From Octopus bimaculoides (Eukaryota), in assembly GCF_001194135.2 (NCBI RefSeq), contig NC_068995.1, positions 22,086,151 through 22,149,747 of the forward strand: 63,597 nt of DNA, written 5' to 3'. Positions 1-63,597 of the stretch are shown here, piece by piece. The stretch's first letter is position 1, and every line of letters begins with the position of its first letter. Below the pieces are notes generated by a model. It had not been told where the DNA came from, did not search any database, and saw only the letters and a list, made by a program, of their open reading frames with translations. Made by a program: the position numbers and the translations under genes.

Positions 1-750
1 ATATATAGAGAGAGAGAGAGAGAGAAATAGAGAGAGAGAGCAATCTTTAGATGTATGTGTATCTCTACGTATATCTACTGTTATGTATGTGGAAATTTCT
101 CGTAAGACACTATGTCAAATGTTTAGAATTCAGGACTATAAAAATTTATAGAAAATTGCTTGAAGAAATACTACAAAATGACAAGTATTACAACAATATG
201 CATATACATATATACACACACAAGTATAAATATGTGTGTATCTATGTTTATGTGCACGCGCGCATGTGTGCGTATTTGCACTCATGTGTGTCTACATACA
301 TTCATGTAGGATAATGATACATCAAGATAAAATTATTGGTAAAATATGAAAATTTCCCAGCTGTAACCTGGAGCTTCTATGTTGCTAGTGGGAGAGTAAA
401 AAAAAAAAAAAAAATTACATCTTTGATGTCTTTTTTATGAAATGAAAGGCTTCGGAAGCATTAGTTTGAGTTTGAAATACGAATTAAGAGAATGTTTTAG
501 ATGTTAGTTTTATAGGGGAAATGTATGAGTAATAAAATATAAGACATGTAATAAATAAAAGATAATCTAGCGCTAAGACACTAAACTCTAGATACGTAGA
601 CATATAAATCTCCTATACGAAAATGTAAATGAATGAATGCGAGTACATTCATATATGCATGTGTATTTGATATTATATATATGTACATATAATATAGTGT
701 AGTTTAATATTCATATACATATATACGTATATATGTATATACACACAATG

Positions 751-796
<46 letters not shown>

Positions 797-899
797 TCTT
801 GGAAATGGATACGTAGCGTTCGATCATATAATAATATAAATAATATATATACATACATATATGCACATACCTACATATATATGTATATATATATATATA

Positions 900-1479
900 T
901 ATATATAAAGATATGAGTATCGGACGTCAACAAAACGTGAAAAAAATGAAAAACGGAACATAAAAAACAAAAACATGGAAAACCAACTTTTTTTCGAACA
1001 ACGAAAGAAACAAATAGAGAAACGAGACAGGTAACACAAAGAACAACCCTTTCTTCAGTTGTCCCCTGTTTTATCTACTTCGCGTTTCGAACGTTGGAAC
1101 AAGAAGCAAATTAAATAAAATGTGTGATTTTGCGGAGGGTTAATGTGGTAACAAAAACAGGACAGTAACAACAAAACAGCAACAACAAACGGTAAGAGCT
1201 GTTAAGTCATAACGAGGTGAAGTGATAAACGCTGGAGAAAGGAGCTATGAGAAGATACAGGCAAAAGTAGGTCTTGTCTCTTGTAATGCAAGGGCAAGAA
1301 AGAACGATAGCCGCTGGTCACATGTGAGAAACAAGAGAGTCAATGAGGAAGAGTGAGGAGGAGAGATGGCAGAAAGAGAACGGTGAAGAGGAGGGGAAGA
1401 AAAACAAAAAGAAAGAAGAATAGAGAAACGAGCAGTTGTCACCTGTTTTATCTACTCCGCATTTCGAAGATTATTGTAC

Positions 1480-1480
<1 letters not shown>
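900..1480 (-). mobile_element. Remnants of a PLE pseudo-LTR-like repeat (two partial copies)
   Basis: Minus strand near 1050-1095 and 1430-1470 reads cgaaa(c/t)gcg(a/g)agtagataaaacagg(g/t)gacaactg; a related block occurs at 6868-6905 (+) and 40080-40125 (-). Assignment to pLTRs is inference. Confidence 0.4.
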
Positions 1481-1532
<52 letters not shown>

Positions 1533-1609
1533 NNNNNNNNNNNNNNNNNNNNNNNNNNNNNNNNNNNNNNNNNNNNNNNATATAATTTATATTATTATAT
1601 GATCAAATG

Positions 1610-1847
1610 CCACACATCCATTTCCACAGCTGGTGCTGTAGAATTTACAGATGGGGAAGAGGTAAAGAAAAAAAAAAGGCATCTCATTGCAGAACTTCGA
1701 ACCCTGCTTCGAAAAGTGGAAAACGCGTCATGACCGATGCATTGCTTCAAATGGAGAATACTTTCCGGAGATTAAAGTGTAACCATGTAAAACTAGTGAA
1801 TAAAATAACACTATAAAATTCCGATTTCTTGTCGGTACCCTCTCGTA
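1610..1847 (+). mobile_element. Mariner transposon 3' end
   Basis: Encodes CFEKWKTRHDRCIASNGEYF (mariner C-terminal W..R...C....G.YF) and ends in a TIR-like ...gtaccctctcgTA. Confidence 0.75.
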
Positions 1848-2655
1848 TAAGTTTGCAATGTGTCAAATATAAATGTTGATGAATGATATTTAGGTTAATA
1901 ATGCCAACTGCCACAGCTATATTTATTTAATATTCTGCACATAATCTTGTGAATAAGAAATAATCTTATAGGCAATAAAGAAATGAATATTTATGCGAGT
2001 GAATTTTAAATGAGAAATAATAGTGTAAATTATTCTAATGGTTTATGTATTCATATTATGAATTCAGACCATCTTAAACTAAGAGAAATTAGATATGATA
2101 CTTTATTTAAAAAATGGTCCTGCGAAGGGTTTGATGATATTTTCTTGTATAATATATATGTATTGAATTTAAATGATTTTAGTTTGGATATTACAAAATA
2201 TTACATTTTATTTAAAATATATCAAATCACAGTTTAACATAATATACTAAAACTCAAAAATAAACTTTTATAAGCGTCCTGACTAGCGAGATTATGGATC
2301 TATCATTAAGATCATACTCATTCTATTATAGACATTAAGAAAAACGAGTAATTGCGTCGAATACACACACATATATGCATACACGCACACACAAACATAC
2401 GCACACACAAACACACGCACACACATAATTTTAGAGCACTTTGCGCTAATCCTCGGTGATGGGTACTCATCCGCTAGAAATACCAGTAGTTCATTCCAAG
2501 TTGCAATATCTAGAAAATTAGTGACACCCAGTCATTGAGCTTGCGTAAGAGACGAAAGCAGTAACTATACTAAGAAGTAATGTTTGTCGCCACTTCAACA
2601 TGGCTGTTCCCCAGGAACCGACGTTTCTGCCATTTTAACTCCAGGAGTACACCTC

Positions 2656-2657
<2 letters not shown>

Positions 2658-2717
<60 letters not shown>

Positions 2718-2742
2718 TAATAATAACAATGATAATAATAAT
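2658..2742. repeat. (TAA)n microsatellite, possibly the tail of a retroposon 3' end at about 2520-2657
   Basis: Repeat seen directly; the retroposon-tail reading is inference. Confidence 0.9.
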
Positions 2743-2783
2743 ACTTTAAAAGGATCCACGTAACTCTTGACAAAGTTAAACAG

Positions 2784-3069
2784 ACAAGACGAAGAGCGCG
2801 ATTCGATTGCAATAGGTATTTTATTGGTTGAGCATTATTTCGCCAGCAAGTCTGGCTTTGTCGAGTTCAAAAAAAAAAAGTGATAAAAATTCAAAATTAT
2901 TGTAATTCAAATATGAACGAGAACAACCAGCATCCACACTTTGATGAAATGACATCATCAGTCTTTAAGTTCCAATTTTATAACTGGCGAAAAGAAAAAG
3001 ACAGAAAAAAGGAAATATCGTTCAACCAATAAAATATCTATTGCAATCGCATCTCGCTCTTCGTCTTGT
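2784..3069. repeat. 48-bp inverted repeat pair (MITE-like or foldback)
   Basis: 2784-2831 acaagacgaagagcgcgattcgattgcaataggtattttattggttga is the reverse complement of 3022-3069 with 3 mismatches; no clear TSD. Confidence 0.65.
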
Positions 3070-3847
3070 ATGATTACCATTGTGGAGAGTTACGTCAATC
3101 CTTTTAAAATATCAAAATCAAGTAGATTGAGAAGAGGATTGATTTGATATTGCACCGAATAAGTGTTACAACATATAGAAATTCTGGAAGTTACCGAAAC
3201 AGTCGGGTGTCTAAGGAAAATCATAATGTAAGTTATAGCTTTTGCGTTTTATTCTGTCTACAGTTGGCTTGTCAGGCCTGTTAGTTTCGCTAGACCTCAG
3301 TGTTGATCCCAATCCAGGCCCAATGGATTATGTACTATTCAACTACGAATCAGAAAATGAGAAATCGACATTTCTATCAGTTAAAAACCCTAATCATTTT
3401 TGTGCTAAAATCAAAAGCCATTTATCATTTCTGGAAACATGCAAACCAGAAAAAGTTATACCGGAGGGTCTTACAACAAATATACTAATGTGTGTATTAC
3501 AGCCGCCTGACGATTCATTGCTTCAAATATTTTAATCTTCGCGGGAGAGAAATTCATTTAACATAATGGGAGCTATTATTGCACACAATTGTTAAAAATT
3601 TGTATTGCTTGGTGCAGACATTAAGGAAATTTTGAGTATCCTTGAACAGGCATGTTTTCCTAAAAATCGTTTGAACTATTTGAGCATGTGTTTGATGGAC
3701 TTTGAAAAAATGGAAATGTCGGCCCTGAATGCAGAAAAAAAAGAAAAGAAGCTGAAAAAGCTGCTTTCCCATTCCTTTGAGCCAGTGGGCAAAAGAACAT
3801 TTTGGTTGAGAGCACTTGCTTTGAAATATAAGTCGGTTTTACTTTAG

Positions 3848-4295
3848 GGACAAATGTTATGTGACGAACTTATTGACGCCGGGTAGAAAATCCTAAAATT
3901 CAAATACAACCAACCACTTTTTCTCACACAGAATTTCTAACATACCGTCAACTCCACACACTGTTCATTCATCATACCAGGAATAAACATTTTGTTTTGT
4001 CGACCAATTTTTTCGGAGATGTTTATAATTATGTCAGTTTCAACATATCAATACCACAGGAATTAATAACACAAATAACAATGCTGTACTTACCACAAAC
4101 AAACATAATTCATACAGTTTAAGAAGTTCGTATAACTAATCCCTAAGTTGGCGATTATGATTGTGGCCTTTTCGCCCTGGCGTTTGAACTGGTCATTGGA
4201 AACGCTGCAGAAAAATTTTTATTTGATCAGTCAAAAATGCGAGCACATTTAAGATTTTGCCTAGAAAACAATAAATTTGTTCCTTTCCCGAAAGT
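3848..4295 (+). pseudogene. Ulp1/SENP-like (peptidase C48, clan CE) cysteine-protease domain within the PLE
   Basis: Frame 2: GQMLCDELIDAG*KILK. Frame 1 from 3961: IHHTRNKHFVLS (His 3988-3990), VYNYVSF (expected Asp reads Val), P*VGDYDCGLFALAF (Cys 4162-4164; the stop TAA is plausibly a mutated Gln CAA), then FDQSKMRAHLRFCLENNKFVPFP. Confidence 0.75.
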
Positions 4296-4988
4296 AAAGG
4301 TTTTTAAAATGCCTACGATAACCACAGAGTCACTCACTTGTTATCACCCATCAAGAAATGGATTACTCTGAGGAAGATGACTAAAAATTATGACATCTCA
4401 CAAATGTTATCTCTCAATAGATTCCATGTTTCAAGTGAATATTCCGAGTAAAGCCAAAGAAAGTAGTCAGGGATCTAATGTGAGTAAGACTCTGAAAACA
4501 ACTTGTCCAAGAAAATCCATCACACAGAGAATAAGTCGGTCATAAATATATCTAAACTCAGTCTTGGAGCTTAGACAATGTTTCTGTCTAAGCACTAAGA
4601 ATTTCAACAAGAATAAACTAGCTCAATGGCTATTTCAGTTTGTCCGCTTTCATAAGCTGAAAGAATATTTTTTGAAAAAACTAGGAACGAGGAGTCAGAG
4701 AACACTATGCTTATAGAAAATAAAAATGACGATGATAGAATCTGGCATAATTGGATTGAAAATAATCTCAAATGTTATCCAGATAAAGTTTGGGATGGAC
4801 GTTCACAAGCACTACTGGAATTTCTTGAATCAGGCAGGCATTAGGGAAAACCTTAAAACAAGTGGAAAGAAGTCGTGGAATAACCTCACAAATACTCAAC
4901 GTCATGCACTCCGAGGTCTAACTAATAAAGAATCTATTGTTAATAAAATGGCAAATAATGGAGGTGCTATCATGATTATGAAGAAAAG

Positions 4989-5156
4989 TTCTGAGTTCAA
5001 ATTCTGCCGGGGTCGACTTTGCCTTTCATCCTTTCGGGGTCGATAAATTAAGTACCAGTTACGCACTGGGGTCGATATAATCGACTTAATCCGTTTGTCT
5101 GTCATTGTTTGACCCCTCTGCGTGTAGCCCCTTGTGGGCAGTAAAGAAATAAGAAA
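4989..5156 (+). mobile_element. tRNA-derived SINE family B, 5'-truncated, inserted in the PLE
   Basis: B-box-like gagttcaaattc; body matches copies at 36911-37142 and 30121-30333. Confidence 0.85.
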
Positions 5157-6302
5157 GTATTCCATCAAATGTTCTCTGTAGGTTATTGAGGATTGTGTTA
5201 GAAATTAACACAATGAAGTTTGGATAAAAACTTTACCACCTGACGGGGTTGCGCCATGGAAACCCCGTAGCAGTCAATTTCGCTAATGTCTTCATGACGA
5301 AATTTGAGACACAGTTCCTGAAGACATTGAAATCCGTACATGGTGATGAAGCAATACTGTGGTTACGGTTCATTGATGACGTTTTTTTTTTTCTTTTTGT
5401 CTTGGAAGGGTCACAATATAGGTTAATTCACTTTTTGTATTTCTGTCTTTGTTATGGTAAAACTATGGCTTTAACTTCAACATAAAATTTAAGTCTAGTT
5501 TTTCAAAAATAGTGTTGAATTTTTGGACACAAAAGTTAAGTTTTCTGGAGAATTGTGAGAGAATTGTTTTGTATGCCCACGTCTTCCCACATTTACATCC
5601 ACCACCGCACCGTCATCCACATCATATAATTCGGTCAAATCCGAACTACTGACCTCTGTATCTGACTCCAAGAAAACATTGGAGTATTTGGACGCTGTGC
5701 CTTGAAAAGAAATCCACATGAGAGGTAAGCTATGTTCATTGTGCAACAAAATGATTCAAGTGAATTCCATCAAGAATTATAATAGAAATGTTATGATTAT
5801 ACAGAAGATAGGACACGTATAGATTCCCATTTGGTGTACACGACAGGATGCGCGAAAGACAACTCGATATATGTTAGTTGTGCAGCATAACAATTAAACA
5901 AATGATTTAATTGACATAGACATAAAGTCAGGTACAATAACAGTAGTTCAACAGAACTTGCCGAACATTTTTCCTTAAACGGCAACAATTTTTAAAAAGC
6001 AGAAAACATTCTGAAACTGCTTCACTTTAAATACTCAAAATGCATGCGGAGAAATATGTTTGCGGGGTATTAACGTCACGCCCTGGAGGAATGAATAAAA
6101 TGGCAGGAGAATGTCACCAAATTACACAAAACTGTTTGATTACATATTCTTCTTTTTTTCCTTCTCTTTTTTCTTTCCTTTTTTTCTCTCCTTTTCTCTG
6201 TCTTTTTCTTCTCACCAGTTTGCTCACTTATCTATGTGTGTTTATGTGGGTATGTATATATTCCTACATCTGCGTGAAGGTGAAAATATATANNNNNNNN
6301 NN

Positions 6303-6336
<34 letters not shown>

Positions 6337-6426
6337 ATACATGTATATATATTCTTTGTCTAATTACATTATTGAACACACACGTACTTTTTTGCAAGTA
6401 AGTCTACTTTATTATTCTGACGTAAC

Positions 6427-6427
<1 letters not shown>

Positions 6428-6501
<74 letters not shown>

Positions 6502-6530
6502 ATCTATCTTTCTATCTATTTATCTATCTG
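6428..6530. repeat. (CTAT)n microsatellite
   Basis: Seen directly. Confidence 0.95.
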
Positions 6531-6639
6531 TCGTCCTCTATCTTTCTATCTATCCCTCTGTCCTGGCATCTACTTCACTGCTATACCCTTCTGTACATTC
6601 ATCCTTGTTCCACTTCCTCCCTCCACCATCCTCTCTGCT

Positions 6640-6960
6640 CTCGTGTGACCTGTGGTCAGCATTCTTTTCACTCGAGCCGCTGTGGAGGCAAGACGAACTA
6701 CTAGCGTTCTACCTCAGGTTCGCGTTTGGCCGTACGGCTTTTGAATGTTGTTTTCACTGTCCAATTATTCCTGTCTTGGTTTGTGTTTGCCACCTTGGAA
6801 TCCTCTGTGTAGTGGGTTGTTCCACTACTCTGGAAGAGACTATTCTAGAGTACGTTCTGTCTTATCTTCGAAACGTCAGGTTAGAATAGAGACAGCTGAT
6901 CAAGGAATATTCCAAGTGGCTTTCCGTTTTCCTATGTGTTCGTTCCGTTGTCTGTAGTAC
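6640..6960 (+). mobile_element. PLE pLTR-like segment with a degenerate hammerhead motif at 6824-6885
   Basis: ctggaaga...cgaaacgtcagg (core with an extra G, GAAAC-GUC), followed by the shared block ttagaatagagacagctgatcaagg. Stem I is poor. Confidence 0.4.
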
Positions 6961-8070
6961 ATTGTTCTAACGTCCTGTACTCTGATATGCATATATATAC
7001 ACATGTAGATGTAAGTATGTACATATATGTGTGTATACATGTATATATATTATTTGTATTATATNNNNNNNNNNNNNNNNNNNNNNNNNNNNNNNNNNNN
7101 NNNNNNNNNNNNNNNNNNNNNNNNNNNNNNNNNNNNNNNNNNNNNNNNNNNNNNNNNNNNNNNNNNNNNNNNNNNNNNNNNNNNNNNNNNNNNNNNNNNN
7201 NNNNNNNNNNNNNNNNNNNNNNNNNNNNNNNNNNNNNNNNNNNNNNNNNNNNNNNNNNNNNNNNNNNNNNNNNNNNNNNNNNNNNNNNNNNNNNNNNNNN
7301 NNNNNNNNNNNNNNNNNNNNNNNNNNNNNNNNNNNNNNNNNNNNNNNNNNNNNNNNNNNNNNNGTTGTACTTAAAATGTTTGAGGCACCAGAATTTGGTA
7401 GGATAAAAACCAAAAACAAAATCAAGAGATTTGGTGAATAAAATTTGAAGTTAAGCAACCAACATTCAATAGGTCATAGCAGTACGTACGTTTCGTACAA
7501 GCTCCATTTATTCGTGTAGTGAGAACACCACAGAAAATACAATGAAAATGTACTCCTCAGCTGCATAATGGAATATCATTTTAGAAAGTCATTTTGAAGA
7601 TGTTTGCAAATAACAAGAGTAAGAGAAGAAAACATACCATCTCGACCATGCTGCTGTCAGCTAAAAGAATTCGCATTTGCAGCCAACCATGAAGAAGAAG
7701 TTAGCGATCAGCCGGTACCAGGACAGCCATCCACTATCATTCATAGCAGTCAAACAAACACACTCTGCAGCCAAACATGAATCTCTCAACTGCTACAAAA
7801 TTCAAATCAATACGGACGGATAGGTTGATCTTAAAGTCGATGCTTTTGAACTAACGGAGACAACACTTGAAATCCCGTGAGGAAACACAACTGGATTTCA
7901 TTATGCAAATAAAAAGTTGCCTAATCAAATACCTGTACTTTTGGAGAAACTCGTGGAGATATTTGTCGTGATTAAAAGACAAATGTCCAACCGTACTCCT
8001 TCTTGTTGACTCCAATTTCTTTAATGTGATATATATGAAGGCGCAAGAATTGTGAAGGTGCGTGGCTGTG

Positions 8071-8392
8071 AAGACGCGTGACTTACTGGTTAGGGTATTC
8101 GGCTCACGATCGTAGGGTCATGAGTTCGATTCCCGGCATCGTATTTTGTCCTTGAACAAAACATCTTATTTCATGTTGTTCCAGTCCACTCAACAGGCAA
8201 AAATAAGTAGTACCTCTATCTCAAAGGGGCAGACGTGTCACACTCGCTGTCACGCTGTATCTCCCTGAGGAGTATGTGAAGGGGTACGCGTGTGTATGAA
8301 GTGCTCAGCCACTTGCAAGTTAATCTACCGAGCAAGGTGTTCCGTTGATCGGATCAGCTGGAAACCTCGTCGTCGTAAGCGACGGAGTGCCA
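8071..8392 (+). mobile_element. tRNA-derived SINE family C
   Basis: A-box-like tggttagggtattcgg and B-box gagttcgattccc at tRNA-like spacing, followed by a GC-richer body. Confidence 0.7.
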
Positions 8393-8524
8393 GCGCAGGA
8401 GTGGCAGTGTGGTAAGTAGCTTGCTTACCAACCACATGGTTCCGGGTTCAGTCCTACTGCGTGGCACCTTGGGAAAGTGTCTTCTACTATAGCCTCGGGC
8501 CAACCAAAGCCTTGNNNNNNNNNN

Positions 8525-8564
<40 letters not shown>

Positions 8565-8708
8565 CATGTGTGTGTGTGTGTGTCTGTGTGTGTCCCCCTT
8601 GCATTGCTTGACAACCGATGCTGGTGTGTGTATGTCCCCGTAACTTAGCGGTTCGGCAAAATAGACCGATAGAATAAGTACTGGGCTTACAAAGAATAAG
8701 TCCTGGGG
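8393..8708 (+). mobile_element. tRNA-derived SINE family A with an internal (TA)/(TG) tract
   Basis: A-box gtggcagtgtgg, B-box ggttcagtcc; matches minus-strand copies at 37448-38118, 47605-47765 and 60164-60323. Confidence 0.9.
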
Positions 8709-8711
8709 AAA

Positions 8712-9310
8712 CAAAACCGTGTTGGATGGTGAATTTGTTTACATTATACTATATTATATTCTGGGTATATATGAAGTTCGTATATTCGTATGCTGAGTTC
8801 ATCAGAGGGACCTGTTTCTCCTATGTGTTGAGTCCTTGTGTTGTATATATTCAATGTTCACATTCAGAGAAATAAACTATCACTGTTGGTTTGGTGGCGT
8901 GGCTGGATGTCCCTCTTTAATGTGTTAAATATTGTATGTGTATGCAAGTAAAGAAGGTTTCATCCCTAATATTTAAAATGACATCTCTATGACATTTAGC
9001 TTTTCTGTGAAACTACGCTCACAATTGATATTGCGTACTATGTATGTTCTTGCTTTAGCAATGATGGTCCATGTTATGTGCGTGTTGTTTACGCCGCGTT
9101 CTTTCAATCTCCACATCATATTTGATAGTGATGTCATATTTGTTTTTATTTTTGTCCCTGAATGTATACATAATTGGGGCCTTAGCCCCATGATAGAATC
9201 ATAAGGTACTTTGGAACTTTTCATAATACTGGGCACGGTCTGTATTCATCAACTTCGAACGAATGTGAGGTTATTTGGATCTTGCCGATATATGAACCTG
9301 TAGTGAAGAG
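8712..9310 (-). mobile_element. PLE 3' fragment (GIY-YIG endonuclease plus 3' flank)
   Basis: SYIGK, then TSLSNMMWRLKERGVNNTHITWTIIAKARTY...C...TEKL (ORF 8973-9236); same EN style as 24455-25340. Confidence 0.75.
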
Positions 9311-12300
9311 AACTAGTATGATTGCTGTGAAGCAATCAACATATATACACATATGCATATATATGTGCATGCATATATACATTTATACATACATATATAC
9401 GTAGATGAATGCATATACATATATGCTTATATATATGTACATGTGTACTTACATCCTATTTTCACTTCCACATATGTTATTACTATATATGCCTTCTAAA
9501 AACCTTTTATTATTTTTTTTATATATATCTGAACACACTTGAATATATTTTATATCCTATTTGCCCTGAAACCAAGTTCCATTTTTTCTGTACAGTTTAA
9601 ATAGTCATTTTTCTTTCACACAAAATGTTCCTCCTTTTCTCGTTTTTTTTTCTTTTTCGCCTCTTAATAATTCTCCCTAAACCTACATTTTTACCAGCAT
9701 TATGAAACTAACAGTCTTTATGTACTTGCCTTTCGTATGTCACAAGTTTACTAAGATTTACTCTAGACACACAAGCCAACAATAAATGGTAGTTTTCTTA
9801 AAGTAACTTTGCGGATAATGTTTCAGAATTTTACTTTAATATTAGTATCATCATTCGCAATAAACATTACTTTTTTTATTTTGATAACACAAAGTTTTAC
9901 TCGCAGAATCCTGCTTTTAGTGACATTTACTTTTATACAGATAAACTTTTATTTACTTAAAAGCATATTAGTAAAATAGTGTTTGTTTTGTTCATTCGAA
10001 AAAAAATGTTACATTTTTCACAAAATTTATGAGCCTCTATTTTTATGTGCTTAGTTCTTGTAATTGAATTAATAAAAACAACAATCTTATATGTTTGATT
10101 GTAACATTATTCTGTTGTTCTTAAAATTATATGTATACAACTGGAATATAATTTAAGAGAACTTATAAAAATGTTCAATATAACTCACTAACATTTCCAT
10201 TCAGTATTATATTTTTAGTAGATTAAATTTATAATCCTTTAAGCATACCTCGATTATACATTTTTGAAAACAGTTTCGCAAGAAAACAAATATCACCCTT
10301 AAGCCTGTATTGCATACGGCTTTAACATTTTGTTCCTTTCCGTATCTTCGAAATTTCATTGACTCAAAGTATTCAGTCGATCTATGTTATGCAATTTAAA
10401 TCTTTAAATTATTTTTTTAATACAATATTAGATAAAATTATTGTAGTGCTTGATTGTTTTACAACTTTGTGAAAATAAAACCCCAGGTTTCAACATATAT
10501 TTGGGAGGAGGTATTTCCCAATAAACATGAAACATACATTGATTATATATCAATTCATGTTTTTAGCATTATAAATCAACTAGTTCAATAACTAACAAAT
10601 TAACTAATCTAATCTAATAAACAAAGTGGTCTTAGGTGATCCTTTTGTTTAATAGTGTACATTCGTTGCTACGCGGATAGTTGACATTATTTTCAAAACA
10701 AAATTTATTTCCATTAATATTACTTTTTATGAGATTATAGGAAAAGTCAAGCTGCAAATTTTATACTAAAATAGCTAATCCTGCCCATTGACATACCACG
10801 TTTTAAAAGTTCTCTTTAGTAAACACTATTACTAATAAATATTAAAATGTCTGAAAAATTGCATAGTCTTTATTGTTTACCACTTGGTCACCCCTGAGGG
10901 ATTAGAGATTTAACGAAAAATATTACGACTATAATCATATCATGCCGCCTTCAATTCAAGTCTCAGTGTATGTAGGAGCCTTGGATCCGCTATGTTCATC
11001 GCTTTAAAGTTGTTTAAGCGTGATGTAGACACGTTTGTATAATGTGCTTTGGATGTCCACAACAGCGTAGAGACTTCTCTTCACTGACTTCTAAACTACG
11101 AATGTTGCACTAATTTTGACGAGTTCTTCTTCCAAGATTGTCACATTATCAACACTCTTCTGGTAATGCTTTATGGTAATATAAGGAGATGCTTTTCCGT
11201 TAAGAGAAAAAAAGTCTCCTATTAGTTTTATTTATAGAATACTATCACGTGATAACAGATATTCACATGCACATTTTCTTCGCGCTATTTTTCAAATCTA
11301 GTGATTATAAACTATATTCATCTGGATCATTATTCTTCGCACGAAACTCTTCAACAGATGCGATTACTGCCGAATCATTCCTCTTGAAATTGACCAAACA
11401 TCGTTTCTTAGTAGACTTTGTACTATATCATGTCCAGATTCAACTAAAATAATCTCGGTTATATCATTTAAGGGAAATTGATTTTTAGAGTCCCTTTTTC
11501 TTTTCATATGAAATTATATATGACATATGAAGAGTAAATTCGGTTTATTTCTCCAAATTTGCTTAAATGAATATTTTAAAATTTTCTTTTGTATTAAAAT
11601 ATACATTTTTCAAATATAAGTACTCATAGGCAGAATGAATAGTTAATTGCGTTTGGAAAACTCCGTAAGAAAAAAAAATGTTTTATAGTTTCATAATAAA
11701 ATATAGTTCGGATTCCCTCGAGTAATTCGCAAAAGTTTTACAACTTGTGAAGAGAATACCGATGGTTATGGAGTCGACAACATTCACCAAAATATCTGAT
11801 TAGTTTATCGAATATAAATTTTGCAACTCAGAATATAAATAATCACTAGACTTGCAAATATTTCATCTCTCATCCTATAACGCTTTTAGCAATTTTTTTC
11901 TGTATCTAGTGGGGATATCCAGAGATATATTTACAAACTACATTCTTGAAGATATAAAATACGTAATCAAATTAATTATTTCCAATACAAAGTTATTCAA
12001 AAAATTCGTCCTCTTTATTTATACATTCATTTTGCTTTTGTTACGATGTTTTTGTTGTCGTTCATTGTTAAAAAAAAACTGCTTCAGGAAAACATAAAGA
12101 AATGTAGTACATGTCAGAATTAATAAAATATAAACATGAGTATATTTCCTTTCGTTCGTTTCTTGGACACAAACATAATAGATGCTTGAGTGGACACGAA
12201 AGCTGGAAAGATGAATGAGATACATTTTTTCTCAAATTAGTTTCCCAACTTTCTTTATTTTGGACGTTCGTTGCAGGAGACGTTGATTCTGATAATTATC

Positions 12301-13291
12301 CAAACGTGACTAATGTCATCGTTGCAAGAGCTTAATTAACGTGCAACAAATGACAGCTGCTTATTGCAGTTAAATAAGGAAGATATCTCTTTCAAATCAC
12401 GACAGAATGTTTCATTATATAATATTGTTCCAGATACATTTCAAGTGTATATAATGTGTTTGTGTCTACCTGTGTCTTTATGTATCAGTGTTTACTATAA
12501 ATGGTCACAATATCACATATCAAGTCAATTAAAAACCATTTCCCATTGGTCGAATCTATATATACTTCCCATGAAACAATTTCAGTTCTCTATACATACG
12601 TTACTAACTGTATTTATCCTCCTACCTATCCCTCTGTCCATCTCTATATATAATGTATCTCAATATCTATCTATATTCTATGTATGTGTGTATTTATGTA
12701 TCTATGTATCTATCTATGTTTATCTCTCAAAGTGTGCATTTTAGTGTATTTGTAATGTTTTTATTCAAGTCGTGTCTGTGAGTCAATCCTCGCAGTTTTT
12801 GATTCTATCATATCGAATATGATACATAGCAACTATAAGAACTTGATTAGTTATATATGGTAGCCCTTGTCAGGCAAGGTAATTCTTGCAAGATGTCGAC
12901 GCTTGGTTTTGGGGGTGGGGTTTCTCTCTCCTGTAAATTCTTCCTATTTGCTACTTTCCGAGATTATGAACTACGTTTTAATAGCAACACCAACGTCCTT
13001 GTTTATCTGAAAAACTGGTTATGTAGAGTTGTATGTGTAAGCGTTTATTTTGAAGACATAGTAATCTAATGAAGTGAAGATTTTCAGGTTGATACATTCA
13101 CCGTCTGGAATAATTTCTTGATAATGTCATTATATCTGTAAATTTAACTGTTGCCTCTCGGAAATGAATAGATTATATTTCTCTGTATGACACACTGCTA
13201 ATAATAAAAATTAAACTTTCCATGTCCTAAATTGAATTTTCCTGCTTTAATGCAAAGAATTTGGCCTCGCACAAATCGAAAAGGTTAAATG

Positions 13292-13512
13292 TACGAGGGG
13301 TGCTGAAAAGTTCATGTCTTTATGTAAAAGAAAATACAAGGGGATTAGTTAATTATGGATTTATTCAGCATATACCCGTCTCAGATGCACACATCTATTA
13401 CCGTGGTACTTCAGTTTTTTCTAAGTCCTCTAAAAGAACGCAGGATATTGGACCGTTAACCAAGCCTTTCGTGATAGCCATAAAGCCAAGAGCGTTTCAG
13501 TACCCCTAAGTA
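13292..13512. mobile_element. Mariner-type MITE (about 220 bp)
   Basis: Left TAcgaggggtgctgaaaagttcatgtctttat; right arm reverse complement TActtaggggtactgaaacgctcttggctttat; TA at both ends. Confidence 0.7.
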
Positions 13513-13674
13513 AATAAGTGAAGTTAGACATCATACTGTTATAGAATATAGCAACAAAGAACCTGGAGTACTTATCAGCAGCTCATATCAGCAGCTCAAT
13601 CAGATTGGCCAAATGCTCACCCATGAATTTCAATAAAATTTAGTTATTATACAGTTATTATACTATGATGCGTG

Positions 13675-13676
13675 AT

Positions 13677-13749
<73 letters not shown>
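13675..13749. repeat. (TA)n(GA)n microsatellite
   Basis: Seen directly. Confidence 0.95.
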
Positions 13750-13751
<2 letters not shown>

Positions 13752-15329
13752 AGAAATATGCATAACATCTAACAAATATCGTTGGAAAAATTTACGGTGA
13801 ATAAGATCTTTAGAACAAGGTGAAGTTTTAGTTTCTAGAACTTAACAATGTACCTTCGCTGCAAGATCAAAATCTCCAGCTTGCTTGTTTTTATACGAGA
13901 GAAAGTAAGACAATTTCAGTTCTCCCCAGACATCAGTATATACCTGTACATACAAAATATTTTTGTTGCCCTTTTCAATGACCAATTTGTAGTGAGAATG
14001 TGTATATCACAAATAAATTCGCCCAAGATTTCAGAATTCAGTGTTTTTGCAAGTTGATCGTGTGTATATCTAATTTAATATACACACGCGTTCAAGAGTT
14101 TGAATTACTTTATTAACACTCTAGTAGTAATACGATACTCACATAGAGTTTTTGATCCATGTTTTGTTCAATTGTAAAGGAATCAAATTTCATAAGTTTA
14201 TACCAATATCTGAACTCTCTCTTAGCAACTTTTACTTTTAAATCTACCTCATGATTCCCATAGTAAACTTTCTCTATCATAGATGCTTATTAAATAAGCA
14301 TTTCGTTAAAAATGCGACAAAACAACTTCTAATACTCAAAATCAATATAGTATATTTTCAACATCTTAACTGAGACAAAAGAAGCAAGAATTAATTTGGA
14401 ATAGCCATATGTCTCCATGAATATAACATAATCTACAACAATAACTATGAAATTATAAATGTCATAAAACAATGTACATAAATATTTTACATTTATTTTA
14501 TGCTCTTAATTTTAATCCATTAACTTTAATATTCCATAGTATGACAATAAAAATGCTAGCAACTGTCATTAAGAGGTAAATTTCGATTAATAGAAAAAAA
14601 GTTTTGAATAAGTCATTCGGTAAATCCTCACCTCTCTAAATTAGTCAAGAATTTCTGATTTTGCAACCGATATTTGATAAAATTATCTGTAGAATGTTCT
14701 AGTTTATACATGTTTCATCAATGTGCAAAGAAGTCAGAGATGTATGAAGGATAAATATGTCCTCATTTGTCTAAAAGCTTCAAATTTTTTCAGTCCAATA
14801 TAATGGCTATTCTGATTTCAAGAAATTAATTTTCATTCTCTTGAAACCTTTTCAATGAGTGTTACTAACATCTGCCACACACTGGTCTTCATAAGCTTGT
14901 TACAACCCTTATTCAGCGTATCACTGCTCAAATGGGTTTAATATAGGGGACAGTAGGTATACTTTCTTGATCTCACGGCTATAGATTAAACGTACGTAGA
15001 CTCAAATATCTAACATTGTGCTCCTCATTGGAGGTGACAGCCTGAATATGTTCCAGTGAACTGGTTGACCACAGAAATGTGTTTTCTGGATGCAATTTAC
15101 TCGGAAGAAAATAGCATATCCTTACGTTACTACTATTCTGTAACTGTTAATGTCCAGGTGGTATACGTAAGGAAGATAAAAAAAAGAAACCAAATCGTTT
15201 TATGTTGGCTCAACTATAGCAACGCAATACAGTGGACGCATCTGTATCTACCAGGTTAAGTCAAAGTTGCTTTTAGTATTTCAACCTTTTTTTTTACTAG
15301 TGAAAACAAATTACATGTGAAAAAGCAAT

Positions 15330-15610
15330 TATTCATCAAGATGTATCCCGTCACATTCTGTTATCTGTCAGAAGCTCAATTCCACGCATATACCATTTCG
15401 TTGCTTTAGAGAAAAAATACACCCTGCACTCGTTTTGAACCTTTTCCGTCAGTCCGTATAGGAGATGAGCCATAGCTTGGAAAAGGTGGTATTCTGATGG
15501 TGCAAATTCTGTACAGTATGCAAAATGAGGTAGCACTTTCAGCCCCTCAAGTTCTTAAAGTTTGCACTTGGTCATATTGGCATTGAGTGCTGGGGCAATA
15601 TCAACTTGCT
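15330..15610 (-). mobile_element. Mariner transposase C-terminal remnant
   Basis: ORF 15351-15536 LPHFAYCTEFAPSEYHLFQAMAH...YMRGIELL matches the mariner LPHPPYSPDLAPSDYHLF motif. Confidence 0.8.
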
Positions 15611-15855
15611 GGAGTGTGCAACTTTAATTTGCCAATTTCAGATAGCAGGGATTTCAAAACATAATATTTTCGCTGCAGATGCTGAGCATAAAAGTTAGCG
15701 TTCACAGCATGAACTAGCTCGAAGTGCGACATCTGGAAATTCCACCAAACACACAAAATCAACTTCTATTCAAAATGCCTTTGTTTGACAACTCATTCTG
15801 AAACGTTGTTGGAAAAAAATACCCACAGACTTCTCTTATTAGGATTAGGAAAATA

Positions 15856-16448
15856 CAGTGTCCGCCATAAGTAACTATATATTTCTTTTGCTTCTTACTT
15901 TGTTGATACTTATTCAATTTTTCTATTTCATATGTCATTTGAAAGCTGAAATCTTATATTTTTATTTCCTTTTTTACCCCTATTTCAGATATACTGTTAT
16001 ATCAATTATGTCCACACGATTAACAAAAGAGCAAAAGATTGTGGTTTTGAAATGGTTCTGCACAAAGTTATCTGGCAGCTCGAATTTCTTCCTTAAGTTC
16101 AGCAATGTTGCGGGACTTTGTTGAATAAGTCGGGTGGGGTCAAATCCGGCGAACGAGACGGCCACTCAAGCGGTCATCGCCTGCCAATCCATCGACAGGG
16201 CGGTTTGGTGTCCAGACCTCTCGCACAAGCGTAGAATAATGGGCCGGTACCCCATCCTGCTGAAAGTACAGACCCTCTGATCCATCCTGCTGTTGTAATA
16301 ACAGCAAAAGCAGCTTCTATAGCATAGTCAGATAACTTTGTGCAGAACCATTTTTGCTCTTGAAATGACATATGAAATAGAAAAATTGAATAAGTATCAA
16401 CTATGTTACAAGCAAAAGAAAATATATAGTTATTTATGGCGGACTTTG
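15856..16448 (-). mobile_element. Internally deleted IS630-Tc1-mariner element (maT/Tc1-like) with about 85-bp TIRs and TA TSD
   Basis: TA|cagtgtccgccataagtaact ... agttatttatggcggactttg|TA; minus strand encodes YFQQDGVPAHY, RWIGRR.PLEWPSRSPDLTPPD and SRNIAELKEEIRAA. Confidence 0.85.
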
Positions 16449-16454
16449 TACATA

Positions 16455-16900
16455 TATTCTTAATCCCCAGTTCCAATCTGACGATAAAAATGAGTAATTT
16501 CTAACATTTACCACCTGTTATTCGCAAATTTTCACACGTAGTTCAGTCTGATCACTGGTCTGTTTAGGAGGAGCTTGTCCACAGCGTCTATTCACAAGGC
16601 TGAGCTTATGAAAGTGTCGATTGATATTGCCTTGTGAAGGACCAAGTTTTGCCGACGACTTAAGAATGCTTGTGATTGGCTATTGTTTGAACATTTCAAG
16701 AAAGACTTCACGTTCCACAGAAGAAAGTCTTCCTGATTTTGATTTGTATTCAAAGATAGTGTCACCTTGTTTGAAACGTCCAAGCCAATTTTGTTCCACA
16801 CGGTCGTTGACAATTGATAGTTTCTTCATATCATTATTTCCTTTGACGCTGATTTTTCACTACTACTTATCAAAGCTGTAAACTCTTGAATAAACAAATA
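16455..16900 (-). mobile_element. Possible PLE N-terminal-domain remnant, interrupted by the Tc1-like element
   Basis: KSFLKC... and QVVNVRNY...WGL resemble the PLE F-L-x-x-C and VVNLS...GL motifs; weak. Confidence 0.35.
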
Positions 16901-18330
16901 ATATTTTATATATCATAAATGATAATATATGTAAATAAAGAATAAACATTTCAGCAACGACTGGAGAACAATTTGTATCAAATTAATGATATAACAGAGA
17001 TACAAGTTGCCTAAAATCATCAGAGGAAATCCTAAGAGTCATGTGACTAAACCCAATATACTCTCTTGAAAATATAATACTCTCTATTCGGTGGTAAAGT
17101 TAACTGCGTTTAGATGCCCACATTAAATATGGTGTACGATCGCTCAACCATGACCGAGAATTCAACATTTTCGAAAATAAATAAATATATATAATACTTT
17201 GCAAGATTTTATAGAACCCGTTCCGTTGGTCTTCTGTAGACAATTTGGAAATTTATCACCATTTCTCTTATGTGTTTGCCGCAGGAATTATAAAGAAAAT
17301 TTTACATCTTTGAACCTAGAATTCAGTCGTAAATTATGTTCTTCGAAATCAAATATGGATTGTTACCGAACGTAAATAGAGTGAGAGATAAATTATTAAA
17401 TTATTAGAGCATCGAAATTCATCTGACGATTGTTGAGGTTCCTTTCACAACTGCAAACCATTCGCTCACAATCATTTTAGAAGTGAAATAGCCATTTCGC
17501 ATGTAAATATTGTGATACAGGTAGACAATAAATACATTTTCCTAACATCAAAGGGATATATTTTCATTCATTTATATTTTCTGGAGGAGAGTTTTATTCA
17601 CTTATTTTGTGAATCATGGTTTATCAGCGGGGTGTAAGCTGAATGATAAAACTGAACATAATCTGTAAAACATGTTTCGTAAAAATTATCTTGGCTGTCT
17701 GTAAAAATTTTGCGAATTCATAACTTTCTCGAGTACAACTGCGATGTTGGTATCAATAATTTCTTCAGTTCCAATTTATTTGAGAGTAATTACTGAAATC
17801 ATTGGAAAAAAAACAATCTCAACTACATTTCAGTAAGATCTCAAGTTCGAAATATTTAGTACTGAGTTGTGTACAAGCAAATTACGTGCATGTATTTCCA
17901 ATCATGTGATGTATTTAATAGTTATACTGTTAGAGTCACTATGTCTCTATTAAGGTGCTGAGATAAATATTGATATACACAATTCATTACTTATCGTGTG
18001 TTTCAGTTATCGATAAGCATATACTAAATACAGAATTTACATTGCATATATCTTAATAAATGTGTAAACAAAGTTAAAAATGATATGTTGAACATATACA
18101 TATACTTATCAACATAGATTCTGTAGTAAAGATACAGGACCAGAGCTGAATAATAAAGGTAGAATGTTTTCGATTCCTGCACAAACAAAACACACTGAGT
18201 TGTTCCGATGAAACTAATAAATGTTACTTTCATATATTATTTGTTTCTTTCATTATATGAGTATGTGTTTGTAGGGACATATATGCCTTTCTTCTTATTG
18301 TTTGTTTCTCCATCCCTCTCTCTCTTTGTC

Positions 18331-18400
<70 letters not shown>

Positions 18401-19224
18401 TATGCACGTGTGTATGTGTGTGTAAGGGTATTTGTGTATATAAAAATGTGCCTGCATATACGCATTTAAGAAGATTGAACGATTAAAATTCACAGTCTAA
18501 ATGCATATTCATATACAAAGAAATATAAAATACAATGCATCTCCATCATATATTGCTGATGTTCTTGTCAAATGCAGCCTTTCCTCATGACATGAAGACA
18601 GTGGTAATCAACCTATCCAGTTAAATAACCCATGCCATCTTTATAAAATTCAATAACACAAACCTCGCATAATCATTATATATTGAAATATACTTGCGAA
18701 CATTGTGAATGATACGCTTTGATGTAAGCTGCAGAAGAAAATTATGCTACTATATAATAATTCTCAGGAAAATATAGCACTATAGGATTTTTACTTGAAT
18801 ATCATGTGATTTTGACAGGGAGCATTTGACGAAGCATACAATATTTAAAGTTACGTCTTAAGAATTGTCAGAATTCGTGGAGATCGCATTACGTGACAAT
18901 GAAAAAGGTTACGTAATGTTTGAATTCCTTGATGTCTGCACGATTGCTTAATTACAGCCATTATAGTCAGAAAACGGAAACCATAGGACATCAAGTTTCT
19001 GGTTTAGTTCCGATGCCAGTTGAATTAGTCAGACGTGAATTGAGTGGTAGAAACGTCTATTTGGAGTTAACGCTAACTTTAATAGAGTTATTCTATTTAA
19101 ACAGAATCCGTTGTAGTAATCTATGCAAAACTATGTTTCTGAAATTCTTCAGCAATTGTTTGTTACAATATATTTAAGAGGAAGTGTCATCTTGAAACAG
19201 AAGTTATATTTATAATAAGTACAA

Positions 19225-19316
<92 letters not shown>

Positions 19317-19317
19317 G

Positions 19318-19368
<51 letters not shown>

Positions 19369-19442
19369 AACCACAGTTGATGATAATGATGATAACGATA
19401 ATAATGAGGAGGAGGTATAGGATGACGATGATACTACTACTG

Positions 19443-19497
<55 letters not shown>

Positions 19498-19500
19498 TAA
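19225..19500. repeat. Compound trinucleotide microsatellite (TAC/TGC/GAT/TAA)
   Basis: Seen directly. Confidence 0.95.
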
Positions 19501-19553
19501 TCTCCCTTTACCTATGAAATACACGTGCATATATTTGTATAATCGTGCATATG

Positions 19554-19584
<31 letters not shown>

Positions 19585-19799
19585 ATATATATATAAAGGT
19601 TATGAAGGGTAATGGAGTCAACCAGACCTTAATGCTACAGGTAATACCGAGTAAATGGTGTATACCGACCAGTTTTGCCCCAGATTCGGTTGCAACATGA
19701 ATGGGGAATATAACATGGGGCATGTATTAGCGTGTGTATATATAAAAGGAATGAGATAAAGAGACTAATGGCATAAGTAAATTTATATTTTATGTAGAA

Positions 19800-19850
19800 T
19801 GTCTTACAGCTGTCTCAGGGAATATTCAATATATCCCTTGATCGGAGACA
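19800..19850 (-). ncRNA. Degenerate hammerhead copy in the left inverted arm
   Basis: tgtct-CCGATCA-aggga...tccct-GAGAC-agct-GTA-agaca; two more core substitutions than the right-arm copy. Confidence 0.5.
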
Positions 19851-20150
19851 GTAATAGTAGAAGATAAGGGTTATTATAATCCCTGTGCGTATTTTCCAGT
19901 GATAATTATAGTTGCATTGGTGGATATATATCATTTCGTATCCAGTTTACTTTCTGCGTTGTTTACTTAAAGGACAGCCCGAAGTGAGTGGAAAATACCT
20001 ACACGAATTCTATACATGGATATTTACTGTTCGAATGGAACTATACTCCAAATACTTTTTATTCTTTGTTTTTTTCTTCTCCGCATCACTCTCATTTCTT
20101 ACTGCAAATCTCCTCATACAGATATAATAATCCTTATCTTCTACTATTAC

Positions 20151-20201
20151 TGTCTCCGATGAAGGGATACATTGAATTTTCCCTGAAACAGCTGTAAGAC
20201 A
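20151..20201 (+). ncRNA. Minimal type I hammerhead ribozyme (U4C variant)
   Basis: Stem I tgtct/agaca; core CCGATGA 20156-20162; stem II aggga/tccct; GAAAC 20185-20189; palindromic stem III ACAGCTGT; GUA, cleavage predicted after 20196. Confidence 0.7.
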
Positions 20202-20254
20202 TTCTACATAAAATATAAATTTACTTATGCCATGTGTCTCTTTATCTCATTCCT

Positions 20255-20298
<44 letters not shown>

Positions 20299-20299
20299 T

Positions 20300-20990
20300 T
20301 GAGGCAGGGTAATACTTGCAGCCCGGATTTTATGTTTTGTGATTAATTTTAATTTTGCACGTACTAGGCGGTTCAACATTCAGCCCCACGAAGGACACCA
20401 ACACACTGCACATCTCGTCTGGCACGCAACCTAACAAGGATGTAATCCAGAATATTCCATTCTTTAGATGCAGGGTGCATCCATGTGGTCTTAAACTTAT
20501 TCTTTTGTTGAAACATGGTATTGGTAACACACACACGCAGCTCCTCTCCCATCTGCAGCAGAAGTATACCATTACTATTACACTTTCCCACCCGATGCTT
20601 TCCAATTACTGTCCATGTGCTAAAATCCCTACCCACTCTAGCATTAAAGTCACCCAGTACGATGACTTTGTCTGCCCGAGGGATATTTCTTATAATACCC
20701 TTCAAAGCATGGCAGAAAGAAACATTTTGTCATCAGTAGAACACATAGTTGGAGCATACACACGCACAAAGGTCATAATTTCTTTTAACCAAAGGAATTC
20801 CCATGGACATGAGGAAATCGTTAATCCCAACTGGGAATTCTTGCAACTTGTCTACAAGAGTAGTCTAAAGAGCAAATGCCACTCCAGTCTCTCCTCTAAA
20901 CTATTTATCTCTCACTTTCCAAAAGAATGTATGTTTTCCACAGGATTCTGTAAAATGACCATCTCCACTTAATCTGAAAATCTGAAACTG
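20300..20990 (-). mobile_element. RTE-type LINE apurinic-endonuclease domain remnant
   Basis: ORF 20373-20705: DKVIVLGDFNARVG, GKCNSNGILLL, TNTMFQQKNKFKTTWMHP, LDYILV; upstream YAPT and TGVAFAL. Confidence 0.9.
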
Positions 20991-22004
20991 AAAATCAAAA
21001 GTGTGGTGCTATAAAAGATGACTAAAAGTATTTTCGTTTCGAGCGGTTAAATATATAAATTAAAATAGAAAATGTAAAAGCAAACAGTTTGGCATCATTC
21101 AAAAACGTTTAATTAAGGAGAGAAGATAAACATCGTGCAGAGTAGTTATGATAAAAAGATAGAGCTTTTTACAACTGTTTGTACAATAGCAAATGATGTG
21201 GATCAAGATATGGTGTCAGGATACCATAAGCCAAGTATACCGTCATCGGAAAGAGAGAAGTCAGAAAATATAGAAATGAAAAATCGAGGATATTAGCATT
21301 TTCCAGTTTGTGAAGAGATGAACGAAGGATCAGAAATAATGTATATGCGTTTGATAGTTACGTCATGTGAGAAGTAATGCTATTGTTAAAGTCCATTCGC
21401 ATAAATATAGATATGAGTATGAGTGTATCTACGCTGAGAAGGATCTGTAAATTTATCGATGACCTAAGAGTATTTGCTTCATACAAGTATTTGCTATGAA
21501 TTATACGCTAATATTTTAGCCATCATTTCGTTCGTAACTTAAATAGATTTATTACAGAACGTCCATCTGCTGTCCCAGATTTTTAATATCAATATCGTAT
21601 AGTTTACCATTATTAGAACTCAAGACTTCAAAAAAGAATTTCGTCTCAATGACCACATTGAAGATTGGGTGACAGTATTAAAAAGGTCAGTTTAAATATT
21701 ATGCTGAGCAATGCAGTTTTTTAATCAACATTTCCTGTAGCGACTCTGTACCATGCTCTTCAAATGGAAGACACATACAAAAAAGTTGCTTCTAGATATC
21801 GCATACATCTTCGATAATCTATATCGTTTCAGCATAAAAAAGAAAGACTTAATGGTTATAAGAAACCTGTAGATATACGAAAATAAATATTTGTATGTGT
21901 GATCGTGTGCATGTATGTATGCATGTGTATATATACACACACAAATATGCACACACAAATATAAAACATTGGTATAAACGTGTGTAAATACACACACACA
22001 TACA

Positions 22005-22031
22005 CGTGCACACACACAGACACACACACAC

Positions 22032-22109
<78 letters not shown>

Positions 22110-22110
22110 T
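22005..22110. repeat. (CA)n(TA)n(GA)n compound microsatellite
   Basis: Seen directly. Confidence 0.95.
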
Positions 22111-22417
22111 GAGAGAGAGAAATAAGCATATATATGTTTACACATACACATTTACAGGTATACACACAAACGCACACACGGTCACGCATATATATATAGC
22201 ATCGCTTTTAATACTGTTATTTTTGCACGTTGATGTACTATGTGTCTCTGTGCATAAGTAGATACGTATATATGGATATATGTGTTACACTATCTGTATA
22301 TGTGTATGCGTATGCATTTTATAGGGGTTTATCTAAATACTCATTTATACATAATTTTAGACAGGTTATTTCTGAGTAGCATATCTTACTTTTATTTTAG
22401 AATATGAATAAATATAT

Positions 22418-22450
<33 letters not shown>

Positions 22451-23418
22451 NNNNNNNNNNNNNNNNNNNNNNNNNNNNNNNNNNNNNNNNNNNNNNNNNN
22501 NNNNNNNNNNNNNNNNNNNNNNNNNNNNNNNNNNNNNNNNNNNNNNNNNNNNNNNNNNNNNNNNNNNNNNNNNNNNNNNNNNNNNNNNNNNNNNNNNNNN
22601 NNNNNNNNNNNNNNNNNNNNNNNNNNNNNNNNNNNNNNNNNNNNNNNNNNNNNNNNNNNNNNNNNNNNNNNNNNNNNNNNNNNNNNNNNNNNNNNNNNNN
22701 NNNNNNNNNNNNNNNNNNNNNNNNNNNNNNNNNNNNNNNNNNNNNNNNNNNNNNNNNNNNNNNNNNNNNNNNNNNNNNNNNNNNNNNNNNNNNNNNNNNN
22801 NNNNNNNNNNNNNNNNNNNNNNNNNNNNNNNNNNNNNNNNNNNNNNNNNNNNNNNNNNNNNNNNNNNNNNNNNNNNNNNNNNNNNNNNNNNNNNNNNNNN
22901 NNNNNNNNNNNNNNNNNNNNNNNNNNNNNNNNNNNNNNNNNNNNNNNNNNNNNNNNNNNNNNNNNNNNNNNNNNNNNNNNNNNNNNNNNNNNNNNNNNNN
23001 NNNNNNNNNNNNNNNNNNNNNNNNNNNNNNNNNNNNNNNNNNNNNNNNNNNNNNNNNNNNNNNNNNNNNNNNNNNNNNNNNNNNNNNNNNNNNNNNNNNN
23101 NNNNNNNNNNNNNNNNNNNNNNNNNNNNNNNNNNNNNNNNNNNNNNNNNNNNNNNNNNNNNNNNNNNNNNNNNNNNNNNNNNNNNNNNNNNNNNNNNNNN
23201 NNNNNNNNNNNNNNNNNNNNNNNNNNNNNNNNNNNNNNNNNNNNNNNNNNNNNNNNNNNNNNNNNNNNNNNNNNNNNNNNNNNNNNNNNNNNNNNNNNNN
23301 NNNNNNNNNNNNNNNNNNNNNNNNNNNNNNNNNNNNNNNNNNNNNNNNNNNNNNNNNNNNNNNNNNNNNNNNNNNNNNNNNNNNNNNNNNNNNNNNNNNN
23401 NNNNNNNNNNNNNNNNNN

Positions 23419-23480
<62 letters not shown>

Positions 23481-23937
23481 GAGAGCACGTAGATTATAGT
23501 TATAATTATAGTAAGAAATCTTGAATCATAGGAAATATATATGCATATATATAAGTAAAATAGCGTTGTAGTGCCAAAGAGAAAGAACGTTAGGAAAAGT
23601 AGAATGGTGAAATGTGTGTATATATATGTTGCGAACTGAGACGGAAACGGAAACTGCGACGGACAAACAATGACCAGTTATATATGAATTTTTATATCGA
23701 CTTGAATACGTCTGATTCTCATGTTCCTATGTTCGTCAGTAAAGAACACCTTGAATGTACCAAACTAGCAATTAACGTAATTTCGAATACCTAGTAATTT
23801 CAAAGTCGAAGCTGTGACAAATTTCGCAAAATCAGAAAGAGCCCGAAAGTAAATTTAACAGATTTCTAAGATCATTTAAAGGCTGAAATAATTTTCCCAT
23901 GTTGTAATATATGTAGATAAACTGATAGTCATTTATG

Positions 23938-23972
<35 letters not shown>

Positions 23973-24454
23973 NNNNNNNNNNNNNNNNNNNNNNNNNNNN
24001 NNNNNNNNNNNNNNNNNNNNNNNNNNNNNNNNNNNNNNNNNNNNNNNNNNNNNNNNNNNNNNNNNNNNNNNNNNNNNNNNNNNNNNNNNNNNNNNNNNNN
24101 NNNNNNNNNNNNNNNNNNNNNNNNNNNNNNNNNNNNNNNNNNNNNNNNNNNNNNNNNNNNNNNNNNNNNNNNNNNNNNNNNNNNNNNNNNNNNNNNNNNN
24201 NNNNNNNNNNNNNNNNNNNNNNNNNNNNNNNNNNNNNNNNNNNNNNNNNNNNNNNNNNNNNNNNNNNNNNNNNNNNNNNNNNNNNNNNNNNNNNNNNNNN
24301 NNNNNNNNNNNNNNNNNNNNNNNNNNNNNNNNNNNNNNNNNNNNNNNNNNNNNNNNNNNNNNNNNNNNNNNNNNNNNNNNNNNNNNNNNNNNNNNNNNNN
24401 NNNNNNNNNNNNNNNNNNNNNNNNNNNNNNNNNNNNNNNNNNNNNNNNNNNNNN

Positions 24455-25340
24455 CCCACACTGTTCAAAAACTTAATAAAATTTATCAGTAAAAGAATTT
24501 CGATCTTATCTTTAAATAAAGATATTTTCGACGAAGCGGCTCCCGCTTACAATGAGGCGCTAGGGGCCAGCGGATTCAAGGAGAATATAGTATATCTACC
24601 AAGATTGAGTAACCATAAAAGGAAACGCCACCGCAAGGCCTTATGGTTCGCCCCGCTTCTCCTTATACGTCCGGACATGCGGAGGTCAGTATTTTTGTTG
24701 GGTGATAATCATTTCATGCGATCACACAAAGAAAGAAAGATCTTTAACAGACATAATTTAAGAATCTCTTTCAGTTGTGCACCCACTGTTAAGAAAAAAA
24801 TTACTTAACACTGATAAACCACGGAGAGACGCAGGTTGTTCATGCAGGATTAGAAATGAATTCGTAGTGGACGGCCGATGTAACACATAGGCTGCAGTGT
24901 ACCAAGCAGATGTAGCCTCAAATAGTAGCAGCAACAATATCAGTAATATCAATGCCAACACAGGGACACACACTAAAATTTAGGTCGGATCTTGTGAATT
25001 TAAATTTAAAATTCAACCGAACAACCACAGATCTTCTTTCAGGGTCCCGGAGACACGCAACACAACAAGACTCACAGCATACGTATGGCGCCTGAAGGAC
25101 GATCAGGTAGAAATTATTGGAAACTTGTGGACTCTATTCGCAATTGAACAGGACTGCGTAAATTGTGTGTGGCAGAAATATATATTATCCACATGGACTC
25201 ACATGAGCAAGGAGGCTACCTGAACAACAGAACTGACGCCGTGGGAAGTTGTCCACATTTTCGAAAATTTTTACTTCAAAATTAGAAAACCTAGCTTTCA
25301 GGCGAAGGAAGACAACTCGCCCAACCATAAATTTTTAAGA
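24455..25340 (+). mobile_element. PLE 3' fragment (thumb, linker, GIY-YIG endonuclease)
   Basis: ISKRISILSLNKDIFDEAAPAYNEALGASGF, RKALWFAP, KIFNRHNLRISFSCAP, GCSCR, VYQADV, YVWRLKD. Confidence 0.85.
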
Positions 25341-25409
25341 GGAATATTTCTTGAAGTATCACCGCCGTTCTTGTGTTTAAAAAAGCATTTTTTGCAGAGA
25401 ACGGTTAAT

Positions 25410-39013: not shown

Positions 39014-39917
39014 TGATATCAATGTTCATATTATTGAATATCACAACTGTAATATTATGATGTGAGATATTTGAAATTGAAGTGTACTAGATTGAATAGG
39101 TATGTTTAGTGAATTTCACTGTAATATGTATAGGTTGTTATTTCACGCTGTGATTACTGACTTCGGTATGACAAACAGAATTAATTTGAAATAGAGGGAA
39201 AATATATTATTGTCTATCTGTATTCATCATATTGTATACCTATATGTTTTCAATTCTCACATAACAGATAATTATTACAGTTACAATCAACAGAAGGAAA
39301 TTACTAAAATATGTTCTGCGAAAATGACTTTATACTTTGCAAGAAGAGAAAAACTTTATTACAGAAATGTTCAAACGAATCTTACAGATAAGTTATTCGG
39401 ATTTTCTTGTTTAACTAAGCCGTTAAAATTAACAATTATTTAATTTCAGATTCTTCATATTCAATAAGAGTACTAGAATACTGAAATGAAGAGAATCTGT
39501 AATTATTCGAAGAAACCTTCTTGACAATCCGAATTTCAAATATGGCTATTGTCTCATGGGTTAACATAAAAGATAGACGATGCAGAAAGTTTTCATAAAA
39601 TGAATATTTTAAAGACAAATCAGATCTTTATTAAAATAGTTTTAATCCATACTAGTAAACAAGGCAAAGTAATTGATATAGACGACATGCCTAAATTTGT
39701 CGTAATACATCAGTAAATTCTCACTTTTGTGGGAGCCCCAGCATGGTCTTAGTCTCATGATTAAACTATTTTAAAAAATACACACACATTCTGCATACAT
39801 GTACATATACATACATACATATAAACGTACATACGTATATATATATATATATATATATATATNNNNNNNNNNNNNNNNNNNNNNNNNNNNNNNNNNNNNN
39901 NNNNNNNNNNNNNNNNN

Positions 39918-39963
<46 letters not shown>

Positions 39964-39989
39964 TAGATAGATACATATATATGAATATA

Positions 39990-40170
39990 TGGGTACAGGA
40001 TGTCACGAACGATGCAAATAAGATGAAATACGTAAACAACGAGAAAAATGGAAAACAGGACAAGTTAACGAAGAGACAGAACCCTTCATCAGTTGTAGGC
40101 TGACTATCTACTCCTGATATCGAGCATTCAATGACAATATGAGTCTTCAAAGACAGCTGCTCCCATAAAT
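39990..40170 (-). mobile_element. PLE pLTR-like remnant (same family as 900-1480 and 6640-6960)
   Basis: ttgaaga...gctcgatatcaggagtagatagtcagcctacaactgatgaaggg; hammerhead core heavily eroded. Confidence 0.4.
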
Positions 40171-40822
40171 TCTCCCATGAATCTGAAATAAAATTTAGGA
40201 TTTATGGAAGGTCAAATTTGGGTTAAAAAAGAATGACAGTGGAGGCATACAAGGAAACCGAAGGAAAACAAACATGGAGGTTCGTTAGACCAGAACGAGA
40301 GGAAAATAGTGAACACAGGGAGACAATTTGCTTTTGAAAAGAGAAAAGATAGACAGGAGAAAGCCATTGACTGTTGCTAAAGTTTTGAGCAATGTTTGGG
40401 AGCACATGAATTATGAGATCCTTAACAGTTGGTACCATCTCACCACAAGCTTTCAGCCCCCACCAGACTTCCCGACTTAGATGATGATGAGTTTCAGAGA
40501 AATGGATATTTTTTAATGAAATTTTCTACGAATATTTGTTATATGTAGATTCCGAATATACAACATTTTGGGGGAAAGTATTTTAGGAGGGAGGGGTAGG
40601 ATTTGGGGAAAACTCACCGGACTCCACTTCGATTCGTCTTTCCGCAAAATGGATATTTTGTAATGAAATTGCCTACAAATATATCTCGGACTATGTAAAA
40701 TAATTTGCAAGGCGAAATTCTCATCAGTTCAATCGGAATTTTTATTCGCTGCCTCTTGCGCGGAGGATTTGAAAAATTATAATATATAAGAATGAGACAC
40801 GTGTTATTTGGTTTATATGCTA

Positions 40823-40915
40823 ATGTTTTGGCGTATCCGTTGATGAGAACTTCGCCTTGCAAATTATTTTATTTGCTAATTAAAGTTCGAAACCTGAGGT
40901 CCGGCTGTAAAACAT
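40823..40915 (+). ncRNA. Type I hammerhead ribozyme with an extended stem II
   Basis: Stem I ccg/cgg plus distal atgtttt/aaaacat; core TTGATGA 40840-40846; stem II gaactt/aagttc enclosing gcaaat/atttgc; GAAAC 40889-40893; stem III ACC-tga-GGT; GUC, cleavage predicted after 40901. Confidence 0.75.
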
Positions 40916-41178
40916 GGTAGATGTTTTTATTTGTCATTCCCTTCGAAAGTGCTCTTAACTGTGGTTTGGACTTTTTGACTGTTCTTTCTAGTATGTTAGG
41001 CAGCATGTTAAGGCTCGCCTCTTTGTACTTAAATGTAGACTAATTTCTATATGAAAAATATGTCTGTTGACTTTGTATACATACTAGGCCACTGGTAGGA
41101 AAAACATTTCTATAATTTTTCCTACCCTATATTAATTTTAAGTAATTATATATATATATAGTACCGCTNNNNNNNNNN

Positions 41179-41214
<36 letters not shown>

Positions 41215-42320
41215 GTACATACTACATGGATTATATGCGCTACTAATGGTTTCCCGTACATCAGGCGCTGATTCAACTATGCAACCATGCAGTTTACATT
41301 TAAACAGAGTACAGGTGTGAAGGGACACGAAAGCAAAACGTACTTAATGGAAGATTCCACCAAGATGTCTGAATGAATAATAAAAAAATAAGAAAGAAAA
41401 ATAAATAAATAATTGTATAAATAAATAAAATTATATATAAAGAATATTAAAAGGTATATTATATGTTATCAAAATATGTTAACATGTAATTTTAAAACTA
41501 TCAGCTTCAATATATTTTAATATATTTTTATACAATTTAAAATTACATTTTAAAATTCTATTTTATTATATTGTAATATAATTTAATATAATTTTAATAT
41601 TTTTATATATATATGTTTTATTTATTTATTTATTCTTGTCTGTTTTTATTACTCATTCACTCATCTTCGTGGAATCTCGCATTAAGTACGTTTTGATTTC
41701 ATATCGCTTCACACGTGGCCTCTACTTAAACGTAATCCTCTTGCTTGTATTGTTCAATCTGCGCCCCATGAACTTACTTATGTACATGAAACTATTAGGA
41801 GCGCATATAATGCGTGTAATACGAAGCATTTATATTAATATTATACACTCATTAGACAGAGTACTCTTTTTGATTTTTACAGACATTAATTTTGTATATA
41901 TATATATATNNNNNNNNNNNNNNNNNNNNNNNNNNNNNNNNNNNNNNNNNNNNNNNNNNNNNNNNNNNNNNNNNNNNNNNNNNNNNNNNNNNNNNNNNNN
42001 NNNNNNNNNNNNNNNNNNNNNNNNNNNNNNNNNATATATATAATTTAAAAGAGTTCCAACTCTGTTTTTTATGTTTTATTTATATTGTTATAAAATTAAT
42101 GTGGGATATAGAATATGGAATCTATAATATAAATAGTAATATGAAATGAAGTATTGAATGTCTTATTGAATAAATGAAATATTGAGGATTGAATATATAA
42201 GGACTAGTATACTTTCCTGCTTTATAGCAGTCATCAAGGTCCCGTCTGACAGATGTGTTTATATAAGATGTGTATATTAAGACAAGGTAGAAAATGTTAA
42301 AATAATTTTATCATGAAGAA

Positions 42321-42362
42321 CATTTTAGTACTGGTTTCAGTCTTTGCGACTTTTTCAACTTA
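42321..42362 (-). ncRNA. Minimal hammerhead motif with a U3-A8 core variant
   Basis: ag-TTGAAAA-agtc(gcaaa)gact-GAAAC-ca-GTA-ct; stem I only 2 bp contiguous. Confidence 0.5.
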
Positions 42363-42479
42363 TAGTAAAGCGTGAAAAACAATTAAATTCTGGAAAAATA
42401 AACTGAATTGTTTTCTTTTTTCTTAATCTTCCCTTAGTTTTCAAATGTAAGGGACATTTTCCTTTTTTCTGCCTGTCTC

Positions 42480-44430
42480 TCTTTTGTACATCCGAACATG
42501 GGATGTAAGCACACACCTTTCAATATCCTCCCAAGAACCCGCACCATAAATCACACCAGGGCACTCCATAACAACAAGGGACAACTACATAACAGCTACC
42601 GTCTCAATCACCTCAATCATTTTTTAGACCCAATTCGCAAACACAGAGATGCGAGATAGCACCAGACAGACAGACAGGAGTAACCAAAAGTGATAAAATT
42701 ATCATCAATCTAACTCACAAAGAACTAACAGCAAACCAAATCAGCATACACTCCAAACGGCTCGATTTTAAACCCCACACAACGCTCCAACTACAACGAA
42801 ATGAAAGAATACGATGCGGAATTTTATAGAAAATAACGACTCGCTGAGGACGAATCGTTAATCCGAAATATAAGTAACTACAGGACTTCAAAAGGTAAGA
42901 ACAAAATTCCTGACCATTTCTGTGAAAACAACACGAATTACCCATATCAGCATATGCACAAACAAAAACACAAACCAAACTTCAGCAAAAAGAATGGGCT
43001 GAGCTGAACTAATTAAAAGATGACAAAACAATAACAATCAAAGAGGCTCATAAAGTGGGTGTATTGTCTTAATGGATACGGTAACTCTAGTACTATCCAT
43101 ATAAGACGACACAACATATTATGAAAAGGTCCAACACTACAGTCAGCAGAAAATAATGAGAAACCTAAAACCTATGTTAGACAAATAAAGTGAAGGGCTC
43201 ACCGATAAGGAATAAAATTATATGACTCACCTCAAAAGTAAATTCAGTCAATTCTACGGTATTCCTAAGTTACACAAAAGTGAGAAAATAAGTAACGCAT
43301 GCAAGATAGCCACAGACATAATAATCAAGGTCCCTACTCCTAATGACCTCAAATTAAGACCTATAATAGCAGGTCCCGCATGCGAAATCCACTGCCTCAG
43401 TAACCTTTTAAATACCCTCTTTTAACCATTCTTCAAGCATATCAAAAGCTACATAATTGACGTCCTAGATATGCGCAGTCACCTACCTCTCTTAAACAAT
43501 AAACAAAAACACCCTACTAGTATTCTACTAGTATCCTTCGATGTAGTCAACCTCTATTCTAATATCTTCCGTAGCTTAGGAATAAAGGCAATTAAATTCT
43601 GGCTAGATAATTACTCTAATGAGCTCCCATATCGCATCAAAAAGGAATTAGTTATAGAGGGGCTAAACTTCATCTTGGAAAATAACTATTTTGTGTTTAA
43701 AGACAACTTCTATCGACAAAAATCCGGGACTGTGATAGATACGAGAATGACCCCCTCATTTACTAACCTTGTCATGGAATGTCTAGAAATCAGTCTTTAT
43801 TGTAATTTACTAGAGAAATATGGCAACCCATTCTCCCTCTACATAGAAAATAACTGGAAGAGGTATCTAGATGACTGTTTCATTGTTTGGCATAAAAGTA
43901 TAGAGGGACTTAAAGAATTTCAAGCATTTATAAATGGACTAGACATAAACATTCAATGGAATACAGCCATCAAAAACTTTCATTCCCCGACATCCTCATT
44001 AAGAAATCCAACAATAAAATAGAAACAAATATATACGGATAAGCCCACGGACTCCAAGCAACACGTACCCTTCAAATCATGACACACCAGACGCACTAGA
44101 ATGAATATCTCTTTCAACCTACCAAAAAGGATTTGTACTATAGTTTCTAATAAAAGCACCAGGGACACACGACTGCATGAACTAAAGGATACATCCATTA
44201 CAAGGAACTACCCACCATCACTAACTGGTATAGGCTTTTAACGTGCCCTACAACTCAACGTCCACGAACTCAGACATGCCAAATTGAACAATGATTTACA
44301 ACCAAAAGCCCTAACATACATTTCCACACACAACCCTCTTAACAAAGATGCCTTCGACACGATCCTCCAGAACATTTTCGTACTAAAAACGAACAACAGA
44401 ATGAATTTAATCCTCCAAATGCATACCCAA
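42480..44430 (+). mobile_element. Decayed PLE reverse-transcriptase region
   Basis: IIINLTHKELT, FYGIPKLHKS, LRPIIAGP, LVSFDVVNLYSNI, FILENNYF, WKRYLDDCF, KPTDSKQ (ORFs 43222-43425 and 43471-44022). Confidence 0.9.
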
Positions 44431-44473
44431 ATCTAGAAAAAGACAGACAGACATACAGGTAGGCAGACAGGAA

Positions 44474-44483
44474 GATAGATAGG

Positions 44484-44544
<61 letters not shown>

Positions 44545-44551
44545 TAGATAG
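44474..44551. repeat. (GATA)n microsatellite
   Basis: Seen directly. Confidence 0.95.
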
Positions 44552-45125
44552 ATATTCACTAATCAGCACGAATGGATAGACAGACGCTTAGTTTGTTAGG
44601 TGTGCATTCATGCCTCTAGGCACCTAATTTAAGAATCAATTTCTATTCATGCGAGTCACTGTCCACTCGCTAACAAACCAATATACATACACACATTTGC
44701 ATACAGACATGTATCATATAAATGCATGTATCAAAACTTCATATATGTATAAGTGTGTAACAGCCAAATAAATTTATGTGTATTCTGTTCAGCATATAAA
44801 AACATGCTGCTAAATTATTTAACGTAACTTTAAAGGTTATCAGCGAGTATTAATGTGTGGATTGTGTGCGAATATATAAATATATTCAAAGTCTTGAATG
44901 GGAAAACGTAGAGTGATTTGGCTCAGAATTTCCAAACCACCTATTAAAGAGACCTGCAAGTGTTTGCTTTCTAAAAATGTCAACATCAATTCAGGAACCA
45001 CACAAATGACATAATATTGCCGATAAATATGGTATTACAAAATGCGCAAATGCTCACATTTTATTCACAAGCACACATACAATATTTCACGGTTGTATAT
45101 ACGCATATATATACACACACACACA

Positions 45126-45156
<31 letters not shown>

Positions 45157-45751
45157 NNNNNNNNNNNNNNNNNNNNNNNNNNNNNNNNNNNNNNNNNNNN
45201 NNNNNNNNNNNNNNNNNNNNNNNNNNNNNNNNNNNNNNNNNNNNNNNNNNNNNNNNNNNNNNNNNNNNNNNNNNNNNNNNNNNNNNNNNNNNNNNNNNNN
45301 NNNNNNNNNNNNNNNNNNNNNNNNNNNNNNNNNNNNNNNNNNNNNNNNNNNNNNNNNNNNNNNNNNNNNNNNNNNNNNNNNNNNNNNNNNNNNNNNNNNN
45401 NNNNNNNNNNNNNNNNNNNNNNNNNNNNNNNNNNNNNNNNNNNNNNNNNNNNNNNNNNNNNNNNNNNNNNNNNNNNNNNNNNNNNNNNNNNNNNNNNNNN
45501 NNNNNNNNNNNNNNNNNNNNNNNNNNNNNNNNNNNNNNNNNNNNNNNNNNNNNNNNNNNNNNNNNNNNNNNNNNNNNNNNNNNNNNNNNNNNNNNNNNNN
45601 NNNNNNNNNNNNNNNNNNNNNNNNNNNNNNNNNNNNNNNNNNNNNNNNNNNNNNNNNNNNNNNNNNNNNNNNNNNNNNNNNNNNNNNNNNNNNNNNNNNN
45701 NNNNNNNNNNNNNNNNNNNNNNNNNNNNNNNNNNNNNNNNNNNNNNNNNNN

Positions 45752-45790
<39 letters not shown>

Positions 45791-47604
45791 GCGTGTTGTT
45801 CTTTTGGGACGAAATTACTTTTGCAGAAAAACGGAAACAAGCCAAAAATATAAATTCAGCTTTCAAATATATGTATGCCGATGACATATTCAGAGGCAAA
45901 CATTGATATTGGAAATAAATGTGAGTATTTTAATGTTTAATTCTTTTTTTTACCTCATCAGAGTTTCCTGCTTTATTGGAGAATATTTTACCCGTTGTGT
46001 TAGCACATTTCTTTGAAAACCATACAATATCTCACTGATAAATGATTCTGTCAAAACATGTTTTAATACATTGATCTATAATATATTAATATTTTCAACC
46101 ATCATTCTACATTATTGAAATATTTATTGTATTCGTTTGTAAACGAAAACACTGAAACATTTATGCAATTCAAACAATATATTTGTAATTTAAAGATAAT
46201 AGGAAATCATTTATAGGACATAAGATCTACGTATAATGCAGCTTCTTTTCTTGTATCGTAAAATGTTCTGTTAGTATTTTAATATTACTGAAGAAGGATT
46301 AAGGACATGTTTCTTTTCGTTGTTAATGATAGACCGTTATACTTTTAACGAACTGATACTTGTATTAAATGATTGTTCTCCAGTACAATCACTCCTTATA
46401 GTTATGGGAAAAAACCGTTTCTATATGAAACTAATAGACCTAAGAAACAGAAATGACAAAGCAACATGAATTTCAAGTACATATTTGACGGTTTCTATGC
46501 AAGAACGTCAGATTCATATTACCTATGAATGGTTGATTTACATTCAATAAAAATCTTGTCTAAAATTCAATCGAAGTGAATTACTATTGTTTTTTAAAAT
46601 GTTAACTCTCTTTCTCTCATTCTCCTTCTTTGTCTCTTCTCTCCTTCTCCCTCTCTCTCTTCTCTCCTTCTCCCCCTCTCTCCTCTCTCTCTCTCTCTCT
46701 CTCCTTCTTGCACCATCTATGAATCTACCTATCGATCGCTCTTCTATCTTGCCTATCTATTACTCATCTAGCCATGTCTCTGTCCGTCATTCACTCTCTC
46801 CATATTTTCCGCTGCTTGACTATTTCCACTGTGTTTTCTCCACCCGTTCGTGTGTAATTTTGTTTTATGATGTACGAAATAGTCGTTTTTTGTCGGTTTG
46901 CATCTCTGTTACATTTCATCACGAGTAATGAAAACGTTCATTCAACTGTACGGCAATAGAATTGCAACACCGTTTTCGACGATTGTCATATTTGTGTTTC
47001 GATAACATTGAAGGAAATCCGATTGTCTCACATCTTAAAATATATATACATAGGTCATAGTAAAATTAATATTTTCCAGTACGTTTTCTAGTTTTTCAGC
47101 GAATGGCGCCAATGAATTAAGGAAACGATGTAAGCTACTGAAGCATAAACTGCATGGTTTGGAAAATTAAGTATTTCATTAATTTGCATCATGAAAATTT
47201 AGAGTTAATGACGCTACACGGATATTTGATCATGACTGACCCAGTTTCTCACAATGATATATCCCGATGCACAGTGGCTACTAATTTTGACGACCCTGTG
47301 ACAGAAATCAATAAACGAGTTGAAGCTTATGTTACGTAAAATCACTTTTCAGATGGAATGAATACAATACAGCCACCAGTCGGTGCATCACTTTTCGTTT
47401 CTGTCCGTGATGTTTCTGTAATTTTTACGTCCACAGAACTTTATGTATGTCTAAAGATACGTTGCAAGAACTTCAGTTAAACCAGTGGCATTATTTTGGA
47501 TCTCCTCTTTTCAATGTAAATAAGTGATAAGTATTGATAGCTAAAATATGAAAGTTGCAATAATGTGTACGTGTGGGTGTGTGTGTGTGTATGTGAGTGT
47601 ATAC

Positions 47605-47765
47605 TCTTTTACAGGTTCCAGTCATTTGACAGTAGTCATGCCGGAGCACCGCCTTTAGTCGAAGAAATAGATCTCAGGAATTATTCTTTGTCAGGCTAGT
47701 ACTTATTCAATCGGTTTCTTTTGCCGAACCGTTAAGCAATGGTGAGGGGAAAAACACAAACACAC
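47605..47765 (-). mobile_element. SINE family A 3' half
   Basis: Reverse complement matches the 8640-8708 segment (cggttcggcaaaa...gaataagtac...caaagaataa). Confidence 0.75.
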
Positions 47766-48339
47766 ATATCTAGATCTACATGTATATATGTAAGCATATA
47801 TATATATATATATAATTAAATACTAACGTAAAGGTGCAGCCAGGATGATCTTACATCAAATACTCATAAGCCTGAATGTTCAGGCGGTGACATAAAACTT
47901 AATTAGATTGCAAAAGTAATTTTTATTATACACCATTTAATTGATGCAATTGATACGCAAAGAAATCGTTATCAATAGTGATAGATCAATATATTATACG
48001 TTCTAGAACAAAATATTTCAACTAATGTAGATGATGACGACGGCATGGAGCAATAAGAAGAGAAAGCGGTTCATGACAATAGCGATAGGGGGTCAGATCA
48101 GGTCACTATGCATCGCTACTGGTAACATGTAACCAGTACATCTTCTTACATATTCGGGTCTTCGGCGGTTAAACTAATATCTCCACCAAGCTTGTTTTGT
48201 GTAGAAGTTGATATTGGACACCCTGCGGAGCTGAAAAGAATCCCGACGCGGTAGAACTCACGAGAGTTAATGGACATCCTATATACGTATGCACGTTGTA
48301 TGTTAGTGTACGTGGGACTGTTTGCCAGTGTGTGTGTGT

Positions 48340-48343
48340 GTAT

Positions 48344-48402
<59 letters not shown>

Positions 48403-48406
48403 GATT

Positions 48407-48463
<57 letters not shown>

Positions 48464-48500
48464 CTTGATAGATAGATAGATAGATAGATAGATAAATAGA
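48340..48500. repeat. (TA)n(GATA)n microsatellite
   Basis: Seen directly. Confidence 0.95.
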
Positions 48501-48611
48501 AACATGCATACATACATACATGCATACATATATATAAATACATATGTGTGTGTCTGTGTGTACGCGCGCTTGTTTAAATTAATAAAAGGACATACAAAGT
48601 ATGTCTATCTG

Positions 48612-48778
48612 CTGGAGATAACAGTCAAATAACAGTCAAAACTTACTTAAATCGCCGAAAAATCACTGATAATAACTACGGAAATCAACCGTCTGCGTGC
48701 AAACGGGTGAAGACAATCTTTGAACATACATTCAAGTTTTTTCGGCGTTTAAGTAAGAGTTTTGACTGTTATTTCCAG
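48612..48778. repeat. About 170-bp foldback with about 40-bp inverted arms
   Basis: Left ctggagataacagtcaaa[taacagtcaaa]acttacttaaatcgccgaaaaa; right 48738-48778 tttttcggcgtttaagtaagagttttgactgttatttccag. Confidence 0.65.
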
Positions 48779-49189
48779 TAGGGAGATATACTTAATATGT
48801 CATTTGATTAATTTTAATCCTTCAGCTATTTAATGCTCTTTGGGGCCTGCAATCGCCTATATTATTGGTTCTGTTTTCATTTTTAATTGTTGCAATATAT
48901 AATAACAGAGTCAATAATATCTTCGCAAATATTTTTTCCTGAATTATTTGCTTTGTATTGAAATTATATATATGTATCAGTATTTTTTAAAAACATTTTA
49001 GAAGGTGTATGATGGACCACTCCCAGATGCTGACGCTTTCACGAAGCGAAGCATGAAGGCAAAACGTAGACGAAGAAAATAAGCTAAACATCAAGAAACT
49101 GAAAGCGGATTTACATGAACAGCTTGATAAAGTTTTACAATGAAGGGGAGATGAGGGAAGCAAAGAACTTGAAGCAATATGGAACATCT

Positions 49190-50010
49190 TGAACACTACA
49201 AATGAGAGAACGAGGTTATTTATGCCTCGTTGATAAAAATCTTTGAAAGCTGATTCCACCTCTGGTCTGGATCTGAAAGTTTTATCACATAAAAACGTAT
49301 TTAAATGCTTTAAAAATGGTAGGCAGTGGGTGAAACATCAGAAGAAAATAGAGGATGTGGTAAAGTCTCGTATATCAAGTCTGTGAGTTTCTGCATCATC
49401 ATTCTTGCAACATGTGGCTTTGCATTATCGAGGAGCAGAATTGTGTCACGCCTCATTTTTTTGCGTATGAACATGCATTTTAGCGATTTGATTGCAGTAA
49501 ACCTCTGTTGTAATGTTCTGATTGGCTTCCAGAAAGCCGTCATAGAGAATACCAATTGCAGACCAACAGACAGTCGCCATAATCTTTTGCTGATGCGACT
49601 TTGGCTTTGGGAAATGTTTGGGGGACTCATCACTATCAAGCCATTGACTTGATCGTTTACGGTTATCATACAGGATCCACTTTTCATCACAAGTGACTGT
49701 TCGGTCAAGAAAAGGATCATTGGTATTTCACAGAAAGAGCATCGAGAACACTTCAAAACGCCGAACTTTTGATTTTCATTGAACCCATGCGGTACCCATT
49801 TTCCAGCTTTCTCACCTTGCCAATCTTCTACGGATTGTGTGAGACCGTTGTAATACCGACACTAAGTCACTAAGTGCCTGGGACATTTCTCTGACACTTT
49901 GATGTGGATTTTGTTTAACAATTTCTTTCAATTGTTCATTGTCAAGACTGCATGACCGTCCTCTACTTTCTTCATCTTATATGCTCTCATCGGGGCTTTC
50001 TTAGAGGCAC
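49190..50010 (-). mobile_element. Mariner transposase remnant (DD34D-type catalytic region)
   Basis: [69 protein letters not shown]. Confidence 0.9.
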
Positions 50011-51505
50011 GCCTAAAAAAGAAATATATTTAATTTTCTTTTTTTAATGGATCCTTTGATTACGAGCCGTGTGTCGTCTGAAAAAGGGCTGCCTGTGACT
50101 CTTTACGTAAATAATTATTTTATCACTTTAATACACCTTGTAAGATACCTATCTATTTTTGTCTTTTCCATCGAAACATGACTAATTGTTCCTACGAAAC
50201 TTTACAGTCGAATAAACGCATAACACATAGTGAGTTATAGCAACTCCAGTAAGCAGATGGTTGAATATCACTTTGGAATTGGTAAGCCAGATGGACGTAG
50301 ATATCTTCAAGCTAACTGATAACTAAAAATATAGGGATATGTGTTTGCTTCTCCTACAATGTAATTTAGGCGAAATTTAGCCAAAGACTATGATTTGAAT
50401 TATTACATCTAACGACATTTTCTTTAAATCTAAATTTTCATTTACATCATATGAAACAGATACATATGGCATCGAGTTCTAGAGTGAAACAAATGGTTTG
50501 ATGTGTGCTTTCTGCATAAATCCTATGTTAAGTCATAGCTGCATGGCAAGGACATATTTATGTTTTTAGAAACGGAGTATCATTTAGTCTGCAATATTGC
50601 AAGAGAATATACTATATTAGAGTTTTTTTTTACAGTGTCGAATGGAAGGTATTTTCTCTTTTTCGACACAACAGAAAACAAAGATTGCTAATTATCTAAA
50701 TATAATTCGGGCAATTTATTCTTCAACACCATATTCCAAAATGAATTTTTCTGACATTCTTCACAAATTTACAAAATTTATATTATCAGTGTCACAAATA
50801 TTATAGCTTTCTATTGATATAATTGATTCTGATATTATTTACCTTGGCGATTTATTAAGAAATTGTATTTTTATATTGATTTTTCTCACAAATCCCCCCC
50901 CCCCCCACACAATAATGATATTAGGTGATATTGTGATTCTAGAACGCGAAAAGAAACTGTTGTTCTACCAAAAAATAAATTCTGAAGACACTATAATCCA
51001 TTTTGCCTGGAAAATTAATACCTCTTTGTGGAAAATAACTAGGGCAAATTTCCAGCTGTTGTGTGTTTCCGGAAGAATATACAGTTAAGCAGAGGGTAAT
51101 ATAAGTAATGTATAAAAGTCAGAAAATTATCGATTAATTGGAAGAGAATCGCAAGAACAAAAATATTTCCTGTTAATGATTATTACTAGCTGAGAAAGGC
51201 AAGGGAGACAAATTTGATATCCATATTAATTGAAACTTAATTTATAGCTTCCTGAAGAGATTTGCGTCTGATGCTTGAAAAGTAATTTGAAGCTTAACAG
51301 TTGTGTTCCCTCAATTACCAGGTGGAATTGGCTATCTTTTGCTTAACTGCTTTAATCAAGTAAGGCAACGATTTAACTATCTTTTAAATATTTATCGATT
51401 TATCCAACACCTGTATACAACAGATTATTTATATTTTTATATGTATTATATTTCATAATATTCTTAAATTGGTAAACAAATACGGACAACATTGAAATAT
51501 TGCAT

Positions 51506-51648
51506 CAAGAGATATCAAATAAGTGAGACAAGGAAAATATTACAATGTTCAGATGTATGTTGACAAGATTAAATTGTCAAGCATTATATCATTCGGTTTA
51601 TAAAAACCATAAGTTTCTATGCATCTTTACTTTTCCTCCTTTTTTTTT
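51506..51648. repeat. About 143-bp direct repeat, copy 1 (copy 2 at 53868-54010)
   Basis: Near-identical copies, only a few mismatches. Confidence 0.9.
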
Positions 51649-52085
51649 AACTGATGAAATGATAATTGCATCAATGATAACTGCTGCTGATTTTGTTAAA
51701 TCTCAAGTCAATTTTGATGGAGACTTATGATTATAGGTGTTCTATCTATGGCTAGGATGTCTTTGATTCAACCAGTGCATCAATGAATACATTATCCAAT
51801 GCATGCTGCTCATATTGAAAACGGTAGAATGTGACTAACAGTGGTTTCGCTGCTATATCTAGCTCTTAGATCAAACATATATAGACACAGTTATGCAAGA
51901 TTTCATCTCAGTATCACGTGTAAGAACTTTAAACGTTATAAAATTCATAAAAATTGAGAGCGTATTAAATTTAGGTATCGCAGTGTCATTATATATGTAC
52001 AGAAAATAATTTAAAGTTTAGAACACCGAAAATGATTATAGATATTAGTTATGTGGATTTTACTCAATGTATATATATATATATA

Positions 52086-52125
<40 letters not shown>

Positions 52126-53867
52126 CCAATGTGGACATACACGATTTCTCATACGGTGATTTAAAACTTCTAAGTGTTCGACGAAATTTATAAGACACAT
52201 TATAAAGTGCATGAGATAAATCCGTATACTATTACATGCATGCTATATTGGCTTCTCGCACCAATATTACATTCATGACATTAAATGGAGAAATAGAAAA
52301 GAAAATTTAGATTTACATAATACGAGCTTAAAGAAAAATAACAATTAAATATATAATGATAATGCATTTATTACTTCTGCAACCCTACTATATTTCTGTT
52401 ATGATTAGTTATTTTCTACGTGATGAAGTAGGACAATAGTAATCATTTAAATTGACGACACCGCAACGCTATGGTTGTTTAGGCAGAAATTTAAACCAGA
52501 CTTCACGAAAAAGGAGCTAAATGCAGTAAAACATCTGCTCTAGTGCTCTACCGTTTTGGTCAAATGGCACTTACATCTACAGCTATTAGCTCAAGCATAT
52601 AAATCTTAATATTGATTTTACTTTATATGTATAATTCAAATGTAATATGAATGGCTATGCCATTTGCATTTCACATTTACCCACTGATTATATTAAAATG
52701 TATGCTGCGAATGTAAGCCATTGATAAACTGTTTCATATTAAAGTGCACATGAATTGCATATGTATCTACAATACATATTTCATTATTACGATGGCTAAA
52801 CGGATAACATTCTTATTTGAACTGAAAGTAAAGTACAACTTGGATTCATATAAACTCTCAATTAAGCTTCCGAAAGTGCCAGAACATAACTATTAATCTT
52901 AATGTATAGTTTGTAGAATTCGATATAAACAGTGTTTAAATCGCTAGTCATATCTGCATAAGCGCAGGATAGTATGTAATTCCGGGGATAAAGCGAGGCA
53001 TAATTGCGACATATACAATTTACAATTATAGAAGAAAAATATGAAGTCTCTATCATGGGTGCACCATTTCATATAATCAGGATTTGCCAACAACAATTAT
53101 GGTAAGAGAACTAAACTTCATGTACAGAACTGAGATTCTCTGACATTATTGAATTATTTTCCAAATACACGTCTACATTTATAACACTTTTTAATGTAAT
53201 CTTGTCTGTTTAAATTTACTCGGTTCCATTTCAATCTATTATAGTATGTATTGTTGTGTGAATGCAGAGAATCTGCTTATTGAAAACATCTGTGCAAGTT
53301 AATACCCATGCAAAGGGATTGATATAATGCGTGTGTATATGTGTGTCATATGATAATTTCATCATTTTCTTCGCTGTTCACTTCTGCAAATATAAAACTT
53401 TTGATACAAAATTGTAACTGTTGCATTATTTACTTATGCACTGGTAGTTAATAAACATTTCCAGTTATTAATTTCCTATGTGAATAGATGTTTCCAGACA
53501 TCTGAGATGCACCAAAATAACTCCTCCTTAACCTGAGGGACGAATCAGTCATAGGTTACGTTTCCAAGAAGAGATAACATAATTTAGTTCACGCACCATT
53601 TAATCAGTATTGTATTTATTTTACTTTAACTAATATTTGGGTTTGCAGCATTTATGTGGTTGCAGTAGACTTGAAGATGGTATGTGCAAATGGATGATTT
53701 TGACACAGCAATGAATTACATGATGCATTGCTAATGGTTGTCCAAAAAACGGCTCAATAAACATAGTAAGCGGACAATCAAGCCAAAAGGCAAATGCTTT
53801 ATATAAGAAAATGCTCTTGATCGTTGTTAATAACAATGAAACAATTAATAAAAGTAGTTCTGTTCAG

Positions 53868-54010
53868 CAAGAGATATCGAATAAGTGAGACAAGGAAAAT
53901 ATTACAATGTTCAGAACTATGTTGACAAGATTAAATTGTCAAGCATTATATCATTCGGTTTATAAAAACGATAAGTTTCTATGCATTTTTTTACTTTTCC
54001 TTCTTTTTTT
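53868..54010. repeat. About 143-bp direct repeat, copy 2
   Basis: Matches 51506-51648. Confidence 0.9.
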
Positions 54011-54113
54011 CATTCTTTCTCTCTGACTGGTCATCTCTCTGTGTGCATCTATGCATATACATACATTTATATCAATGTTGTATACATCCATCCATCCATC
54101 CATCCATCCATCC

Positions 54114-54181
<68 letters not shown>

Positions 54182-54699
54182 CACTCCCTCTCTCTCCCTC
54201 TCTCTCTCCCNNNNNNNNNNNNNNNNNNNNNNNNNNNNNNNNNNNNNNNNNNNNNNNNNNNNNNNNNNNNNNNNNNNNNNNNNNNNNNNNNNNNNNNNNN
54301 NNNNNNNNNNNNNNNNNNNNNNNNNNNNNNNNNNNNNNNNNNNNNNNNNNNNNNNNNNNNNNNNNNNNNNNNNNNNNNNNNNNNNNNNNNNNNNNNNNNN
54401 NNNNNNNNNNNNNNNNNNNNNNNNNNNNNNNNNNNNNNNNNNNNNNNNNNNNNNNNNNNNNNNNNNNNNNNNNNNNNNNNNNNNNNNNNNNNNNNNNNNN
54501 NNNNNNNNNNNNNNNNNNNNNNNNNNNNNNNNNNNNNNNNNNNNNNNNNNNNNNGGAAATGTAAGGGGAAAGTAAGCAGAAAAATAACCGAAGATGCATA
54601 TTGAAAATCAAAAAAATTAAGGCTTTTTATGAAAAGTAACGATAGATGTATACAATTAGATGAACTGAGGTATGATTAAAGGTAATAAAAGTCATTATT

Positions 54700-56351
54700 G
54701 TGAGTTGTTAAAGAGATTTAAAAGCATACCGGTTTCGTAATATTACTAATCATTGCTTTGAATGCACACCGAATTCTGAACGGTTTCAAGTCTATTAGTC
54801 CCTTAGTAAAAATATTATGTGTAAGTGAGGTACGTAGTTCTGGATTTAGTGCAATTAGGGTAGATCTGGATCTGGAATGTGAATGGTGTATGGGATGTAT
54901 GGGGGTTAGTGGTATTAAATGGAAGATTAGTAGTGTTCTGTATTATGTTGTGTTCATATTTAGTTCAGGAAGATATTTATTAATGAAAATCGCCTCTTTA
55001 TTCATTCTTTGTTGTGTTGAGGTGTTCTGTGGACATTGATAGAAGGGAAAAATTAGGAAATTAGGATAAAGATTCCTCGCACACCTTTCTATGTGTCCAT
55101 TGACCTGTATCTGTCTGTAATGTGGGTGGCGGATTTGTTCTTTGTGGAGAGTTGTTCTTCTACGGAGTGATAATCCTGTTTGGCCAATATAGTTATTACT
55201 GCACCTTAAGCATGTAATGGCATAGATTAGATTTTCCGATGCACAGGTGAAATTTTATTTAATCTTAAATATTTCACCTTGTATAAAGTGGAACTCCGAA
55301 CGCTCCAAAAGGTGGTGGCAAGTACCTCAGTTAGTTCGACCATATTTTTTCACTTTTGGTTCTGTTGTTAATGAAAATAGTCTTGCGCTGGTTAATATTT
55401 TTTTTCATTGATTTAGGTTGCATTTTACTTTTGATAATTGTGTGTGAGTCTAAAATTTTGTTCATTGTTTTATCTCTTGTGAGGATGAGTAGATTTTGGA
55501 TGATAACGTTAAAGACGTCGTTGTTTCTAGGGTTATGTGTGGAGATGTATGGGAGTATTTTAAATTCTGGTTTAGTATTTCGGTTGACTTCCCTTAATGT
55601 ATGTTTGTCTATTTCCTTAGCTCGGTTGATTCCATCATTTATTAATGATATTGGGTATCTTTTGATTAGTATTGATCTGAGTTCAAGGAGTCTTCGTTCA
55701 CGAGTCTAGGAGTCCGAAACTATGGTACAGATTCTTTTCGTTAGATTATAAGGTATATTAATTTTTCATGTGTTTGGGATGACATGAGTTGAATTATAGG
55801 TATTGTTTAGAATCTGTAGGTTTATAGAAGATGTCTGTTTCTATGTGGTTATTGACTATTTTAATTAGGATGTCAAGAAAAAGGAGTTGTTTACTGCTGT
55901 GTTCCATGGTTAATTGTATGTTGCTATTAATATTGTTAAGCATTATTTTGAAATCGAGGAGTTTGTCCATGCTGTCTTTCCAAAGTATAAAACAATCATC
56001 CAAATACCTCTTCCAGTTCTCCTTTAAATAGCAATGAAAAGAGATGCCATATTTTTGTAATGATGATTGATATATTTTAAGTTCTATGATATACATTATT
56101 ACTTTGACTTCAGATTTTCACTTTAGATACTGAAGACAATATCATCTGTTATACCAACCTTTGAACCCATTACAAGGTTCGCAATCACTGGCGCAGCTCG
56201 GGGTCCTCATTGCAATTCCACATTTTTGTCAATAGTAAGCTGTATCGAACATGAAATAGTTGTTCAGTAGGATATACCCACAAGCGATTCCAGGGTGCAT
56301 CAACCACAGATTCATAATCACAGCACTCAAATTCATCCTACTGAACAACTA
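54700..56351 (-). mobile_element. 5'-truncated PLE (RT C-terminal half, thumb, GIY-YIG) with an inverted 5' segment
   Basis: ILLNNYF, CGIAM..AAPVIANLVMG, WKRYLDDCF, YKPTDSKQYL, and NFTCASENLIYAITCLRCSNNYIGQTG...RHP. Closely related to 42480-44430. Confidence 0.9.
54721..54759 (-). ncRNA. Minimal type I hammerhead with an A3-U8 core swap at the PLE 3' end
   Basis: aaagca-ATGATTA-gtaatattac-GAAAC-cg-GTA-tgcttt: 6-bp stem I, palindromic stem II and stem III (ACCGGT). Confidence 0.7.
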
Positions 56352-56857
56352 GTTCTTATAGATTGCATTCACAGATTTAGGGCTATACAAATTAGTGGTT
56401 CTCTGTTTTTGTTGTTTTGTTTGTTTTTTTATTCAATATTTCCAAGAGAAATGTGACTATATAACTAAGCTATTTTGTACAATCCTGTGCACTGTTTTCA
56501 TTGAACGGAACAAACAACACAAGCATGTACACGAATATTCGTTAACTGACAATAGCATGTACCGTTTCTAATGCTAAGCACGTTGAGGTAAATAGAACTG
56601 AAAAAGTAACATTCTCAGATTATGAGCGACTTTTACTCACCTCTATGGATTGCTCCAGTGGATTAGAAAATCGAAATCGAAGGTAGACCGCAGCCACAAT
56701 ATGTCTCGCGATAACTGTTTCAGCCTCTCTGTATATACAATATACCTCTTTATGTACAAATACCACTGATGTCAAATATAGGTCACATATTCCCAAGATA
56801 AACAAATTACTACCTAGTTACTTCTATCTCATATTTTCTGTATCATTCACACAGTAG

Positions 56858-56921
<64 letters not shown>

Positions 56922-58899
56922 CAGAGAGATAGATAGATAGATAGATAGATAGATATATAGATAGTTGAGGCCATAGGTTAGCTATTCAGAAGCACGCAAG
57001 GACCGTTAACTTCACTCGTGATATAGTGTCAAAATTTTCGTCGCGCGAAACTACCACCTGTTCACTAACAAAAAATATACTGTTTCTTGTGATAAGTACA
57101 TCGATACCAACATATTTGAAGCCGTTCTATGTGAGTTTCTTCTTATTCCAAAATCAACATCTTGCTGAAATGTGTGCAATATTATTTTCCTTGAATTGAG
57201 AAATTGTTTTATGGTAGATGAGTGTTCGTTAAAGCACCATCGACATACCTGGCAATATTTAATCTCAACTCTATATTAAGTCCAATGCCATACTCACATA
57301 CGTTCACTTTCACTCTGAGAACAACTAAATAATTGTGAAAATGTGTAAAAGAGGACGGCGAAAGAACAGACGTAATTCCTTCATTTTAAGGCCCTACATC
57401 TTTAGCGAAATTTTAGTTTATAAAGCGAAAAGTCTTTCCCGATTTCGGGGAAATTACTGACCTTATAACATTGGTTATAAGCTTTATAACCATACTGAAC
57501 ATATAGACATTATTTGGCGTTATACTTTGACTTCAGATTTGCACTTTAGATACTGAAGACAATATCATCTGTTATACCAACCTTTGAACATGTACGTCCT
57601 TGAGTATGTCAGAGCTTGTTTTTTTTTTATCTAGCTTTAGAAATTATTTTATGCTTTTACTGTACAGCCGAACATATTTCCGAATGCCTTTGGAATATGT
57701 AATATTTTATGATTCCTGTTTCATGTTATAATGAGGGAATATCATATATAATGCAAATAAGCATTTGCATGCGTGTATCTATCTATCCATCAATCTATCT
57801 ATCTATATCGAAACTGTGTTCATGATTTGCTCATCATCCATTTATACATTTTGTACAATTTCTCCATTACATATATTACATATATATACTGTTCCTTGAA
57901 ATAATAGATTCTTCATGTGGTCTATGTGATAAAAAGTGGCGTGATGGCCATATTTCTTTGCAGCGCTTTTCATCATCCCCATGATATACATTATTACGAT
58001 TGGAAACATATTCAATCCTAAAATTCTGGATATGTTTATTGCCAAGAGATTCTATATGATAATTATTCCATATATTGAAAAAGAATATTGTCGACTATTG
58101 AAATTGGTGTGTGGATAGATATATTTTCGTGATAAGCCTCTATAATAATATCTAGACAGTTTACCTGATTCCCTCTCTGTTCTTTTCAACTGCACGTTAA
58201 AATAATTTCTATAGTATTATTTTTCAGTTGGTGCTACATTCTGTTGGCAGAGTGTTTGCAATGTATTGATTTCTAATGTATTTTATGCCTTTTTGATAAA
58301 TTATTTTGTACAGGAAAGACAAACAAATTCTTTTGTTTAAAACAGGTTTGGCGCTTTTTGTATCTTTGAATTGCTGGAGATTTATGGAGATTATTCAGCA
58401 TTTTGTATGGTGGATATGTTTTTATTTATTTTTTCCTTGTGTGTATATGTATCTTTCATATTATTTCCTCTTATAGAGTATGCATTTTTGTACTTGATCT
58501 TTTTAAAGATTTTAATTTTCCTGAATTTTGTTGAATTTTCCAAGTAGTTTAGCTGGACTGCATGTGGCTGCGGCATTGATCATGCTGGAGGAGTTCATTG
58601 TAGTATTTGTTAACACAATTTTTATATTGATGCAATTCCTGTGCACTTATTCCTCTTTATAATTATGATTTTATTTATGTACTTATTTTTAAATCGAATG
58701 TCATTTTTGGACCAATTACAATATATTTTTTTTAAGTATTCATATAATATTCATTGGTTTTAATGTGAAAATGCAAATACTTCATAATTATGAGAACTGA
58801 AAACAGTTCTCCTATGCAATAGCCTATATATAACCTTTATTGAATTTTCAGTTCTCTTGTTTTGTTTTATTTCTATTTTGTAAATGTTTAATACATTTT

Positions 58900-59800
58900 C
58901 TTATGCCATGTCTATCTTCCACATTTTAGTATTTTGAAATCGCTTAATCCTTCTCTCTGATTTTCCAATCTTGACCCTTGGATACGCTTCAGAATTATTG
59001 TATGCTGCATTATATTATGAAATATGACAGTAATATATGAATATTGTGGTTTTTGGTTTCAAATAAATGAGGCTATTCCATATAACAGGACAAATGCAGA
59101 CATCACTGTTAATGTGTGTACGATAGTTTCTAGGACTTCTGTTTACTTCTACTGCAACTCAGACAAGATAGACTCTTTCCTCAGTGTTTTCCAAATAGAT
59201 AGTATATAGAAGCAGATACATGAGCATAGGAAGGAATTTGGGAGAAATTTATTTCAATTTTCAGCGAATCCTACAGCAGATCAGAGGACTCCTTATTGGA
59301 TCCTTTTTACGTTGGTTCTTAATAAGATATGGTGATAATAGAAGGGCGATATACTGATGGACAAGTGTTGGCAGTGTAAATATATTTGATTATATGAATC
59401 TACAGATGGAAAAATCGAAGAGATATCAATAAAGAATACATGAGAGATATTTAAATGAAGTTGAGAATAACAAAGTCATGAGGAAATATCCTGAGATAAA
59501 GCAATTATTCAGTGTTGGGAATTGGTAGTGTATAATATTAAAGGAAACTTAGTACTCCTGCACTCTAGTCGTACATGCGTTTCGATTTAGCTTCTCATAT
59601 AGAACTATACATAAGCCGACAATTGTTGAGAATCTGATGTTCGATGTTATTAAAGTTGCTATTTCTTCATATCTGAAAAATAGTTCACTGTTTCTACTTT
59701 CGATTGCTAGAATCGTATTTAGGTATAATTAACCATACACCTATTTAATGCAGTGTTTTCGTGTTATTGTTTGCAATATGTAAATTAAGATAATAAATCT
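58900..59800 (-). mobile_element. Possible heavily decayed LINE RT
   Basis: Only motif echoes (DMKK..FNNIEHQIL; VLLYG); no intact YADD found. Confidence 0.3.
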
Positions 59801-60163
59801 ATGACTGTAAGCGACCATATCATATTCAAACAAATGGCTTTCGTCCGAACAATGATTATAATAGTCATTACATTAATTTCGTTTTTCCTCTAAAGTGCTA
59901 ACTACAACCTATATTTATTGTACATAAATATATTCTATGGTTTTATCAATAGAAATATAAAATCATCAATGGCATCATCAAAATTACCGCCGCCACCCTG
60001 CACCATCACCATCTACTGTTATTTCCACTATCATCGTCACTGCTACTATCACCACAATCGGTTGTCATGCAATGTTGGGGGGACAAACACATACACACAC
60101 ACACACACACACACATACACACACACACACACACACATACACACACATATACATATATATATA

Positions 60164-60323
60164 CGACGGGCTTCTTTTAGTTTCCGTCTACCAGATCCAC
60201 TCACAAGGCTGTGGTCGTCGGTCCGAGGCTATAGTAGAAGACACTTGCCCAAGGTGCCACGCAGTGGGAATGAACCCGGAACCATGTGGTTGGTAAGCAA
60301 ACTACCTGCCACAGAGCCACCCC
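60164..60323 (-). mobile_element. SINE family A 5' half
   Basis: Reverse complement of 8393-8514 with few mismatches. Confidence 0.9.
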
Positions 60324-60344
60324 TATATATATATATCCCTACAT

Positions 60345-62770
60345 ATTCTTGCCGGCACTTATTGTATTTTCTTCATTATGTGCTTTTTTATGTTTTCTTG
60401 TGTGTAGGCTTTTAACTTGTGCAGTAGTTAAAAACCTTCAGCCTAGCCTCTGCTTCGAGTCCCGTGCTTCTCAAATATTGAGATTTTAATTTCTCTATTG
60501 CGTTTCTGTTTATCTTATTGCAGTATTTGTCAAGTAAGGGCTTTTTTTACCATCGTTTTATCATGTTATTTTGTAGTTCCAGTTTTAGCTTCGGATTCAG
60601 TTCCATCACAACTTTTTGCCTGTTGTATTTTGTTTTCATAGCAATCAGTAGTATTATGGTAATTATTTACACTAGATTTCTCAGTGTATAAGGTCTCTAT
60701 CACCTTCAATCCATTGTATGAATAATCTTTTCATGACAAATTTTTGGTGGGGTTTTTTTCTTAAGACCGACATTCTTGTGTTGTTTTCTGTCTTATTTGG
60801 CTTGAGTCTACAGTTAATAATATTCTAACTGAAGCGTATAACTGGGACAGCTACTCTATTTATTGTTATGATATTATTTCTCACATTGTATTAAGTCCTA
60901 ATCTAATTTGTCTATAATATTCCTTCCTTATCTTATCTTTCAATTGCATGTATCAGCGCCAGAAAGAAAAAAAGGAGTGTAGAGAGTGAGTGGTATTGGA
61001 ATATTCCTCTTCCCATGGGAATGGATTTAGTTTTTATGTTTCCCTCTCTTGTCTTAGCTGCAGAAATGTTTACCACTTATTCATGACATGAATAATAGTT
61101 TTATTTTTGTATTTCATTATTGTTGTTCGGGGATATTGTAAAAACCTCCCGGTTATCGATCCAACTCCAGCCCATGCTTAGATCCTTCTTAATCTCGGCA
61201 GTATTCAGTTATGTTTTTGTGTATATCAATAACTGGTCTTTTACAACCATATAACTTGCGTTCTGCTCTTCGGGAAAGAGGTTGTTCTTTGGTAGATGTC
61301 TGCCATTTGAAAGTTGAGGCTTAGTAGCTTATAGGGAGACACGCTATGGGTCGGTACTTTTGCTGGTTTCCAATTTCAGTAGATTTAAGGAGTAGGATAG
61401 TTTCTGCCTTCCATGAACAATTCAGGTGTTGACTCTAACTTCGTTATTATCTCATTAAACCTCAATGCCAGCGCTTTGTGCGTACCAGTTAAGTATTTCA
61501 GCCGAAATTGTAAATCGTGCGTCTGAATGCTTTCCCGTTCTTTAACCTATGTGCTACCTTGGTTGCTGCTACTGCTCTTATAGATATCCAAAGTTATTCA
61601 AATGCCTTTTTTTTTCTCTGTTTTGCCTTAATTGTTCTTTTCTTGGGTAGTTCCTTCATCACCAACATTTCTAACCGAAATTCTTCCACATCTACTGCTG
61701 CTGGTCTGCCTCGATCTCGAATTCATTTTTACGAACTTCTAGTTAAGATACTTTTGGACTGGAGTTAAACTGCTTATTTTATTCAAAGAATCGTTGACAT
61801 TCTTAATACTAACGGATTCTTTGTGCTTTGGCTTAGGATATTTTGCTTTAGATATATATATTTTTGTTATTGCATATTTCTGTAGTATTTTCCTTCTTTA
61901 TTGTTTAGTAGTCGTGTTTGGTTACTGATCCTATTAAGGATTCACATCACTTTCTGGATATTAGTTTTCTATAACATTCGTTTAGACTGTGATGCACTAT
62001 GTGCATACTAGTTAAATACTTGGATGGTTTTGAGCTAGAATCCACTTTCTCTTGTAGTTAGAGAGGCTGCCGCATATGTTCTTTTATTTAGTCTGTTCAT
62101 ATTGATATTTGTTTCTGATGTGATTAAGTCTATGACAGCCAAATTTCTATTGTCATTCTAATCGATGTCTTATTATTAATTCTAATTGTGGGGAGGTACA
62201 GTCAACGGTACATAACTAAGATCTCTTATGGCTTCTAATTCATTGACTATACACAAATTTATTGTTTCAGATCTCATTGTTTCCAGTTTTTAGGTTTACT
62301 CCACATTTCATCCCGTTAGTAATTTTCTTTGGTTCTGTTTTGTTGTATCTTACTCATCATTATACATCTTTAGGTTTTTAATTTGTTGTTTCTTTACTTT
62401 GATTGTTGCACGTCTTACACCTATTTTCGCGTTTTGCATTTGCAGTACTTCTGTTATTGCTAAGTATTCTATGCGCACTATGTGTTTTTGTGATGAGTTT
62501 CTTTTTTTTTAATGCTGCATTTCAATTTCTAATACTTTTCTCGTTTTGAGGATGTCTCCTCGTTTTGGTTACTTTGTTTTGCTTTACCGATATAACCAGA
62601 TCTGGATTATTTTTGTTTCAGACTTAATATAAGTATTCTGGTCTACTGTCGTTTTGTACGTAGAGTAATGTTGTAACATATGCATGCTAGAAAGAAACGT
62701 ATTCCTCTCGTGAACGCTTGAGTATTTTTTCTTATTTGCGGAGTGTGAGGAATAACGCCCCACCATTTAT
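60345..62770 (-). mobile_element. Decayed R4/Dong-like (restriction-like endonuclease group) non-LTR retrotransposon
   Basis: LKYLTGTHKALALRFNEII, GRTILLLKS...YRPIACLP, YGCK-DQLLI, LSMGW.ID, GRGIFQ, KDKIRKEYYRQIR, GLEAE. Clade call is from recalled motif similarity; the 5' boundary is approximate. Confidence 0.75.
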
Positions 62771-63225
62771 TCAGATCTTCCTCGCTTGCATAGGGTACCG
62801 TTCTGCTCGTTTCTGGTGGTAAAGAGTTTGCATGCGTAATATTTTGTACTTTTTGAATAATAAATTTAAAGTACTCACATCCCGATTGTTATACCTGAGC
62901 CTCATTCAATTTCTAAAGTTTTGAATGTTTCACCACTTCTTGTGTATCATGGTGGGTGACAGAGCTGCCCATCTGTTTAATAGGAACCGTAATCTGGCGA
63001 TAGTAATGCCATGTTTACAACGTGTAAAAATTTATAATACATCATTTAACGTAGAAAATATAAATAGATTTTAACGAGTATTACTTACAAGGTTATTTTC
63101 CAACATTTTGAGAGTGTTTTTGGTTACATTCGTTGTATTTATTCACGATGTTTTGAGGTGATTTTGGAGAAATGCTTTATCGTTCTCATACGGTAAACCT
63201 TCCCGGTGTTCTCTTATACTTGCTT

Positions 63226-63597
63226 TCATTATTATTATTATTGAGTGAGCGAGCAGTGCATGCCATCAAAGTGACACTGGTGTAAAATATACAAATCCCA
63301 ATATACCCATCAGGACTACCCGTCTGATAAGGGTACACCAGGCACATGAATCACAACCATATGTGCGCGACATGGTGATCTCATATCAAGAAAAACAGCG
63401 CAAGACCTAGCAGGTGGGGCCCAGTTAGAATTTTTTTCAGGTCGAGTAGCCCATCCCGCTCAAAAGGTCCCTGAATAAGGTTTGTTTAAGGATGTTGAGC
63501 AAAACACCCATGTCTCCAAAGGTGAATTATTCAAACCCCAAAGAACTCCTCTGAGCACATGGCTATGATGCTCCCCCACTACTTCTGCTCGTGATCA
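63226..63597 (-). mobile_element. Probable LINE 3' end with a (TAA)n tail, running off the window
   Basis: GC-richer block ending, on the minus strand, in ctcactcaataataataat. Confidence 0.5.

Follow-up and report, generated by a model that had tools for sequence, protein, structure and literature searches.

A Ulp1-like peptidase domain in a lineage of Penelope-like elements, traced from a decayed copy in Octopus bimaculoides

Penelope-like elements (PLEs) are the sister group of telomerase and, to our knowledge, the least understood class of retrotransposons, and their ORF is usually described as just a reverse transcriptase (RT) and a GIY-YIG endonuclease (EN). A PLE copy in a 63,597-nucleotide stretch of Octopus bimaculoides contig NC_068995.1 (the window) raises the question of whether a Ulp1-like cysteine protease can be an integral part of such an element and, if so, what it would do there. 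The whole is best explained, at roughly even odds (about 0.5), by a PLE with a once-acquired, constrained Ulp1-like peptidase that is predicted to be an active ubiquitin-like-protein (Ubl) isopeptidase.

The window copy, at about 3156-6165 (+), is an old, dead, and decayed PLE of the canonical C-terminal-EN family, with the following features.

3156..3292 (+): ORF start and N-terminal leader remnant; the start codon is lost and the frame passes from 0 to 2 within about 3195-3262
3168-3194 (+): TTYRNSGSY, counterpart of M-DDLQTYRSRIG in intact relatives, with the hydrophobic GLSGLLVSL next
3293..3322 (+): degenerate 2A-like (StopGo) motif DLSVDPNPGP; family consensus DPS[IV]ExNPGP
3323..3853 (+): helical N-terminal domain, also aligned by tblastn, with HLSFLETC...VIPEGL (3419-3472) and KKEKKLKKLL (3737-3766); stops at 3533, 3593, and 3845
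3854..4293 (+): clan CE/Ulp1-like (C48-like) peptidase domain, inactivated; stops at 3884, 3938, 4120, and 4144
4294..4987 (+): variable linker, then PLE N-terminal RT motifs (DUF8422 in relatives): VINIS 4539-4553, FHKLKEYF 4648-4671, NLTNTQRHAL 4882-4911, and the ADKG remnant ANNGGAIMIM 4951-4980
4988-5156 (no strand assigned): SINE-like repeat insert, at the site of an RT gap of about 150 aa (motifs 1-3)
5162..5611 (+): RT core motifs 4-7, with the RT4/5 remnants GNPVAVNFANVFM (5258-5296) and LRFIDDVFF (5363-5389), and VEFLDTKV
5730..6165 (+): linker CxxC remnant (5730-5753), GIY-YIG endonuclease remnant LVYTTGC...SIYVSC (5831-5881), and ORF end
6082-6102 (+): ORF end PGGMNKM, with a CT-rich tract and microsatellites downstream

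The motifs quoted in an earlier note on this DNA all lie where that note had placed them. Frame 2 holds HLSFLETC (3419-3442), KKEKKLKKLL, and LCDELIDAG (3857-3883), and is interrupted by five stops between 3263 and 3949 (3533, 3593, 3845, 3884, and 3938). After a frameshift near 3940-3950, frame 1 carries KHFVL (3985-3999), YNYVSF (4024-4041), and DYDCGLFALAF (4153-4185), and the PLE-specific RT remnants VINIS, ANNGGAIMIM, and LRFIDDVFF are kept farther downstream. The same note had called the protease in-frame, which does not hold for this copy, a pseudogene whose frame is broken by stops and a frameshift; its first 1.8 kb contain at least 11 in-frame stops, and the copy has at least eight frame changes. 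The codons of the catalytic His (3988-3990) and Cys (4162-4164) are kept, the oxyanion Gln has become TAA (4144-4146), and in YNYVSF, which had been taken for the Asp site, the catalytic residue is replaced by Val (GTC, 4033-4035). All functions are defunct in the window copy. Its start had been put at 3242 and lies about 90 bp farther upstream, near 3156; as for the usual RT motifs expected downstream, remnants of motifs 4-7 are present and motifs 1-3 are missing. A mini-intron (GTAAGT...ACAG, 3228-3263) was considered and rejected, being 36 nt long and not restoring the frame when removed.

By tblastn, the intact relative P0056 is collinear with the window (E down to 1e-35): residues 46-276 align to 3263-3949, 254-670 to 3847-5034, 822-971 to 5162-5611, and 1151-1208 to 5822-5998. 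The alignment gap between residues 670 and 822 coincides with the SINE-like insert, other copies of which lie in the window at 36978-37147, 37196-37303, 30167-30264, and 27858-27922. By itself the window copy is too decayed to match a Pfam or PDB family: a Pfam scan of its stitched translation gave no relevant match, phmmer of the translation against the PDB gave chance matches only, and a word-indexed homology search with the 841-aa stitched pseudo-protein gave 0 matches. Within the window, no further copies of the protease-PLE family were found, and no tandem or terminal-repeat copies were seen around the element; two other PLE fragments (43054-44298 and 54976-56282) belong to other families, with no protease seen in them.

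Intact relatives were reached with a 74-aa stop-free piece spanning the Cys motif (window 4147-4368), the query of an exhaustive search. Among 1.84 billion proteins, 476 matched at E<=1e-3 (best 5.7e-26), which means that the motif agreement is far beyond chance. These relatives include intact ORFs of 1,223-1,371 aa, typically about 1,250 aa, and the intact members show the order 2A-like leader, helical domain, peptidase, variable linker, RT, and GIY-YIG nickase. The leader of about 60 aa contains a hydrophobic segment and ends in the 2A-like DPS[IV]ExNPG/P; the helical domain has long helices in the AlphaFold model of relative P0151 and a motif in common with the protease-less PLE P0161; and the peptidase is compact, about 170 aa, with an intact His-Asp-Gln-Cys active site. 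In P0051, P0056, P0150, and P0151-P0159, the peptidase falls within approximately residues 193-478 and is followed by RVT_1 and GIY-YIG, and in P0159 Peptidase_C48, RVT_1, and GIY-YIG all score above Pfam gathering cut-offs in one protein. At the nucleotide level, one ORF occupies each of the contigs L001 (383-4120; from a Tara Oceans metagenome), L002 (243-4118), and L003 (70-3816), the latter two from two SRA runs.

The relatives are PLEs by several features. They match RVT_1, DUF8422, and HTH_animal, carry IKPADKGG/ADKS, and have a GIY-YIG domain that exceeds the Pfam cut-off in P0056, P0150, P0069, P0151, and P0159, with a CCHH motif made up of a CxxC between GIY and YIG and an H...H downstream. 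Their genomic copies have the tandem/pseudo-LTR arrangement of PLEs, with a terminal direct repeat in L001 (18-234 = 4526-4735; spacing 4.5 kb) and a head-to-tail tandem copy in L005 (spacing 4304 bp, 4.3 kb). No canonical hammerhead ribozyme was found in the window or in L001-L005 whether by Rfam (gathering threshold and permissive E-values), by a custom scanner, or by pattern matching; a hammerhead-like core with a bulged A occurs only in L001:262-293 (CTGATGA-A-GGATA-GAGA-TATCC-GAAAC-GTTTC).

Is the peptidase an integral part of this lineage or a passenger? Several DNA transposons carry clan CE domains as cargo (PMC3212892, PMC2836005), stand-alone PHD+C48 relatives occur in mussels, a starfish, and frogs, and the window copy has a frameshift within the domain, as could be expected if another transposon had inserted itself here with the segment, if the segment were a host exon acquired by transduction, or if the assembly were chimeric. 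We consider such an origin extremely improbable and reject it because of the intact ORFs, the tandem copies, the absence of repeats beside 3854-4293 in the window, the co-variation of peptidase and RT, and the single clade formed by the PLE-linked domains. Independent samples yielded no fewer than 11 full-length proteins with the same domain order in one uninterrupted ORF, and this order recurs in degraded, collinear genomic copies from three further assemblies. Of the 29 family proteins that extend at least 150 aa beyond the peptidase, 26 run on into PLE RT. Peptidase and RT distances are correlated (r=0.74, Mantel p~6e-4), and in a neighbor-joining (NJ) tree the 25 PLE-linked domains form one clade, with 0 of 23 PHD-linked relatives inside. 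Pairwise identity averages 49% in the peptidase, 53% in the RT core, and 46% in the EN. All 38 PLE-clade domains have the His, Asp, and Cys, and the oxyanion Gln is invariant among the 64 intact relatives in alignment A2; the only departure from it in alignment A1 is the stop codon that the decayed window copy has in its place. These comparisons show a peptidase that, judging from its sequences, was gained once by the PLE lineage and kept under RT-like constraint, and on the same grounds we regard the protease as an integral, selected domain of the PLE. The earlier note's central idea, that a clan CE protease is integral to a lineage of PLEs, is thus borne out by intact single ORFs from independent sources with the domains in one frame. 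Its suggestions to look for protease and RT together in one ORF and to compare the two domains gave the concordant results above, and its nested-insertion alternative found no match in the family, whose copies keep the segment.

The clan CE relationship, which that note had proposed as a test, was recovered from the family by profile, Pfam, and fold comparisons. Against the PDB, the domain profile matched a Ulp1-like protease (6dg4, 7e-8) and SENP1 (1.4e-6), as well as SENP5, SENP2, Ulp1, and SENP8, with His, Asp, Gln, and Cys aligned. Pfam C48 (PF02902) was matched by 32 of 38 members (best 1.8e-7), and its gathering score was exceeded by P0159, P0176, and P0195. An AlphaFold model of the peptidase (pLDDT 93.9) was compared with the PDB by Foldseek; the top 41 matches were all clan CE, led by SENP5 (E=3.5e-5, TM 0.68), and the matches included Ulp1, XopD, SENP1/2/3, NEDP1, and adenain. 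The PLE peptidase thus resembles Ulp1/SENP proteases (MEROPS C48) in fold (TM 0.6-0.68 to SENP5, SENP1, and Ulp1), in the succession of its catalytic His, Asp, Gln, and Cys and the distances between them (His-Asp about 15 residues, Gln-Cys 6), and in the DCG motif of the Cys. Unlike them, it is about 170 rather than about 220 aa long, with 11-18% identity, has a conserved C-terminal FDQxxMRxHLxxCL...PFP extension, and is part of a retrotransposon polyprotein.

Clan CE also includes the YopJ acetyltransferases, and a few members gave weak matches to YopJ Acetyltransf_14 and RickCE, with HopZ1a among the weaker fold matches. A non-proteolytic role, either as a YopJ-like acetyltransferase or as a Ubl/SUMO-binding or targeting module, is nevertheless unlikely: the conservation of His, Asp, Gln, and Cys argues for catalysis, the C48 matches are stronger and commoner (32/38 vs 5/38 members), and the top fold matches are isopeptidases.

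The substrate side of the active site departs from the Ulp1/SENP pattern. In Ulp1/SENP structures, a Trp pair forms a tunnel that clamps the Gly-Gly tail. Among the 38 PLE-clade domains, the catalytic His is followed by Phe in 24, Tyr in 6, and Trp in 8, and the Trp of WLxD is mostly Glu or Gln, being kept in only 5, whereas non-PLE relatives retain Trp at the first tunnel position in 80 of 84 cases and at the second in 43 of 84. Since the pair is mostly replaced, the substrate may not be a canonical SUMO tail.

Such a change would favor a non-SUMO substrate, and one candidate is the element's own protein. Adenain and ASFV pS273R are clan CE enzymes that cleave after Gly-Gly, both are among the fold matches, and 9 of 11 full-length proteins have a conserved [IV]xGG motif just ahead of GIY-YIG, which fits self-processing instead of a deconjugase role. 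The peptidase could then be a maturation protease that works in cis or trans on the polyprotein of its element, with this [IV]xGG as one possible site, so that the RT is parted from the nuclease or from the N-terminal module; the putative 2A-like motif, by already splitting off one product, would mean that multi-product expression is in use. The [IV]xGG motif is absent at that position in P0161, but this comparison rests on one protease-less PLE, and Gly-Gly is missing in two of the 11 intact proteins (P0156 and P0158). Moreover, the best sequence and fold matches are SENP/Ulp1 rather than viral maturation proteases, and other PLEs function as a single RT-EN polypeptide without a protease, as described for Penelope (Pyatkov et al., 2004, as cited in PMC3212892). 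We therefore hold maturation to be rather doubtful as the main role.

The most likely role of the peptidase remains that of a predicted active Ubl isopeptidase. It would enter the nucleus as part of the retrotransposition protein, where its targets would be host factors of chromatin, silencing, or repair, or the protein that the element itself encodes. Removal of SUMO or a related Ubl from them would lift SUMO-dependent repression and aid target-primed reverse transcription. The idea of a counter-silencing role is drawn by analogy from general knowledge of SUMO-dependent transposon repression. We tentatively propose, as a possibility that calls for caution, an undescribed PLE lineage of cephalopods and several marine or other eukaryotes whose single ORF has taken up a 2A-like leader and a Ulp1-type isopeptidase with an altered substrate tunnel. 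The enzyme would serve as a putative de-SUMOylase or Ubl deconjugase, acting against silencing or on repair factors at the integration site.

The 2A-like leader, overlooked in the earlier note, and the loss of the Ulp1 tunnel tryptophans are additional findings. [IV]ExNPGP is present in 14 N-complete relatives at approximately residues 17-139, mostly 56-66, after a hydrophobic segment. Ser occupies the canonical Asp position (S[IV]ExNPGP), and the window retains the remnant SVDPNPGP. The motif would release the hydrophobic leader co-translationally or adjust protein yield; because Ser replaces the canonical Asp, skipping is putative. 2A-like sequences are described from the N-terminal ends of ORFs in APE-type non-LTR retrotransposons (Odon et al., 2013, PMC3708506; PMC13405545), where [IV]ExNPGP likewise follows a hydrophobic or helical stretch, but here the host element is a PLE and position -8 is Ser, not Asp. 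PLEs are unmentioned in that 2A-like retrotransposon literature (PMC3708506; PMC13405545).

Comparison with known systems places the family among canonical C-terminal-EN PLEs (Penelope/Poseidon, Neptune, and Nematis; Craig et al., 2021, PMC8557442), with which it shares a single ORF, (A)DKG-type N-terminal RT motifs, the RT core, an HTH_animal/thumb region, a C-terminal GIY-YIG with CxxC...H...H, tandem/pseudo-LTR copies, and flanking microsatellites. Unlike them, it has two additions ahead of the RT, a 2A-like leader and a clan CE peptidase of about 170 aa. The PLE accessory domains of the 2021 survey are PHD, SAP, Josephin-like, and zf-CCHC, with no C48/Ulp1 (PMC8557442). Josephin-like domains in Dualen non-LTRs and Chlamys-1_cBra (PMC8557442) and OTU domains in Helentrons (PMC6431247) are also DUB-type domains fused to a replication protein and are proposed to disturb host protein modification or degradation, but they belong to clan CA and occupy another position in the protein. 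The stand-alone PHD-finger + C48-like proteins of Mytilus, Acanthaster, and frogs belong to the same peptidase subfamily (28-36% identity) and share the FDQ..MR.HL..C...FP tail; they differ in keeping the tunnel Trp, in having a PHD finger and no RT, and in falling outside the PLE clade. Plant KI-MULEs carry Ulp1/C48 domains as well. Among other DNA transposons, CryptonF/S (PMC3212892) and Ginger2 (PMC2836005) likewise carry clan CE accessory cargo, but as separate ORFs or fusions, whereas the PLE domain is fused in-frame to the reverse transcriptase of a retroelement. Within the accessible literature, with Repbase Reports and subscription papers outside that scope, we found no published description of a PLE with a Ulp1/C48 protease.

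An intact Ulp1-like domain under RT-like constraint suggests that the element manipulates a Ubl modification pathway. Since SUMO has a central part in DNA repair as well as in transposon silencing of the piRNA and KRAB/KAP1 types, the element would be a natural, compact, and testable case of transposon counter-defence. An enzyme of about 170 aa with an altered Gly-Gly tunnel may also have unusual specificity, and the conserved 2A-like leader would carry StopGo recoding into a third retroelement class. Finally, domains of this kind are now annotated as host "ubiquitin-like protease" genes, for example in octopus, and should be recognised as transposon fragments; the peptidase piece of the window is 70% identical to the Octopus bimaculoides fragment A0A0L8FR10.

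Three-frame translation of window positions 3100-6200 recovered every motif on which the earlier note had based its reading of a Penelope-like element (PLE) with an integral Ulp1/SENP-like protease, each at the position it had given. The motifs and downstream reverse transcriptase (RT) and GIY-YIG remnants of this copy, all on the plus strand, are as follows:

3419-3442, frame 2: HLSFLETC
3737-3766, frame 2: KKEKKLKKLL
3857-3883, frame 2: LCDELIDAG
3985-3999, frame 1: KHFVL
4024-4041, frame 1: YNYVSF
4153-4185, frame 1: DYDCGLFALAF
4539-4553: VINIS, 3' of the peptidase motifs
4951-4980: ADKG remnant
5258-5537: RT motifs 4-7
5831-5881: GIY-YIG remnant

The copy is a pseudogene, with five stops in frame 2 (3263-3949), six in frame 1 (3952-5034), and a reading frame that changes at least eight times from 3168 to 6102. 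At 4988-5156, a SINE-like repeat of 169 bp fills the exact spot of ~150 missing RT residues (motifs 1-3). Four further copies of this ~170-bp repeat lie in the window (36978-37147, 37196-37303, 30167-30264 on the minus strand, and 27858-27922), the longer copies being mutually 86-88% identical, and ARAGORN found no tRNA in 2000-7000. The decayed translation alone matched nothing in Pfam, the PDB or a word-indexed protein search; it maps collinearly onto aa 46-276, 254-670, 822-971 and 1151-1208 of P0056, an intact relative. In itself the window copy is an ordinary dead repeat; what makes it interesting is the family to which it leads.

That family was retrieved by an exhaustive HMMER search with a 74-aa stop-free piece (4147-4368) comprising the Cys motif and C-terminal tail, which matched 476 proteins at E<=1e-3. 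The two best matches, at 74% and 71% identity, are both short pieces, one of them an Octopus bimaculoides protein (UniRef A0A0L8FR10; 70% identity to the window by tblastn) automatically named 'Ubiquitin-like protease family profile domain-containing protein'. This match places the source of the window in an octopus or a near relative; apart from the window's own copy, octopus was represented by two short fragments. Long proteins were also matched, at about aa 340-400, and a second search seeded with one of these, P0056, yielded ten more near-full-length relatives of 987-1,371 aa. The retrieved proteins also include a large group of small proteins (P0176-P0271; 170-330 aa) from Mytilus, Acanthaster planci, Hyla, Engystomops, Pseudophryne and further assemblies, which join a peptidase of this C48-like subfamily to a PHD finger and are probably cargo of another repeat family.

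Alignment, profile, Pfam and predicted-fold comparisons agree in assigning the protease-like domain to clan CE as an Ulp1-like peptidase. In a 38-sequence alignment the His and the Asp-Cys ('DC') pair are invariant, and every sequence but the window copy (Val and a stop at these sites) also keeps the catalytic Asp and a Gln placed six residues ahead of the Cys; a 64-sequence alignment gave the same picture. A domain profile matched the Ulp1-like SUMO protease 6dg4 (E=7e-8) and SENP1 (1.4e-6) in the PDB, followed by SENP5, SENP2, Ulp1, SENP8, OtDUB and RickCE, with the catalytic residues lined up. Peptidase_C48 was matched by 32 of the 38 members (best 1.8e-7). An AlphaFold2 model of aa 236-407 of P0151, an intact relative, reached a mean pLDDT of 93.9 and a pTM of 0.90, and its first 41 Foldseek matches in the PDB all belong to clan CE, led by SENP5 (TM 0.68) and followed by Ulp1, XopD, SENP1/2/3, NEDP1 and adenain. 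The Ulp1/SENP-like assignment is therefore upheld, and the absence of any clan CE match is excluded.

The earlier note's proposal that protease and RT share one ORF was likewise confirmed in intact relatives. Pfam RVT_1 and GIY-YIG lie downstream of the protease-like region in P0051, P0056, P0150 and P0151-P0159, and in P0159 (1,266 aa) Peptidase_C48 (22.5 bits; cut-off 20.7), RVT_1 and GIY-YIG all exceed curated Pfam cut-offs. Three encoding contigs each carry one uninterrupted ORF:

L001, 383-4120: Tara Oceans metagenome PRJEB4352
L002, 243-4118: SRR28422186
L003, 70-3816: SRR29001126

Degraded genomic copies on large contigs of three other assemblies keep the order protease, DUF8422, RT and HTH_animal. 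The two ends of L001 carry direct repeats at a distance of 4.5 kb, and another locus, L005, is a head-to-tail tandem spaced at 4.3 kb, matching the pseudo-LTR/tandem layout typical of PLEs (PMC8557442). Among retrieved proteins with at least 150 aa on the relevant side of the peptidase, PLE RT/EN follows in 26 of 29 and the same N-terminal domain precedes in 17 of 27.

Several comparisons show that the protease belongs to the PLE itself and is under selection. Mean identity among 11 full-length proteins is similar for the peptidase (49%), the RT core (53%) and the endonuclease (EN; 46%), and RT and protease distances co-vary (r=0.74, Mantel p~6e-4). In a rough neighbour-joining tree of 122 domains, drawn without support values, the 25 PLE-linked domains group together in a 38-tip clade, to which none of the 23 PHD-finger-linked relatives belongs. 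P0161, a related protease-less PLE, shares the N-terminal HxxFLxxC..[VI]PKGL motif and has an acidic low-complexity linker alone where the peptidase sits; the peptidase therefore seems to have been acquired once, at a point between N-terminal domain and RT. Scenarios in which most copies lack the segment, or in which it is a nested insertion with its own ends, are excluded, and we give an artefactual or nested segment almost no credence.

The family follows the canonical PLE plan, to which it adds two modules. The DNA transposons Crypton (PMC3212892) and Ginger2 (PMC2836005) are known to carry clan CE/Ulp1 domains, and domains of the OTU and Josephin-like types are found in Helentrons, Dualen and one Chlamys PLE (PMC6431247, PMC8557442); in the most complete survey of PLEs, the accessory domains given are PHD, SAP, Josephin-like and zf-CCHC, with no C48 among them. 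Full-text searches found no literature linking PLEs with Ulp1, C48, SUMO protease or 2A, and because Repbase Reports and subscription papers lay outside their scope, an earlier mention may exist.

Beyond the protease, the earlier account is extended by a 2A-like leader, a helical N-terminal region, loss of tunnel tryptophans and an [IV]xGG motif. Towards the ORF's N-terminal end, a conserved DPS[IV]ExNPGP follows a hydrophobic stretch in 14 N-complete proteins (in P0051, P0056 and P0150-P0160 at aa ~17-139), and the window retains the remnant DLSVDPNPGP at 3293-3322. It is a 2A/StopGo-like motif of putative activity, since position -8 holds Ser in place of the canonical Asp. APE-type non-LTR ORFs are known to have motifs of this kind at their N-termini (PMC3708506), and no mention of them in PLEs was found in the literature searched. 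Structure prediction suggests long helices between this motif and the peptidase.

Sequence comparisons and models establish the domain order, fold, conserved active site, co-evolution with RT and single origin of the peptidase, and we propose that it would be an active Ubl isopeptidase travelling with the retrotransposition protein. It would strip SUMO, or a modifier akin to it, from proteins of the host or of the element, favouring transposition; we put such trans-acting deconjugation at about 50%. The main rival, possible rather than probable, is that the peptidase processes its own polyprotein at Gly-Gly sites, as do adenain and ASFV pS273R. Of 11 full-length proteins, 9 have an [IV]xGG motif directly ahead of GIY-YIG (P0056 aa ~1140-1150); it agrees with the adenain-type cleavage consensus, supports this rival and is absent at that site from P0161, the single protease-less PLE compared, but two intact members lack the GG and other PLEs need no protease. 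In Ulp1/SENP structures two tryptophans form a Gly-Gly tunnel, and its alteration here also supports self-processing: in an alignment of 122 peptidase domains both are largely replaced in the PLE clade, the residue after the His being F in 24, Y in 6 and W in 8 of 38, vs W in 80 of 84 non-PLE relatives, and stand-alone PHD-linked relatives retain the tunnel residues. A non-proteolytic role for the domain seems unlikely. Deconjugation in trans remains our preferred reading.

On the 5' UTR/terminal-repeat side of L001 (262-293) lies a hammerhead-like core, CTGATGA-A-GGATA-GAGA-TATCC-GAAAC-GTTTC, absent from the other loci and the window. This candidate is non-canonical, with a bulged A, and is not called by Rfam; its palindrome AAACGTTT would permit a dimeric helix III, as described for PLE ribozymes.

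The window is AT-rich, with microsatellites and assembly gaps. Directly 5' of the PLE, an (ATA)29 microsatellite (2657-2743) precedes a MITE-like unit (2741-3112) with ~100-bp inverted arms (2741-2841 vs 3012-3112) that are 85% identical. On the 3' side (6148-6554, 6294-6303, 7066-7300) the PLE passes into a CT-rich tract, microsatellites of (TA)n/(TG)n and (TCTA)31, and two assembly gaps. The sequence of this flank does not fix the exact 3' boundary, and the setting agrees with insertion in association with microsatellites as reported for PLEs. Two other decayed PLE fragments, at 43054-44298 (+; RT) and 54976-56282 (-; RT and GIY-YIG), have no protease-like sequence upstream and belong to other families, 28-33% identical to the element at ~3156-6165.
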